From a plasmid, in assembly GCF_054482595.1 (NCBI RefSeq), contig NZ_JBTHVH010000004.1: a stretch of 64,000 nucleotides of DNA; one strand, 5' to 3'. Within the stretch, counting starts at the first letter, position 1. Every line of letters begins with the position of its first letter. Position numbers and translations under genes: made by a program. The notes under the pieces are model-generated. The model saw only the letters and a list, made by a program, of their open reading frames with translations, was not told the DNA's origin and ran no database searches. Below are positions 1-64,000 of the stretch, one piece after another.

Positions 1-2
1 GC

Positions 3-1121
3 ACAGGAGCACCCTGCGCTGACCGGATCGGGCTAATGAACGTTATCTTGGCGGAAGGGATCAACCTCGGCTTGCGCAAAATGGCGGATGCGACAAACAC
101 CCACACCTTCTGGGAATTGATCCGCATTGGACGGTGGCATGTCGAGGGCGAAGCCTATGACCGGGCGCTGGCCATGGTGGTCGAGGCACAGGCAGCGTTA
201 CCCATGGCCCGGTTCTGGGGCATGGGCACGTCGGCTTCGAGCGACGGACAGTTCTTCGTCGCTACAGAGCAAGGTGAGGCCATGAACCTGGTCAACGCGA
301 AATATGGCAATACCCCGGGCCTGAAAGCCTATAGCCACGTCTCCGACCAATATGCGCCGTTCGCAACCCAGGTGATTCCTGCAACGGCAAGCGAAGCGCC
401 TTACATCCTCGATGGCCTGCTGATGAACGATGCTGGACGCCATATCCGCGAGCAGTTCACCGACACGGGCGGCTTCACCGATCACGTCTTTGCCGCATGT
501 GCCATTCTCGGCTACCGGTTCGCTCCGCGCATCCGCGACCTGCCATCCAAACGGCTCTACGCGTTCAATCCGTCGGCCGCCCCGGCGCACCTGCGAGCGT
601 TGATCGGCGGAAAGGTCAACCAAGCCATGATCGAGCGCAATTGGCCCGACATCCTGCGCATCGCCGCCACCATTGCTGCCGGGACCGTCGCGCCAAGCCA
701 GATTCTGCGGAAACTCGCCTCCTATCCGCGGCAGAACGAGCTCGCGACAGCCCTGCGGGAAGTCGGTCGCGTCGAGCGCACCCTGTTCATGATCGACTGG
801 ATTCTGGATGCCGAACTCCAACGGCGTGCCCAGATCGGGCTCAACAAAGGCGAAGCTCATCATGCGCTGAAGCGGGCAATCAGCTTCCACCGCCGCGGTG
901 AAATCCGCGACCGTTCCGCCGAAGGCCAGCATTACCGCATCGCCGGCATGAATCTGCTCGCCGCCATCATCATCTTCTGGAACACCATGAAGCTCGGCGA
1001 GGTCGTTGCAAACCAGAAACGCGATGGAAAGCTGCTATCGCCCGATCTCTTGGCCCATGTTTCGCCGCTCGGATGGGAACACATCAATCTCACCGGAGAA
1101 TATCGCTGGCCAAAGCCTTAG
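3..1121 (+). CDS. tnpA: Tn3-family transposase, C-terminal ~370 aa (Tn5393-like); 5' part lies left of the window
   Basis: ORF 36..1121 stays open back to base 3. It aligns with the C-terminal parts of the two full Tn3-family TnpA proteins in this window ([38 protein letters not shown]). Its stop lies inside a 38-bp terminal IR. Confidence 0.85.
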   Translation, partial: TGAPCADRIGLMNVILAEGINLGLRKMADATNTHTFWELIRIGRWHVEGEAYDRALAMVVEAQAALPMARFWGMGTSASSDGQFFVATEQGEAMNLVNAKYGNTPGLKAYSHVSDQYAPFATQVIPATASEAPYILDGLLMNDAGRHIREQFTDTGGFTDHVFAACAILGYRFAPRIRDLPSKRLYAFNPSAAPAHLRALIGGKVNQAMIERNWPDILRIAATIAAGTVAPSQILRKLASYPRQNELATALREVGRVERTLFMIDWILDAELQRRAQIGLNKGEAHHALKRAISFHRRGEIRDRSAEGQHYRIAGMNLLAAIIIFWNTMKLGEVVANQKRDGKLLSPDLLAHVSPLGWEHINLTGEYRWPKP

Positions 1122-1154
1122 CGTAGGATTCCGCCCCCTCCCGCAAACGACCCC
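1117..1154. repeat. 38-bp terminal IR of the Tn5393-like element, outer end at 1154
   Basis: Reverse complement reads GGGGTCGTTTGCGGGAGGGGGCGGAATCCTACGCTAAG. It differs at 2 positions from the IR at 3265..3302, and similarity continues about 40 bp further inward. Confidence 0.85.
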
Positions 1155-2066
1155 GTGATGACCCTGCAGGCATCCCCTGAGACCCGGTTAATGCGCGCCG
1201 AGGTGCAGCGGCATTATCCGCACATCTGGCAGGAGCTGGAGGGGCTGGCGCAGGGACTGGAGGCCACTGTTGATCAGGTCTTTGCCTGGAACTGCCGTGG
1301 CGATCTGGTGCGCTCAACGTCGGATGGCTGTACGACGGTGGCCGGGGTAAACGCCGCAGGCGAGCGGATTATCGCGCATAATGAAGACGGTTTTCCTCAG
1401 TTACGGGATGAATGCTTGCTGGCTACCATTACTCCGAGTCGCGGTCTGAGCTTTACGAGTTTTGCCTATCCGGGGTCGATTTGCGGCCACACCTTTGCGG
1501 TAAATGAAAAAGGTATCGTTAACACGGTGAATAACATCCGTGCAGTGTATCGTCCGCAGGGATTACCGCGTCAGATCCTGGCTCGCGCCTCGCTGAATGC
1601 GAACACCCTCGACGAGGCCATCACTATACTTACCGGCCAGCCGCGATCCGGGGCGTTTCACCATACGCTCGGGCAGCTGGGCGATGCGCGGCTGTTCAGC
1701 GTTGAGGCCACCGGTCAAGGCTGTTCCGTTCTACCCCTGACGACGGTAACCGGGCATGCCAACCATCTGGTGCATGCGGCACTGGCTGGCGTTGAGCAGA
1801 TCGTTACCGACAGTTCAGCGTCGCGGCAGTTACGCCTCGTGCAGTGGCGGGAAACGCAACCTCCGTTTGACGCCGCGGCGGCAAAAACCATTCTCTCAGA
1901 TACCCATGACGCAGAACTGCCAATTTACCGGCTGGCTGCCGACGATCCGGATGAGGAGAACACCCTCGCCACGGCAGTTTTCACCCTCGATGCCAACCAC
2001 GTCAGGTGGCAAATTTTCGACATTAACCGCGACGATGCTAAATTTCATGGAGAAGTGCGTGGGTGA
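1155..2066 (+). CDS. Peptidase C45 / acyl-CoA:6-aminopenicillanic-acid acyltransferase-like protein, probably 5'-truncated
   Basis: 303-aa ORF whose pattern (…IIAHNEDG…) resembles C45-family proteins as I recall them. The GTG start abuts the IR outer end, so the native 5' end was probably lost to the transposon insertion. Confidence 0.4.
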   Translation: MMTLQASPETRLMRAEVQRHYPHIWQELEGLAQGLEATVDQVFAWNCRGDLVRSTSDGCTTVAGVNAAGERIIAHNEDGFPQLRDECLLATITPSRGLSFTSFAYPGSICGHTFAVNEKGIVNTVNNIRAVYRPQGLPRQILARASLNANTLDEAITILTGQPRSGAFHHTLGQLGDARLFSVEATGQGCSVLPLTTVTGHANHLVHAALAGVEQIVTDSSASRQLRLVQWRETQPPFDAAAAKTILSDTHDAELPIYRLAADDPDEENTLATAVFTLDANHVRWQIFDINRDDAKFHGEVRG

Positions 2067-2219
2067 AATAGCCGGTCGTCAGTCATAAAGGGCAGGGGAG
2101 TACCGTTGGCCCGGCGTTCGATAGTACCGTCCGGATACTGCCAGATATCGGCGTCCAGGGAGATGTCCTGAAGCGCGGTGTCCGGAATTTCAGGTTTGTG
2201 TCTCTACAAAGACTAACTA

Positions 2220-3035
2220 TCAGAAAAACTCATCGAGCATCAAATGAAACTGCAATTTATTCATATCAGGATTATCAATACCATATTTTTGAAAAAGCCG
2301 TTTCTGTAATGAAGGAGAAAATTCACCGAGGCAGTTCCATAGGATGGCAAGATCCTGGTATCGGTCTGCGATTCCGACTCGTCCAACATCAATACAACCT
2401 ATTAATTTCCCCTCGTCAAAAATAAGGTTATCAAGTGAGAAATCACCATGAGTGACGACTGAATCCGGTGAGAATGGCAAAAGCTTATGCATTTCTTTCC
2501 AGACTTGTTCAACAGGCCAGCCATTACGCTCGTCATCAAAATCACTCGCATCAACCAAACCGTTATTCATTCGTGATTGCGCCTGAGCGAGACGAAATAC
2601 GCGATCGCTGTTAAAAGGACAATTACTAACAGGAATCGAATGCAACCGGCGCAGGAACGCTGCCAGCGCATCAACAATATTTTCACCTGAATCAGGATAT
2701 TCTTCTAATACCTGGAATGCTGTTTTCCCGGGGAGCGCAGTGGTGAGTAACCATGCATCATCAGGAGTACGGATAAAATGCTTGATGGTCGGAAGAGGCA
2801 TAAATGCCGTCAGCCAGTTTAGTCTGACCATCTCATCTGTAACATCATTGGCAACGCTACCTTTGCCATGTTTCAGAAACAACTCTGGCGCATCGGGCTT
2901 CCCATACAATCGATAGATTGTCGCACCTGATTGCCCGACATTATCGCGAGCCCATTTATACCCATATAAATCAGCATCCAGGTTGGAATTTAATCGCGGC
3001 CTCGAGCAAGACGTTTCCCGTTGAATATGGCTCAT
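2220..3035 (-). CDS. aph(3')-Ia: Aminoglycoside 3'-phosphotransferase APH(3')-Ia (Tn903 type, a few substitutions)
   Basis: 271-aa ORF MSHIQRETSCSRPRLNSN…HLMLDEFF matches the Tn903 kanamycin kinase end to end. The Tn903 promoter region and the IS903 end lie directly upstream. Confidence 0.95.
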   Translation of the reverse strand: MSHIQRETSCSRPRLNSNLDADLYGYKWARDNVGQSGATIYRLYGKPDAPELFLKHGKGSVANDVTDEMVRLNWLTAFMPLPTIKHFIRTPDDAWLLTTALPGKTAFQVLEEYPDSGENIVDALAAFLRRLHSIPVSNCPFNSDRVFRLAQAQSRMNNGLVDASDFDDERNGWPVEQVWKEMHKLLPFSPDSVVTHGDFSLDNLIFDEGKLIGCIDVGRVGIADRYQDLAILWNCLGEFSPSLQKRLFQKYGIDNPDMNKLQFHLMLDEFF

Positions 3036-3139
3036 AACACCCCTTGTATTACTGTTTATGTAAGCAGACAGTTTTATTGTTCATGATGATATATTTTTAT
3101 CTTGTGCAATGTAACATCAGAGATTTTGAGACACAACGT

Positions 3140-3264
3140 GGATTTGTTGAATAAATCGAACTTTTGCTGAGTTGAAGGATCAGATCACGCATCTTCCCGA
3201 CAACGCAGACCGTTCCGTGGCAAAGCAAAAGTTCAAAATCACCAACTGGCCCACCTACAATAAA
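3140..3264 (+). mobile_element. IS903 remnant (terminal IR plus first ~125 bp)
   Basis: ggatttgttgaataaatcgaacttttgctgag… matches the IS903 end. It encodes MKDQITHLPDNADRSVAKQKFKITNW, the transposase N-terminus, and is cut at 3265 by the Tn5393 IR. Confidence 0.8.
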
Positions 3265-3302
3265 GGGGTCGTTTGCGGGAGAGGGCGAAATCCTACGCTA
3301 AG
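3265..3302. repeat. 38-bp terminal IR of Tn5393 (strB end), outer end at 3265
   Basis: GGGGTCGTTTGCGGGAGAGGGCGAAATCCTACGCTAAG, followed by strB in the arrangement known for Tn5393. Confidence 0.85.
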
Positions 3303-3370
3303 GCTTTGGCCAACGATATTCTCCGGTAAGATTGATGTGTTCCCAGGGGATAGGAGAAGTCGCTTGATAT

Positions 3371-4207
3371 CTAGTATGACGTCTGTCGCACCTGCTTGAT
3401 CGCGGCCGCGATAGCTAGATCGCGTTGCTCCTCTTCTCCATCCGCGTTCCAAGCTGCGGAAAGGCACCCATAAGCGTACGCCTGGTCGAGCAGGCGACGC
3501 GGATCGACGTCCAGCGCACGAGAGAATGCGTCCGCCATCTGTGCAATGCGTCTAGGATCGAGACAAAGGTCGTCTCTGTCAGCCGGATCGTAGAACATAT
3601 TGGCGGCGCCAAAGCCCACTTCACCGACCAGACCGACGGGATCTATCACCAGCCAGCCGCGACTGGAGAACATGATGTTTTCATGATGCAGATCGCCATG
3701 TAGCCCACGCAGTTCCGAGGCATTGCTCATCATTTGATCGGCTATAATCGCCGCGTGGACGTAGTCAGTTTGACAACCTGCGTTTTGATCATCGCGCGCC
3801 CGCTGAAACAAAGCTGCAAAGCGATCCCGGATCGGGAGAAGGGCAGAAGGCAGGGGTTCCTCAGATGCGGCATACAGCTTCGCCATTAGTTCCGCTGCAA
3901 TTTCGGTCGCCTGGTAGTCGCCGTGCTCGGCAACGATGTGAGAGAGCATTCGCTCCCCGGCATATTCGAGCAACATCAGATTGTTCTCACGACCGAGCAA
4001 CCGGACTGCTCCCCTCCCATTGCGCCATACCAGATAGTCGGCCCCGCGCAGTTCATCAGCAATGTCTTCTATAGGTTTCAATTCCTTGACGATTGCAGGA
4101 GTCCCGTCTGGCAATGAAACTTTCCAAACGAGGCTGGAAAAGGTGTCCGCAATGAGAACAGGTTGCGAAACGTGCCAATGAGCAGGAAAAACAGGCGGCA
4201 TGAACAT
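3371..4207 (-). CDS. strB: Aminoglycoside 6-phosphotransferase APH(6)-Id
   Basis: The ORF contains the full StrB sequence from MFMPPVFPAHWHVSQPVLIADTF… to …IKQVRQTSY. The start is taken at the MFMPP methionine. Confidence 0.95.
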   Translation of the reverse strand: MFMPPVFPAHWHVSQPVLIADTFSSLVWKVSLPDGTPAIVKELKPIEDIADELRGADYLVWRNGRGAVRLLGRENNLMLLEYAGERMLSHIVAEHGDYQATEIAAELMAKLYAASEEPLPSALLPIRDRFAALFQRARDDQNAGCQTDYVHAAIIADQMMSNASELRGLHGDLHHENIMFSSRGWLVIDPVGLVGEVGFGAANMFYDPADRDDLCLDPRRIAQMADAFSRALDVDPRRLLDQAYAYGCLSAAWNADGEEEQRDLAIAAAIKQVRQTSY

Positions 4208-5010
4208 CAACCCCAAGTCAGAGGGTCCAATCGCAGATAGAAGGCAAGGCGTTCGCGGTCGGGGGCTTCGATCCCCAATACATTGAATAGGACAGCGAAG
4301 GCGCGCTCTGCTTCATCTGGCGCTGCCCAGTTCTCTTCGGCGTTAGCAATCATGAGTGCCAAATCGGCATAGCGATCTGCTGTTCCGAGCCGCCCAAGGT
4401 CGATCAGACCCGTGCATTGAAGAGTTTTAGGGTCCACCATGAAGTTCGGCATGCAGGGATCACCATGGCAAACAACCATATCGGTGCGCTCTTGGTCGAG
4501 CCGCACCGGTAGCTCTCGTTCGACACGAGCCAAAAGATCGAGCTGCGGCGTACTCTTGTCCTCGTCCGGTAAGAAGTCGGGATTGACGGCATTGCGGGAC
4601 ACCACATCAACGGCGCGTCCGAACATTCGCGACAGCCTGCGCTCAAACGGACATTGATCAACCGATAGGCTGTGAACAGCGCCAAGTTGCTGCCCCATTG
4701 ACGGCCACGCTTTGAGCAAATCCGCTCCAGACAGATCAGCCGCCGGTACTCCCGGAATTGCCGTTATCACCAAGCATGCACCCTCCTGTTCCTCCTGCCA
4801 GTTGATCACCTCGGGGCAAGCCACACCTCGACCTTTGAGCCAAATGAGGCGGTCACGCTCTCCAGCGAGCTCACCGCGGCGGGAAGCAGGTGCGATTTTC
4901 GCGAAGGCATGCCCGTCACCACGTCGAAAAACAAAATCACCAGATTCTCCGCCTCTGACAGGCAACCAGTCAGAATGCGATTCACCAAAAAAAATATTAG
5001 TTCGATTCAA
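4207..5010 (-). CDS. strA: Aminoglycoside 3''-phosphotransferase APH(3'')-Ib
   Basis: Full StrA sequence (L/M)NRTNIFFGESHSDWLPVRGG…YLRLDPLTWG with a TTG start at 5008..5010. The longer ORF to 5196 is an upstream read-through. Confidence 0.93.
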   Translation of the reverse strand: MNRTNIFFGESHSDWLPVRGGESGDFVFRRGDGHAFAKIAPASRRGELAGERDRLIWLKGRGVACPEVINWQEEQEGACLVITAIPGVPAADLSGADLLKAWPSMGQQLGAVHSLSVDQCPFERRLSRMFGRAVDVVSRNAVNPDFLPDEDKSTPQLDLLARVERELPVRLDQERTDMVVCHGDPCMPNFMVDPKTLQCTGLIDLGRLGTADRYADLALMIANAEENWAAPDEAERAFAVLFNVLGIEAPDRERLAFYLRLDPLTWG

Positions 5011-5116
5011 TGGAGGTTCCTTCAGTTTTCTGATGAAGCGCGGAGGTGGCTCAACCTGCGAAAAGAAACGAGTTGCTATGGACTTGCACCGGTTGTGTTC
5101 CGGTCTATCTCTCATT

Positions 5117-5287
5117 TTAAGCGGCTTTTTTCTCAAATGCCACCGGCGATTTCCAGCCGAGTGTTGAATGTCTTCGGCGTGGATTATAAAAGCCATTTAC
5201 CCATATAATGCGCCTACTTATCAGCCTTTGGGACGTTGGGACGGTATTTTTCACTATATACCCCCAAGTTTTTAGACATGAAAAAAG
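5117..5287 (-). pseudogene. IS3-family (IS1133-like) transposase C-terminal remnant upstream of strA
   Basis: My reverse-strand translation gives …RRIIWVNGFYNPRRRHSTLGWKSPVAFEKKAA*, the conserved C-terminus of IS3-family OrfB. Its position immediately upstream of strA matches IS1133 in Tn5393. The rest was removed by IS1 at 5288. Confidence 0.55.
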
Positions 5288-5302
5288 GGTAATGACTCCA
5301 AC

Positions 5303-5806
5303 TTATTGATAGTGTTTTATGTTCAGATAATGCCCGATGACTTTGTCATGCAGCTCCACCGATTTTGAGAACGACAGCGACTTCCGTCCCAGCCGTGCCA
5401 GGTGCTGCCTCAGATTCAGGTTATGCCGCTCAATTCGCTGCGTATATCGCTTGCTGATTACGTGCAGCTTTCCCTTCAGGCGGGATTCATACAGCGGCCA
5501 GCCATCCGTCATCCATATCACCACGTCAAAGGGTGACAGCAGGCTCATAAGACGCCCCAGCGTCGCCATAGTGCGTTCACCGAATACGTGCGCAACAACC
5601 GTCTTCCGGAGCCTGTCATACGCGTAAAACAGCCAGCGCTGGCGCGATTTAGCCCCGACGTATCCCCACTGTTCGTCCATTTCCGCGCAGACGATGACGT
5701 CACTGCCCGGCTGTATGCGCGAGGTTACCGACTGCGGCCTGAGTTTTTTAAGTGACGTAAAATCGTGTTGAGGCCAACGCCCATAATGCGGGCTGTTGCC
5801 CGGCAT
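5303..5806 (-). CDS. insB: IS1 InsB' frame (expressed as InsAB' by -1 frameshift)
   Basis: 167-aa ORF overlapping the insA 3' end, with typical IS1 InsB sequence. Confidence 0.85.
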
Positions 5807-6000
5807 CCAACGCCATTCATGGCCATATCAATGATTTTCTGGTGCGTACCGGGTTGAGAAGCGGTGTAAGTGAACTGCAGTTGCCATGTTTTACGGCAGT
5901 GAGAGCAGAGATAGCGCTGATGTCCGGCGGTGCTTTTGCCGTTACGCACCACCCCGTCAGTAGCTGAACAGGAGGGACAGCTGATAGAAACAGAAGCCAC
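5725..6000 (-). CDS. insA: IS1 InsA
   Basis: 91-aa [45 protein letters not shown]…. Confidence 0.95.
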
Positions 6001-6055
6001 TGGAGCACCTCAAAAACACCATCATACACTAAATCAGTAAGTTGGCAGCATCACC

Positions 6056-6234
6056 CGACGCACTTTGCGCCGAATAAATACCTGTGACGGAAGATCACTT
6101 CGCAGAATAAATAAATCCTGGTGTCCCTGTTGATACCGGGAAGCCCTGGGCCAACTTTTGGCGAAAATGAGACGTTGATCGGCACGTAAGAGGTTCCAAC
6201 TTTCACCATAATGAAATAAGATCACTACCGGGCG
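6056..6234 (+). promoter_or_regulatory. Tn9 catA1 upstream/promoter remnant (catA1 itself absent)
   Basis: cgacgcactttgcgccgaataaatacctgtgacggaagatcacttcgcagaataaataaatcctggtgtccc… is the sequence between IS1 and catA1 in Tn9. It stops at …cactaccgggcg, where an IS10 end begins. Confidence 0.7.
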
Positions 6235-6793
6235 CTGAGAGATCCCCTCATAATTTCCCCAAAGCGTAACCATGTGTGAATAAATTTTGAGCTAGTAGGG
6301 TTGCAGCCACGAGTAAGTCTTCCCTTGTTATTGTGTAGCCAGAATGCCGCAAAACTTCCATGCCTAAGCGAACTGTTGAGAGTACGTTTCGATTTCTGAC
6401 TGTGTTAGCCTGGAAGTGCTTGTCCCAACCTTGTTTCTGAGCATGAACGCCCGCAAGCCAACATGTTAGTTGAAGCATCAGGGCGATTAGCAGCATGATA
6501 TCAAAACGCTCTGAGCTGCTCGTTCGGCTATGGCGTAGGCCTAGTCCGTAGGCAGGACTTTTCAAGTCTCGGAAGGTTTCTTCAATCTGCATTCGCTTCG
6601 AATAGATATTAACAAGTTGTTTGGGTGTTCGAATTTCAACAGGTAAGTTAGTTGCTAGAACCCATGGCTCCTTTGCCGACGCTGAGTAGATTTTAGGTGA
6701 CGGGTGGTGACAATGAGTCCGTGTCGAGCGCTGATTTTTTCGGCCTTTAGAGCGAGATTTATACAATAGAATTTGGCATGAGATTGGATTGCT
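6235..6793 (-). mobile_element. IS10 remnant (inside-end IR plus C-terminal part of the transposase)
   Basis: It starts CTGAGAGATCCCCTCATAATTTCCCCAAAG. ORF 6248..6766 is the IS10 transposase C-terminus (…LLVAATLLAQNLFTHGYALGKL), and the frame stays open up to the IS26 junction. Confidence 0.85.
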
Positions 6794-7613
6794 GGCACTG
6801 TTGCAAAGTTAGCGATGAGGCAGCCTTTTGTCTTATTCAAAGGCCTTACATTTCAAAAACTCTGCTTACCAGGCGCATTTCGCCCAGGGGATCACCATAA
6901 TAAAATGCTGAGGCCTGGCCTTTGCGTAGTGCACGCATCACCTCAATACCTTTGATGGTGGCGTAAGCCGTCTTCATGGATTTAAATCCCAGCGTGGCGC
7001 CGATTATCCGTTTCAGTTTGCCATGATCGCATTCAATCACGTTGTTCCGGTACTTAATCTGTCGGTGTTCAACGTCAGACGGGCACCGGCCTTCGCGTTT
7101 GAGCAGAGCAAGCGCGCGACCATAGGCGGGCGCTTTATCCGTGTTGATGAATCGCGGGATCTGCCACTTCTTCACGTTGTTGAGGATTTTACCCAGAAAC
7201 CGGTATGCAGCTTTGCTGTTACGACGGGAGGAGAGATAAAAATCGACAGTGCGGCCCCGGCTGTCGACGGCCCGGTACAGATACGCCCAGCGGCCATTGA
7301 CCTTCACGTAGGTTTCATCCATGTGCCACGGGCAAAGATCGGAAGGGTTACGCCAGTACCAGCGCAGCCGTTTTTCCATTTCAGGCGCATAACGCTGAAC
7401 CCAGCGGTAAATCGTGGAGTGATCGACATTCACTCCGCGTTCAGCCAGCATCTCCTGCAGCTCACGGTAACTGATGCCGTATTTGCAGTACCAGCGTACG
7501 GCCCACAGAATGATGTCACGCTGAAAATGCCGGCCTTTGAATGGGTTCATGTGCAGCTCCATCAGCAAAAGGGGATGATAAGTTTATCACCACCGACTAT
7601 TTGCAACAGTGCC
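6794..7613 (-). mobile_element. IS26 copy 1 (820 bp)
   Basis: GGCACTGTTGCAAAGTTAGCG… to …CGACTATTTGCAACAGTGCC. The flanks (ggattgct / acttgacc) show no 8-bp duplication. Confidence 0.97.
6846..7550 (-). CDS. tnpA: IS26 transposase Tnp26 (234 aa)
   Basis: [34 protein letters not shown]…RLVSRVFEM. Confidence 0.97.
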   Translation of the reverse strand: MNPFKGRHFQRDIILWAVRWYCKYGISYRELQEMLAERGVNVDHSTIYRWVQRYAPEMEKRLRWYWRNPSDLCPWHMDETYVKVNGRWAYLYRAVDSRGRTVDFYLSSRRNSKAAYRFLGKILNNVKKWQIPRFINTDKAPAYGRALALLKREGRCPSDVEHRQIKYRNNVIECDHGKLKRIIGATLGFKSMKTAYATIKGIEVMRALRKGQASAFYYGDPLGEMRLVSRVFEM

Positions 7614-7664
7614 ACTTGACCTGATAGTTTGGCTGTGAGCAATTATGTGCTTAGTGCATCTAAC
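7614..7664 (-). other. First ~50 bp of the class 1 integron 3'-conserved segment, truncated by IS26
   Basis: acttgacctgatagtttggctgtgagcaattatgtgcttagtgcatctaacg is the reverse complement of the start of the 3'-CS. qacEdelta1 and sul1 are absent. Confidence 0.6.
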
Positions 7665-7702
7665 GTCAAAATCAGCGGCGCGTTTTTATGCGTCCGCTGG
7701 AT

Positions 7703-8524
7703 TTACTTGTTGTGCGGCGTCGCAGACTCATTGAACAACCTTTTTGCCTGCGCAATTACAGTTCTCGGAAGCTCGATATTCAGAGGTTCTGTCACGCTCT
7801 TGAACAATTCGAGACTCCACGTCCACGTTTGATGATAGGCTGCACATAGTGCTCTTGGTTCTGCACTGCTTGTGCATGCCAGATAGCGATTATACGAGTC
7901 CTCCGAGATATCCTTTTCGAGCGCGCGTGAAGGTGTCGGCCAGTGGTCTGTTGCCCCTTCGTGGAGTCGAACCAGCTTGAGTAGGTTTTCATGTGCTTTG
8001 CTGAGCAAAGCCCAGGCGCGAGCGTACTCTCCCCGATTTAAAAGATTGGCCCCAAAGAGCATCAGGCTGATGAGGTTCAACACAAGCCCTTCCACCAGCG
8101 GCGCGCCTTCACGTATCGGGGGACCGCCCACGAGAGCGCTTGCGTACCTTGACAACTCTCCTGATCGGTCCAACAAAACAGCCGCCTCAAGCGAGGGAAA
8201 CCACCCATAGCCTTGCCAAGTGGAAATGACCGGTATGTCCGATTTTCGCATGAAATGGAATTCACCGCGAATGCCGTTTTCAAAAAGTGCGGTGTGGTGG
8301 CCGAAGTCGTCCGGAAAGTAAGCAGCAACCGGACTTACGGCATTAAGCCACGAGCGCTGATCGAAATTTTCAAAATGGTCATCCTGGATGAACACTGCGA
8401 ATTCGATATCAGAGAACTCGTCACCCTCTCCGATAGCAAATGAGCCGAACATCAATGCCGCGATTATTCGTGCATCCTCATGACAACCTTCCTTGAAGAG
8501 TTCGATCATTTTCAGTTGAAGCAT
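7703..8524 (-). CDS. lnu(F): Lincosamide nucleotidyltransferase Lnu(F) gene cassette
   Basis: 273-aa ORF MLQLKMIELFKEGCHEDARIIAALMFGSFAIGEGDEFSDIEF… sits in a cassette downstream of aadA2. Confidence 0.9.
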   Translation of the reverse strand: MLQLKMIELFKEGCHEDARIIAALMFGSFAIGEGDEFSDIEFAVFIQDDHFENFDQRSWLNAVSPVAAYFPDDFGHHTALFENGIRGEFHFMRKSDIPVISTWQGYGWFPSLEAAVLLDRSGELSRYASALVGGPPIREGAPLVEGLVLNLISLMLFGANLLNRGEYARAWALLSKAHENLLKLVRLHEGATDHWPTPSRALEKDISEDSYNRYLACTSSAEPRALCAAYHQTWTWSLELFKSVTEPLNIELPRTVIAQAKRLFNESATPHNK

Positions 8525-8596
8525 AGAAATATCCTTTTATTGAAGCCACAGATTATGAGGAAAGGTATACGCAGATTTTTGTTTTTTTTCGTCAGC

Positions 8597-8657
8597 ACAA
8601 CGCCGGAGTTAAGCCGCCGCGCGTAGCGCGGTCGGCTTGAACGAATTGTTAGACATT
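8597..8657 (-). repeat. attC of the aadA2 cassette (approximate)
   Basis: gtctaacaattcgttcaagccgaccgcgctacgcgcggcggcttaactccggcgtt on the minus strand is an imperfect palindrome typical of aadA attC sites. Confidence 0.5.
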
Positions 8658-9447
8658 ATTTGCCGATTACCTTGGTGATCTCGCCTTTCACGTAGTGGAC
8701 AAATTCTTCCAACTGATCTGCGCGCGAGGCCAAGCGATCTTCTTCTTGTCCAAGATAAGCCTGTCTAGCTTCAAGTATGACGGGCTGATACTGGGCCGGC
8801 AGGCGCTCCATTGCCCAGTCGGCAGCGACATCCTTCGGCGCGATTTTGCCGGTTACTGCGCTGTACCAAATGCGGGACAACGTAAGCACTACATTTCGCT
8901 CATCGCCAGCCCAGTCGGGCGGCGAGTTCCATAGCGTTAAGGTTTCATTTAGCGCCTCAAATAGATCCTGTTCAGGAACCGGATCAAAGAGTTCCTCCGC
9001 CGCTGGACCTACCAAGGCAACGCTATGTTCTCTTGCTTTTGTCAGCAAGATAGCCAGATCAATGTCGATCGTGGCTGGCTCGAAGATACCTGCAAGAATG
9101 TCATTGCGCTGCCATTCTCCAAATTGCAGTTCGCGCTTAGCTGGATAACGCCACGGAATGATGTCGTCGTGCACAACAATGGTGACTTCTACAGCGCGGA
9201 GAATCTCGCTCTCTCCAGGGGAAGCCGAAGTTTCCAAAAGGTCGTTGATCAAAGCTCGCCGCGTTGTTTCATCAAGCCTTACGGTCACCGTAACCAGCAA
9301 ATCAATATCGCTGTATGGCTTCAGGCCGCCATCCACTGCGGAGCCGTACAAATGCACGGCCAGCAACGTTGATTCCAGATGGCGCTCAATGACGCTTAGC
9401 ACCTCTGATAGTTGGTTCGAAATTTCGATGGTCACCGCTACCCTCAT
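8656..9447 (-). CDS. aadA2: Aminoglycoside (3'')(9) adenylyltransferase AadA2
   Basis: MRVAVTIEISNQLSEVLSVIERHLESTLLAVHLYGSAVDGGLKPYSDIDLL…GEITKVIGK. The 336-aa ORF in the track is an upstream extension through attI1. Confidence 0.92.
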   Translation of the reverse strand: MRVAVTIEISNQLSEVLSVIERHLESTLLAVHLYGSAVDGGLKPYSDIDLLVTVTVRLDETTRRALINDLLETSASPGESEILRAVEVTIVVHDDIIPWRYPAKRELQFGEWQRNDILAGIFEPATIDIDLAILLTKAREHSVALVGPAAEELFDPVPEQDLFEALNETLTLWNSPPDWAGDERNVVLTLSRIWYSAVTGKIAPKDVAADWAMERLPAQYQPVILEARQAYLGQEEDRLASRADQLEEFVHYVKGEITKVIGK

Positions 9448-9716
9448 GATGTCTAACTTTGTTTTAGGGCGACTGCCCTGCTGCGTAACATCGTTGCTGC
9501 TCCATAACATCAAACATCGACCCACGGCGTAACGCGCTTGCTGCTTGGATGCCCGAGGCATAGACTGTACCCCAAAAAAACAGTCATAACAAGCCATGAA
9601 AACCGCCACTGCGCCGTTACCACCGCTGCGTTCGGTCAAGGTTCTGGACCAGTTGCGTGAGCGCATACGCTACTTGCATTACAGCTTACGAACCGAACAG
9701 GCTTATGTCCACTGGG
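9448..9716 (-). promoter_or_regulatory. Class 1 integron attI1 with P2 (active, GGG insertion) and PcW promoters
   Basis: P2 reads TTGTTA-17 nt-TACAGT (9564..9592) with the GGG insertion. PcW reads TGGACA-17 nt-TAAGCT (9683..9711). Both are on the minus strand, reading into aadA2. Confidence 0.85.
9596..9716 (+). pseudogene. intI1: intI1, first ~40 codons only, truncated by IS26
   Basis: atgaaaaccgccactgcgccg… encodes [40 protein letters not shown] and then runs into the IS26 IR at 9717. Confidence 0.9.
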
Positions 9717-10536
9717 GGCACTGTTGCAAATAGTCGGTGGTGATAAACTTATCATCCCCTTTTGCTGATGGAGCTGCACATGAACCCATTCAAAGGCCGG
9801 CATTTTCAGCGTGACATCATTCTGTGGGCCGTACGCTGGTACTGCAAATACGGCATCAGTTACCGTGAGCTGCAGGAGATGCTGGCTGAACGCGGAGTGA
9901 ATGTCGATCACTCCACGATTTACCGCTGGGTTCAGCGTTATGCGCCTGAAATGGAAAAACGGCTGCGCTGGTACTGGCGTAACCCTTCCGATCTTTGCCC
10001 GTGGCACATGGATGAAACCTACGTGAAGGTCAATGGCCGCTGGGCGTATCTGTACCGGGCCGTCGACAGCCGGGGCCGCACTGTCGATTTTTATCTCTCC
10101 TCCCGTCGTAACAGCAAAGCTGCATACCGGTTTCTGGGTAAAATCCTCAACAACGTGAAGAAGTGGCAGATCCCGCGATTCATCAACACGGATAAAGCGC
10201 CCGCCTATGGTCGCGCGCTTGCTCTGCTCAAACGCGAAGGCCGGTGCCCGTCTGACGTTGAACACCGACAGATTAAGTACCGGAACAACGTGATTGAATG
10301 CGATCATGGCAAACTGAAACGGATAATCGGCGCCACGCTGGGATTTAAATCCATGAAGACGGCTTACGCCACCATCAAAGGTATTGAGGTGATGCGTGCA
10401 CTACGCAAAGGCCAGGCCTCAGCATTTTATTATGGTGATCCCCTGGGCGAAATGCGCCTGGTAAGCAGAGTTTTTGAAATGTAAGGCCTTTGAATAAGAC
10501 AAAAGGCTGCCTCATCGCTAACTTTGCAACAGTGCC
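9717..10536 (+). mobile_element. IS26 copy 2 (820 bp)
   Basis: Both IRs are intact. The flanks ccactggg / gtaaaggc show no duplication. Confidence 0.97.
9780..10484 (+). CDS. tnpA: IS26 transposase
   Basis: Identical 234-aa Tnp26. Confidence 0.97.
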   Translation: MNPFKGRHFQRDIILWAVRWYCKYGISYRELQEMLAERGVNVDHSTIYRWVQRYAPEMEKRLRWYWRNPSDLCPWHMDETYVKVNGRWAYLYRAVDSRGRTVDFYLSSRRNSKAAYRFLGKILNNVKKWQIPRFINTDKAPAYGRALALLKREGRCPSDVEHRQIKYRNNVIECDHGKLKRIIGATLGFKSMKTAYATIKGIEVMRALRKGQASAFYYGDPLGEMRLVSRVFEM

Positions 10537-10964
10537 GTAAAGGCGGCCTTATCCACCATTTCCCGAACAAGCAGGCGCTAATATTCGCCCTGTTCGCGCG
10601 TCTGCTGGCAATCATGGAAGAAGCGATTACCGCGCTGATGCAACAGGATGGCGTGAGCTATGGCCGGTTTACCCGCGCCTATCTGAACTATCTGGCGGAT
10701 CTCACGGACACCCATGAAAGCCGCCAGCTTATGGTTTTGTCGCTGGCAATGCCCGATGAACCGGTGCTGCGCAAATGCTGGCGCGACTGGATGCTGGAGA
10801 AACTGGCGCAGGGCGATGAGCTGGATAACAGCCCAACCGGCACGCTGGTGCGCTACGCCGCTGACGGCATCTGGCTTTCGGAGTTGACGGAAGGGATCAC
10901 CATGAGCGCCGACCACCGTCGCGCGCTGGTTGACTCCCTGAATAAAATGACGCTTCCCGCGTGA
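10537..10964 (+). pseudogene. TetR/AcrR-family regulator, C-terminal part only (orf3 of the fosA3 module)
   Basis: …GGLIHHFPNKQALIFALFARLL… is the end of the HTH region followed by the ligand domain. The apparent start codon lies inside IS26. Confidence 0.7.
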
Positions 10965-10983
10965 AGCACAGACTGAGGCCGCG

Positions 10984-11772
10984 ATGCGCTACAACATCAA
11001 TGCCCGTTTTATCTACGACGCCACCGACGGAACCCTGACGCTGCCGCAAAGCGATGAACCGGACAGCCAGCTATCCCTCACCGCCAGCGCCCTGTTTAAC
11101 TATTTTCTGCGCCATACCGAGATTGTCAGCCGGGAAGATGTTCTGAAAAAAGTCTGGGATGACAATGGATTAACCTCATCCAACAGCAATCTGAATCAGT
11201 ATCTCAGCATGCTGCGGAAGACCTTTCGCCATTACGGCGTCGATAACATCATCGTCACCGTCTCGCGCGGCTATTTGCAGCTTAATCCCGAGGTCATTAT
11301 CGAAGCGCTGGACGACGCGCCGCCGGTTTCACCACAACAGACGCCTGCCGAACCGCCGCCCGTTACGACAACGCCAGACGCACCGCGCTCCGCACATGCT
11401 CGCGGGATGTGCTGGTACATGGCCGGAGCCTGCTTGCTCACCATTGCCCTGCTTCTGGTTGCCTTCAGTCTGGTCGGCATCAGTGAATCCCAGCCTATCG
11501 CGCTGACCCGCCTCAGCCATAGCCAGTGCGAACTGCTGGCCAGCGATGAAATGCGACGTTCGGTCAGTGAAGAGTCCTACGGCAAAAACTTCGATGAGGT
11601 ACGCCAGCGGCTGAATATTGCCTGTAAACCCGGTGAACGTTTTCTTTTCTTCTACGGCGATCGGCTCGAAACCAACGGGCTGGGGCGCGTGTTCCTTGCC
11701 CACTGCGCCATGCATGAAGATAACCCGTTCAGCTATTGCGATAACTACTTTTACTACTCCTGGAAGCCGTAA
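10984..11772 (+). CDS. CadC/ToxR-like membrane-anchored winged-helix regulator
   Basis: It has an N-terminal OmpR/CadC-type wHTH (…LSMLRKTFRHYGVDNIIVTVSRGYLQL), a Pro-rich linker, one TM segment (WYMAGACLLTIALLLVAFSLV) and a C-terminal periplasmic domain. Confidence 0.6.
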   Translation: MRYNINARFIYDATDGTLTLPQSDEPDSQLSLTASALFNYFLRHTEIVSREDVLKKVWDDNGLTSSNSNLNQYLSMLRKTFRHYGVDNIIVTVSRGYLQLNPEVIIEALDDAPPVSPQQTPAEPPPVTTTPDAPRSAHARGMCWYMAGACLLTIALLLVAFSLVGISESQPIALTRLSHSQCELLASDEMRRSVSEESYGKNFDEVRQRLNIACKPGERFLFFYGDRLETNGLGRVFLAHCAMHEDNPFSYCDNYFYYSWKP

Positions 11773-12290
11773 TGAGACTCGCGCCGCGTCCGTTCTTTGC
11801 CCTCTGCGTTCTGGTATTTATTGCCGCCGCCGCGTTTAGCGCCTGGCGGCTGCTGCCTGCCGACAACGCGGGTGTCATGAGCTGTTCCACTAAGGGCATC
11901 ATGCGCTTTGAGAACATGGACAAAGAGAACGTTAACGGCAATATTCACTTCAATTTTGGCGCGCAGGGTAAAGGCTCGATGGTGGTCGAAGGTTACACCG
12001 ACTCCGCCGCCGGCTGGCTCTACCTGCAACGCTACGTGAAGTTTACCTACAGCAGCAAACGCATCTCGGCCACCGAGCGTCATTACCGCATCAATCAGTG
12101 GGAATCGAGCGCCTCCTCGATTGATGAATCGCCGAACGTGATTTTCGACTACTTTATGCGCGAGATGTCCGACAGCCACGACGGGCTGTTTCTCAACGCT
12201 CAGAAGCTCAACGAAAAGGCTATCTTGCTCAGCTCTATCAATTCACCGCTGTGGATCTGCACGTTGAAATCCGGCAGTAAGCTGAACTAA
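11772..12290 (+). CDS. Hypothetical exported/membrane protein
   Basis: 172-aa ORF with an N-terminal hydrophobic segment. Its start overlaps the upstream stop (TAATG). Confidence 0.5.
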   Translation: MRLAPRPFFALCVLVFIAAAAFSAWRLLPADNAGVMSCSTKGIMRFENMDKENVNGNIHFNFGAQGKGSMVVEGYTDSAAGWLYLQRYVKFTYSSKRISATERHYRINQWESSASSIDESPNVIFDYFMREMSDSHDGLFLNAQKLNEKAILLSSINSPLWICTLKSGSKLN

Positions 12291-12294
12291 CCCG

Positions 12295-12711
12295 TCAATC
12301 AAAAAAGACCATCCCCTTGTAGGGGCGTTCGCGACAGGCGGCCAGCCGCTGCGCCAGATTCCCCACATGCAGCTCCAGCTTATGGCCGTCAGGGTCGAGA
12401 AAATAGTAAGACGCCCCTTCACTGCGGTTATCTTTCCATACCTCAGCCCCCGCCTGCGCCAGCAGAGCCACCACCCCGGCAAACTCTTCTTCCGCCACGC
12501 TGAAGGCGTAGTGGGTATAGTCGCTTTCCTGAGGGGGCGTTTTACGCCGCTGCTCATCCAGCGACAAGCACAGCCACAGCGCCCCACAGGAGAGATAGGC
12601 TCCGCTATCCCAGCTGGCGTGCAGGCGCATTCCAGGTAACTGCTGATAAAATGCCAGGCTTGACGCCAGATCGCTGACCGCCAGCGTCAGATGATTCAAT
12701 CCCTGCAGCAT
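12295..12711 (-). CDS. fosA3: Fosfomycin glutathione transferase FosA3
   Basis: 138 aa, [56 protein letters not shown]…PYKGMVFFD. It sits in the IS26-bounded arrangement known for fosA3. Confidence 0.92.
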
Positions 12712-13033
12712 GACTTTTCCTCCCGTTATCAAACCCTGTTGTAAACTGTGATCGGCGACGCATCCCCTCCCGGCCTCACCTCATCACCGGCTAAAAAGCG
12801 CATTTTTTGCGTTTAGCCTGCCATCGGAAACCTGCGCCTCGCCACACTAATCCCCGCTCTATGTTACCCCTTTTTTGAAATCATTTAGCAATCCAATAAC
12901 ATTTCATCCCCCCGGAAAAAGCGGGCTAAAAATCGCCTTATTGAAGACCAAATCAGCACCGACATTACAGCATAAAGACATAAATAAACGCCCTAAAAAG
13001 ACTAAATCACAGAGCTATATCCTAAATAATTAC

Positions 13034-14594
<1,561 letters not shown>

Positions 14595-14703
14595 CTGTCA
14601 GACCAAGTTTACTCATATATACTTTAGATTGATTTAAAACTTCATTTTTAATTTAAAAGGATCTAGGTGAAGATCCTTTTTGATAATCTCATGACCAAAA
14701 TCC

Positions 14704-14741
14704 CTTAACGTGAGTTTTCGTTCCACTGAGCGTCAGACCCC
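14704..14741. repeat. Tn2/Tn3 right-end 38-bp IR (outer end at 14741)
   Basis: Reverse complement reads GGGGTCTGACGCTCAGTGGAACGAAAACTCACGTTAAG. Confidence 0.9.
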
Positions 14742-15355
14742 GTATATCGCTTGCTGATTACGTGCAGCTTTCCCTTCAGGCGGGATTCATACAGCGGCCA
14801 GCCATCCGTCATCCATATCACCACGTCAAAGGGTGACAGCAGGCTCAGAAGACGCTCCAGTGTGGCCAGAGTGCGTTCACCGAAAACGTGCGCCACAACT
14901 GTCCTCCGTATCCTGTCATACGCGTAAAACAGCCAGCGCTGACGTGATTTAGCACCGACGTAGCCCCACTGTTCGTCCATTTCAGCGCAGACAATCACAT
15001 CACTGCCCGGTTGTATGCGCGAGGTTACCGACTGCGGCCTGAGTTTTTTAAGTGACGTAAAACCGTGTTGAGGCCAACGCCCATAATGCGGGCAGTTGCC
15101 CGGCATCCAACGCCATTCATGGCCATATCAATGATTTTCTGGTGCGTACCGGGTTGAGAAGCGGTGTAAGTGAACTGCAGTTGCCATGTTTTACGGCAGT
15201 GAGAGCAGAGATAGCGCTGGTGTCCGGCAGTGCTTTTGCCGTTACGCACCACCCCGTCAGTAGCTGAACAGGAGGGACAGCTGATAGAAACAGAAGCCAC
15301 TGGAGCACCTCAAAAACACCATCATACACTAAATCAGTAAGTTGGCAGCATCACC
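14742..15355 (-). mobile_element. IS1 variant, truncated (614 bp; lacks ~154 bp of the insB end)
   Basis: It is collinear with IS1 at 5442..6055 but carries scattered substitutions, so it is a different IS1 isoform. It was interrupted by the Tn2 end. Confidence 0.9.
15025..15300 (-). CDS. insA: IS1 InsA (in the truncated copy)
   Basis: 91-aa ORF differing by one residue from the insA at 5725..6000. Confidence 0.85.
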
Positions 15356-15401
15356 CGATGCAGCTTTCGTCAATCATGACAGTTATGAGTTTTCCGGTTA
15401 C

Positions 15402-15725
15402 TTATCCATTTTTGCCAGCGTGTTCCGCAACATCTGTTTTACTGTTTACACAGCACTCTTCACGTAAGAATTCGATGATAGCTTCCAGTATTTCGTATTG
15501 AGAGACACACATGAGCGTTCGACTCTCCCGGTTTTGTGTGACGAGCCCTACTGATACCAGGGCTGAAATATGATGACTTAACGTTGATGAGGGAATGCCA
15601 AGCTGCTTTTGCAATTCACCTACAGGCAAACCTTGTTCTCCAGCTTTTACAAGATGTTTGAATATGAACAAACGGGTCGGGTGACCCAGCTCTTTTAGTG
15701 CTTTAGCTACTTCTTCCAGTTGCAT
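15402..15725 (-). CDS. ArsR/SmtB-family metalloregulator
   Basis: 107 aa containing …LGHPTRLFIFKHLVKAGEQGLPVGELQKQLGIPSSTLSHHISALVSVGLV…, with C-terminal cysteines (EECCVN). Confidence 0.8.
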   Translation of the reverse strand: MQLEEVAKALKELGHPTRLFIFKHLVKAGEQGLPVGELQKQLGIPSSTLSHHISALVSVGLVTQNRESRTLMCVSQYEILEAIIEFLREECCVNSKTDVAEHAGKNG

Positions 15726-15745
15726 GTGACAACCCTCTGTCTAAT

Positions 15746-15803
15746 GATATTTCGATAATACCAGAAATATCTTGACCAGAATTATATTTCGATTATTCTA
15801 GAA
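15746..15803. promoter_or_regulatory. Two tandem ArsR-type operator-like repeats in the divergent promoter region
   Basis: ATATTTCGATAATACCAGAAATAT (15746..15769; 7-bp arms ATATTTC/GAAATAT) is repeated as ATATTTCGATTATTCTAGAAA (15783..15803). Confidence 0.55.
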
Positions 15804-15830
15804 ACGTAGATTTTGTCAAGAGGGTTTAGT

Positions 15831-16964
15831 ATGAATAGTTGGATTTCTATGCTGCAAGATGCCGCAGAGATGTTTTTGTTTTTGGCCGTCGAGCTATCTT
15901 TGCTGTTTATTGTCATCAGTGCCGGTGTGAGCCTGATAAGGCAAAAGGTCCCGGACCATAAAATCCAGCAATTGATAGGGGCGAAAAAAGGAAAAGGCTA
16001 CCTGCTGGCCTCGTTGTTGGGAGCCGTTACCCCTTTCTGTAGTTGCTCAACAATTCCAATGCTACGAGGGTTGTTGTCGGCGAAAGCAGGGTTTGGTCCG
16101 ACACTCACTTTTTTGTTTGTTTCACCGTTGCTTAATCCCATTATCGTGGGGTTAATGTGGGTTACCTTTGGCTGGAAAGTAACTTTGTTGTACGCGATCA
16201 TCGCTGCCGGTGTCTCAGTCCTTGCCAGTATCGTATTGGATTTACTAGGATTTGAACGTCATATTGTTGATCACAAAAACTCAGCATCAAGTGGTTGCAC
16301 CACGAAATGCGATGATTCCGAAGCTTCGGTAAAAACGTCGGCGGGTTCCAGTTGTTGCAGCACTAGCTCGACTCAATTGCCTTTAAAAACGAGTTGCTGT
16401 ACTTCATCAGCGAACCCCATAATTAACTTAAGGACGGTAAAGAACGAGCAGAACGTATCAGCGTGTTGTTCATCAATATCATCTGAACAACCAGCTGTTA
16501 GCTGTTGCAGCAGCGAGAATCTGGGCAATGTGAATCTCACAACGAATACCACCTCTGGCCCAATAAAGTTAGCTATGAAAGATGCCTTACAGCAGTTTAA
16601 GGATGTTCTGCCTTATCTTTTGTTAAGTGTATTAATAGGTTCATTTATTTATGGCTTTATCCCTTCAGAGTGGATTGCAGCTCATGCCGGAGCAGATAAT
16701 CCCTTAGCCATACCGCTGAGTGCAGTTGTTGGTATTCCGTTGTATATCCGCGCAGAGGCAGTGATACCACTTGCATCAGTGCTGATGACTAAAGGAATGG
16801 GCCTGGGGGCATTAATGGCCTTGATAATCGGTAGTGCTGGAGCGAGTTTGACAGAAGTAATACTGCTTAAATCAATGTTCAGAATGCCTATGATAGTCGC
16901 TTTTCTGACAGTAATCCTGGGTATGGCCATACTTATGGGGTATCTGACCCAATTGCTTTTTTAA
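15831..16964 (+). CDS. COG0701/ArsP-like permease with a Cys/Ser-rich central loop
   Basis: It is a polytopic membrane protein with the vicinal-cysteine motif TPFCSCS. The central ~80-aa loop carries four CC dipeptides. The start is taken at MNSWISML, which follows an AGAGGG. Confidence 0.65.
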   Translation: MNSWISMLQDAAEMFLFLAVELSLLFIVISAGVSLIRQKVPDHKIQQLIGAKKGKGYLLASLLGAVTPFCSCSTIPMLRGLLSAKAGFGPTLTFLFVSPLLNPIIVGLMWVTFGWKVTLLYAIIAAGVSVLASIVLDLLGFERHIVDHKNSASSGCTTKCDDSEASVKTSAGSSCCSTSSTQLPLKTSCCTSSANPIINLRTVKNEQNVSACCSSISSEQPAVSCCSSENLGNVNLTTNTTSGPIKLAMKDALQQFKDVLPYLLLSVLIGSFIYGFIPSEWIAAHAGADNPLAIPLSAVVGIPLYIRAEAVIPLASVLMTKGMGLGALMALIIGSAGASLTEVILLKSMFRMPMIVAFLTVILGMAILMGYLTQLLF

Positions 16965-16980
16965 TAATAATAGTAAGGGT

Positions 16981-16988
16981 CTTCTGGT
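16981..16988. repeat. 8-bp target-site duplication of IS26 copy 4 (partner at 17809..17816)
   Basis: cttctggt lies immediately on both sides of the IS. Confidence 0.85.
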
Positions 16989-17808
16989 GGCACTGTTGCA
17001 AATAGTCGGTGGTGATAAACTTATCATCCCCTTTTGCTGATGGAGCTGCACATGAACCCATTCAAAGGCCGGCATTTTCAGCGTGACATCATTCTGTGGG
17101 CCGTACGCTGGTACTGCAAATACGGCATCAGTTACCGTGAGCTGCAGGAGATGCTGGCTGAACGCGGAGTGAATGTCGATCACTCCACGATTTACCGCTG
17201 GGTTCAGCGTTATGCGCCTGAAATGGAAAAACGGCTGCGCTGGTACTGGCGTAACCCTTCCGATCTTTGCCCGTGGCACATGGATGAAACCTACGTGAAG
17301 GTCAATGGCCGCTGGGCGTATCTGTACCGGGCCGTCGACAGCCGGGGCCGCACTGTCGATTTTTATCTCTCCTCCCGTCGTAACAGCAAAGCTGCATACC
17401 GGTTTCTGGGTAAAATCCTCAACAACGTGAAGAAGTGGCAGATCCCGCGATTCATCAACACGGATAAAGCGCCCGCCTATGGTCGCGCGCTTGCTCTGCT
17501 CAAACGCGAAGGCCGGTGCCCGTCTGACGTTGAACACCGACAGATTAAGTACCGGAACAACGTGATTGAATGCGATCATGGCAAACTGAAACGGATAATC
17601 GGCGCCACGCTGGGATTTAAATCCATGAAGACGGCTTACGCCACCATCAAAGGTATTGAGGTGATGCGTGCACTACGCAAAGGCCAGGCCTCAGCATTTT
17701 ATTATGGTGATCCCCTGGGCGAAATGCGCCTGGTAAGCAGAGTTTTTGAAATGTAAGGCCTTTGAATAAGACAAAAGGCTGCCTCATCGCTAACTTTGCA
17801 ACAGTGCC
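16989..17808 (+). mobile_element. IS26 copy 4 (820 bp), the only copy with a direct 8-bp duplication
   Basis: Both IRs are intact and flanked by cttctggt on each side. Confidence 0.97.
17052..17756 (+). CDS. tnpA: IS26 transposase
   Basis: Identical 234-aa Tnp26. Confidence 0.97.
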   Translation: MNPFKGRHFQRDIILWAVRWYCKYGISYRELQEMLAERGVNVDHSTIYRWVQRYAPEMEKRLRWYWRNPSDLCPWHMDETYVKVNGRWAYLYRAVDSRGRTVDFYLSSRRNSKAAYRFLGKILNNVKKWQIPRFINTDKAPAYGRALALLKREGRCPSDVEHRQIKYRNNVIECDHGKLKRIIGATLGFKSMKTAYATIKGIEVMRALRKGQASAFYYGDPLGEMRLVSRVFEM

Positions 17809-17919
17809 CTTCTGGTTTCATGTTGAACAAAGAAGACCCTTTAGCTTCTGTAATCCATTTAATCAGTCTGAATGAAATAGATTATAAATTCTGCTCTGCA
17901 TACCTGCTTAACCAAAGTC

Positions 17920-18324
17920 TCATGATTCTGATTGTCGGTACAGTGCCTGAATGTGGCATATCTGGGAGGTGCTGTACCCTGTTGCATCTGCCGTTTCTTT
18001 CTTGACCTGCCGGTAGTAAAGTACCTTTTGATGCCGTTCCTGAGCGACCTGTTTTCCCTGATATTTACCCAGCGTATGTGCGAGTTCAACTCCCTGCTTT
18101 TGGCGCTGGCGGTCAATTTGCTCGACCAGCAAAATATCATTGCGGTGACTGTCCATCAGTAAGCGACCCAGTTCCGGTCGGTCAAGTTTTGTACCGCTGA
18201 TATTCTCCCGGTAGTAACTGGCTATTTTATGCCCCCGCTCCTAAACAAACTGCTCCAGCATCTCTTTTGCCCGATCGGTGAACTGATCTTCCGTCTATGC
18301 CCTTAAATAAGTGCTGATGAACAT
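17920..18324 (-). pseudogene. tnpR: Serine resolvase (tnpR) pseudogene of a Tn3-family element
   Basis: My translation gives MFISTYLRA*TEDQFTDRAKEMLEQFV*ERGHKIASYYRENISGTKLDRPELGRLLMDSHRNDILLVEQIDR-QRQKQGVELAHTLGKYQGKQ… An amber codon sits at the catalytic Ser position (18295..18297) and a second stop lies at 18241..18243. About 50 aa appear to be missing after EQIDR. Confidence 0.75.
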
Positions 18325-18491
18325 TTTTTCACCGCATTACCGCATTTAGGTTATTGCATTTAATCTATCGCATATAGGCTATGTCGTTCATTGTGTGCCG
18401 TCACGTTTAGATTATGGTGTCAGGGTATACCCTTATGCGATAACCATTTTTGTTAAAAATAACGCATCGAATAATTTATGAGGAAAACTAT
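18325..18491. promoter_or_regulatory. res-like divergent region between tnpR and tnpA
   Basis: The region is AT-rich, with the 9-bp inverted pair TATCGCATA (18366..18374) / TATGCGATA (18434..18442) and several further CGCAT-containing half-sites. Confidence 0.45.
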
Positions 18492-21479
18492 ATGGCAAGG
18501 AGGCAGATTCTTTCTCTGTCGGAAAGAGAATCATTACTGGCATTACCGGACGATGAGTTAACGCTGACCCGAATGGCCTATTTCAGTGAGCATGATCTGG
18601 CGCTTATCAGTGCTCACCGTAAACCCGCCAGCCGTTTTGGTTTTGCCGTCCTTCTTTGCTATCTGAAAAATGTCGGCTTTGCCCCGGATAAAAAAATCTC
18701 TCCCTCTGATGCGCTGCTGAAGCATATCGCCAGCAGGCTAAAGCTTACCGGGGATCTCTGGCCTGCTTACCTTTCCGGCCGGGATACGACCCTGCGTGAG
18801 CATTTAACCGAACTGTACCGCTATCTTGGCGTAAAGGCGTTCACCGGCAAAATACAGCAGGACTGTATTACGCACCTGTTATCGATGGCGACGCGCACCG
18901 ATAAAGGCATTCTCCTAGCCGAAGAGTTACTTGTCTATCTCCGGCAGAACAACGTGATAATCCCCGCGATTGATGTCGTGGAGCGTACCTGTGCTGAAGT
19001 CATGGCAGGCGGCGATAAAATCGTATTTCAGACCCTGAATGCCCCGTTAACTCCGGCTCACAGGGATGCCCTGGATCATTTACTTGAGTCATCAGATAAT
19101 CAGCCTTCCAGGCTGACATGGCTTCTGCAACCGCCGGGTAAAATCAATGGTAAGAACGTGCTGCAACATCTTGATCGGCTCAGCAGCATTGAATCGCTGG
19201 CATTACCTGAAGGTATAGATCGTACCATTCACCAGAACCGGTTGCTGAAACTGGCGCGGGAAGGCCGAAAGATGAGTAGCCGGGATTTGACCCGATTTTC
19301 AGCTGCCCGGCGTCATGCGATCCTGGTGTGCGTGCTGGAAGAAGCCAGAGCCACACTGACAGACGAAGTGATTGAGCTGCATGAGCGAATGCTGAATAGT
19401 CTTTTCAGCAAAGCCAAACGAACACAGGCTGAGCGCCTTCAGCAGACCGGAAAGCTGATCCAGTCAAAACTGAGGCAGTACATCGATGTCGGTCAGGCGC
19501 TGTCTGATGCCCGTGATTCCGGTGGCGATCCCTGGCTCGCAATAGAAAACATACTCCCATGGGCTGAATTTGTCGCCAGTCTGGATGAAACACGCCATCT
19601 CGCCAGAAAAAATAATTTTGACCCGCTGCATATTATTACCGAGAAATACAGCACATTACGGAAATATGCCCCACGCATGTTGTCCGCTTTACAGTTAGTC
19701 GCAACCCCGGCAGCGCAACCTCTGGCTGATGCACTGGTTGTGATCAAGGATATGTACCGGAAGCAGTCACGTAAAGTTCCGGCGGCAGCGCCGCTTGAGT
19801 TTGTCCCTGAAAGCTGGCGCAAGGTGGTGATTACACCTGTGGGTATTGACCGGCAGTACTATGAGTTTTGTGCACTCAGCGAGCTTAAGGGGGCGTTGCG
19901 CTCCGGGGATATCTGGGTTAAAGGCTCGCGCCGCTACAAAAATTTTGATGATTACCTCATACCCGAGAAGGACTTTGACAAACTCACACCGGCACTGCCA
20001 CTGCCCGTATCTGCTGATTATCATGAGTACATTACCAGCCGTATGACCCTGCTTCAGTCCAGACTTGAAGAGGTCAATGCCATGGCTGCCCTTGGTGAAC
20101 TGCCCGATGTGGAAATATCCGACAGGGGCGTAAAAGTCTCTCCGCTGGATAACTGCGTTCCGGCGCAGGTTTCACCGCTGGCAGAGCTGGTTTACAGCAT
20201 GCTACCGCGACCTAAAATCACGGAAATTCTCGATGAGGTAAACAGCTGGACGACGTTTACCCGACATTTTTCGCATATAAAAAATGACATTACCCGTCCC
20301 GATACCCGCTTGCTCCTCACCACCATTCTTGCGGATGGCATCAATCTTGGCCTGACCAAAATGGCAGAAGCCTGCCCCGGGAGCACCAAATCATCACTCG
20401 AAGATATTCAGGCATGGTACATCCGTGACGAAACCTATTCAGCCGCTCTTGCAGAGCTGGTAAATGCGCAGGGGAAAAGACCGTTGGCGGCATTTTGGGG
20501 AGACGGAACAACGTCATCATCAGATGGACAAAATTTCAGAACCGGCAGCTCAGGCCGCTACGCAGGGCAGGTTAACCCGAAATATGGGCAAGAGCCTGGA
20601 CGTCAGTTTTATACCCATATTTCGGATCAATACAGCCCGTTTTACACCTGCATAATCAGTCGGGTCAGGGATTCAACCCATGTTCTCGATGGCTTGCTGT
20701 ACCACGAAAGCGACCTGGAAATCAGGGAACATTACACCGATACCGCTGGTTTCACCGATCATGTCTTTGCCCTGATGCATCTGTTGGGATTTGCGTTCTG
20801 TCCGCGAATCAGGGATCTCCACGACAAAAAACTGTTTATCAAAGGGAAAGCAGAGAAATACCCGGCGCTTCAGTCACTGATATCAACGACCAGCCTGAAT
20901 CTGAAAGAGATCGAAATCCACTGGCGTGAAGTGCTGCGTCTGGCAACCTCGATAAAGCAGGGAACCGTGACGGCATCCCTGATGCTGAAAAAGCTTGCCA
21001 GCTATCCCAAGCAAAACGGACTTGCCAAAGCACTGAGAGAAATTGGCCGCATTGAGCGAACCCTGTTTATGCTCGACTGGTTCCGCGACCCGGCTCTGCG
21101 TCGGCGGGTACAGGCGGGGCTGAATAAAGGCGAAGCCCGTAACGCGCTGGCGCGTGCGGTATTTATGCACCGACTGGGAGAAATCAGGGACAGAAAACCG
21201 GAAAATCAGAGCTATCGCGCCAGTGGACTGACGCTGCTGACGGCTGCCATATCCCTGTGGAATACCGTCTATATGGAAAGAGCGGTCGATGCCCTGAAGC
21301 GTAAAGGGGTGAAGATCAACGAGCAACTGCTGTCGCATTTGTCGCCGTTGGGCTGGGAACACATCAATCTGACAGGTGATTATATCTGGAAAAGCAACCG
21401 GATACCGGCTTCTGGTAAGTTTCGTCGGCTAAGACCAGCTAAAGTCGAAAGGTCAAAAAACAGCCTTAACGTACAATAA
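18492..21479 (+). CDS. tnpA: Tn3-family transposase, full length (995 aa)
   Basis: From [19 protein letters not shown] onward it aligns over its whole length with the Tn21-type TnpA at 59496..62447. The stop lies inside the terminal IR. Confidence 0.9.
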   Translation: MARRQILSLSERESLLALPDDELTLTRMAYFSEHDLALISAHRKPASRFGFAVLLCYLKNVGFAPDKKISPSDALLKHIASRLKLTGDLWPAYLSGRDTTLREHLTELYRYLGVKAFTGKIQQDCITHLLSMATRTDKGILLAEELLVYLRQNNVIIPAIDVVERTCAEVMAGGDKIVFQTLNAPLTPAHRDALDHLLESSDNQPSRLTWLLQPPGKINGKNVLQHLDRLSSIESLALPEGIDRTIHQNRLLKLAREGRKMSSRDLTRFSAARRHAILVCVLEEARATLTDEVIELHERMLNSLFSKAKRTQAERLQQTGKLIQSKLRQYIDVGQALSDARDSGGDPWLAIENILPWAEFVASLDETRHLARKNNFDPLHIITEKYSTLRKYAPRMLSALQLVATPAAQPLADALVVIKDMYRKQSRKVPAAAPLEFVPESWRKVVITPVGIDRQYYEFCALSELKGALRSGDIWVKGSRRYKNFDDYLIPEKDFDKLTPALPLPVSADYHEYITSRMTLLQSRLEEVNAMAALGELPDVEISDRGVKVSPLDNCVPAQVSPLAELVYSMLPRPKITEILDEVNSWTTFTRHFSHIKNDITRPDTRLLLTTILADGINLGLTKMAEACPGSTKSSLEDIQAWYIRDETYSAALAELVNAQGKRPLAAFWGDGTTSSSDGQNFRTGSSGRYAGQVNPKYGQEPGRQFYTHISDQYSPFYTCIISRVRDSTHVLDGLLYHESDLEIREHYTDTAGFTDHVFALMHLLGFAFCPRIRDLHDKKLFIKGKAEKYPALQSLISTTSLNLKEIEIHWREVLRLATSIKQGTVTASLMLKKLASYPKQNGLAKALREIGRIERTLFMLDWFRDPALRRRVQAGLNKGEARNALARAVFMHRLGEIRDRKPENQSYRASGLTLLTAAISLWNTVYMERAVDALKRKGVKINEQLLSHLSPLGWEHINLTGDYIWKSNRIPASGKFRRLRPAKVERSKNSLNVQ

Positions 21480-21502
21480 TTTTCGATATCCAAACTGACC
21501 CC
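21465..21502. repeat. 38-bp terminal IR of the unnamed Tn3-family element (outer end at 21502)
   Basis: Reverse complement reads GGGGTCAGTTTGGATATCGAAAATTATTGTACGTTAAG, which carries the GGGG…ACGnTAAG family signature. Confidence 0.8.
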
Positions 21503-21687
21503 GAATACAAGGACAATGCCGGTACCGCCTGATTACTTCTGGCGTCGTCTACAATGTTACTCCAGGCATATGCTGCGTCGTCCGGGGTTTGTTTTGGATC
21601 TATGTCCAATGTCGGCCAGACGTGGCCCTGATGATTCTTGCCCTTTGTACAGGAAGTGATTAAGTGTACTGAGCGTTCAGAGAACAT
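21503..21687 (-). pseudogene. N-terminal fragment of a gene cut by the Tn3-family insertion (possibly DUF6884-like)
   Basis: MFSERSVHLITSCTKGKN…AVPALSLYSGSVW then reads straight into the IR. The SCxxxK … A..LY.G pattern resembles DUF6884 as I recall it. Confidence 0.3.
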
Positions 21688-21832
21688 TATCTTCCTTACA
21701 TACCCATAGAACAGCTTTCTAAGAACGGTGGGCTCGGCTGAAAATTACAAATCAGCCCCTTTCACGGCATCATTTTGATTCTTCGCGTCTGCCCCAGTAA
21801 GATGACCGGTTTTCTGCATGACAGTGTTATTC

Positions 21833-22126
21833 CTAACAAACGCAACACAAAACCACGCCAGCCAGAGCAAATTTTTTCATTTGCTGCGTAAAGAGCCTAT
21901 TGTTTTCTCTTTTAAGCTTCGCCCACTCGTTACAGAGGGTAACATCATCAAGCGCTGTTATATGCTTCGCCTCACCTTCGACGATAACGGTATGGATACC
22001 GTATGCTGTAAATCTCATACTATTTTCCAGAACCCAGTTGCGGTATTCGTCGAGTCCACCTTCGGAACCGGTAGCTCTGCGCCACATTTCAATTTGCTTG
22101 TGTGATGGGTCAAGTGTACTTGTCAT
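21833..22126 (-). CDS. Hypothetical protein (97 aa)
   Basis: ORF only, with no recognisable motif. It is transcribed divergently from the 22769 operon. Confidence 0.4.
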   Translation of the reverse strand: MTSTLDPSHKQIEMWRRATGSEGGLDEYRNWVLENSMRFTAYGIHTVIVEGEAKHITALDDVTLCNEWAKLKRENNRLFTQQMKKFALAGVVLCCVC

Positions 22127-22768
22127 TGAAGCCTCGTCTCAGCGATAACGCTTGAAATAGCCCGCTTTGGTCATCATGAAATTAGCCATCTGACTGGCGA
22201 TTTGATTGTATCTTACTCATAGTGCCCTACCTATAGGTTAAAAAGGGGCATTTTCGCTTTATAGCGTGTTCAGCAGCATCAATCCTCCCAAGAAAGGCTG
22301 GCTTATTAAGCCGGTCCATCATTTTCTGTATATCTCTCATCAATTTTTATATCCGCCCTGGAGTGCACCGTTCAAGCACACCGATTAGGCAGATAGTCAC
22401 TAGTTAACTCTTTACTAGTGACTAAATTCCATTGATATACGTGACAACGTCACGTCATGAAAGCTTTTAAATGCCTATTTTTCATACAATGGGATTTAAT
22501 TAGGAGTAAATCCCATAGGCTTACATAAGGATGACAATTAAAAGCGTTAAATATCAACCAGATAGAATGATTACCCCCAATTAATGGGCTCATCACATTA
22601 TTTCACTGGCTGGGGTTATTGCTGGCATATCTGAAAGTGCTAATATGTTAGTCATTAGTAATTAGTAAAGCCTTTACTAAACGCGTTTCTACGTAAATTC
22701 TATAGGTTTTATAGTGTCCTACCTTTGCTCAAATCAAAATGTTCTGACATACCAAAATGGAGTGTAAA

Positions 22769-23587
22769 ATGACTCAAAACCAGGGTTCTGAGCCAGTACC
22801 GGCGAGCCGGACAGGGCAGCTCATCAGCGCCCGGGATATGGCCATGCAGAAATTCGAAGAAGGGATGCGGTTAATCTCGGAAGCGTCGGAACTGTGCGGT
22901 CTCTCTCTCTTCACCAGCAGAATTATGCAGCCCAACGCATTTGGTCTTCCGTCGTCACTGGATCGCACCATCGAGGAGGGGCGTAAGGAAATTGACCGTA
23001 AAACGTGGAAAAGGCTCTTTGAAGAAACAGGTATGGACCGGTACTGGAACCATAAGCAAAAAGAAGCCTTTAACGAATCCCTTCGTACGGATCCGCCCGT
23101 CGCTTCCCTGGAGATTGTTAAGGGAACATTACAGCATGCACTGGCTAACAGACGAGACACCCTTGCAGAAGGTTTCGTTGATGTTCTCAACAAGCTTGAC
23201 CGAAGTTTCAAAAGCAATGCCAGGCAATATACAATGCCAAAAAAGCTTGTTCTTCGGGGGATTTTTCCTGGTGTGAACGTGCTGAGGTACAACGGTTTCT
23301 CGCAGGACAATCACTTTTGTTTACGCGACTTTGAGAATATTGTATGCATCTGTTCTGATACTCCAACACCTGCAACCGGCGGTGGGCTGAGTATGGTCGA
23401 CAGGCTGACGGCCATGAGAAATACAGAATTCACAGGCGAGGTCAGTGATGAGAATGGCTGGCGGTGTCGCCTGTTTGAGAATGGAAACGTTCATATTTGC
23501 ATCGACAGTATCTCGCTTCTGAATGCTCTGAACGATCTTATCAGCATATATTTTGCAAACCAGCTTCCGGCCGCAGGAAAAAAATGA
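22769..23587 (+). CDS. DUF4942-domain protein, stand-alone (no methyltransferase domain)
   Basis: Segments …WKRLFEETGMDRYWNHKQKEAFNESLRTDPP…FVDVLNKLDRSFKSN… and …LFENGNVHICI…LNALNDLISIYF resemble the DUF4942 module found N-terminal to plasmid/ICE N6-methylases. The start is taken at MTQNQ after a GGAG; an alternative start lies at 22757. Confidence 0.55.
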   Translation: MTQNQGSEPVPASRTGQLISARDMAMQKFEEGMRLISEASELCGLSLFTSRIMQPNAFGLPSSLDRTIEEGRKEIDRKTWKRLFEETGMDRYWNHKQKEAFNESLRTDPPVASLEIVKGTLQHALANRRDTLAEGFVDVLNKLDRSFKSNARQYTMPKKLVLRGIFPGVNVLRYNGFSQDNHFCLRDFENIVCICSDTPTPATGGGLSMVDRLTAMRNTEFTGEVSDENGWRCRLFENGNVHICIDSISLLNALNDLISIYFANQLPAAGKK

Positions 23588-24789
23588 TGATTGAAAATGA
23601 TAAAGAAAAAAGCCTGAACGATGCTACCCCGCCAGAGGTGCAGAATGACATCCGCAGCGAATCCACTGAAAAATCAAAGGAAATGGGTCGTTCAAGGTAC
23701 TCATCTATCGCGATGATCGATTACTTCAATGCAATCGAACGTCTGTGCAAAGAGAAAGAAATTAACCCGGAAAATATCGATCTGAGCTTCAAAGTTCACT
23801 GGCTCAGAAACGCTGTTGGCGGCTCGTTTGCAAGGTCACAGGAGATGTTCGCGGAGTACCAGAAGTATGTTAAAGAGGTTCCTGAAGAGGCCCGTTACCT
23901 GGATATACCCGATGAGGTAAAGGTTGCACTCGGCGATATTATCTCGTACATCACCTGGCACTACCGTAGAAGCTATACCGCAATACAGAATGATAGTGTT
24001 AAAAAAGCTGAAGCACGTAGCATGCAGCTGGAGGAGGAGGTAACGCAGCTGTTACAGCGGCTTGAGCAAAGCGCTACCGATATGGATGAGCTGAAACTTG
24101 AGAATCAGGCACTACAGGGTCGATTAGAGATCCGGGACAGTACCGTCAAGGAGTTAGAAACAAGGCTGAATGTTGCCGAAGCAGAACTCGAAACCTGCCA
24201 TCACCAGTTAGATAGCACACGGCATGAATTGAGCCTCGCACAGCAGTCAAATGACTCACTCTCCCAGCAACTGGCTGAACGTAAAACAGAGATCGCTGGT
24301 CACCTTGAATATCAAAAAAAGCTGAACGAAGAGATCAACACGCAGCGTTCTGATAACGCCGGTCTTTCCAGACAATGCGACCAGTTAAGTCAGACTGTGT
24401 CAGATACAAAGGCAGAGAGGGACAGGTTTGAACAGGAATTGATTGCTGCACAGAACCTTTGTACTGAGCTGAAAAGTGCACTGTCCGGGAAAGAGGGTGA
24501 CCTGGTGGCGGTGAATGCCGAGCTTACTGAACTCCATAAACTAAACGAGTCGCTGAGCGCCGACCTGAATAAAGTAACTTTGGTCAGCCAGGGCTATGAA
24601 GCGGAAGTGGCTGAACAAAGCAATGAACTCAAAACGCTCCAGGCCAAAGTAATGAAGCTGGAAGCTACCCTGGAGGCGGAGAAAACAATCTCAGAATCCC
24701 TAAAAGGCACCATTGATACATTAACTGGTGCAATGGCAGGGGGAGGTACTGGAAAGTCAAAACAGCCGCGTAGCAGAAAAACATCATGA
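23584..24789 (+). CDS. KfrA-like protein: N-terminal DNA-binding-like domain plus long coiled coil
   Basis: The ATGA start/stop overlap with the upstream gene suggests translational coupling. The N-terminus (…AIERLCKEKEINPENIDLSFKVHWLRNAVGGSFARSQEMFAEYQ) resembles KfrA_N. About 250 aa of heptad-rich Q/E/L sequence follow. Confidence 0.5.
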   Translation: MMIENDKEKSLNDATPPEVQNDIRSESTEKSKEMGRSRYSSIAMIDYFNAIERLCKEKEINPENIDLSFKVHWLRNAVGGSFARSQEMFAEYQKYVKEVPEEARYLDIPDEVKVALGDIISYITWHYRRSYTAIQNDSVKKAEARSMQLEEEVTQLLQRLEQSATDMDELKLENQALQGRLEIRDSTVKELETRLNVAEAELETCHHQLDSTRHELSLAQQSNDSLSQQLAERKTEIAGHLEYQKKLNEEINTQRSDNAGLSRQCDQLSQTVSDTKAERDRFEQELIAAQNLCTELKSALSGKEGDLVAVNAELTELHKLNESLSADLNKVTLVSQGYEAEVAEQSNELKTLQAKVMKLEATLEAEKTISESLKGTIDTLTGAMAGGGTGKSKQPRSRKTS

Positions 24790-24842
24790 TAAATGAAGCC
24801 AGGTTGATACACTTCTCTGCATCCCCTGGCACATAAGAACTT

Positions 24843-24867
24843 CTGCGGACATTCAGCCCGTCCGCAG
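24843..24867. terminator. Hairpin between convergent genes
   Basis: CTGCGGAC-attcagccc-GTCCGCAG followed by a T-run. It overlaps the stop of the 67-aa ORF. Confidence 0.5.
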
Positions 24868-25056
24868 GAGTTTTCGTCCTTCAGTCAACAAATGCACTAC
24901 CTTTTTTGAGTCTCCACTTTCCAGAGCAGAAAACACGTTACCGATTCTACCAACAGCTTGTATCTGAGTGATAACCCCAGTCTTGTAATCATCTAGGATC
25001 CCTGACAGGAAAGCGTTCAGTTTTGTCTGTTCGCTTAGCGAAAGCATGTAGGACAT
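24853..25056 (-). CDS. Hypothetical small protein (67 aa), last gene of the dcm-led cassette
   Basis: The ORF starts 12 bp after the DUF1173 stop. No motif was recognised. Confidence 0.45.
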   Translation of the reverse strand: MSYMLSLSEQTKLNAFLSGILDDYKTGVITQIQAVGRIGNVFSALESGDSKKVVHLLTEGRKLLRTG

Positions 25057-25068
25057 TTTTTCTCCATT

Positions 25069-26388
25069 TTAAGCAGGTGTGTCAGTTGAAAGAGGTTTGC
25101 GTGATTCTGGAAAATGAGGCAGCACCATAGTTTCAGATGCTGTGGTCGCATCCCAGTGCCACCATCCATAAGGCCCATATTCACGGTTGTAATAATCTTT
25201 TTTGAGTTGCTTTCGGGCCAGATAAGCAGGAGTGGCCATACCAAATACTTCCATCGGGAACGGCTTATCGCTTTTTGTGTCGAGCAGGTAGAAGTCAGGG
25301 AACACCTCACTAATACTCGCATCATAACGCATGGGCTTAACGTACTGCCGGTGCTCTGCATCCAGCTTTTCTGCAACAACCGCCTCATAGGAGGAGTCCA
25401 GAGGTATCCAGTTCTCGCTAACGTGCATCAGCACAATTTGATGAGCTCTTACAGAAGGGCCTCTGCCGGTTACCGCAGCTGGTGACGTCAACGCAAAGAC
25501 AACTATTTTCGCCCCGGATTTCCATGCTGCGTACTCCGATGAAAATCGTTTCTTTACGCTATCCCAATGGACTTCTGAATTGAAAAAAATCAGCGGTAGC
25601 CCCCCAAAATTCCGCAGGGGTAAAAATTTAAGTGGCTTCTCATGCTTTTCAGCATCGTAGCGAGGTAAAACTGACAGGAGCATGAGACGTTTATCACTCA
25701 TCGCCTGTGATGAAAGACGCTGAATTTGCGACTGAGCGACAGGTTGTTTCGGGTCAGGTACACCAATGAATAAATGGTCACCTATGCAGGCTCTGCCGGT
25801 ACGAATTTGTTTAGCGGTTTCAAGCAGACGATACCGTACCAGTGAATCGTTACGTTTCCCTGCCATTTTCGGGTACCAGACATTCAGACCAGACTCTGTC
25901 CACAAAAGACTAAGCAAGCCCAGGAGGGTCATTGAGGCCTGACCTCCTTCTGGTCGCTGAACATGGGGCAGGGGAGGCACTTCTGATTTTTCAGGAGGAT
26001 CTTTCTCTGTCATACCGATACCGAGCCTTACAGCCATATCACCTTCGGTTGTAATCCGGACCACACCACTCGCATATCCTTTCAGGCCGGTATGCCGGGC
26101 ATCAAGGGAGAAGAATACACAGGAAGGATCATGCTCAATGCCCGTGTTAGCGGCTTTGACGAGAATAAAGGCATCACCGTTCGGTAAAGCACGAACATAA
26201 AGTCGCTTTTCTCCTTTTCCACGACATCCGCAGGTGATGACTGATTTTTGACCTGAGGTGTGGTGTGCCTTTTTAAGAGCCGACTGCCACCCTTTAGCAA
26301 ACTCATCCTGCGTTTGAAAGTCAGGTGAATACCTTTTGACGTTTGGATCGTCGTCGTAAGCAATCATCACTGCGAATTTTTGGCTCAT
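25069..26388 (-). CDS. DUF1173-family protein (439 aa)
   Basis: The family assignment rests on three blocks recalled from DUF1173 proteins of plasmids and ICEs: VITCGCRGKGEKRLYVRA, LLGLLSLLWTESGLNVWYPKMAGKRNDSLVRYRLL and SENWIPLDS. Confidence 0.6.
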   Translation of the reverse strand: MSQKFAVMIAYDDDPNVKRYSPDFQTQDEFAKGWQSALKKAHHTSGQKSVITCGCRGKGEKRLYVRALPNGDAFILVKAANTGIEHDPSCVFFSLDARHTGLKGYASGVVRITTEGDMAVRLGIGMTEKDPPEKSEVPPLPHVQRPEGGQASMTLLGLLSLLWTESGLNVWYPKMAGKRNDSLVRYRLLETAKQIRTGRACIGDHLFIGVPDPKQPVAQSQIQRLSSQAMSDKRLMLLSVLPRYDAEKHEKPLKFLPLRNFGGLPLIFFNSEVHWDSVKKRFSSEYAAWKSGAKIVVFALTSPAAVTGRGPSVRAHQIVLMHVSENWIPLDSSYEAVVAEKLDAEHRQYVKPMRYDASISEVFPDFYLLDTKSDKPFPMEVFGMATPAYLARKQLKKDYYNREYGPYGWWHWDATTASETMVLPHFPESRKPLSTDTPA

Positions 26389-26410
26389 AGTAGTCTCCTA
26401 AACAGGAAGT

Positions 26411-26578
26411 TTAATATCCCAACCAGAGCAACACTTCCTGAGCGTCATACTGTTCCTTTACGCCCATGTCGCTAAAGAATTCTTCGAAATCTGTTTCGGG
26501 AACGCAATGCCTGGACAGTTCTTGTAATGCTCGTTCTTTAGATACCGTCTCACCTTCAGCTGATTCGAAATACGTCAT
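26411..26578 (-). CDS. Small acidic protein (55 aa), not in the supplied ORF track
   Basis: My translation gives MTYFESAEGETVSKERALQELSRHCVPETDFEEFFSDMGVKEQYDAQEVLLWLGY*. A GAGG lies 6 nt upstream, and the ORF sits between dcm and the DUF1173 gene. Confidence 0.5.
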   Translation of the reverse strand: MTYFESAEGETVSKERALQELSRHCVPETDFEEFFSDMGVKEQYDAQEVLLWLGY

Positions 26579-26638
26579 GGTTGACCTCTGACATTATTAC
26601 AACAATCTTAAGCATTTAAATTGATGAAGGAGCTCAGG

Positions 26639-28066
26639 TCAGCTGACTTCGTCGTAAAACTGCCGCAAGCGCTGGGAGGCTGCAAATTCAATTCGTGACT
26701 TCAGCAGTTTGGCGACGGCCGCAAAGACATCAACGACCACGGAGTTCCCAAACTGTCTGTAAGCCTGTGTATTGGACACAGGGATACGGAAAACACTTTC
26801 CCCGGGTTTATCGAAGCCCATTAGCCTGCTGCATTCACGTGGCGTTAGCATGCGTGGCCGACGGTCCATGTTGTATGTGTTATGGAAATCAGTTTCTCCC
26901 AGTTCATGAGACCAGCCCCGATCAATAAGAATTTCAGATCCGTCTTTCATATAGCGGCTTGAGAGGGTTATGGTGACACTATTAACATTGGAAGGATCTA
27001 CTAGTCCAAAACCAAAACCATTGCCTTTTGCCGCATGTTTCTTTGCATAGTTGTATAAGTACTCCCAGAGTTTAGGGGAGAGGATGTATTTACTATCTAC
27101 GCTCGGATCCAGTAAATCTGAGAGAGAAGGGCGCTTGTCCGGATAAAAGTCTTTAATGTCTCTCAGAGTAAAACCGTCTTTCAGACGTAGGTCGCGGCGA
27201 AAACCAATAAGGACGATACGTTCACGGTGCTGGGGTCGGAAATGACGGCCATCGATGACTTTAGGATCATCCGCGCCCGTGCTTTCGCTGTTTGCGACGT
27301 CGTAGCCAAGCTCATCGAGCGTTTTCATGATGATGTTAAAGGTATTACCCTTATCGTGACTCTTCAGATTTTTTACGTTTTCCAGAACAAAAATTGCAGG
27401 TTGTTTTGCCCGGATGATCCTGGCCACATCAAAGAAGAGCGTACCCTGAGTGTCGCACTCGAAACCGTGTTTGCGACCCATAGAGTTCTTTTTACTGACA
27501 CCGGCGATGCTGAATGGCTGGCATGGAAATCCCGCAAGAAGAACATCATGATCCGGGATAGAGGCATCGATAAATTTGTATGCCTCGTCATCAGTAACCT
27601 CGGGCCGGTTGCTAAGAGTGATGTCACGGATGTCTGAATTGAAGCGGTGCTCGTTCTCATCGCAATACCAGTTCGCCCGGTAAGTACGGCTGGAATAAGT
27701 ATTCCATTCGCTCGTGAAAAGACATTTACCACCGATGGCATCAAATCCGCTTCGCAGTCCACCTATCCCTGCAAACAGATCGATAAAGCTAAAGTGCCTG
27801 TCCTCATAATCAGCAGGTCGTGAAGGTATTAAAGTCTGTAGATAGCGTCCATCTGCGATACTCAGCTCACAATGCTCAGGTATGCATGTAACCTGACGTT
27901 TAAGGGATGCACGGGACCAATTACTGCCATTTTCATCATTTAATACCTGAGCCAGATATTTCAGGTCATAAATGGTCGAAGCTGTTAACAAAGTTTTGTG
28001 GATCAGAGATGGTGTTTTATCCACATCATTCAGGTCTGTCTCAAGATCATGAGTGTAACGTTTCAT
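26639..28066 (-). CDS. dcm: DNA cytosine-5 methyltransferase, Dcm / M.EcoRII-like (predicted CCWGG)
   Basis: All C5-MTase motifs are present: [42 protein letters not shown] and GNSVVV. By eye it is collinear with E. coli Dcm, including the ~95-aa N-terminal extension. An alternative GTG start lies at 28108. Confidence 0.85.
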
Positions 28067-28277
28067 CCAAACTCTCTCAGGAATAATATCTTTGAGATAG
28101 ATTAACACGCTTAATTTGGATTATTTTTTGGTTCAGGTTCTAAATTTATTGTGATTATTCTGCCTTTAAGTTGCAAAAAGATTGGTTTTAAGCCCGCCCA
28201 TGAAATAATGACTTGTTAAAATACTGCCTGTAAATAGGCTTGTGGATACATGTCTGTACTCAACAAATCAAGGTGAA

Positions 28278-28796
28278 ATGATGTTTTTTTTAACAAAGTT
28301 ACTTTTGCCCATCATGATTGTTGTATTCCCAGTGGCGTCCTGGGGGAACTCAACAACTTTTGAGGCAAAGGTGGTTAAGATTGTTGACGGTGACACCATA
28401 ACTGCGTTGGATGCTCAAAACACAACCATCAAAATACGGATGTATGGTATAGACGCTCCTGAATCTAAACAGGCTTTTGGCCAAAAAGCAAAACAGGCCT
28501 TAACCACAGCTATAGCAACTAAAATCGTTACCGTGATAGACCATGGTACGGATATCTATGGCCGTATGTTAGGTACCATCTGGTTAGATGGATATGATAT
28601 CAATGCCTCTATGGTGGACAGTGGATATGCGTGGGTTTATCGGTTCGAAGATAACGCCATTGTCCCTGGCTATATCAAATATGAATCCGCAGCACAAAAG
28701 GAGGCAAAAGGGTTATGGGCAGACACCAACCCTGTCCCACCATGGCAGTGGAGACAGGCAAACGAAAAGCCCAGAAAGGTGAAAGAGAAGAAATAA
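28278..28796 (+). CDS. nuc: Staphylococcal-nuclease-like (thermonuclease) exported endonuclease
   Basis: It has a signal peptide (MMFFLTKLLLPIMIVVFPVASW) and an SNase core (VVKIVDGDTI…IRMYGIDAPE…YGRMLG…GYAW). An alternative start lies at 28242. Confidence 0.8.
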   Translation: MMFFLTKLLLPIMIVVFPVASWGNSTTFEAKVVKIVDGDTITALDAQNTTIKIRMYGIDAPESKQAFGQKAKQALTTAIATKIVTVIDHGTDIYGRMLGTIWLDGYDINASMVDSGYAWVYRFEDNAIVPGYIKYESAAQKEAKGLWADTNPVPPWQWRQANEKPRKVKEKK

Positions 28797-28798
28797 CC

Positions 28799-29695
28799 AT
28801 GATGAAAGAGCCTCATCCGTTACTTCAGTTGGTACTAAACGATTCCGGTCGTCTAACCATGCCTGTTTATTATAGAGATCAACAGTATTGCCCGACTTGC
28901 CTTACAAAGGTGTTGAAGAGTGAGGATGGAAGTTTGGCGCACCTCGGGGAAATAAATCAAAATACATGTAGACCTTCTATTTCAGTAGTTGTGACAAAAG
29001 CAATTATTGAAATGTTATGTGACGGGGAAAAAATATATGTAAATCCAATACGACACCGAGGCCGGGTGCTGGCACCCTCAGTAATTTTTTCTCCCGACAC
29101 TCACACTTTCAAACCGTTTATAAATACAGACTATCAGCCTGTGGGAGCAAACTGGAAAAGTGAAAAGGGATATAAACTCGGTCTGTTTTATCTCAAAGAT
29201 CGAGCCAACTCTATCAATAAAGAGGAATTTGATTTCATTGCCGTTATAGACCCTGAGGCAATGCAGAAAGAATTTATTTCGGCCTGGTCTGAGGTTGATG
29301 AAAAAAATCCATTGGAAACGCTGAAGCAGATCTTACGATCTAAAAACAACTCTTCTTTATGGGTAAAATGGCCTGGCAAAATTGAGCATGCGCAAAAAGG
29401 AAATTACAACGAAAATTACTGGTTCGATTATCAATCTGATAATCAGGAAGTGAACTGTACGGTCTCTGTTGTAGGTATCGAAGGTAACAGTTCCGGTGAG
29501 ACAATTTATAGATTGCAAACTTTGCTAAAGCGTAAGCTCAATGAATATCAACTGGTTCGGTCTTTAGGGACTATTATGCTTCTTGATAATACCGGGAATA
29601 TGATTCCATCAAACCATCCTTATTTTGAAGTCATCTCAAAAGCATGTATAAATGGAGTGCGTGACTTTGTTCGTCAAAACCCGTGGGTAGTCTGA
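28799..29695 (+). CDS. Hypothetical protein (298 aa) with N-terminal CxxC
   Basis: It starts 2 nt after the nuc stop. It contains YCPTCLTKV…H…C near the N-terminus. No family was recognised. Confidence 0.5.
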   Translation: MMKEPHPLLQLVLNDSGRLTMPVYYRDQQYCPTCLTKVLKSEDGSLAHLGEINQNTCRPSISVVVTKAIIEMLCDGEKIYVNPIRHRGRVLAPSVIFSPDTHTFKPFINTDYQPVGANWKSEKGYKLGLFYLKDRANSINKEEFDFIAVIDPEAMQKEFISAWSEVDEKNPLETLKQILRSKNNSSLWVKWPGKIEHAQKGNYNENYWFDYQSDNQEVNCTVSVVGIEGNSSGETIYRLQTLLKRKLNEYQLVRSLGTIMLLDNTGNMIPSNHPYFEVISKACINGVRDFVRQNPWVV

Positions 29696-29742
29696 CGGTC
29701 AACTATAAAGCATAATATAATTAGTAATAACAAGGAACAGAC

Positions 29743-30150
29743 ATGAATGAAAACTCAGTAATCTTAATAAGTTTATTTTGGTTTTTTTTGGGATCGAGTG
29801 TTGTAGCTGGTTTTATGGATGCATCATTATATTGCTGGATTTTTGCAGCCATAAGCGCATTGTTTCTTCTTTCGGTGATACAAACACCAAAGGAGTTAAC
29901 GGTATCTATTAGTCATATGACAAGCAAAACGCTGATCTCAAAGACAGATGATGGATACACATTTAGCATTTCACCTTACGGAGACGGGTACCGCTTATCA
30001 GTCTCGCCTGAAAATCGTCACAATGGTACCCAAAGCTTTGACGGCTGGTTCCCACGTTTTTTTTCCGAACCACAGTATGCCAAATCATCTTTAACTAAAT
30101 TTCTCGGTGAGTCCTTAGTATGGGAAGAAGATTCAAGTAATGCTCTATGA
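29743..30150 (+). CDS. Small membrane protein (135 aa; 2 predicted TM segments plus a soluble tail)
   Basis: AAGGAA RBS upstream. The N-terminus is hydrophobic: ILISLFWFFLGSSVVAGF / YCWIFAAISALFLLSVI. Confidence 0.5.
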   Translation: MNENSVILISLFWFFLGSSVVAGFMDASLYCWIFAAISALFLLSVIQTPKELTVSISHMTSKTLISKTDDGYTFSISPYGDGYRLSVSPENRHNGTQSFDGWFPRFFSEPQYAKSSLTKFLGESLVWEEDSSNAL

Positions 30151-30195
30151 GATTACTTATTATAAATTTTTCTATTAATCTCCATGGAGTGATAT

Positions 30196-30450
30196 ATGAA
30201 TTTGGCCTATTTTTTATTTTTGTCTATAACTGTTATGCTTACGAGCTTTATTATTAAATCACTTGTCGTATTGGTAAAGTTCAAATTACTTCGTGATGAA
30301 CGTCTCGAATATACCAGCAATAAAAATATTGATGAGATGTACGATTTAATGAATGCGAAGGAAGAAATCCTCATAAGGCATCATAAGCAGATGTTGGCAT
30401 TGCATCTTTCACTATTAATATTCGTTCTATTTATTGCTTACATTTACTAA
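30196..30450 (+). CDS. Small membrane protein (84 aa; TM-helix-TM)
   Basis: GGAG RBS upstream. It has hydrophobic ends and a charged middle. Confidence 0.5.
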   Translation: MNLAYFLFLSITVMLTSFIIKSLVVLVKFKLLRDERLEYTSNKNIDEMYDLMNAKEEILIRHHKQMLALHLSLLIFVLFIAYIY

Positions 30451-30487
30451 AAATAATTTTATTCAACATTTCAACAAAGGGTTTTCA

Positions 30488-30775
30488 ATGGAAAGCTTCG
30501 AAACTGAACAAATGATTCAATATGCTTTCTACATAAATATCGTAATAACGACTGGTTTGGCATGGTTTTGCTTGCGGTCAGGATTGCATTACAATTTTTT
30601 CAGAAAAGCAGAGAGTGCCAGAACAAAAGGGCTGAGTAGTACCTCTACTGAACACGGTCCAGCAATAGTGAGACTAAAGAAGCTACAAGCATTAGTAGAT
30701 TTTATTAGTAACTGTGCTTTTCTAATCCTTTCAATTGGCACAGCTTATATTTTGTATGTTTGGAGCCACAGTTAA
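30488..30775 (+). CDS. Small membrane protein (95 aa; 2 TM)
   Basis: The start is taken at MESFETEQ. It has two hydrophobic segments separated by a basic loop. Confidence 0.45.
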   Translation: MESFETEQMIQYAFYINIVITTGLAWFCLRSGLHYNFFRKAESARTKGLSSTSTEHGPAIVRLKKLQALVDFISNCAFLILSIGTAYILYVWSHS

Positions 30776-30844
30776 CTCATACGAGGTAACTTCGGCAGGT
30801 AACAACTTCTAATGCAGGACTTTAATAACTCTAAGGGATTCTAC

Positions 30845-31042
30845 ATGAAAAAAGACGATCTAATTACGCGTTGTAAATTACTTAAAGGCGAACGCGATGA
30901 GTCTATCTTTACCATATTAATTGGGATAGTAGTAAAGCTGGGGCTGGTAGGCCTGGCATTCTATCTGTTGCTTGGTTCCACGATTGATTGGTCAAGCTGG
31001 AAAACTTATGCCGCCATGTTGATCTTGGGAGCATTTCTCTAA
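30845..31042 (+). CDS. Small membrane protein (65 aa; 2 TM)
   Basis: The start is taken at MKKDDLI after an AAGGGA. Hydrophobic segments are IFTILIGIVVKLGLVGLAFYLLL and YAAMLILGAFL. Confidence 0.45.
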   Translation: MKKDDLITRCKLLKGERDESIFTILIGIVVKLGLVGLAFYLLLGSTIDWSSWKTYAAMLILGAFL

Positions 31043-31156
31043 AATCTTGAACCTTTTTTCACTCATTACAAGCCATGACCTAGTGCGTAGATCATACGAT
31101 CTTTAAACCTTATGTCATTGATTTATAAGTACATATAACAAAGATTATGTTAAATA

Positions 31157-31172
31157 CTGTATGTATGTACAG
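31157..31172. promoter_or_regulatory. LexA (SOS) box candidate
   Basis: taCTGTATGTATGTACAGca versus the E. coli consensus TACTGTATATATATACAGTA shows 3 mismatches in 20, with a perfect CTG-N10-CAG core. Confidence 0.6.
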
Positions 31173-31378
31173 CATCAACAGTTGCCCCCCTCATATTGAG
31201 GTAATTGCTACATTCATACCACTATTCTTCTTATAGTATCGACATCCTGAATTATTGCACCCTACTGCTTTGTCTTTAGCTGTTCCGAATTAAAATTCAT
31301 TGCTCAATTTGGATCACATGACGATCAGCGTATTCCTTTGCTTTATCAAAGTTAAGTTTTTAAAACATAAGATATGTA

Positions 31379-31840
31379 ATGACAAATTCTCAATCTGATT
31401 TTCCTTTGAACGATCAAAATTTTCAGGCAGATTTGCTGAAAATCAAAAAGGTTTTCGCCGACCTTATAACGCAGGCATCAGATGGTAAGATACCCATAAG
31501 GTCTTCTCATGTACACGGCTTACACCATTTCGAGGAGCTCTACATCCGGGCAAGAGCAGGCATGTGTTCGGTCCTGGGATATCCGGTCATGGTTGTTTCA
31601 ACTATCTCAGTTAAAGAGCCCGGCACAGGCATTTTTAGAGCGCTTCTTGCAGAATTGAAATGTATTGCAGATGAACAAAATTACATTTTGAAAATTGAAA
31701 ATGTACTGCCTCCCCTATTCCGCAAATACCTTATTCAAGAAGGTTTTGTTTTCCCAGGTGAACCTTGGATGTGTGGTTCCGGCTATTGGTTTAAGAACCC
31801 ACAAGTACTTCATGAAAATATTGAGTTATTATCTGTTTAA
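31379..31840 (+). CDS. Hypothetical protein, GNAT-fold-like (153 aa)
   Basis: VKEPGTGIFRALLAELKCIADEQNYILKIENVLPPLFRKYLIQEGF resembles GNAT motif A and the following beta strands. This is a pattern-level call only. Confidence 0.35.
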   Translation: MTNSQSDFPLNDQNFQADLLKIKKVFADLITQASDGKIPIRSSHVHGLHHFEELYIRARAGMCSVLGYPVMVVSTISVKEPGTGIFRALLAELKCIADEQNYILKIENVLPPLFRKYLIQEGFVFPGEPWMCGSGYWFKNPQVLHENIELLSV

Positions 31841-31869
31841 GTCGATCTAACAATTTCACTGGAGCTAAC

Positions 31870-32277
31870 ATGTCCCCGGAATTGGTATCAGACATTGCAA
31901 GAGTGGCGCATGAAAAGCTACTTTCAATTTTAACGGAGTGCGGCATAGAGAAGACGGCAGGCACTTGCCTTTTTGCAAGCTATCTTGTGTGTTATTTAGC
32001 AAAAACTAAAGGTCTAGATGCTGTTGTCCGTGGGGGTAACGGTGCAGATGATGGCGGTATATTTATAGAGTGTGGTGGCTTTGGCCATTATTGGTGTGAG
32101 TTGAATTTCGAAGAAGTGCAATATTATATTGACATCACTTCCGAACAGTTTGGGTTTCATCCATACATAGTGAAACTCGCCAACGATATAACAGGATGGC
32201 CTCGATATATTCCTGGTGATCAGGAAACGGTCGATAGTCATTTAGAACAATTATTACGCGACGGCTATACAGAATAG
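31870..32277 (+). CDS. Hypothetical protein, transglutaminase/papain-like Cys-His-Asp candidate (135 aa)
   Basis: AGTCLFASYLVCYLAKTKGLDAVVRGG … GHYWCELNF…YYIDIT mirrors the GxCxxFA … HxW.E … D core of transglutaminase-like cysteine peptidases. A GGAG RBS lies upstream. Confidence 0.4.
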   Translation: MSPELVSDIARVAHEKLLSILTECGIEKTAGTCLFASYLVCYLAKTKGLDAVVRGGNGADDGGIFIECGGFGHYWCELNFEEVQYYIDITSEQFGFHPYIVKLANDITGWPRYIPGDQETVDSHLEQLLRDGYTE

Positions 32278-32304
32278 GCTGCGTATACCCTATCGCAGCC
32301 TTTC
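32277..32304. terminator. Bidirectional hairpin terminator between convergent genes
   Basis: GGCTGCG-tataccctat-CGCAGCC followed by TTT. Confidence 0.55.
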
Positions 32305-32327
32305 AGGCTCTTAACCCTTGTGACCTG

Positions 32328-32855
32328 TTAACGGAACCACTCAGGATGACGCTGCCGATCAACTTTGATAACCTGCGAATTAAATTCAACGACATCCGCT
32401 GGAGTAAGCATTAATTCATCAGGATTTACAATAAATGGTCTTAAAACCACTTCGCCACCGTCTTCTTTTGCACCGTAGATATTAATAAGAAAGTGCAGTC
32501 GTTGATTTCCTTCAGCATTGCGTTGCCATTCTCTAAAAGTCAAAGTTTGTTTAATATAGTTTGTTAAAAGAAATGCGAATTCAGATTCTTCCGTTTGTGA
32601 GATACCGATTTTGTTAGACATTTTTTTTAGTATCTTTCCGAGCATGGACACACAGGCATCTAGACTTAACGATGTTGAAATTTTGGTCGTATTAAAATCC
32701 TCCTGCGAAAGTGAAATCATCCATGTATTATCTTTATGATAGTCGGTAATATAAATAAAATGAGATGTAAAAGGCGTTGAGTGATTGAACTCTCCTAAGT
32801 TCCATCCATACTGACTCACTGTATTTGAGCTAAGTTCTTTGTCGGTAATGTTCAT
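32328..32855 (-). CDS. Hypothetical protein (175 aa)
   Basis: ORF only, with no motif recognised. Confidence 0.4.
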   Translation of the reverse strand: MNITDKELSSNTVSQYGWNLGEFNHSTPFTSHFIYITDYHKDNTWMISLSQEDFNTTKISTSLSLDACVSMLGKILKKMSNKIGISQTEESEFAFLLTNYIKQTLTFREWQRNAEGNQRLHFLINIYGAKEDGGEVVLRPFIVNPDELMLTPADVVEFNSQVIKVDRQRHPEWFR

Positions 32856-33021
32856 AATTCATACCTTTCGATAAAGTCTGTAATGATAATTAGCTATCTC
32901 AAAGGACCAGAACAACTCTTGAAATAACCACACTCGAAGAATTTATCATATTGAACACCCCTACCTAATAACCTTGCCGACTTAATAAATCACAATAGCC
33001 CTCCCCTGACATTTTAAAATG

Positions 33022-33408
33022 CTACTTGAATTTTTGATAGCTTATGGTTGTTTTATGTTCTTTGTGATACGCATATGTCATCTTCTCTTTCCAGTACCAA
33101 TCTTGTAGATCCTGCAAGTCTAGCCCATTTTTCTCACGTATGCTTTCGTGTAATTCGCTAAGCGCGAGTTTATCATTAGGTTTATAAATGGCTAATTTTT
33201 CTTCAAATAAATCCAGCCAACGTTTCCCCATCTTACGACGCAAAACAAACACCATCGTGATAAATGTAATGAAATGCACAGCAATTAGTTCCAACTTATG
33301 CGATTGCTGACCAGATAAAATTACTATTGTAACAACAGGGATGGCCGTATATAAAGCAATCAAAGCGACCATAAGTTGGTATGGTTTTTCCCGTATTACC
33401 ATGTTCAT
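33022..33408 (-). CDS. Hypothetical membrane protein (128 aa; 2 TM plus a cytoplasmic tail)
   Basis: Hydrophobic segments are LMVALIALYTAIPVVTIVIL and LIAVHFITFITMVFVL. Confidence 0.4.
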   Translation of the reverse strand: MNMVIREKPYQLMVALIALYTAIPVVTIVILSGQQSHKLELIAVHFITFITMVFVLRRKMGKRWLDLFEEKLAIYKPNDKLALSELHESIREKNGLDLQDLQDWYWKEKMTYAYHKEHKTTISYQKFK

Positions 33409-33448
33409 GGGTAAACCAGAGGACGCTACTGCTTGCCAAAATCTTAAA

Positions 33449-33486
33449 GGGGAGCCCGCAGAATTCGGAAAAAATCGTACGCTAAG
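33449..33486. repeat. Tn1721 38-bp IR (outer end at 33449)
   Basis: GGGGAGCCCGCAGAATTCGGAAAAAATCGTACGCTAAG. Confidence 0.9.
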
Positions 33487-35235
33487 GTTTTCCGGGCATC
33501 CGTAAGGGCCGAAACTTCCCGTCTTCCAGTCTGCGGCTCTGCCGCCAGACGTAATCGCCGGTTAGGTTGATGTGCTCCCAGCCCAGCGGCGACAGGAATT
33601 GCAGCAGCTCGCCGTCCACCGGCTTGCCGGCCTCGACCAACCCCTGGGTGGCGCGTTCCAGGTACACCGTGTTCCACAGCACGATAGCCGCCGTCACCAG
33701 GTTGAGGCCGCTGGCCCGGTAGCGCTGCTGCTCGAAGCTCCGATCCCTGATTTCCCCAAGGCGGTTGAAGAACACCGCCCTGGCCAGCGAGTTGCGCGCC
33801 TCACCTTTGTTCAGGCCGGCATGCACGCGGCGGCGCAGTTCAACACTTTGCAGCCAGTCCAGGATGAACAGCGTGCGCTCGATCCGGCCCAGCTCGCGCA
33901 GGGCCACGGCCAGTCCGTTCTGGCGCGGGTAGCTGCCGAGCTTGCGCAGCATCAGCGAGGCGGTGACGGTGCCCTGCTTGATCGAGCTGGCCAGGCGCAG
34001 GATGTCGTCCCAGTGGGCACGCACGTGCTTGATGTTCAGGGTGCCGCCGATCAGCGGGCGCAACGTCGGGTAGGCTTGCACGCCCTGCGGCACGTACAGC
34101 TTGGTTTCGCCGAGGTCGCGGATGCGCGGCGCGAAGCGGAAGCCTAGCAGGTGCATCAGGGCAAAGACGTGATCGGTGAAGCCGGCCGTGTCGGTGTAGT
34201 GCTCCTCGATCCGCAGGTCGGACTCGTGGTACAGCAGGCCGTCGAGCACATAGGTGGAATCGCGGACGCCGACATTCACCACGCGGGTGCTGAACGGCGC
34301 GTACTGGTCGGAGATATGGGTATAGAACAGCCGTCCCGGCTCGCTACCGTACTTCGGGTTGACGTGCCCGGTGCTCTCGCCCCGGCCACCCGCGCGGAAG
34401 CGCTGGCCATCGGAGGATGAGGTCGTGCCGTCGCCCCAGTGGGCGGCAAAGGCGTGGCGATACTGGTGGTTGACCAGCTCGGCCAAGGCCGCCGAATAGG
34501 TTTCGTCGCGGATGTGCCAGGCTTGCAGCCAGGACAGCTTGGCGTAGGTCAGGCCGGGGCTCGACTCGGCCATCTTGGTCAGCCCGAGGTTGATCGCATC
34601 ACCGAGGATTGCGGACAGCAGCAACGTCCTGTCTTTGGCCTCGGCCCCGTCCTTCAAGTGGGTGAAGTGGCGGCTGAAGCCCGTCCAGTCGTCCACGTCC
34701 ATCAGCAGTTCGGTGATCTTGATGCGCGGCAGTAACTGGCTGGTTTGGTCGATCAGCGCCTGCGCCCGATCCGGCACCGCCGCATCCAGCGGGGTGATTT
34801 TCAGCCCTGACTCGGTGAGGATGGCATCGGGCAGCTCGTTGTCCTTGGCCAGGCGGGTGACGGTGGCCAACTGCTCGTCCAGCAGCTGCAAACGCTCTTC
34901 CAGGTACTGGTCGCTGTTCGGGTTGATCGCCAGGGGCAGGGCCTGCTCGCGCTTGAGTGCGGCGAACTTCTCGGCCGGCAGCAGGTAGTCGTCGAAGTCG
35001 CGGAACTGCCGCGAGCCCTTGACCCAGATGTCGCCGGAGCGCAGGGCGTTCTTCAGCTCGGACAGGGCGCAGATTTCGTAGAATTTCCGGTCGAGGCCTT
35101 CCGGGGTGATCACCAGCGGCTTCCAGCGCGGCTTGATGAAGGCCGTGGGTGCATCGGCCGGCACCTTGCGCAGGTTGTCGGCGTTCATCTCACGCAGGGT
35201 CTGCACGGCTGCCAGCACGCCTTGCGCGGCCGGCC
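33482..35235 (-). pseudogene. tnpA: Tn1721 right-end truncated transposase copy (C-terminal ~580 aa)
   Basis: It aligns with residues ~400-983 of the Tn21-type TnpA in this window. The N-terminal residues of the ORF are unrelated. Confidence 0.85.
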
Positions 35236-35329
35236 CGTGCTGTTCCCCAACTTTTCGCTCGGCGAAGAGTATGAACATGCGCCGCCGGCGACGAATCGCC
35301 AAATCTCACCGTATCTCCCGAGCGGACGA

Positions 35330-35629
35330 TTTCGCACCGGTCTGCCCGTCGAAGGGCTTGCGATCGAACGGGGCGACCTTTTCTATGCATGTCCGCGAGC
35401 CAGCGTCTTTTATGGCACGGCGCTCGACGCCGACCTTCGGACGCGCGGCGTAAGCACGCTTGTCATGGCCGGGATAAGCACCACCGGCGTTGTTCTTTCA
35501 AGCGTCGCCTGGGCTAGTGATGCGGACTACGACGTGCGTTTGGTCCAGGACTGCTGCTACGACCCGGATCGGGATGCCCACGAAGCTCTGTTGCGTTCCG
35601 GGTTCGGCGGACGTGTACAGGTCGTGTAA
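35330..35629 (+). pseudogene. Isochorismatase-family (cysteine hydrolase) C-terminal fragment
   Basis: …RASVFYGTALDADLRTRGVSTLVMAGISTTGVVLSSVAWASDADYDVRLVQDCCYD…. Confidence 0.55.
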
Positions 35630-35766
35630 TTTTCGGGCCTCGCATGATCGCGGCCATAGCCGCAGGTGGATTGGTGCGAGGCAGGGCCAGTCCAAGTCAG
35701 GGTGCGGTCATCGCGGCGCCTGCAACTCTCAAAAACCCATCGCCGTAGCGGAGGTCTTGTAATCGC

Positions 35767-36651
35767 ATGTCATTACGCACGCCCGATTTATTGTTCACAG
35801 CGATAGCACCTGCCATTTGGGGCAGCACCTACATTGTCACCACCCAATACCTGCCGAACTTCTCACCGATGACGGTCGCGATGCTGCGGGCGTTGCCGGC
35901 GGGTTTATTGCTCGTGATGATCGTCCGACAGATTCCAACGGGAATCTGGTGGATGCGCATCTTCATCCTCGGCGCACTTAATATTTCGCTATTCTGGAGC
36001 TTGTTGTTTATTTCGGTCTACCGCCTGCCGGGCGGGGTCGCGGCGACGGTAGGCGCTGTGCAGCCGCTGATGGTCGTGTTCATCTCTGCCGCTCTGCTAG
36101 GTAGCCCGATACGATTGATGGCGGTCCTGGGGGCTATTTGCGGAACTGCGGGCGTGGCGCTGTTGGTGTTGACACCAAACGCAGCGCTAGATCCTGTCGG
36201 CGTCGCAGCGGGCCTGGCGGGGGCGGTTTCCATGGCGTTCGGAACCGTGCTGACCCGCAAGTGGCAACCTCCCGTGCCTCTGCTCACCTTTACCGCCTGG
36301 CAACTGGCGGCCGGAGGACTTCTGCTCGTTCCAGTAGCTTTAGTGTTTGATCCGCCAATCCCGATGCCTACAGGAACCAATGTTCTCGGCCTGGCGTGGC
36401 TCGGCCTGATCGGAGCGGGTTTAACCTACTTCCTTTGGTTCCGGGGGATCTCGCGACTCGAACCTACAGTTGTTTCCTTACTGGGCTTTCTCAGCCCGGG
36501 GACCGCCGTGTTGCTAGGATGGTTGTTCTTGGATCAGACGCTGAGTGCGCTTCAAATCATCGGCGTCCTGCTCGTGATCGGGAGTATCTGGCTGGGCCAA
36601 CCTTCCAACCGCACTCCTAGGGCGCGTATAGCTTGCCGGAAGTCGCCTTGA
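35767..36651 (+). CDS. pecM: EamA/DMT-family transporter PecM (Tn1721)
   Basis: 294-aa polytopic protein in the Tn1721 position downstream of tetA(A). Confidence 0.85.
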   Translation: MSLRTPDLLFTAIAPAIWGSTYIVTTQYLPNFSPMTVAMLRALPAGLLLVMIVRQIPTGIWWMRIFILGALNISLFWSLLFISVYRLPGGVAATVGAVQPLMVVFISAALLGSPIRLMAVLGAICGTAGVALLVLTPNAALDPVGVAAGLAGAVSMAFGTVLTRKWQPPVPLLTFTAWQLAAGGLLLVPVALVFDPPIPMPTGTNVLGLAWLGLIGAGLTYFLWFRGISRLEPTVVSLLGFLSPGTAVLLGWLFLDQTLSALQIIGVLLVIGSIWLGQPSNRTPRARIACRKSP

Positions 36652-36682
36652 CCCGCATGGCATAGGCCTATCGTTTCCACGA

Positions 36683-37584
36683 TCAGCGATCGGCTCGTTG
36701 CCCTGCGCCGCTCCAAAGCCCGCGACGCAGCGCCGGCAGGCAGAGCAAGTAGAGGGCAGCGCCTGCAATCCATGCCCACCCGTTCCACGTTGTTATAGAA
36801 GCCGCATAGATCGCCGTGAAGAGGAGGGGTCCGACGATCGAGGTCAGGCTGGTGAGCGCCGCCAGTGAGCCTTGCAGCTGCCCCTGACGTTCCTCATCCA
36901 CCTGCCTGGACAACATTGCTTGCAGCGCCGGCATTCCGATGCCACCCGAAGCAAGCAGGACCATGATCGGGAACGCCATCCATCCCCGTGTCGCGAAGGC
37001 AAGCAGGATGTAGCCTGTGCCGTCGGCAATCATTCCGAGCATGAGTGCCCGCCTTTCGCCGAGCCGGGCGGCTACAGGGCCGGTGATCATTGCCTGGGCG
37101 AGTGAATGCAGAATGCCAAATGCGGCAAGCGAAATGCCGATCGTGGTCGCGTCCCAGTGAAAGCGATCCTCGCCGAAAATGACCCAAAGCGCGGCCGGCA
37201 CCTGTCCGACAAGTTGCATGATGAAGAAGACCGCCATCAGGGCGGCGACGACGGTCATGCCCCGGGCCCACCGGAACGAAGCGAGCGGGTTGAGAGCCTC
37301 CCGGCGTAACGGCCGGCGTTCGCCTTTGTGCGACTCCGGCAAAAGGAAACAGCCCGTCAGGAAATTGAGGCCGTTCAAGGCTGCCGCGGCGAAGAACGGA
37401 GCGTGGGGGGAGAAACCGCCCATCAGCCCACCGAGCACAGGTCCCGCGACCATCCCGAACCCGAAACAGGCGCTCATGAAGCCGAAGTGCCGCGCGCGCT
37501 CATCGCCATCAGTGATATCGGCAATATAAGCGCCGGCTACCGCCCCAGTCGCCCCGGTGATGCCGGCCACGATCCGCCCGATAT
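36683..37584 (-). pseudogene. tet(A): tetA(A), 5'-truncated (last ~300 codons, native C-terminus …LWSGAGQRADR)
   Basis: It is identical by eye to 52229..53102 on the other strand. It is interrupted at …atatcggg by the Tn2 IR. Confidence 0.92.
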
Positions 37585-37622
37585 GGGGTCTGACGCTCAG
37601 TGGAACGAAAACTCACGTTAAG
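37585..37622. repeat. Tn2/Tn3 right-end 38-bp IR (outer end at 37585)
   Basis: GGGGTCTGACGCTCAGTGGAACGAAAACTCACGTTAAG. Confidence 0.9.
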
Positions 37623-37731
37623 GGATTTTGGTCATGAGATTATCAAAAAGGATCTTCACCTAGATCCTTTTAAATTAAAAATGAAGTTTTAAATCAATCT
37701 AAAGTATATATGAGTAAACTTGGTCTGACAG

Positions 37732-38970
<1,239 letters not shown>

Positions 38971-39153
38971 GTCCTGCGAATATGTGAGTTTTGACCTAAT
39001 GAGCCACAAAAACTCATTTTCGCCCACGATAATTTTTCTACTTCCTTTCTTTGGAATGCTCATTTCAATATTCACATAACGTCGCTATCAATCGCGGAAA
39101 AGGCGTAGTGCGCGAAGCGAACGAAGCTTTTTGCCGTCGATTGCATAGCTTTG

Positions 39154-39636
39154 TTAACCCTTTTTCCAAATTTGATAGCAATAGTTAATGTTTGAAGTAA
39201 AGTGTTGCTCAAAAACAACTTCGAAGGTATTTGGAATACTCGGGAAGAAAACATCCCCCTCTGGCTCGATGTCGATCGTCGATAAGTGGAGCGTAGAGGC
39301 CATGGGTAATGTTTCTCGGTAAATTTCTCCGCCACCAGACACTATAACGTGACCGGTGAATTCAGCTAGCCTGTCCATGGCCTCTTCGATTGACTGAAAT
39401 ACAACTACATTGTCATCATTTGATGTCCAACCTGAGCGGGTAACGACCGCGTATTTCCTATTGGGGAGTGCGCCCATAGATTCAAACGTCTTGCGACCCA
39501 CCAGAAGCCACTGATTGTAGGTCAATGCTTTAAAAAGTAGCTGCTCCCCTTTCGCGGACCAGGGTATGTCTGGACCGCAACCAATCACGCCGTTTTTCGC
39601 TTTCGCAGCCATCAATGATACTTTCAAGGTTCTCAT
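39154..39636 (-). CDS. dfrA14: Trimethoprim-resistant dihydrofolate reductase, DfrA14 (DfrA5/A14 group)
   Basis: 160 aa, [55 protein letters not shown]…[10 protein letters not shown]. It is the last cassette of the array. Confidence 0.85.
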
Positions 39637-39639
39637 CCT

Positions 39640-39701
39640 GGGTTAACGCTTGAGTTAAGCCGCGCCGCGAAGCGGCGTCGGCTTGAACGAATTGTTAGAC
39701 A
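39640..39701 (-). repeat. attC of the aadA1 cassette (approximate)
   Basis: gtctaacaattcgttcaagccgacgccgcttcgcggcgcggcttaactcaagcgttaac on the minus strand. Confidence 0.6.
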
Positions 39702-40493
39702 TTATTTGCCGACTACCTTGGTGATCTCGCCTTTCACGTAGTGAACAAATTCTTCCAACTGATCTGCGCGCGAGGCCAAGCGATCTTCTTCTTGTCCAAG
39801 ATAAGCCTGTCTAGCTTCAAGTATGACGGGCTGATACTGGGCCGGCAGGCGCTCCATTGCCCAGTCGGCAGCGACATCCTTCGGCGCGATTTTGCCGGTT
39901 ACTGCGCTGTACCAAATGCGGGACAACGTAAGCACTACATTTCGCTCATCGCCAGCCCAGTCGGGCGGCGAGTTCCATAGCGTTAAGGTTTCATTTAGCG
40001 CCTCAAATAGATCCTGTTCAGGAACCGGATCAAAGAGTTCCTCCGCCGCTGGACCTACCAAGGCAACGCTATGTTCTCTTGCTTTTGTCAGCAAGATAGC
40101 CAGATCAATGTCGATCGTGGCTGGCTCGAAGATACCTGCAAGAATGTCATTGCGCTGCCATTCTCCAAATTGCAGTTCGCGCTTAGCTGGATAACGCCAC
40201 GGAATGATGTCGTCGTGCACAACAATGGTGACTTCTACAGCGCGGAGAATCTCGCTCTCTCCAGGGGAAGCCGAAGTTTCCAAAAGGTCGTTGATCAAAG
40301 CTCGCCGCGTTGTTTCATCAAGCCTTACGGTCACCGTAACCAGCAAATCAATATCACTGTGTGGCTTCAGGCCGCCATCCACTGCGGAGCCGTACAAATG
40401 TACGGCCAGCAACGTCGGTTCGAGATGGCGCTCGATGACGCCAACTACCTCTGATAGTTGAGTCGATACTTCGGCGATCACCACTTCCCTCAT
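39702..40493 (-). CDS. aadA1: Aminoglycoside (3'')(9) adenylyltransferase AadA1
   Basis: MREVVIAEVSTQLSEVVGVIERHLEPTLLAVHLYGSAVDGGLKPHSDIDLL…GEITKVVGK. Confidence 0.92.
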   Translation of the reverse strand: MREVVIAEVSTQLSEVVGVIERHLEPTLLAVHLYGSAVDGGLKPHSDIDLLVTVTVRLDETTRRALINDLLETSASPGESEILRAVEVTIVVHDDIIPWRYPAKRELQFGEWQRNDILAGIFEPATIDIDLAILLTKAREHSVALVGPAAEELFDPVPEQDLFEALNETLTLWNSPPDWAGDERNVVLTLSRIWYSAVTGKIAPKDVAADWAMERLPAQYQPVILEARQAYLGQEEDRLASRADQLEEFVHYVKGEITKVVGK

Positions 40494-40509
40494 GATGTTT
40501 AACTTTGTT

Positions 40510-41310
40510 TTAGCCACCAATGATGCCCTCACTTTCCATGATTTTGGTGGGAATGGATTTTCTTAGCGGCAACTTACTTTCGTTGTCTATATCCATGTTA
40601 AAGGCGAAAAAGTAAACCTCTGTCTCCTTCTCAACCCACCCAACCCACCATGCGACACCAGGATTTGACTCAGTTCCCACACCAGAAAAACCAGTTTTTG
40701 AATGCACTAGATATTCAGGTGCCGCCTCCGTTACCAAAGCCTCTTTTACTATTAGCTGGTTTTCTTTAGATGCTGACAATTTATTTAAATATAGAGACTC
40801 TAGAAACTCCACTTGATTAACTGCGGAAATTCTAAGCTGGCCTTCCAACCAGAATTTGTCAATGCCACCACTGATATTCTGGTTGCCATAGGAAAATTTT
40901 TTAAGGTATTTCTGCATTCTTACTTCGCCAACTTCTCTGGCGATTTGTTGAAATACGGGAACAGCTGAAACTTGTATTGCCCCTCTTAAGGTCAAGTCTC
41001 TTTCCCATTGCTTCATGGCTCTTGGCTTTCCGTCCCATTTGAAAACCTGATGCTCATTCTTTATGACACCAGTTTCTAGGCCGATAATTGCGTTGGGGAT
41101 CTTAAATGTTGATGCTGGAAGATATTCCTTTGATGCACGAGCTAAGTCATTGGTAGCGCAGGATTTACTGCTACTTTTACAAAGCACGAAGACACCATTG
41201 ACGGCTTCGGCAGAGAACTCTTTGTTCCAAGACGTATTTTCTGTAATTGAACCAGCTAATGCCGTACTCGAAAGACACGCGATAATTACATATGCGGCAA
41301 ATGTTTTCAT
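40510..41310 (-). CDS. blaOXA-10: Class D beta-lactamase OXA-10
   Basis: 266 aa, [73 protein letters not shown]…. Confidence 0.93.
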
Positions 41311-41574
41311 GGCACCTTCTTGGTGGCTAACGTTAATTCGACCTCAGAGGCGTTTAAGTCAAAATACCTCTGACGTCTAACATGATTAATCAAAGTCTGA
41401 TTTTTTAACAAAATCAGAAAGATAGACGCGAAACTTTAAAACAAAGGCGTCAACACTTCAAGTAGCGATCTTTCGCTTCGGCGAGGCCTAACGCCTGAGC
41501 TCAGCCGACCGAAACCGCGTAGCGGTTTTGGGTCGGCTGCAGCGATTTGTTGGGCGATAGCTTGCCACATTCTC

Positions 41575-42834
41575 TCAACGATTGGGATTTGATGTACTTT
41601 CCGCACTTTGTAGCGCGACCACATCATGCTCCCCCTGGCCGCGAGAGCCCTTCACTCGGGAAACACAAGACAGACCGAGCACGACTGTTGCAAGGGTCAA
41701 ACAGTACACGACAACCGGCCAAGCCGTGTTGCGCGGCAACAGCGAAATGATCAACGTTCCGATGCTTCCTAGCAGTACACCGCCCAAGCAGAAGTAGACT
41801 GCCGTGACCGTTCCAGCAACATGGTCGAATCCTCGAAGAGCGCCATTGGGCGACACAGATACCGCTGTGGCGACACCAATACCCACTAGCCACATTGGAG
41901 CAATAAAGCCTAACACGGACTGCGAAGCCCATATTTCGGTGATGGCAAGCAATACTGCTCCAGCTATCAGGCATCCCATTCCCATTCGCAAGACACTTGG
42001 GCTGCCCCACTTGGGTATCACACGCCCCATAAAACGAGCCGTAAACACCATGGCAATTGCCACTGTGGCGAACAGCAGGCTGAAGCCAAGCTGAGACACA
42101 CCTTGCCTGCCCATCATTAGTCCGGGCGCAATGGAGAAAAAGACGAAGAAGCTACCCATTCCAGCGGCGTAACACAACGTGTACAACCAGAAGTTCAGGC
42201 ACTTAACGGGGAGTAGCAGCTGCGACCATTGCAAGCCCGCAACTCGTTGCACCCGGGTTTCAGGCCAGAATCGCCACGCTGCTGCAGATGCAGCGATCAT
42301 GCCCAAACCTAGAAACGCAAAGATAGCCCGCCACCCAAGCCACATGTCGACGAGCGCTCCGAGCAATGGGCCTACCGCCGGGACCATGGCCAGCATGGAT
42401 CCGAGTATGCCGTAAATGACATTACTTTCCTCGCGACCTGCGTAAATGTCACGTACTGTTGCAAATGTGGAAACAAGGCACGCCGAGGCACCACAAGCCT
42501 GAAGAATCCGAAGCCCCAGAAAGACTTCAGCCGATGACGTAAGAGCGAGGCCCATTGACGCCACAACGTAGGCGAGGCCACCTCCCAGTAGAACGGGGCG
42601 GCGCCCCAGTCGGTCCGATAGCGGTCCAAACAAGAGCTGACCGGCACCAATCATGACCAAGTACGTTGTCAGCGTAAGCTGAATTGTGCTCGCTGTCGTA
42701 CCAAGCGCGTTTGGCATAAACGGCACTGCTGGCAAGTACATGTCCATGCCGAGTGATGCCAATAAATCGAACGGTGATAACAACAACACCGTGGCGGCAA
42801 GGGAGTACCGCCAACTAAAGTTTTTTGAGCGCAC
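41575..42834 (-). CDS. cmlA: Chloramphenicol efflux MFS transporter CmlA (419 aa, GTG start)
   Basis: (V)RSKNFSWRYSLAATVLLLSPFDLLASLGMDMYLPAVPFMPNALG…ESTSNPNR. Confidence 0.92.
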   Translation of the reverse strand: MRSKNFSWRYSLAATVLLLSPFDLLASLGMDMYLPAVPFMPNALGTTASTIQLTLTTYLVMIGAGQLLFGPLSDRLGRRPVLLGGGLAYVVASMGLALTSSAEVFLGLRILQACGASACLVSTFATVRDIYAGREESNVIYGILGSMLAMVPAVGPLLGALVDMWLGWRAIFAFLGLGMIAASAAAWRFWPETRVQRVAGLQWSQLLLPVKCLNFWLYTLCYAAGMGSFFVFFSIAPGLMMGRQGVSQLGFSLLFATVAIAMVFTARFMGRVIPKWGSPSVLRMGMGCLIAGAVLLAITEIWASQSVLGFIAPMWLVGIGVATAVSVSPNGALRGFDHVAGTVTAVYFCLGGVLLGSIGTLIISLLPRNTAWPVVVYCLTLATVVLGLSCVSRVKGSRGQGEHDVVALQSAESTSNPNR

Positions 42835-42932
42835 GAAACCATCTCCTTGAACAAAGGATTTGGCGGCGCTCCCGTAGAGCAAAAGGATTCATGAGAACGC
42901 CGCAACAACCGAAAAATGAAGGTTGCTGCGGC

Positions 42933-42962
42933 TTACTTGTCTGCGTTCTTGGAAGTGCTCAT
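42933..42962 (-). promoter_or_regulatory. cmlA translational-attenuation leader peptide (MSTSKNADK) with adjacent stem-loop
   Basis: ATGAGCACTTCCAAGAACGCAGACAAGTAA is followed by GCCGCAGCAACC…GGTTGTTGCGGC (about 42895..42930). Confidence 0.8.
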
Positions 42963-43154
42963 CTGCTGACTATCTCATGATTGAATTTGAATCGTAACAA
43001 CTTTCAAGCAACTCTGCGAGGAGCCTTATTGTGCGCCCAACGCCGCCATAAACGGCGACAGGGTGGCGCGCCTATTGCGCATAAAATGGCGAAGCCATGC
43101 GCAACAGGCGCGGAATCTCTGGCGTCCGGTTTGATGGCTTTGTTATGCAAAGGA

Positions 43155-43607
43155 CTAGTCTTCAATGACGTGTAAACCACGGCGCTTTAAGTCCTCTAAC
43201 GAATCCAACATTCCCCTTATTAATTCAACAGGATGCCCCTCCCAGTCTTCAACAACGCCAACAATTCTCAAGGGTTCGCAGGTTCTATAGGACTGTGTTG
43301 GATTACCGGGAAATTTTTTGTTCGTAAGATTCGGATCGTCTTCGAACGGTCCTGTTGGCTCAACTATGTATATGTAGCCGCGACCCTCGAGGCCAGACAG
43401 TGACATAGCAAGTTCAGCTCCCCAAACTGCTGGCTCCATCAAGGCTGAAAAGTAGATGTGCTTAAGAATACGACCGTCCTCGAAATGAGAGATGAACCCT
43501 GTGGTTAGCAAGTCACCAATCGCCAAATTGGCTTTGGTTCCATGATAGAACGGTCCTTGCACCTGCTTGTAATTATCATGAGAGATGGGAATCCAATCTT
43601 TTACCAT
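43155..43607 (-). CDS. arr: Rifampin ADP-ribosyltransferase Arr (arr-2/arr-3 type; allele not resolved)
   Basis: 150 aa, MVKDWIPISHDNYKQVQGPFYHGTKANLAIGDLLTTGFISHFEDGRILKH… It is the first cassette after attI1. Confidence 0.9.
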   Translation of the reverse strand: MVKDWIPISHDNYKQVQGPFYHGTKANLAIGDLLTTGFISHFEDGRILKHIYFSALMEPAVWGAELAMSLSGLEGRGYIYIVEPTGPFEDDPNLTNKKFPGNPTQSYRTCEPLRIVGVVEDWEGHPVELIRGMLDSLEDLKRRGLHVIED

Positions 43608-43900
43608 TTTAAGACCCTTAATTGTTGGGATTTGGCTGCATAACTTTGTTTTAGGGCGACTGCCCTGCTGCGTAACATCGTTGCTGCTCCATAACATCAA
43701 ACATCGACCCACGGCGTAACGCGCTTGCTGCTTGGATGCCCGAGGCATAGACTGTACAAAAAAACAGTCATAACAAGCCATGAAAACCGCCACTGCGCCG
43801 TTACCACCGCTGCGTTCGGTCAAGGTTCTGGACCAGTTGCGTGAGCGCATACGCTACTTGCATTACAGCTTACGAACCGAACAGGCTTATGTCCACTGGG
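43608..43900 (-). promoter_or_regulatory. attI1 and PcW of the second integron; P2 in its inactive 14-nt-spacer form
   Basis: ttgttatgactgtttttttgtacagt lacks the GGG insertion. TGGACA-17-TAAGCT lies within the intI1 5' end on the minus strand. Confidence 0.8.
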
Positions 43901-44785
43901 TTCGTGCCTTCATCCGTTTCCACGGTGTGCGTCACCCGGCAACCTTGGGCAGCAGCGAAGTCGAGGCATTTCTGTCCTGGCTGGCGAACGAGCGCAAGGT
44001 TTCGGTCTCCACGCATCGTCAGGCATTGGCGGCCTTGCTGTTCTTCTACGGCAAGGTGCTGTGCACGGATCTGCCCTGGCTTCAGGAGATCGGAAGACCT
44101 CGGCCGTCGCGGCGCTTGCCGGTGGTGCTGACCCCGGATGAAGTGGTTCGCATCCTCGGTTTTCTGGAAGGCGAGCATCGTTTGTTCGCCCAGCTTCTGT
44201 ATGGAACGGGCATGCGGATCAGTGAGGGTTTGCAACTGCGGGTCAAGGATCTGGATTTCGATCACGGCACGATCATCGTGCGGGAGGGCAAGGGCTCCAA
44301 GGATCGGGCCTTGATGTTACCCGAGAGCTTGGCACCCAGCCTGCGCGAGCAGCTGTCGCGTGCACGGGCATGGTGGCTGAAGGACCAGGCCGAGGGCCGC
44401 AGCGGCGTTGCGCTTCCCGACGCCCTTGAGCGGAAGTATCCGCGCGCCGGGCATTCCTGGCCGTGGTTCTGGGTTTTTGCGCAGCACACGCATTCGACCG
44501 ATCCACGGAGCGGTGTCGTGCGTCGCCATCACATGTATGACCAGACCTTTCAGCGCGCCTTCAAACGTGCCGTAGAACAAGCAGGCATCACGAAGCCCGC
44601 CACACCGCACACCCTCCGCCACTCGTTCGCGACGGCCTTGCTCCGCAGCGGTTACGACATTCGAACCGTGCAGGATCTGCTCGGCCATTCCGACGTCTCT
44701 ACGACGATGATTTACACGCATGTGCTGAAAGTTGGCGGTGCCGGAGTGCGCTCACCGCTTGATGCGCTGCCGCCCCTCACTAGTG
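43780..44785 (+). CDS. intI1: Class 1 integron integrase IntI1, 335 of 337 codons, fused in frame to IS26 sequence
   Basis: [20 protein letters not shown]…[11 protein letters not shown] is followed by 35 IS26-encoded residues. The ORF runs to 44892. Confidence 0.9.
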
Positions 44786-45605
44786 GGCACTGTTGCAAAG
44801 TTAGCGATGAGGCAGCCTTTTGTCTTATTCAAAGGCCTTACATTTCAAAAACTCTGCTTACCAGGCGCATTTCGCCCAGGGGATCACCATAATAAAATGC
44901 TGAGGCCTGGCCTTTGCGTAGTGCACGCATCACCTCAATACCTTTGATGGTGGCGTAAGCCGTCTTCATGGATTTAAATCCCAGCGTGGCGCCGATTATC
45001 CGTTTCAGTTTGCCATGATCGCATTCAATCACGTTGTTCCGGTACTTAATCTGTCGGTGTTCAACGTCAGACGGGCACCGGCCTTCGCGTTTGAGCAGAG
45101 CAAGCGCGCGACCATAGGCGGGCGCTTTATCCGTGTTGATGAATCGCGGGATCTGCCACTTCTTCACGTTGTTGAGGATTTTACCCAGAAACCGGTATGC
45201 AGCTTTGCTGTTACGACGGGAGGAGAGATAAAAATCGACAGTGCGGCCCCGGCTGTCGACGGCCCGGTACAGATACGCCCAGCGGCCATTGACCTTCACG
45301 TAGGTTTCATCCATGTGCCACGGGCAAAGATCGGAAGGGTTACGCCAGTACCAGCGCAGCCGTTTTTCCATTTCAGGCGCATAACGCTGAACCCAGCGGT
45401 AAATCGTGGAGTGATCGACATTCACTCCGCGTTCAGCCAGCATCTCCTGCAGCTCACGGTAACTGATGCCGTATTTGCAGTACCAGCGTACGGCCCACAG
45501 AATGATGTCACGCTGAAAATGCCGGCCTTTGAATGGGTTCATGTGCAGCTCCATCAGCAAAAGGGGATGATAAGTTTATCACCACCGACTATTTGCAACA
45601 GTGCC
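44786..45605 (-). mobile_element. IS26 copy 6 (820 bp)
   Basis: Both IRs are intact. The flanks cactagtg / cgttctca show no duplication. Confidence 0.97.
44838..45542 (-). CDS. tnpA: IS26 transposase
   Basis: Identical 234-aa Tnp26. Confidence 0.97.
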
Positions 45606-46310
45606 CGTTCTCATAATGCGATACACCCGCTTTGCATTAACCACAGGCAGGCCGTCCCGCTCCGACTCCCGTCGCAGCAGCGCCCACACACGGCGATAAC
45701 CATACGTCGGCAGGTCAGCCACCGCCATGTTTATCCGGGACAATACGGTGGTATCGTCAGAACGGGGCTGCCGTCTGCGATCCTGTCAGTCAGATGGCCG
45801 GTGAACCCGAATGCTCAACTGCGCACGCGACACGCTAAGACTTCTGCAAACGTCGCTTATTCGTCGTTCCCAGGCAACGAGGGCGCATGCGCAATCCATT
45901 TTTTTGCCCGGCCGAACTCCACGGCCTCTTTGAGTATCTCGGCTTCCATCGTCTTTTTGCCCAGAAGGCGCTGGAGTTCGCGAATTTGCTTATTGGCGGC
46001 AGCGAGTTCGGAGGCCGGCACCACTTCCTCGCCCGATGCAACAGCCGTCAGTGAACCGTCTTAATATTGCTTGCGCCATTTGAATATCTGGTTTGCATTG
46101 ATGCCATGCAGGCGCGCGACATGAGACACGGTCATACCGGGCTCCATAGTCTGCTGAATAATGGCAATTTTTTCCTGCGGTGTACGACGCCGACGCCGCT
46201 CAGGTCCTGATAACACTTCAACCATCTTATCGTTCTGACTGGTATTAAACATAGTTCCAAGACTACCTCTTATTTTAAGAGAGTCGAAGTGTCTGGTGAT
46301 CTATGGGGCC
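45606..46310 (-). mobile_element. IS2-like (IS3 family) left part: IR, orfA and the start of orfB, truncated by IS26 and carrying nonsense mutations
   Basis: The orfA product …[118 protein letters not shown] parallels IS2 InsC. The orfB start reads …[36 protein letters not shown]. The element end reads TGGCCCCATAGATCACC. Confidence 0.7.
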
Positions 46311-46619
46311 AGTCTAGCCCTCTTCCAAGTGTAGGGAGATATAGTCAAAGTTTGCTTCTCCGCCGATGAGTCCGCCCTGCGTCGGATAGTCCGATTTTTT
46401 ACCGGCGAAGCACGGCTCTCCTAACCCTATCTAAAGCGAATAACTTTTTTCAACAGGGCCGCGTGCCAATGCAAGAGCGATAGGCGCTCTACGCGCCAAT
46501 TTGACCACTTAAAACAGGTAAATTGAGGGGTTGTAATGTGTTGATGTAACAGGCTTTTATTTTAATGTCTTGGCATATGTATAATGGTAGTCTAGCCCTC
46601 CTTTCAACAAGGAGTACTC

Positions 46620-47276
46620 ATGGAAACCTACAATCATACATATCGGCACCACAACTTTTCACATAAAGACTTAAGTGATCTCACCTTCACCGCTTGCACA
46701 TTCATTCGCAGCGACTTTCGACGTGCTAACTTGCGTGATACGACATTCGTCAACTGCAAGTTCATTGAACAGGGTGATATCGAAGGCTGCCACTTTGATG
46801 TCGCAGATCTTCGTGATGCAAGTTTCCAACAATGCCAACTTGCGATGGCAAACTTCAGTAATGCCAATTGCTACGGTATAGAGTTCCGTGCGTGTGATTT
46901 AAAAGGTGCCAACTTTTCCCGAACAAACTTTGCCCATCAAGTGAGTAATCGTATGTACTTTTGCTCAGCATTTATTTCTGGATGTAATCTTTCCTATGCC
47001 AATATGGAGAGGGTTTGTTTAGAAAAATGTGAGTTGTTTGAAAATCGCTGGATAGGAACGAACCTAGCGGGTGCATCACTGAAAGAGTCAGACTTAAGTC
47101 GAGGTGTTTTTTCCGAAGATGTCTGGGGGCAATTTAGCCTACAGGGTGCCAATTTATGCCACGCCGAACTCGACGGTTTAGATCCCCGCAAAGTCGATAC
47201 ATCAGGTATCAAAATTGCAGCCTGGCAGCAAGAACTGATTCTCGAAGCACTGGGTATTGTTGTTTATCCTGACTAA
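46620..47276 (+). CDS. qnrS1: Pentapeptide-repeat quinolone-resistance protein QnrS1
   Basis: 218 aa, METYNHTYRHHNFSHKDLSDLTFTACTFIRSDFRRANLRDTTFVNCKFIEQGDIEG…ALGIVVYPD. Confidence 0.96.
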   Translation: METYNHTYRHHNFSHKDLSDLTFTACTFIRSDFRRANLRDTTFVNCKFIEQGDIEGCHFDVADLRDASFQQCQLAMANFSNANCYGIEFRACDLKGANFSRTNFAHQVSNRMYFCSAFISGCNLSYANMERVCLEKCELFENRWIGTNLAGASLKESDLSRGVFSEDVWGQFSLQGANLCHAELDGLDPRKVDTSGIKIAAWQQELILEALGIVVYPD

Positions 47277-47360
47277 TTGCTTTGATGTGTGATTTTAAAC
47301 GCTCAAATTTATAAAACGAATAATATTGTCAACCTTGCAATAATAGACATAGGGACAACC

Positions 47361-47523
47361 ATGTATAAATTTTTACCCTCAGGCGTCTTCACAATAGAGC
47401 CATATAGCAGTGGGTCACTTAGTGGGCTTAATTTTTCCATTAAAGATAATATTAATATTGCTCAGTATAAAACATCATATGGTAGCCCATCTTGGCAAGT
47501 AAACATAAGGCTGCCATTTATAA
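47361..47523 (+). pseudogene. Amidase-signature enzyme, N-terminal ~54 codons only
   Basis: MYKFLPSGVFTIEPYSSGSLSGLNFSIKDNINIAQYKTSYGSPSW is cut by an IS6-family IR at 47524. Confidence 0.35.
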
Positions 47524-47537
47524 GGCACTGTTGCAAA
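47524..47537. repeat. Solo IS26-type 14-bp IR (GGCACTGTTGCAAA) with ~20 bp of diverged IS6-family end
   Basis: ggcactgttgcaaaaatgtggaggtgata compared with the IS26 left end GGCACTGTTGCAAATAGTCGGTGGTGATA. Confidence 0.5.
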
Positions 47538-47594
47538 AATGTGGAGGTGATAGGGGTACTACGCCGGAACCCCAGATTTTTCCGTCCGTTCAAA

Positions 47595-48023
47595 TTATCC
47601 ACGGTTGAGCAGCTTGATCCCGTCCGCCCGCAGTTGACCAACAGGGGAAATATGCCTGTACAAAGTTTGCCGGGTTATCCCAAGTTCCTGGCATAGCGTA
47701 CTGACCTTTGTTTCTGATTGTCCCATTGATGCCATTGCCAGTCGCAGTTTGACTGGCGTCATTTTATAAGGTCGGCCGCCGTTCCGCCCACGGGCTCTTG
47801 CTGATGCCAGACCTGCAGTCGTTCTTTCAGCAATCAGTTCGCGCTCAAACTCCGCCAGTGCGGCAAAGATACCGAAGACAAGCTTGCCAGCGGCCGTTGT
47901 TGTGTCGATAGTCGCCCCGTGACCGGTCAGCACTTTCAGACCGGTCCCCCTCGCGGTCAGGTCGTGCACTGTATTAATGAGATGACGAAGATCACGACCG
48001 AGGCGGTCCAGCTTCCATACGAC
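47595..48023 (-). pseudogene. tnpR: Serine resolvase, N-terminally truncated (catalytic region missing)
   Basis: …VVWKLDRLGRDLRHLINTVHDLTARGTGLKVLTG…FAALAEFERELIAERT…CQELGITRQTLYRHI. The upstream part is replaced by the ISKpn19-like element. Confidence 0.8.
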
Positions 48024-48055
48024 CGAGAGCATAAAAAATATTGGGGCAGCGTGAG

Positions 48056-49450
48056 CTATGCTGCCATCGCTGGTCCCTTCCCGTCACTTTGAAAACCCGG
48101 ATACCAGCAGACAAATTTATCCTGCAGTTCGTTATTCAAAACGGCGGTCCGGGTCTGTAACAAATAATGAGCCCCTTTTCTGCTCCACTGCATCTGCTGC
48201 TTTTTGGCCATTCGTCTGGCGATCACTTCATTGATCGTGGATTCCACAAACGCGGTTGATACCGGCTCTCCGTACCGACGCATTTCGCCGTAGTTTGGGA
48301 TCATCATCTTATTATTCCGGATGTAGGTATACATTTCATCCAGATGTTTTTGCAGGGATTTCAGGCTAGGATAGCTGAGTTCAGGGTCATCGCAATACAT
48401 AACGCAATTATCAATATGTTCCAGCGCAGCGACAACATTGCCATGCCAGAGATATCGTTTAATGCTTTCCAGCAGTGCCAGAACTTTACTCCCCGCCTCT
48501 GGATCTGATACCAGCAGTCCCCGGGCATATTGCATGAGCACCTTCAGCCTCATGGTGATATGAAACCAGTCCAGCACATGCGTTGACTCAGGGTACATAC
48601 CGAACTGGAGGTCCCTGAGATTATCCGCGCCGTCGGACAGAAAAAATATCTGCTGGTTGGCCTGCATTCCCTGCGCTGAAAGGTGGGTCATGAGCCTGCG
48701 TTCCGGATGACAGTCATCCTTCTGAACAAAACCGAAGCGGCGGGTGTCAGCAGGCGCACCAACGGAAAAAGACTTCCCGGCAATAATTTCAAAATTACGC
48801 TTTTTGTCATCCCGATCGCGAACATAACCACCATCTATACCCACCACAAGCGGTTTTCCTGGCCTGGGCAGGTTCCCCCAGTCGCGGGGGCAGCCGGAAA
48901 GAAAACCTGAATGAGCTTCAGCCTCAGCGTCAAGACGCTGCGCCACCTGGCATAAATGATTCCTCACCGTTGAGGCATTCAGGCTGTGGCCCACCGGCAG
49001 AATATCTTTCAGCAGACGAGTCGTCATTTCATAGGAGATCATCGAGGCCCAGCGGGTTTCAATATATTTCAGTGCCGGGTGAGAATAATCGCCGGCCCAG
49101 TCGCTGAGCAAACTGACTGTCTTTGTATCACTCTCTTCACAACGGCACCGGTACACCCGAAGCCCGGATACCGGAATAACGCCAAACAGCGTCCGGTACC
49201 GTATTTTCTGTTTGCCTTTGATTCTGCGCGCAGCAAGGCAGTGAGGGCACCGGATATGGTGTTGAGTATATTCGTCTGCCTGCAGCTGGACCACCGACTG
49301 CTGGACCGTATTCAGCAACAGCTTGGATTCTGACACCGATAATCCGATGTCGTTCCGGGTCTCCCCTGATTTCTGGATTGTCATCAGTTCCTCCGTTCGA
49401 CTGGAGCCTGATTCATCGGTGATGACTATCTGGAGCGTCAGTTGCATCAT
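48056..49450 (-). CDS. ISKra4-family DDE transposase (464 aa)
   Basis: MMQLTLQIVITDESGSSRTEELMTIQKSGE…HHIRCPHCLAARRIKGKQKIRYRTLFG… shows the zinc-ribbon plus DDE layout. Confidence 0.7.
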   Translation of the reverse strand: MMQLTLQIVITDESGSSRTEELMTIQKSGETRNDIGLSVSESKLLLNTVQQSVVQLQADEYTQHHIRCPHCLAARRIKGKQKIRYRTLFGVIPVSGLRVYRCRCEESDTKTVSLLSDWAGDYSHPALKYIETRWASMISYEMTTRLLKDILPVGHSLNASTVRNHLCQVAQRLDAEAEAHSGFLSGCPRDWGNLPRPGKPLVVGIDGGYVRDRDDKKRNFEIIAGKSFSVGAPADTRRFGFVQKDDCHPERRLMTHLSAQGMQANQQIFFLSDGADNLRDLQFGMYPESTHVLDWFHITMRLKVLMQYARGLLVSDPEAGSKVLALLESIKRYLWHGNVVAALEHIDNCVMYCDDPELSYPSLKSLQKHLDEMYTYIRNNKMMIPNYGEMRRYGEPVSTAFVESTINEVIARRMAKKQQMQWSRKGAHYLLQTRTAVLNNELQDKFVCWYPGFQSDGKGPAMAA

Positions 49451-49483
49451 TGCCTCCTGCTGTGGTGGATGACTATCTCCCGG

Positions 49484-50056
49484 CTACTGGTTGTTCATCT
49501 GGTGACGAAGCTTATAATATGTGGAAACGCCAAGGCCCGCATGGTCGCAGGCGATCCTGAGCCTGACCCCTCTGCTTCTGAGTGCGTCAATTTCCTGGAT
49601 CTTTTTGATATCGGCGCCGGGGCGCCCTGTTTTTTCACCCCGTGCTTTTTTCGCGGCGATGCCGTCGGCCTGCCTTTCCTTCAGTAAGGCTCGTTCAAAC
49701 TGGCTGAATGCCGACATCATGTGCAGCTGCAGTTCCTGCATCGGATTGTTTGTGCCGGCGCTGAACGTCAGCTGCTCTTTCAGAAAAATAAGGGTAACGC
49801 CCTGGTCACGAAGCCGGGTGGTGACAGCGCACATATCCGACATATTCCGGCAAAGGCGATCGATGGAATGAACCAGAAGCGTATCACCAGGGCGTAATTG
49901 CCCCAGGAGTTCCTGTAACCCCGGGCGGTTTGTGTCCTTCGCGCTGGCATGCTCAACACAAATTTTATCAGGCTGAAAACCCGCCTTTGACAATGCCTCT
50001 TCCTGACGGGCCGTATTCTGATCGGCCGAGCTTACCCTGATGTAGGCATATTGCAC
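49484..50056 (-). CDS. Serine recombinase (resolvase/invertase family, 190 aa), apparently intact
   Basis: MQYAYIRVSSADQNTARQEEAL…GDTLLVHSIDRLCRN…FSQFERALLKERQ… with a C-terminal HTH. Confidence 0.85.
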   Translation of the reverse strand: MQYAYIRVSSADQNTARQEEALSKAGFQPDKICVEHASAKDTNRPGLQELLGQLRPGDTLLVHSIDRLCRNMSDMCAVTTRLRDQGVTLIFLKEQLTFSAGTNNPMQELQLHMMSAFSQFERALLKERQADGIAAKKARGEKTGRPGADIKKIQEIDALRSRGVRLRIACDHAGLGVSTYYKLRHQMNNQ

Positions 50057-50192
50057 GCAAAACCTCCGGAAGGTCTTTAAACATCATAGAGATTTAAAGA
50101 ATAATCCATAAACACTGATTTAGGGAGGTTTATAGACATTTTTTCGGGGATCTGAGAGGCATGCTGAAAACGTATACCTTTATAGACATCAG

Positions 50193-50783
50193 TCAGCGAC
50201 GACGGCCCAGCCAGATAACTTCAGGCTCCAGTACCGGAGATGCAAGGTCGAGCCTGCTCAGTTGCCGGTTGATTTTGTGGCGGTTGAACCTGACAGCATC
50301 CAGGTCGTCAGCAAAAGGGCGGATCTCGCCGACCGTTGTTTCATCATCCGCATTAACGATAGCTTCAAGAAACGCCAGGGTTTTATCGAACTCATCCGCA
50401 GCTGTGGCTCCGGGCATACCATGGCCGCTTATACAAAACGGCGCTTTCAGCGTAGAGTTTTCATAAATGGCCTCAACACGAATGTCATGAAGCCAGTGCT
50501 CAAAGAAATTGTATTCATAGGTAAAGCGATCGCCAGCATCAAAAGCAAAATCATCAATCACGACCCGGAACGGATTATCGACAAAACCGATGCCTCCTTC
50601 GTAGGAGATACCGTAATCTTTGCCATAAATGTGAAATTGATGGAGATGGTCGTCCCCCCAGCCCTGCACTATCTGGAAAATGAAGTGAAGCGCGGCCAGT
50701 GACGTGTCGGCAGCAATTCTCAGCCGACGCCAGACCATCGGACTGACTCCATGAACTGCTATTTTGATGACGTAGATCTTCAT
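50193..50783 (-). CDS. Plasmid pRiA4b ORF-3-like (PF07929-type) protein
   Basis: IKIAVHGVSPMVWRRLRIAADTSLAALHFIFQIVQGWGDDHLHQFHIYGKDYG… is the characteristic N-terminal pattern of this family. Confidence 0.7.
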   Translation of the reverse strand: MKIYVIKIAVHGVSPMVWRRLRIAADTSLAALHFIFQIVQGWGDDHLHQFHIYGKDYGISYEGGIGFVDNPFRVVIDDFAFDAGDRFTYEYNFFEHWLHDIRVEAIYENSTLKAPFCISGHGMPGATAADEFDKTLAFLEAIVNADDETTVGEIRPFADDLDAVRFNRHKINRQLSRLDLASPVLEPEVIWLGRRR

Positions 50784-51174
50784 AGTCAGCAGGTATTGTT
50801 ATGAAATGATGGTGGTTATTTTAACCCCTGTAGATGGCATCATTCGATGGCTGCCCCGAGGTTTTTCATGCTCTCCTATCTCATCTGCGCAAGGCAGAAC
50901 GTGAAGACGGCCGCCCTGGACCTCGCCCGCGAGCGCCAGGCGCACGAGGCCGGCGCGCGGACCCGCGCCACGGCCCACGAGCGGACGCCGCAGCAGGAGC
51001 GCCAGAAGGCCGCCAGAGAGGCCGAGCGCGGCCGTGAGGCTTGGACGCTAGGGCAGGGCATGAAAAAGCCCGTAGCGGGCTGCTACGGGCGTCTGACGCG
51101 GTGGAAAGGGGGAGGGGATGTTGTCTACATGGCTCTGCTGTAGTGAGTGGGTTGCGCTCCGGCAGCGGTCCTGA

Positions 51175-51825
51175 TCAATCGTCACCCTTTCTCGGTCCTT
51201 CAACGTTCCTGACAACGAGCCTCCTTTTCGCCAATCCATCGACAATCACCGCGAGTCCCTGCTCGAACGCTGCGTCCGGATCGGCTTCGTCGAAGGCGTC
51301 TATCGCGGCCCGCAACAGCGGCGAGAGCGGAGCCTGTTCAACGGTGCCGCCGCGCTCGCCGGCATCGCTGTCGCCGGCCTGCTCCTCAAGCACGGCCCCA
51401 ACAGTGAAGTAGCTGATTGTCATCAGCGCATTGACGGCGTCCCCGGCCGAAAAACCCGCCTCGCAGAGGAAGCGAAGCTGCGCGTCGGCCGTTTCCATCT
51501 GCGGTGCGCCCGGTCGCGTGCCGGCATGGATGCGCGCGCCATCGCGGTAGGCGAGCAGCGCCTGCCTGAAGCTGCGGGCATTCCCGATCAGAAATGAGCG
51601 CCAGTCGTCGTCGGCTCTCGGCACCGAATGCGTATGATTCTCCGCCAGCATGGCTTCGGCCAGTGCGTCGAGCAGCGCCCGCTTGTTCCTGAAGTGCCAG
51701 TAAAGCGCCGGCTGCTGAACCCCCAACCGTTCCGCCAGTTTGCGTGTCGTCAGACCGTCTACGCCGACCTCGTTCAACAGGTCCAGGGCGGCACGGATCA
51801 CTGTATTCGGCTGCAACTTTGTCAT
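51175..51825 (-). CDS. tetR(A): Tetracycline repressor TetR(A)
   Basis: 216 aa, MTKLQPNTVIRAALDLLNEVGVDGLTTRKLAERLGVQQPALYWHFRNKRALLDALAEAML…. Confidence 0.95.
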   Translation of the reverse strand: MTKLQPNTVIRAALDLLNEVGVDGLTTRKLAERLGVQQPALYWHFRNKRALLDALAEAMLAENHTHSVPRADDDWRSFLIGNARSFRQALLAYRDGARIHAGTRPGAPQMETADAQLRFLCEAGFSAGDAVNALMTISYFTVGAVLEEQAGDSDAGERGGTVEQAPLSPLLRAAIDAFDEADPDAAFEQGLAVIVDGLAKRRLVVRNVEGPRKGDD

Positions 51826-51832
51826 GCTTGAC

Positions 51833-51882
51833 ACTTTATCACTGATAAACATAATATGTCCACCAACTTATCAGTGATAAAG
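51833..51882. promoter_or_regulatory. tet operators O1/O2 in the tetR-tetA divergent promoter
   Basis: ACTTTATCACTGATAAAC and AACTTATCAGTGATAAAG. Confidence 0.85.
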
Positions 51883-51930
51883 AATCCGCGCGTTCAATCG
51901 GACCAGCGGAGGCTGGTCCGGAGGCCAGAC

Positions 51931-53130
51931 GTGAAACCCAACAGACCCCTGATCGTAATTCTGAGCACTGTCGCGCTCGACGCTGTCGGCATCGGCCTGA
52001 TTATGCCGGTGCTGCCGGGCCTCCTGCGCGATCTGGTTCACTCGAACGACGTCACCGCCCACTATGGCATTCTGCTGGCGCTGTATGCGTTGATGCAATT
52101 TGCCTGCGCACCTGTGCTGGGCGCGCTGTCGGATCGTTTCGGGCGGCGGCCGGTCTTGCTCGTCTCGCTGGCCGGCGCTGCTGTCGACTACGCCATCATG
52201 GCGACGACGCCTTTCCTTTGGGTTCTCTATATCGGGCGGATCGTGGCCGGCATCACCGGGGCGACTGGGGCGGTAGCCGGCGCTTATATTGCCGATATCA
52301 CTGATGGCGATGAGCGCGCGCGGCACTTCGGCTTCATGAGCGCCTGTTTCGGGTTCGGGATGGTCGCGGGACCTGTGCTCGGTGGGCTGATGGGCGGTTT
52401 CTCCCCCCACGCTCCGTTCTTCGCCGCGGCAGCCTTGAACGGCCTCAATTTCCTGACGGGCTGTTTCCTTTTGCCGGAGTCGCACAAAGGCGAACGCCGG
52501 CCGTTACGCCGGGAGGCTCTCAACCCGCTCGCTTCGTTCCGGTGGGCCCGGGGCATGACCGTCGTCGCCGCCCTGATGGCGGTCTTCTTCATCATGCAAC
52601 TTGTCGGACAGGTGCCGGCCGCGCTTTGGGTCATTTTCGGCGAGGATCGCTTTCACTGGGACGCGACCACGATCGGCATTTCGCTTGCCGCATTTGGCAT
52701 TCTGCATTCACTCGCCCAGGCAATGATCACCGGCCCTGTAGCCGCCCGGCTCGGCGAAAGGCGGGCACTCATGCTCGGAATGATTGCCGACGGCACAGGC
52801 TACATCCTGCTTGCCTTCGCGACACGGGGATGGATGGCGTTCCCGATCATGGTCCTGCTTGCTTCGGGTGGCATCGGAATGCCGGCGCTGCAAGCAATGT
52901 TGTCCAGGCAGGTGGATGAGGAACGTCAGGGGCAGCTGCAAGGCTCACTGGCGGCGCTCACCAGCCTGACCTCGATCGTCGGACCCCTCCTCTTCACGGC
53001 GATCTATGCGGCTTCTATAACAACGTGGAACGGGTGGGCATGGATTGCAGGCGCTGCCCTCTACTTGCTCTGCCTGCCGGCGCTGCGTCGCGGGCTTTGG
53101 AGAAATTCTTCAAATTCCCGTTGCACATAG
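51931..53130 (+). CDS. tet(A): Tetracycline efflux protein TetA(A), 399 aa, last 9 residues replaced at an ISCR2 junction
   Basis: GTG start, VKPNRPLIVILSTVALDAVGIG… The C-terminus …RRGLWRNSSNSRCT differs from the native …RRGLWSGAGQRADR seen at 36683. Confidence 0.9.
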   Translation: MKPNRPLIVILSTVALDAVGIGLIMPVLPGLLRDLVHSNDVTAHYGILLALYALMQFACAPVLGALSDRFGRRPVLLVSLAGAAVDYAIMATTPFLWVLYIGRIVAGITGATGAVAGAYIADITDGDERARHFGFMSACFGFGMVAGPVLGGLMGGFSPHAPFFAAAALNGLNFLTGCFLLPESHKGERRPLRREALNPLASFRWARGMTVVAALMAVFFIMQLVGQVPAALWVIFGEDRFHWDATTIGISLAAFGILHSLAQAMITGPVAARLGERRALMLGMIADGTGYILLAFATRGWMAFPIMVLLASGGIGMPALQAMLSRQVDEERQGQLQGSLAALTSLTSIVGPLLFTAIYAASITTWNGWAWIAGAALYLLCLPALRRGLWRNSSNSRCT

Positions 53131-53396
53131 CCCGGCAATTCCTTTCCCTGCTCTGCCATAAGCGCAGCGAATGCCGGGTAATACTCGTCAACGATCTGAT
53201 AGAGAAGGGTTTGCTCGGGTCGGTGGCTCTGGTAACGACCAGTATCCCGATCCCGGCTGGCCGTCCTGGCCGCCACATGAGGCATGTTCCGCGTCCTTGC
53301 AATACTGTGTTTACATACAGTCTATCGCTTAGCGGAAAGTTCTTTTACCCTCAGCCGAAATGCCTGCCGTTGCTAGACATTGCCAGCCAGTGCCCG
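53103..53396 (-). mobile_element. ISCR2 5' end (upstream region plus first ~61 codons of the IS91-like transposase), truncated at the tetA junction
   Basis: MPHVAARTASRDRDTGRYQSHRPEQTLLYQIVDEYYPAFAALMAEQGKELPGYVQREFEEFL is the ISCR2 transposase N-terminus as I recall it. Confidence 0.6.
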
Positions 53397-53702
53397 TCAC
53401 TCCGCGGTCTTCACTGCGTGATCGAGTTGATCGACACCCGCCGTGACACGCTCCATGAAGTGCCTGCCTGCGTCTGTTAGCCGAACGCCCCGCGCATGGC
53501 GCTCAAATAGCAGGACACCAAGGTTATCCTCCAGCGCTTTCACACGCGCGCTGACGCTCGACTGGCTGATACCAAGTGCCTTGGCCGCATGCCGAAAATT
53601 CAGATGCTCGGCGACGGCGATGAACTGAACAAGGGAAATGAGCGGTATCCTGCCAGACAGGATACCGACATTCACGAGGTTTCGATGGTTAGTGCGCCGC
53701 AT
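53397..53702 (-). pseudogene. LysR-family regulator, N-terminal HTH part only
   Basis: …LVQFIAVAEHLNFRHAAKALGISQSSVSARVKALEDNLGVLLFERHARGVRLTDAG… lies downstream of floR, as in known floR modules. Confidence 0.8.
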
Positions 53703-53729
53703 CGGAGCGGGCCTGCTACCAGTCGTCGG

Positions 53730-54944
53730 TTAGACGACTGGCGACTTCTCGGTGGCAGCCCCACGGAGCCGAAGGAGCACCAGCCCCAACGAAACCAGTA
53801 CCGCCATCGCCGTGGCGTAACAGATCACGGGCCACGCTGTGTCACCGTTTAAAAGTGCCACCGCCAATGTCCCGACAATGCTGACTATCAGGCTTTGAAC
53901 GCAGAAGTAGAACGCGACCGCTGATCCCGCGATGTCGTCGAACTCTGCCAAAGCGCCGTTCGCGGTAACGGACACCGTGAAGACAATACCGACCGCGACA
54001 ACCCACATCGGTAGGATGAAGGTGAGGAATGACGGCGAGCCGTAAAGTTCGCCGATCCCCAACAGGACCGCTCCGCAAACAAGCAACGCCATCCCACGCG
54101 CCACGCATCCTGCGATGCCCCATCTGGCGACAAAGGACTTCGCGAAACGGGTTGTCACGATCATTACAAGCGCGACAGTGGCGAAGGCAAAGCTGAATCC
54201 GATCTCGGAATATTCCGCTTGGCCTATGAGCACACGGGTAGCCGTCGAGAAGAAGACGAAGTAGGTGCCCATACCGGCGCTAAAGCCGACAGTGTAAACC
54301 CAAAAAGCCGGACTCGCGAAGATCGGCAAGACAGATCGGCGCGTCTTGACTTGATCCAGAGGGCGGGTTTCGTGCCACCTGAAACCCGCATTTAGGAGTG
54401 CGAGCATCGCCAGTATAGCCAAAGTAATGAATATCGCCTGCCATCCCAAGAACTCGCCGATCAATGCTCCGGCGATAGGGCCGAGCGCAGGCACGAACGC
54501 CAGCATCGAACTGAAAAGGCCGTAGATGACGACACCCTCAGGACGGTTGGCATAAACGTCGCGAACCGTCGCGAACGTCGCCACCAGCATGGCCGACGCG
54601 CCCACTGCTTGAAGTAGACGGAAAGCGACAAAGGCCGGTGCAGTTGAAGACCAAGCTGCTCCCAGAGACGCAATGACGAAAGCCGTTGCGCCCGCAAGTA
54701 GAATTGGCCGTCGCCCGATTCTGTCTGAGAGCGGACCAAAAATCACCTGGCCCACGCCGAGCATCACCATATAGAGGCTCAACGTGAGTTGGATCATAGC
54801 GGGCGTCGTGTTCAGGATGCCGGGCATCGCTGGAACGACAGGGAGATAAATATCCATCGCCAGTGAAGCGAGGATGTCGAAAGGAGCCATCAGCAGCAGT
54901 GCTGCCGGCAGCGTATAGGCCCACGCGGGGCGTGTGGTGGTCAT
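53730..54944 (-). CDS. floR: Florfenicol/chloramphenicol efflux MFS transporter FloR
   Basis: 404 aa, MTTTRPAWAYTLPAALLLMAPFDILASLAMDIYLPVVPAMPGILNTTPAMIQLTLSLYM…. Confidence 0.95.
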   Translation of the reverse strand: MTTTRPAWAYTLPAALLLMAPFDILASLAMDIYLPVVPAMPGILNTTPAMIQLTLSLYMVMLGVGQVIFGPLSDRIGRRPILLAGATAFVIASLGAAWSSTAPAFVAFRLLQAVGASAMLVATFATVRDVYANRPEGVVIYGLFSSMLAFVPALGPIAGALIGEFLGWQAIFITLAILAMLALLNAGFRWHETRPLDQVKTRRSVLPIFASPAFWVYTVGFSAGMGTYFVFFSTATRVLIGQAEYSEIGFSFAFATVALVMIVTTRFAKSFVARWGIAGCVARGMALLVCGAVLLGIGELYGSPSFLTFILPMWVVAVGIVFTVSVTANGALAEFDDIAGSAVAFYFCVQSLIVSIVGTLAVALLNGDTAWPVICYATAMAVLVSLGLVLLRLRGAATEKSPVV

Positions 54945-55050
54945 GACGAATCAACCCTCGATTAAGGAATACCGGGCGACGTCTGCTCGTCAGCAATCAG
55001 ATGAGACTAGCCTTACAGAGCGCCGCAACAACAATACTGGTTGTTGCGGC

Positions 55051-55080
55051 TTACTTGTCTGCTGACTTGGAATTTCCCAT
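55051..55080 (-). promoter_or_regulatory. floR upstream leader-peptide-like mini-ORF (MGNSKSADK) with adjacent stem-loop
   Basis: ATGGGAAATTCCAAGTCAGCAGACAAGTAA is followed by GCCGCAACAAC-n7-GTTGTTGCGGC (55022..55050). This is collinear with the cmlA attenuator at 42895..42962. Confidence 0.6.
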
Positions 55081-55160
55081 CTGATTACTCCACGCTTACG
55101 AATATGAATTGCTACATTTTATCCGATTATCTTTTGCTTCGCAATGCGGCATGGGCGCAC

Positions 55161-56045
55161 TCAGCGTTCCAGCCCCCTCTGCCGCCCTAACTGCCACGAC
55201 ACCGACCCGCCCTGCACGATGCCCATAACCTCGCGGCCGAGTTGGCGGTCGATGATCGGCCGCCACGGGACAAGGGTGAACTCATGGGATTTCTCGACCA
55301 CGGCGAACTTGCCGCTCGATAGATGCACGGTTCCGGTAAACTTGCCGCTGACGCTCTCGCCGTCCGTGGCGGCGCGGAACGGCAGGCCCTTACTCAAAGC
55401 CATATCCGATCCGACGCCGGCTACCTCGCGCTCCCGCAGGATGGCGAGAAGGTTGCGCCGGTAGAAGACGCGGCTGTCCCGGCTGCGGGTGGCGTCGCCC
55501 TGTTCGATATGGTGCTCGCGGCGCTGGTCCATGGCTTCGCGGACTTGTTGCCCGAAGCCGGTTGGCGCAAGGTCGGCCGTCTCGCCGTGGATCAGCCGCC
55601 GGTCCAGCCAGGTCGCGCCGTCCGATCCGATCTGTTTGTTCAGATCGACCGGGGAAAGGACGCGAACGCTGGCCTGACTGTCTCGGCCGGCGTCATGGGC
55701 GGCGGCACGGCTGACCAGATCATCGGGGATGCGCCATTGGTCGGCGTCGATCCGCTCGACGATACCGGCCCGGCGTAGCGCCTCCAGCCGGCGCACATGG
55801 GCATCGACATAGCCCTCATAGTCGCCGCCTGGAACGCGGCACGTATAGGAAGAATAAACGCCCTTTTCACCCAAGTCCAACAGCTTTGGACCGCAGTTGA
55901 CTCTTTCGACACCCCTGCGATGCAACCCAATCCGGCTGACGGGGAGCCAGCAACGCTGAAAATTTACCCTCCTCTTTCCCACTAGCGGCTCCTTTTCCGA
56001 CAACCAGCACGGCGGATCCCTGCCGCGGCGCTGTGAACGCAGCAT
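55161..56045 (-). CDS. DUF3363 / VirD2-like relaxase-related protein (probably a gene fragment)
   Basis: …VRRLEALRRAGIVERIDADQWRIPDDLVSRAAAHD… occupies the position between ISCR2 and floR usually annotated as virD2. Confidence 0.5.
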   Translation of the reverse strand: MLRSQRRGRDPPCWLSEKEPLVGKRRVNFQRCWLPVSRIGLHRRGVERVNCGPKLLDLGEKGVYSSYTCRVPGGDYEGYVDAHVRRLEALRRAGIVERIDADQWRIPDDLVSRAAAHDAGRDSQASVRVLSPVDLNKQIGSDGATWLDRRLIHGETADLAPTGFGQQVREAMDQRREHHIEQGDATRSRDSRVFYRRNLLAILREREVAGVGSDMALSKGLPFRAATDGESVSGKFTGTVHLSSGKFAVVEKSHEFTLVPWRPIIDRQLGREVMGIVQGGSVSWQLGRQRGLER

Positions 56046-56075
56046 TTTGATTGGTATCGTTGGCCTTCAGGCTCG

Positions 56076-56907
56076 TCAGTCAAACAGACCCAGGAGCAGC
56101 TCAGCCGGTGGCGCCCGGCTTTCGGGTAACGCCCTGGTCCCGCTGGTTTCGGCTTTGTGCTTCAGGTGATCAAGGATCTGCTTGATCACTATAGGGTCTT
56201 CAATGCAGGCGATGACTTTCATGGCGCCGCCGCAGCCGCTGCAGGTCTCGATGTCGATATTGAAAACACGCTTGAGCCGTTGCGCCCATGTCATCGACGC
56301 TCGCCGTTGTGCTGGTGTTGCCGGTTCATCAGCCACCCTGACCTTGTTGCCCCTGCCCCGTTTTGCCGGCGTGACCAACGCCCGGTGCCGACTGTTGGGT
56401 GCGAACACCCCGTGGAAGCGGGTTAGGTTGACTCTGGGCTTCGGTACCAGGGCGGCCAGCCTTGCAATGAAATCCAATGGTTCGAAAATGACGTGCGTGG
56501 TGCCGTCCCGGTACGGCGTCTTGAGCTGGTAGCGCACGTTGCCGCCTCGTGTTAACGACAGCCGCTTCTCGGATACCGCCGGGCGGCTGATGTACCGGCA
56601 CAGCCGTTCGAGCTTCTTGCGTTCATCGGCCCTGGCCGCCACGCCGGCGTGCAGGCTGGACCCGGCTACCTTGCCAATCCCGTCACCGAACGGATCACCA
56701 CTGGTCGGCAGAGTTTGCAAAGTGAACACCTTTCGCCCCGCCTGTGAACCGACAGCGATACGGTAAGTGATCGAGTGCCCCAGCAGGGGTGTCATCGGGT
56801 CGTCATCCACCGCATCCGAGGCCAGATAGCTGTTTTCGACATCCCGTTCCAGCAGGCCTTGCCGTTCCAGATAGCGACCCACCCGGTGGGCGATGGTGTG
56901 CGTCAGC
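56076..56907 (-). pseudogene. ISCR2 (IS91-like) transposase, C-terminal ~277 aa; N-terminus removed by the IS1006-like element
   Basis: …CRYISRPAVSEKRLSLTRGGNVRYQLKTPYRDGTTHVIFEPLDFIARLAALVPKPRVNLTRFHGVFAPNSRHR…. Confidence 0.75.
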
Positions 56908-57726
56908 GGCACTGTTGCAAATAACCACGAATGGTAAGCTGAAGACTGTTTTAGCTAAAGGTGCAGCATATGAATCCTTTCCATGGTCGGCATTTTCAGG
57001 GCGAAATCATTCTTTGGGCTGTGCGCTGGTATTGTAAATATGGCATTAGCTATCGTGAACTGCAGGAAATGCTGGCCGAACGGGGTGTGAATGTTGATCA
57101 CACGACTATTTACCGTTGGGTTCAACGTTATGCTCCTGAAATAGAAAAACGTTTACGCTGGTATTGGCGTAATCCTACAGATCTGAGCTCGTGGCATATT
57201 GATGAAACCTATGTAAAAGTGAATGGACGATGGTCTTATCTGTATCGTGCAGTCGATCAACGTGGCGATACCATTGATTTTTATCTTTCTTCTAGACGTA
57301 ATACCAAATCAGCATATTGTTTTCTTGGAAAAATTTTAAATAATGTGAAGAAGTGGCAAATTCCACAAGTGATCAACACGGATAAAGCACCCACATATGG
57401 ACGTGCTTTATCACGGTTAAAACGGGAAGGTAAATGTCCACCAGACCTTGAGCACAGGCAGATTAAGTATAAAAATAACGTGATTGAATGTGATCATGGC
57501 AAGCTAAAGCGGATCATCAGGGCCACATTAGGATTCAAATCTATGAAGACGGCTTATGCCACAATTAAAGGTATTGAAGTCATGCGTGCACTACGTAAAG
57601 GACAAGCATCGTCATTTTATTATGGTCAGCCTCAGGGTGAAGTGTGTCTAATCAACAGGGTTTTCGGTCTCTAAGTACTTTTTAAAGGGAACATCATCGA
57701 CTCAAATCTCTATTTGCAACAGTGCC
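56908..57726 (+). mobile_element. IS6-family element, IS1006-like (819 bp)
   Basis: GGCACTGTTGCAAATAACCACG… to …TCTATTTGCAACAGTGCC. Its IRs share the outer 14 bp with IS26, but the interior and the transposase are clearly diverged. Confidence 0.7.
56970..57674 (+). CDS. IS1006-like transposase (234 aa)
   Basis: [105 protein letters not shown]… is collinear with Tnp26, with many substitutions. Confidence 0.85.
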   Translation: MNPFHGRHFQGEIILWAVRWYCKYGISYRELQEMLAERGVNVDHTTIYRWVQRYAPEIEKRLRWYWRNPTDLSSWHIDETYVKVNGRWSYLYRAVDQRGDTIDFYLSSRRNTKSAYCFLGKILNNVKKWQIPQVINTDKAPTYGRALSRLKREGKCPPDLEHRQIKYKNNVIECDHGKLKRIIRATLGFKSMKTAYATIKGIEVMRALRKGQASSFYYGQPQGEVCLINRVFGL

Positions 57727-57758
57727 AAAAAAACCAACTTCAAGTTGGTTTTTCTTTT
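57727..57758. terminator. A/T-flanked hairpin (bidirectional terminator-like)
   Basis: aaaaaaaCCAACttcaaGTTGGtttttctttttt. Confidence 0.5.
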
Positions 57759-58091
57759 TTAATCATCAGTGGCGACCTTAACACCATATCCAATTAAACC
57801 TGCAAGGCTAGCATAGGCTATTTTGGCATAAATCGAACCCCACCAGACCGTAATTTTACTGGCACCAAATTCCCGAACCGTTTGCCCCATAAAATTAGTG
57901 GTTTCATAGAAATTTTTAGCAGAATAACCTAACGCAATATGATCAAGGACAGGGAATAAACTAAAAGCTAAACCTACTGCTGCTGCGGGGAAAGTAAACT
58001 CTCTTGATAGACCGAATTTTCCAGTAATAAATACAAGCGATACCACGATAATTAATCTAATGATAGTCCATAGCATCACTGTGAAAGGCAA
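57759..58091 (-). CDS. Hypothetical membrane protein, possibly the C-terminal part of a gene cut by the Tn21-type IR
   Basis: 110-aa hydrophobic ORF. The reading frame stays open upstream to the IR at 58136. Confidence 0.3.
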   Translation of the reverse strand: MPFTVMLWTIIRLIIVVSLVFITGKFGLSREFTFPAAAVGLAFSLFPVLDHIALGYSAKNFYETTNFMGQTVREFGASKITVWWGSIYAKIAYASLAGLIGYGVKVATDD

Positions 58092-58135
58092 GTTAAAGAT
58101 GCCTGCTCCCTGCCACGCAAGACCGCAAACAACTA

Positions 58136-58157
58136 GGGGTCGTCTCAGAAAACGGAA
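58136..58157. repeat. Tn21-family 38-bp IR, outer 22 bp (the remaining 16 bp lie at 59485..59500)
   Basis: GGGGTCGTCTCAGAAAACGGAA | IS5075 | AATAAAGCACGCTAAG. Confidence 0.85.
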
Positions 58158-59484
58158 TCTATGGTCACTCCCGTTTTTGCAACACCGATTTTGACGACAA
58201 GTTGGCTTGCTTGAATCTATCCGGCGTCTGAATGGGATTTTATTCCCGCGCCTCGATGAGTTCCGCGCCTGATGAACCTCCAGAAAATATACGGCTTCAA
58301 TGAGCCTTTCCGTTTTACAGGTTCCTCAACAGGCCGGTGGGCCGTTAGTATCATCAATATCAGTATTCGCAAAACCAGATGAATGATTGTTTAAACTGGT
58401 GTATTTCTGCCTTTATGCTTCGTAAGTTTGCTGTCGCGCCGTCAGTGCCCAGGCTATTCTGGCCAGCTTGTTTGCCAGAGCACAGGTGACGACAAAGTTG
58501 CTTTTCCGACACAACAACTCCCTGACCCAGTCGGCCAACTTGCCAGACTGGTGTTCCAGTTTTTGTATGAATACCCTGGCACACTGAACCAACAAAGTTC
58601 GGATCTTTTTGTTGCCCCGCTTGCTAATCCCTAACAATGTCGTCCGACCTCCCGTGCTGTACTGTCGGGGTACCAGCCCTGTTGCCGCCGCAAAGTCACG
58701 GCTGCTGGCGTACTGCTTCCCGTCGCCAATCTCAGTTGAAATAGTACTGGCAGTCAGCGTTCCAACGCAGGGAATACTCAGCAAGCGCTGTCCAACCTCA
58801 TCTTCGTCCAACTTTCGTTTCAACTGAGATTCCAGATCTTTAATCTGCTCAACAAGATAGTGATAATGCTGTTGTAATTTCAGCAGTAACTGGCTGAGAT
58901 AAAGAGGCAAACTACTGTCCTCAAGAAGGGTACTCAGTCGACTAATAACGGCAGCACCTCGCGGAACGCTGATACCAAATTCCAGCAGAAAAGCATGCAT
59001 CTGATTAGTTGTTTTCACCTTATCCTGAACCAGGGATTCACGGACACGATGCAGAGCTCGCATTGCCTGCTGAGATTCGGTTCTGGGCTGCACGAAACGC
59101 ATAGATGGACGTGATGCTGCTTCACAGATAGCTTCAGCATCAACGAAGTCATTTTTGTTGCTTTTAACGAATGGGCGGACAAATTGCGGTGATATCAGCT
59201 TTGGAAAATGCCCTAACTCTTCCAGCTTGCGTGCCATAAAGTGAGAACCGCCACAGGCTTCCATCGCGATGGTTGTTGCCGGGCATGTCGCCAGAAATTC
59301 GATTAGCTTTGGTCGGGTGAATTTTTTACGGTAAACGGCCTTCCCACGATGATCCTGACAATGAATATGGAAAGAGTTCTTACCCAGATCGATACCAATA
59401 AGCGCAATGTTTTCCATGATGGTTCTCCGAATGAAAGCCTGTCCTCAGCATAGTACTGGGAAGGAGGGAGTGACCATCTCATTA
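58158..59484 (-). mobile_element. IS5075/IS4321-type element (IS110/IS1111 family), 1327 bp, inserted in the Tn21-type IR
   Basis: The size and the position inside the 38-bp IR match the known target specificity of IS5075/IS4321. Confidence 0.85.
58413..59417 (-). CDS. IS5075/IS4321 transposase (334 aa)
   Basis: MENIALIGIDLGKNSFHIHCQDHRGKAVYRKKFTRPKLIEFLATCPATTIAMEACGGSHFMARKL…. Confidence 0.9.
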   Translation of the reverse strand: MENIALIGIDLGKNSFHIHCQDHRGKAVYRKKFTRPKLIEFLATCPATTIAMEACGGSHFMARKLEELGHFPKLISPQFVRPFVKSNKNDFVDAEAICEAASRPSMRFVQPRTESQQAMRALHRVRESLVQDKVKTTNQMHAFLLEFGISVPRGAAVISRLSTLLEDSSLPLYLSQLLLKLQQHYHYLVEQIKDLESQLKRKLDEDEVGQRLLSIPCVGTLTASTISTEIGDGKQYASSRDFAAATGLVPRQYSTGGRTTLLGISKRGNKKIRTLLVQCARVFIQKLEHQSGKLADWVRELLCRKSNFVVTCALANKLARIAWALTARQQTYEA

Positions 59485-59495
59485 AATAAAGCACG

Positions 59496-62447
59496 CTAAG
59501 CCGGTTGCAGAGGCCGTAGCGGCCTGAACTTCCCCGCGCCGATCTTGGCGCTGCTGCGCCATAGGTAATCACCGGTCAGGTTGATGTGCTCCCAGCCGAG
59601 TGGCGACAGGTACTGCAATAGCGAGTCATCGACGGCATGACCATTGCCGCGCAACGCATGCGCCGCACGCTCCAGGTAGACCGTGTTCCACAGCACGATG
59701 GCCGCCGTCACCAGGTTGAGGCCGCTGGCCCGGTAGCGCTGCTGCTCGAAACTGCGGTCACGGATTTCACCAAGGCGGTTGAAGAACACGGCACGGGCCA
59801 GCGCATTGCGCGCCTCGCCCTTGTTCAGCCCGGCATGCACGCGGCGGCGTAGCTCGACGCTTTGCAGCCAGTCGAGGATGAACAGCGTGCGCTCGATGCG
59901 GCCCAACTCGCGCAGCGCGACGGCCAAGCCGTTCTGGCGCGGGTAGCTGCCGAGTTTCCTGAGCATCAGCGAGGCCGTCACCGTGCCCTGCTTGATCGAG
60001 GTGGCCAGCCGCAGGATTTCGTCCCAATGGGCGCGGACGTGCTTGATGTTGAGCGTGCCGCCGATCATCGGCTTGAGCGCGTCATAGGCGGCATCGCCCT
60101 TCGGGATGTAGAGCTTGGTGTCGCCCAGGTCGCGGATGCGCGGCGCGAAGCGGAAGCCCAAGAGGTGCATCAGGGCGAAGACGTGATCGGTGAAGCCCGC
60201 CGTGTCGGTGTAGTGCTCCTCGATCCGCAGGTCGGATTCGTGGTACAGCAGGCCGTCGAGCACGTAGGTTGAGTCGCGCAGGCCGACATTGACCACCTTG
60301 GTGTGGAATGGCGCGTATTGGTCGGAGATGTGGGTGTAGAAAGTCCGTCCTGGGCTGCTGCCATATTTTGGGTTGATGTGCCCCGTGCTCTTTGCCTTGC
60401 TAGCGGTTCGGAAATTCTGTCCGTCCGATGATGATGTGGTGCCATCGCCCCAGTGCCCGGCAAAGGGATGCCGAAACTGAGCGTTGACCAGTTCAGCCAA
60501 CGCTGTCGAGTACGTTTCGTCGCGGGTATGCCAGGCTTGCAGCCAAGCGAGCTTCGCGTAGGTCGTGCCGGGGCAGGACTCGGCCATCTTGGTCAGGCCC
60601 AGGTTGATCGCGTCGGCCAGGATCGTGGTCAACAACAGGTTCTTGTCCTTGGCCAGATCGCCCGATTTCAAGTGCGTGAAGTGCCGGGTGAAGCCCGTCC
60701 ACTCATCGACTTCGAGCAGCAGTTCGGTGATCTTGACGTGCGGCAGGACCATGGCTGTCTGGTCTATCAGCGCCTGCGCGGTGTCGGGCACCGCCGCATC
60801 CAGCGGCGTGATCTTCAAGCCCGACTCGGTGATGATGGCATCCGGCAGGTCGTTGGCTGCCGCCATGCGGTTGACGGTGGCAAGTTGTGCTTCCAGCAGC
60901 GTCAGCCGCTCATGCAGATATTGTTCGCAGTCGGTGGCCACGGCCAGCGGCAATTCGCTGGACTGCTTGAGGCTGGTGAACTTCTCGGGCGGTACCAGGT
61001 AGTCCTCGAAGTCCTTGAACTGGCGTGAACCCTGCACCCAGATGTCGCCCGAGCGCAGGGAGTTCTTCAACTCGGACAGCGCGCACAGTTCGTAGTAGCG
61101 CCGGTCGATGCCGGCGTCGGTCATCACCAGTTTCTGCCAGCGCGGCTTGATGAAGCCGGTCGGTGCATCGGCTGGCAGCTTGCGGGCGTTGTCGGTGTTC
61201 ATGCCGCGCAGCACCTCAATGGCATCAAGCACGTTTTTGGCGGCGGGCGCGGCCCGCAGCTTGAGCACGGCAAGGAATTCCGGTGCATAGCGGCGCAGGG
61301 TGGCGTAGCTCTCGCCGATGCGATGCAGGAAATCGAAGTCATCGGGTTGCGCGAGCTTCTGCGCCTCGGTGACGCTCTCGGCAAAGGAATCCCAGGACAT
61401 GACGGCCTCGATGGCGGCAAACGCATCGCGGCCTGATTGCTTGGCGTCGATCAGCGCCTGACCGATGCGCCCGTACAGACGTACCTTGGCGTTGATGGCC
61501 TTGCCTGACGCCTGGAACTGCTGCTGATGCTTATTCTTGGCAGCGTTAAACAGCTTACCCAGGATGCGGTCGTGCAGGTCGATGATTTCGTCGGTGACGG
61601 TGGCCAGCGCCACGAGAGTGGCGTAGCGCCGTTGCGGCTCGAATTTGGCCAGGTCGGCGGGTGTCATCTGGCCGCCCTCGCGGGCAATCTTGAGCAGGCG
61701 GTTCTGGTGAACCAGCCGCTCGATGCCGGTAGGCAGATCGAGTGCCTGCCATGCCTTGAGGCGTTCGATGTGTTCCAGCATATGCCGCGAATTTGGCTTG
61801 GCCGGAGACTGGCGCAACCAAGCCAACCAGGTCGTCTTGCCGTTGTCCCGGCGCTTGAGCAGATCGTCGAGGCGGCGGCGATGCGCGTCCGCCAGTGGTT
61901 CGGCCAAGGCGTCGTAGATGCGCCGGTTAGCACGGGTGATCGCCTCGGCACTCGCCCGCTCGACGGCGTTGAGGGCGGGCAGAATGACCGACTGCCGCCG
62001 CAGGTGCCCGATCAAGGCGCTGGCCAGCACGATGCCTTTGTCGGTTTGCATCGCCAGCTCGGTCAGCATCTGGACGGCCTGCCGGTAATGGCTCATGGTG
62101 AAGGGCCGGAAACCGAACACGGTTTGCAGCTCGCTCAGGTGCTCGCGCCGGGTCTGCTCCCGCTGGCCGTACTCGTTCCAGCTTTCGACGCCGACCTTGA
62201 GCTGGTCGGCGACCAGCTTCAACAAGGGCGGGAACGGTAGTTCATCGACGCCCAGGATGACGCCGGGAAAGCGCAGGTAACAGAGCTGCACCGCGAAGCC
62301 CAGCCGATTGGCTGGCCCGCGCCGCTGTCGGATGATCGAGAGGTCGGTATCGTTGAATGTGTAATGTCGGATCAGGTCGTCCTTGGAGTCCGGCAACGCC
62401 AGCAGGCTTTCCCGCTCGGCGGCGGACAGGATGGAACGACGTGGCAT
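59496..62447 (-). CDS. tnpA: Tn21-type transposase TnpA (983 aa; apparent 5-aa in-frame deletion)
   Basis: [44 protein letters not shown]…[12 protein letters not shown]. The stop lies inside the IR. Confidence 0.9.
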
Positions 62448-62449
62448 AT

Positions 62450-62862
62450 TTACTGATCCGTTCTCAAGTATTGATACAGGGTTTCGCGACTGATTCCGAA
62501 TTCACGAGCAAGCTTGGTCTTTTGCTCGCCAGCCTCGACACGTTGGCGCAGTTCGGCAATACGCTCAGACGACAGGGATTTCTTCCTGCCACGGTAAGCC
62601 CCGCGTTGCTTGGCGAGCGCAATACCCTCGCGCTGACGCTCGCGGATCAGGGCGCGCTCGAACTCGGCGAACGCGCCCATCACCGAGAGCATCAGGTTCG
62701 CCATCGGAGAGTCTTCGCCAGTAAAACTGAGGTGTTCCTTGACGAATTCGATATGCACGCCGCGTTGTGTCAGCGTTTGCACGATCCGGCGCAAATCATC
62801 GAGATTGCGCGCCAGGCGATCCATGCTATGCACCACCACGGTGTCGCCGGTGCGGGCGAAGC
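62450..62862 (-). pseudogene. tnpR: Tn21-type resolvase, N-terminally truncated by IS26
   Basis: …GDTVVVHSMDRLARNLDDLRRIVQTLTQRGVHIEFVKEHLSFTGEDSPMANLMLSVMGAFAEFERALIRERQ…YQYLRTDQ. The catalytic Ser region is missing. Confidence 0.88.
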
Positions 62863-63682
62863 GGCACTGTTGCAAATAGTCGGTGGTGATAAACTTATCA
62901 TCCCCTTTTGCTGATGGAGCTGCACATGAACCCATTCAAAGGCCGGCATTTTCAGCGTGACATCATTCTGTGGGCCGTACGCTGGTACTGCAAATACGGC
63001 ATCAGTTACCGTGAGCTGCAGGAGATGCTGGCTGAACGCGGAGTGAATGTCGATCACTCCACGATTTACCGCTGGGTTCAGCGTTATGCGCCTGAAATGG
63101 AAAAACGGCTGCGCTGGTACTGGCGTAACCCTTCCGATCTTTGCCCGTGGCACATGGATGAAACCTACGTGAAGGTCAATGGCCGCTGGGCGTATCTGTA
63201 CCGGGCCGTCGACAGCCGGGGCCGCACTGTCGATTTTTATCTCTCCTCCCGTCGTAACAGCAAAGCTGCATACCGGTTTCTGGGTAAAATCCTCAACAAC
63301 GTGAAGAAGTGGCAGATCCCGCGATTCATCAACACGGATAAAGCGCCCGCCTATGGTCGCGCGCTTGCTCTGCTCAAACGCGAAGGCCGGTGCCCGTCTG
63401 ACGTTGAACACCGACAGATTAAGTACCGGAACAACGTGATTGAATGCGATCATGGCAAACTGAAACGGATAATCGGCGCCACGCTGGGATTTAAATCCAT
63501 GAAGACGGCTTACGCCACCATCAAAGGTATTGAGGTGATGCGTGCACTACGCAAAGGCCAGGCCTCAGCATTTTATTATGGTGATCCCCTGGGCGAAATG
63601 CGCCTGGTAAGCAGAGTTTTTGAAATGTAAGGCCTTTGAATAAGACAAAAGGCTGCCTCATCGCTAACTTTGCAACAGTGCC
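62863..63682 (+). mobile_element. IS26 copy 7 (820 bp)
   Basis: Both IRs are intact. The flanks ggcgaagc / cacaccag show no duplication. Confidence 0.97.
62926..63630 (+). CDS. tnpA: IS26 transposase
   Basis: Identical 234-aa Tnp26. Confidence 0.97.
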   Translation: MNPFKGRHFQRDIILWAVRWYCKYGISYRELQEMLAERGVNVDHSTIYRWVQRYAPEMEKRLRWYWRNPSDLCPWHMDETYVKVNGRWAYLYRAVDSRGRTVDFYLSSRRNSKAAYRFLGKILNNVKKWQIPRFINTDKAPAYGRALALLKREGRCPSDVEHRQIKYRNNVIECDHGKLKRIIGATLGFKSMKTAYATIKGIEVMRALRKGQASAFYYGDPLGEMRLVSRVFEM

Positions 63683-63683
63683 C

Positions 63684-64000
63684 ACACCAGAACGTATTGA
63701 ACAAATTTTGGAATTTTCCGAGGGTAGTAACCCAAGCGAAGCAATGAGTCTTAGAGCTGACGAAGTTGCTGTACTGGCACGTATTGGAAAGGCAGTTATG
63801 TCGATTGCGCCTGTTTATCAGTGCGAGTTTTGCCACCATGACGCAACCGGGCAACTTCAGTGGCACTGGGAAGATGTGAACAAAGCTTTTTATGATAAAT
63901 ACGATCCAGACAGACGCGGAAGACGTCGAATCCTCTATACCGCCCCGCCGATGCCTTTAGTTTCGGCTGACCTGCTTAACATGGCTTCATCTGCTATTGA
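63684..64000 (+). CDS. Partial ORF with no start or stop in the window (5' end cut by IS26, continues past the window)
   Basis: My translation gives TPERIEQILEFSEGSNPSEAMSLRADEVAVLARIGKAVMSIAPVYQCEFCHHDATGQLQWHWEDVNKAFYDKYDPDRRGRRRILYTAPPMPLVSADLLNMASSAI, 105 codons without a stop. Confidence 0.4.

Follow-up and report, generated by a model that had tools for sequence, protein, structure and literature searches.

The 64-kb window (the whole stretch of 64,000 nucleotides of plasmid DNA that was analysed) carries, between positions 31043 and 32277, an AT-rich spacer with a LexA-type site, followed by two small genes that are here named A and B. Around this interval the sequence agrees at 100 % with that of numerous large conjugative IncHI2 plasmids from E. 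coli and Salmonella, e.g. pSTM6-275, and the whole interval recurs with an identity of at least 99 % in ~640 of 72,556 plasmid records, to which we refer as the window lineage. In pSTM6-275-type plasmids the region is an accessory stretch with copper-resistance genes on one side and the Tn1721/integron resistance region on the other, and genes for an orphan cytosine methyltransferase and a thermonuclease are located close to it. The following features are relevant here:

30812..31042, plus strand: gene for a 76-aa membrane protein, a small two-helix protein; the last of four small same-strand ORFs
31118..31146, plus strand: TTGATT-17-AAGATT, a weak promoter-like pair that points rightward; a transcript made from it would begin at the left edge of the box
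31126..31354, plus strand: box-containing cassette of ~200 bp, common to a second IncHI2 lineage
31144..31171, minus strand: leftward promoter-like pair TGTACA-16-CATAAT, with 9/12 matches and its first hexamer inside the box
31155..31174, no strand assigned: LexA-type operator TACTGTATGTATGTACAGCA (= taCTGTATGTATGTACAGca), read directly
31318..31398, plus strand: mini-ORF of 26 codons, rejected as a gene
31351..31354, no strand assigned: putative deletion junction with GTTA microhomology, joining the cassette to the region just upstream of A
31379..31840, plus strand: gene A, 153 aa; its likeness to GNATs is confined to the predicted fold
31870..32277, plus strand: gene B, 135 aa, a small stand-alone protein, transglutaminase/papain-like by its model, with a Cys-His-Asp set

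The 76-aa gene has an 84 % identical homologue in the Enterobacter-dominated IncHI2 lineage, and the homology between the window and that lineage ends directly after its stop codon. A scan of the window for terminator-like sites between the four upstream same-strand genes and gene A found none.

A preliminary description of this DNA had reported a near-consensus LexA box with three mismatches in an AT-rich spacer, about 205 bp upstream of a two-gene unit, and direct reading confirms this in every detail. The site, a 20-bp palindrome that is AT-rich in its centre and has the core CTG-N10-CAG, departs from TACTG(TA)5CAGTA at positions 9, 13 and 19 only; the spacer (31043-31378) measures 336 bp at 33 % G+C, and 204 bp separate the 3' end of the box from the ATG of the 153-aa ORF at 31379. 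The core reads CTG-TATGTATGTA-CAG and holds (TGTA)3. The shorter pattern CTGT-N8-ACAG occurs three times in the 64-kb window against 0.69 expected; one of the two other occurrences, at 43750 (GACTGTACAAAAAAACAGTC), is the box of the intI1 promoter region, the function of which is known from the literature.

The quality of the site was expressed as a heterology index, a calculation that the preliminary description had proposed. The matrix, compiled from 21 E. coli SOS boxes, is approximate, and so are the absolute indices; on this matrix the site has an index of 3.5 in one orientation and 5.9 in the other, which is the lowest (best) result in the window. The same scan finds both control LexA sites: the intI1 box has a worse index of 7.5, whereas on an IncHI1 plasmid the box belonging to a umuDC-like operon, where a LexA site is expected from the position, has an index of 3.45, both values being subject to the same approximation. 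In E. coli, binding of LexA can be predicted reliably from a low heterology index, and LexA-binding sites have indices below about 12-15 (PMC12527982), a range into which the approximate index of 31155-31174 falls. By exact convolution, 0.002-0.04 sites this good are expected by chance per 64 kb even at the composition of the spacer, an estimate under an independent-base model that does not extend to repeats such as (TGTA)3.

The flanks of the core were considered separately. Its 16-mer is found in many phage contigs, and among 240 phage and metagenome loci it is flanked by TA|TA in 62 occurrences, far more often than by any other flank. TA|TA is the consensus flank of the LexA box. The 16-mer pattern is too permissive for other purposes, matching hundreds of unrelated contigs, and was used for flank statistics only; none of these contigs from viral and metagenome collections has more than ~40 bp in common with the spacer. 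Judged by its sequence, the site at 31155-31174 is real and non-random and has the make-up of a strong LexA operator, and we regard binding of LexA to it as highly probable. In the literature searched we found neither expression or LexA-binding data for the locus nor a publication that ties IncHI2 plasmids to a LexA/SOS box at this place.

A permissive similarity search with the spacer alone as query revealed a second IncHI2 lineage of about 10 records, among them pCfr12-1 (L300) and pSA18578_MCR9_1 (L301), which contains 31126-31354 at 94.8 % identity. The core of this cassette (31143-31354) is 97.2 % identical, with six substitutions in 212 bp and none inside the box, and the identical 20-mer is located at position 3530 of L300 and 1667 of L301. 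Because the cassette is nearly identical wherever it is present, this conservation of the box weighs little. Searches with the spacer found nothing similar among phage records, E. coli genomes or plasmids outside IncHI2. In the second lineage the same box stands ahead of other genes: an ISNCY element is followed by the box cassette, about 430 nt that hold only decayed ORF fragments, a 92-aa gene, a 540-aa gene and a gene that we call B', and then by several leftward small genes, an ADP-ribosyltransferase gene (PF03496, E 6e-8), A and B, so that the cassette lies about 6 kb upstream of A-B. To the left of the box the DNA of pCfr12-1 and pSA18578_MCR9_1 differs from the window, with ISNCY close by and the 76-aa gene absent.

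The transition between the two arrangements can be located to a few bases. In a four-way alignment the window tracks L301 1822-1866 up to ATCAAAGTTA and then continues with L301 7901 onward from GTTAAG, and window 31345-31911 corresponds to L301 7901-8467 at 98.9 % identity. The homology between the window and pKAM644_2 begins only at 31351, and ~40 further bases upstream of A, which are common to pKAM644_2 and pSA18578_MCR9_1, are missing in the window. Moreover, pKAM644_2 possesses the 34 bp that precede the box, and its divergence from the window sets in precisely with base 1 of the box, from which it follows that the cassette behaves as a discrete piece. On these alignments the arrangement in the window is best read as the product of a ~6-kb deletion across the GTTA microhomology at 31351-31354, which would have removed the 92-aa and 540-aa genes, B', the leftward small genes and the ADP-ribosyltransferase gene. 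Since this deletion took the own upstream region of A-B, the pair depends on signals from the cassette or from further upstream.

We scanned ~60 loci with homologues of A or B (pKAM644_2, Enterobacter-dominated IncHI2 and IncHI1 plasmids, contigs of Serratia marcescens and Kluyvera sichuanensis, and 40-44 distant loci or genomes) for LexA-like sites with an index below 9.5-11 within ~4 kb. No such site was found near the homologues at any of these loci, except in pSTM6-275 (L001), which is identical to the window; the umuDC-like box was recovered as a positive control. From these comparisons the juxtaposition of the box with A-B is the product of a deletion in one IncHI2 lineage and not a conserved arrangement. 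The earlier proposal of an SOS-controlled module of a GNAT and a peptidase is thus not upheld, because its pairing of box and genes goes back to the ~6-kb deletion and is absent at the other A/B loci.

The cassette itself appears to be non-coding. A comparison of the window with the sister lineage gave no conserved ORF inside it, a search of the spacer gave no Rfam match at E<=1, and RNA folding of the cassette is no better than that of shuffles (z-scores -0.36 and -0.95). Two ORFs were rejected as genes, as each is broken in L301: one of 29 aa at 31147-31236 by TGC>TGA, and one of 24 aa at 31205-31279 by TTG>TAG. On the minus strand there is a hydrophobic ORF of 21/22 aa (31178-31110) with a G-rich Shine-Dalgarno-like run; the box would fall inside its coding region. 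The mini-ORF at 31318..31398 had been likened to TisB/DinQ-type toxins. It does exist as an ORF, but it straddles the 31351-31354 junction, its C-terminus differs in the second lineage, and its product has only ~9 hydrophobic residues and then a Lys-rich tail; in pCfr12-1 the ORF that begins with the same ATG has 52 codons (58 aa when counted from an upstream TTG), and its C-terminus is unrelated. The likeness was therefore rejected. The locus resembles tisB/istR-1 and dinQ/agrB in that over 200 bp separate the box from the first ATG and that the leader has small ORFs, but differs in that none of the three candidates is a conserved small hydrophobic ORF and that there is no antisense RNA signal. 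Distances of more than 200 bp between box and ATG do occur in SOS genes, e.g. 236 bp in tisB (PMC8072944).

Consensus and position-weight scans did not find a sigma-70 promoter above chance that overlaps or adjoins the box on either strand, and the promoter-like sites in the region number four against 5.4 expected in shuffles. The rightward pair TTGATT-17-AAGATT reaches 7.0 bits in the position-weight scan, compared with a median best score of 9.2 in shuffled sequences, and is absent from the consensus scan. This sets the box apart from the known LexA operators of plasmids and integrons (intI1, qnrB, umuDC/mucAB/impCAB, colicin), with which it shares the form of a low-index 20-bp CTG-N10-CAG palindrome on a conjugative resistance plasmid of Enterobacteriaceae. 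In an IncHI1 relative such a box precedes a Peptidase_S24 and IMS operon (umuDC-like). The known boxes overlap mapped promoters and are conserved together with their genes; at 31155-31174, in contrast, no convincing promoter is seen, the downstream genes A-B are not known to be linked to DNA damage, and box and genes were brought together by deletion in a single lineage.

How can a strong operator without an evident promoter be explained? The reading that we prefer, although tentatively and at somewhat less than even odds, is that LexA dampens rightward transcription into A-B and that the pair is derepressed in the SOS response. The 20-mer would then be a real LexA operator, and IncHI2 plasmids would carry it on a non-coding cassette of ~200 bp. 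In an ancestor like pSA18578_MCR9_1 the cassette would have stood ahead of the cluster of the 92-aa gene, the 540-aa gene and B', with A-B ~6 kb further on, after the ADP-ribosyltransferase gene, until a deletion over the GTTA microhomology fused it to the ribosome-binding region of A, an arrangement that would now be fixed in the E. coli/Salmonella-dominated IncHI2 lineage. In undamaged cells LexA would most likely sit on the box and lower the rightward transcription into A-B, which may come from the weak promoter that ends at the edge of the box or from read-through from the four upstream small genes. Expression of A-B would rise when LexA is cleaved, after DNA damage or upon the entry of single-stranded plasmid DNA into a recipient.

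Alternatively, LexA may bind to a box that simply came along with the cassette and has no meaningful effect ~200 bp ahead of A. We consider this explanation nearly as likely as a dampening of A-B by LexA and, taken by itself, rather unlikely. Transcripts of A-B would in that case stem from read-through out of the upstream small genes, or hardly be made at all in such AT-rich DNA, and the SOS link would be an accident of the deletion. This agrees with the origin of the box-A fusion by deletion, with the lack of a promoter above chance at the box and of a terminator between the upstream same-strand genes and A, with the absence of the box from all other A/B loci examined (~60), and with the undeleted lineage, in which the box lies ~430 nt from the next gene with decayed ORF fragments between. 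On the other hand, it is very unlikely that a site so near to the consensus would persist by chance, the box is intact in both cassette-bearing lineages, and a repressor bound downstream of a promoter can still lower transcription.

It is a good deal less probable that the box controls leftward transcription from TGTACA-16-CATAAT (31171 to 31144, minus strand). The target of LexA would then not be A-B but either a short transcript running leftward or an RNA that is antisense to the 76-aa gene at its 3' end. The TGTACA-16-CATAAT pair has 9 of 12 consensus matches with its first hexamer within the operator, a second leftward pair (ATGACA-16-TATGAT) is found at 31118-31091, and the upstream gene codes for a small two-helix membrane protein. 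However, promoter-like sites are no commoner here than in shuffles, the first pair reaches only 6.5 bits in the position-weight scan, below the shuffled median, and neither an RNA structure nor an Rfam family was detected. Furthermore, the leftward target is not conserved with the box, because the DNA to its left differs in the second lineage, in which the 76-aa gene is absent.

The least probable explanation, a chance palindrome that arose from the (TGTA)3 repeat of the AT-rich spacer and is unrelated to LexA, could draw on the presence of this repeat in the core and on the choice of the site out of many screened windows, by which a rare event could be selected, but the 0.002-0.04 sites expected per 64 kb at 33 % G+C, the flanking TA...CA, which fits the consensus too, and the prevalence of consensus TA|TA over other flanks around the 16-mer core in phage and metagenome contigs all speak against it. 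As Enterobacteriaceae sites this good bind LexA (PMC12527982), a chance origin would not prevent binding. Returning to the dampening of A-B by LexA, SOS control of the pair is possible on the sequence evidence, and if present it is probably a recent by-product of the deletion in one very successful lineage.

The preliminary description had assigned the two genes to GNAT-like and transglutaminase/papain-like enzymes, and structure models agree with the assignment of B and only in part with that of A, whose sequence does not support it. Neither gene A nor gene B matches any Pfam, NCBIfam or PADLOC profile. Gene A has marginal PHROG matches only. Its family is narrow (11 homologues were found), and for A and its homologues Pfam and NCBIfam gave no match at E<=1, to an acetyltransferase family or to any other. 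The model is of moderate quality (pLDDT 72) with a GNAT-like order of strands and helices. We compared the sequence with the pyrophosphate-loop pattern of GNATs, Q/R-x-x-G-x-G/A: the loop K79-E-P-G82-T-G84 (K-x-P-G-x-G) is kept in the IncHI2-type and Serratia/Kluyvera homologues, but the IncHI1 homologue aligns from about residue 88 onward only, its N-terminal half is unrelated, and the half with the G-x-G loop, which would bind acetyl-CoA, is missing from it. Since this homologue keeps the C-terminal half alone, the conserved part of A is C-terminal (LLxELK...MCGSGYW, or more fully LLxELK...FPGExWxCGSGYW). Small GNATs are known from mobile elements (AcrVA5, AtaT, TacT), and another GNAT, E. 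coli YafP, is SOS-induced. The model of gene A resembles these proteins in strand-helix order and in the placement of K-x-P-G-x-G where GNATs bind the pyrophosphate of acetyl-CoA; gene A differs from them in the missing acetyltransferase HMM match, the moderate model, the half-length IncHI1 homologue and the lack of an antitoxin-like partner upstream. Gene A thus resembles a GNAT by its predicted fold, and membership in this family, which fails at the sequence level, is not established.

The model of gene B is of high confidence (pLDDT 90, pTM 0.86) and has a papain-like alpha+beta fold, in which Cys33 opens a helix (33-46), His73 opens a strand (73-80) and Asp88 closes a strand (83-88). Across 50 family members there is no variation at His73 and Asp88, while at least 90 % of them have Cys33. 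Sequence comparison of B with solved structures gave no match, and Pfam Transglut_core matches one of the 50 family members (E=0.0018) and not B of the window. By fold, B matches Atu2299 (2hly), S. pyogenes TglA (9crn), LapG, SseI and arylamine N-acetyltransferases at 6-18 % identity, in comparison with which B is much smaller, with 135 aa in a single domain. The model and the family alignment together support a transglutaminase/papain-like fold with a conserved Cys-His-Asp set. A full profile search returned 268 clusters (50 % identity) at E<=0.001; nearly all homologues are stand-alone proteins of 130-170 aa, and all are unnamed or "hypothetical". In other genomes they occur in accessory regions of plasmids or islands without a constant neighbour, next to methyltransferases, an EcoRII-type restriction gene, nucleases and umuDC-like genes.

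In every locus with A the next gene downstream has a Cys...His...Asp motif pattern. This gene is B in the window, pKAM644_2, the IncHI1 plasmids and pSA18578_MCR9_1, and the different protein B' in the contigs of Serratia marcescens and Kluyvera sichuanensis (L005/L006). Profile similarity between B' and B is not significant: hhalign gives a probability of 1 % with the H-x-W-x-E and I-D motifs aligned, and therefore the likeness of the two stays at the level of motifs. PADLOC found no defence-system match for A, B or B'. Following the model, B may act as a thiol enzyme (a protease, deamidase or acyl/amide transferase) by means of Cys33, His73 and Asp88, and A may be its partner protein. A more far-reaching reading would join all of these elements: B would represent a new family of small transglutaminase-like enzymes on plasmids and integrative elements, with A as partner and with host or defence proteins as targets while the plasmid becomes established, and in the most widespread IncHI2 lineage of E. 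coli/Salmonella the deletion would have put the pair under a LexA operator, so that it would be switched on when LexA is cleaved (by damage or ssDNA entry), a rewiring that would help the success of the lineage. As a whole, we regard this combination as improbable.

For multidrug and metal resistance in E. coli and Salmonella, IncHI2 plasmids of the window lineage are major vehicles. LexA operators are already known from resistance plasmids, and 31155-31174 would be a further one; as the regulatory claim is made from sequence alone and the pairing is evolutionarily recent, the site is a reasonable starting point for experiments but no surprise. Should the box be active, quinolones and other SOS-inducing antibiotics would turn on A and B, two plasmid genes that are uncharacterised, and the locus would be a clean natural example of regulatory rewiring through a single deletion. 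The more durable lead is gene B, which by its models and profiles defines a family of small proteins resembling thiol enzymes, sizeable and so far unannotated, on mobile elements. Members of this family occur in accessory regions of plasmids near orphan methyltransferases, nucleases and restriction genes, and independent of the box the family is worth functional testing.

LexA-like sites other than the main one (31155-31174) were scored in the window by an approximate heterology index, in which low values are LexA-like and whose matrix derives from 21 E. coli SOS boxes:

window 53303-53322, TACTGTGTTTACATACAGTC, another LexA-like site of very good quality, with an approximate index of 4.3
window 43750-43769, GACTGTACAAAAAAACAGTC, the LexA box in the promoter of the class 1 integron integrase, directly upstream of intI1

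The integrase box served as internal control, with an approximate index of 7.5. The TACTGTGTTTACATACAGTC site is flanked on one side by the end of a tet(A)-derived ORF (51856-53130) and on the other by a truncated LysR gene, which has its 3' end towards the site and adjoins floR. The 2-kb tet(A)/LysR/floR stretch around it has matches in thousands of plasmid records; the site does not coincide with any obvious promoter.

The surroundings of the gene A-gene B pair and of the box cassette, the piece of about 200 bp that carries the main LexA site, contain the following features in the window and in related plasmids:

window 29743-31042, four consecutive ORFs on the same strand, 76-135 aa, with hydrophobic, membrane-like segments
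L300 (pCfr12-1) 3738-3945, minus strand, a protein-like fragment (VDWEYLPSWEDAQNWTREAFKGYGLGKADKVV...) divided between two frames
L294 (IncHI1 plasmid CP029939.1) 6715-8426, a umuD/umuC-like operon (Peptidase_S24 and IMS)

None of the four small ORFs at 29743-31042 gave a family match; for the last of them, the Enterobacter-dominated IncHI2 lineage has a version with 84 % identity. The VDWEYLPSWEDAQNWTREAFKGYGLGKADKVV fragment of pCfr12-1, situated between the box cassette and a 92-aa gene, appears to be what is left of a decayed gene whose end coincides with the cassette's right edge. The umuD/umuC-like operon of CP029939.1 has a LexA box of its own (TACTGGTTAAATATCCAGTA, at 6740) and is found about 2.3 kb from the gene B homologue, with several leftward genes between them. 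The 2-kb stretch 30800-32900 is an insertion hot spot: ISVsa5, IS903B, ISKox3, IS3, ISApl1 and IS30 have inserted within it in many otherwise identical plasmids, and in the IncHI1 relatives IS1, IS21 or ISNCY adjoins the gene A homologue.

Genes that bear on the proteins themselves are located as follows:

L004 2686-3159 and L293 3494-3967, IncHI1 homologues of gene A
L005 2375-2800, L003 2450-2947 and L301 4089-4565, genes for B', a protein of 141-165 aa
L301 (pSA18578_MCR9_1) 7206-8467, a gene for an ADP-ribosyltransferase (215 aa; PF03496, E 6e-8) together with A-B

The IncHI1 homologue shares only the C-terminal ~65 residues with gene A, its N-terminal half being unrelated and helical in appearance, so that a small C-terminal module appears to be the core of the gene A family. 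The B' pattern ECDGHT...PHLW...IIDY recalls the Cys, His and Asp motifs of gene B, and no B' protein had a profile match anywhere. Identity of B' is 40 % between the Serratia marcescens and Kluyvera sichuanensis contigs (L005/L006) and the IncHI2 plasmid pKAM644_2; its gene either adjoins A or lies within the cluster downstream of the box. The ADP-ribosyltransferase gene of pSA18578_MCR9_1 precedes A-B by 81 bp in the same orientation, forming an ART-A-B trio, and was lost by deletion from the window lineage. This neighbour may hint at the working partners of A and B.
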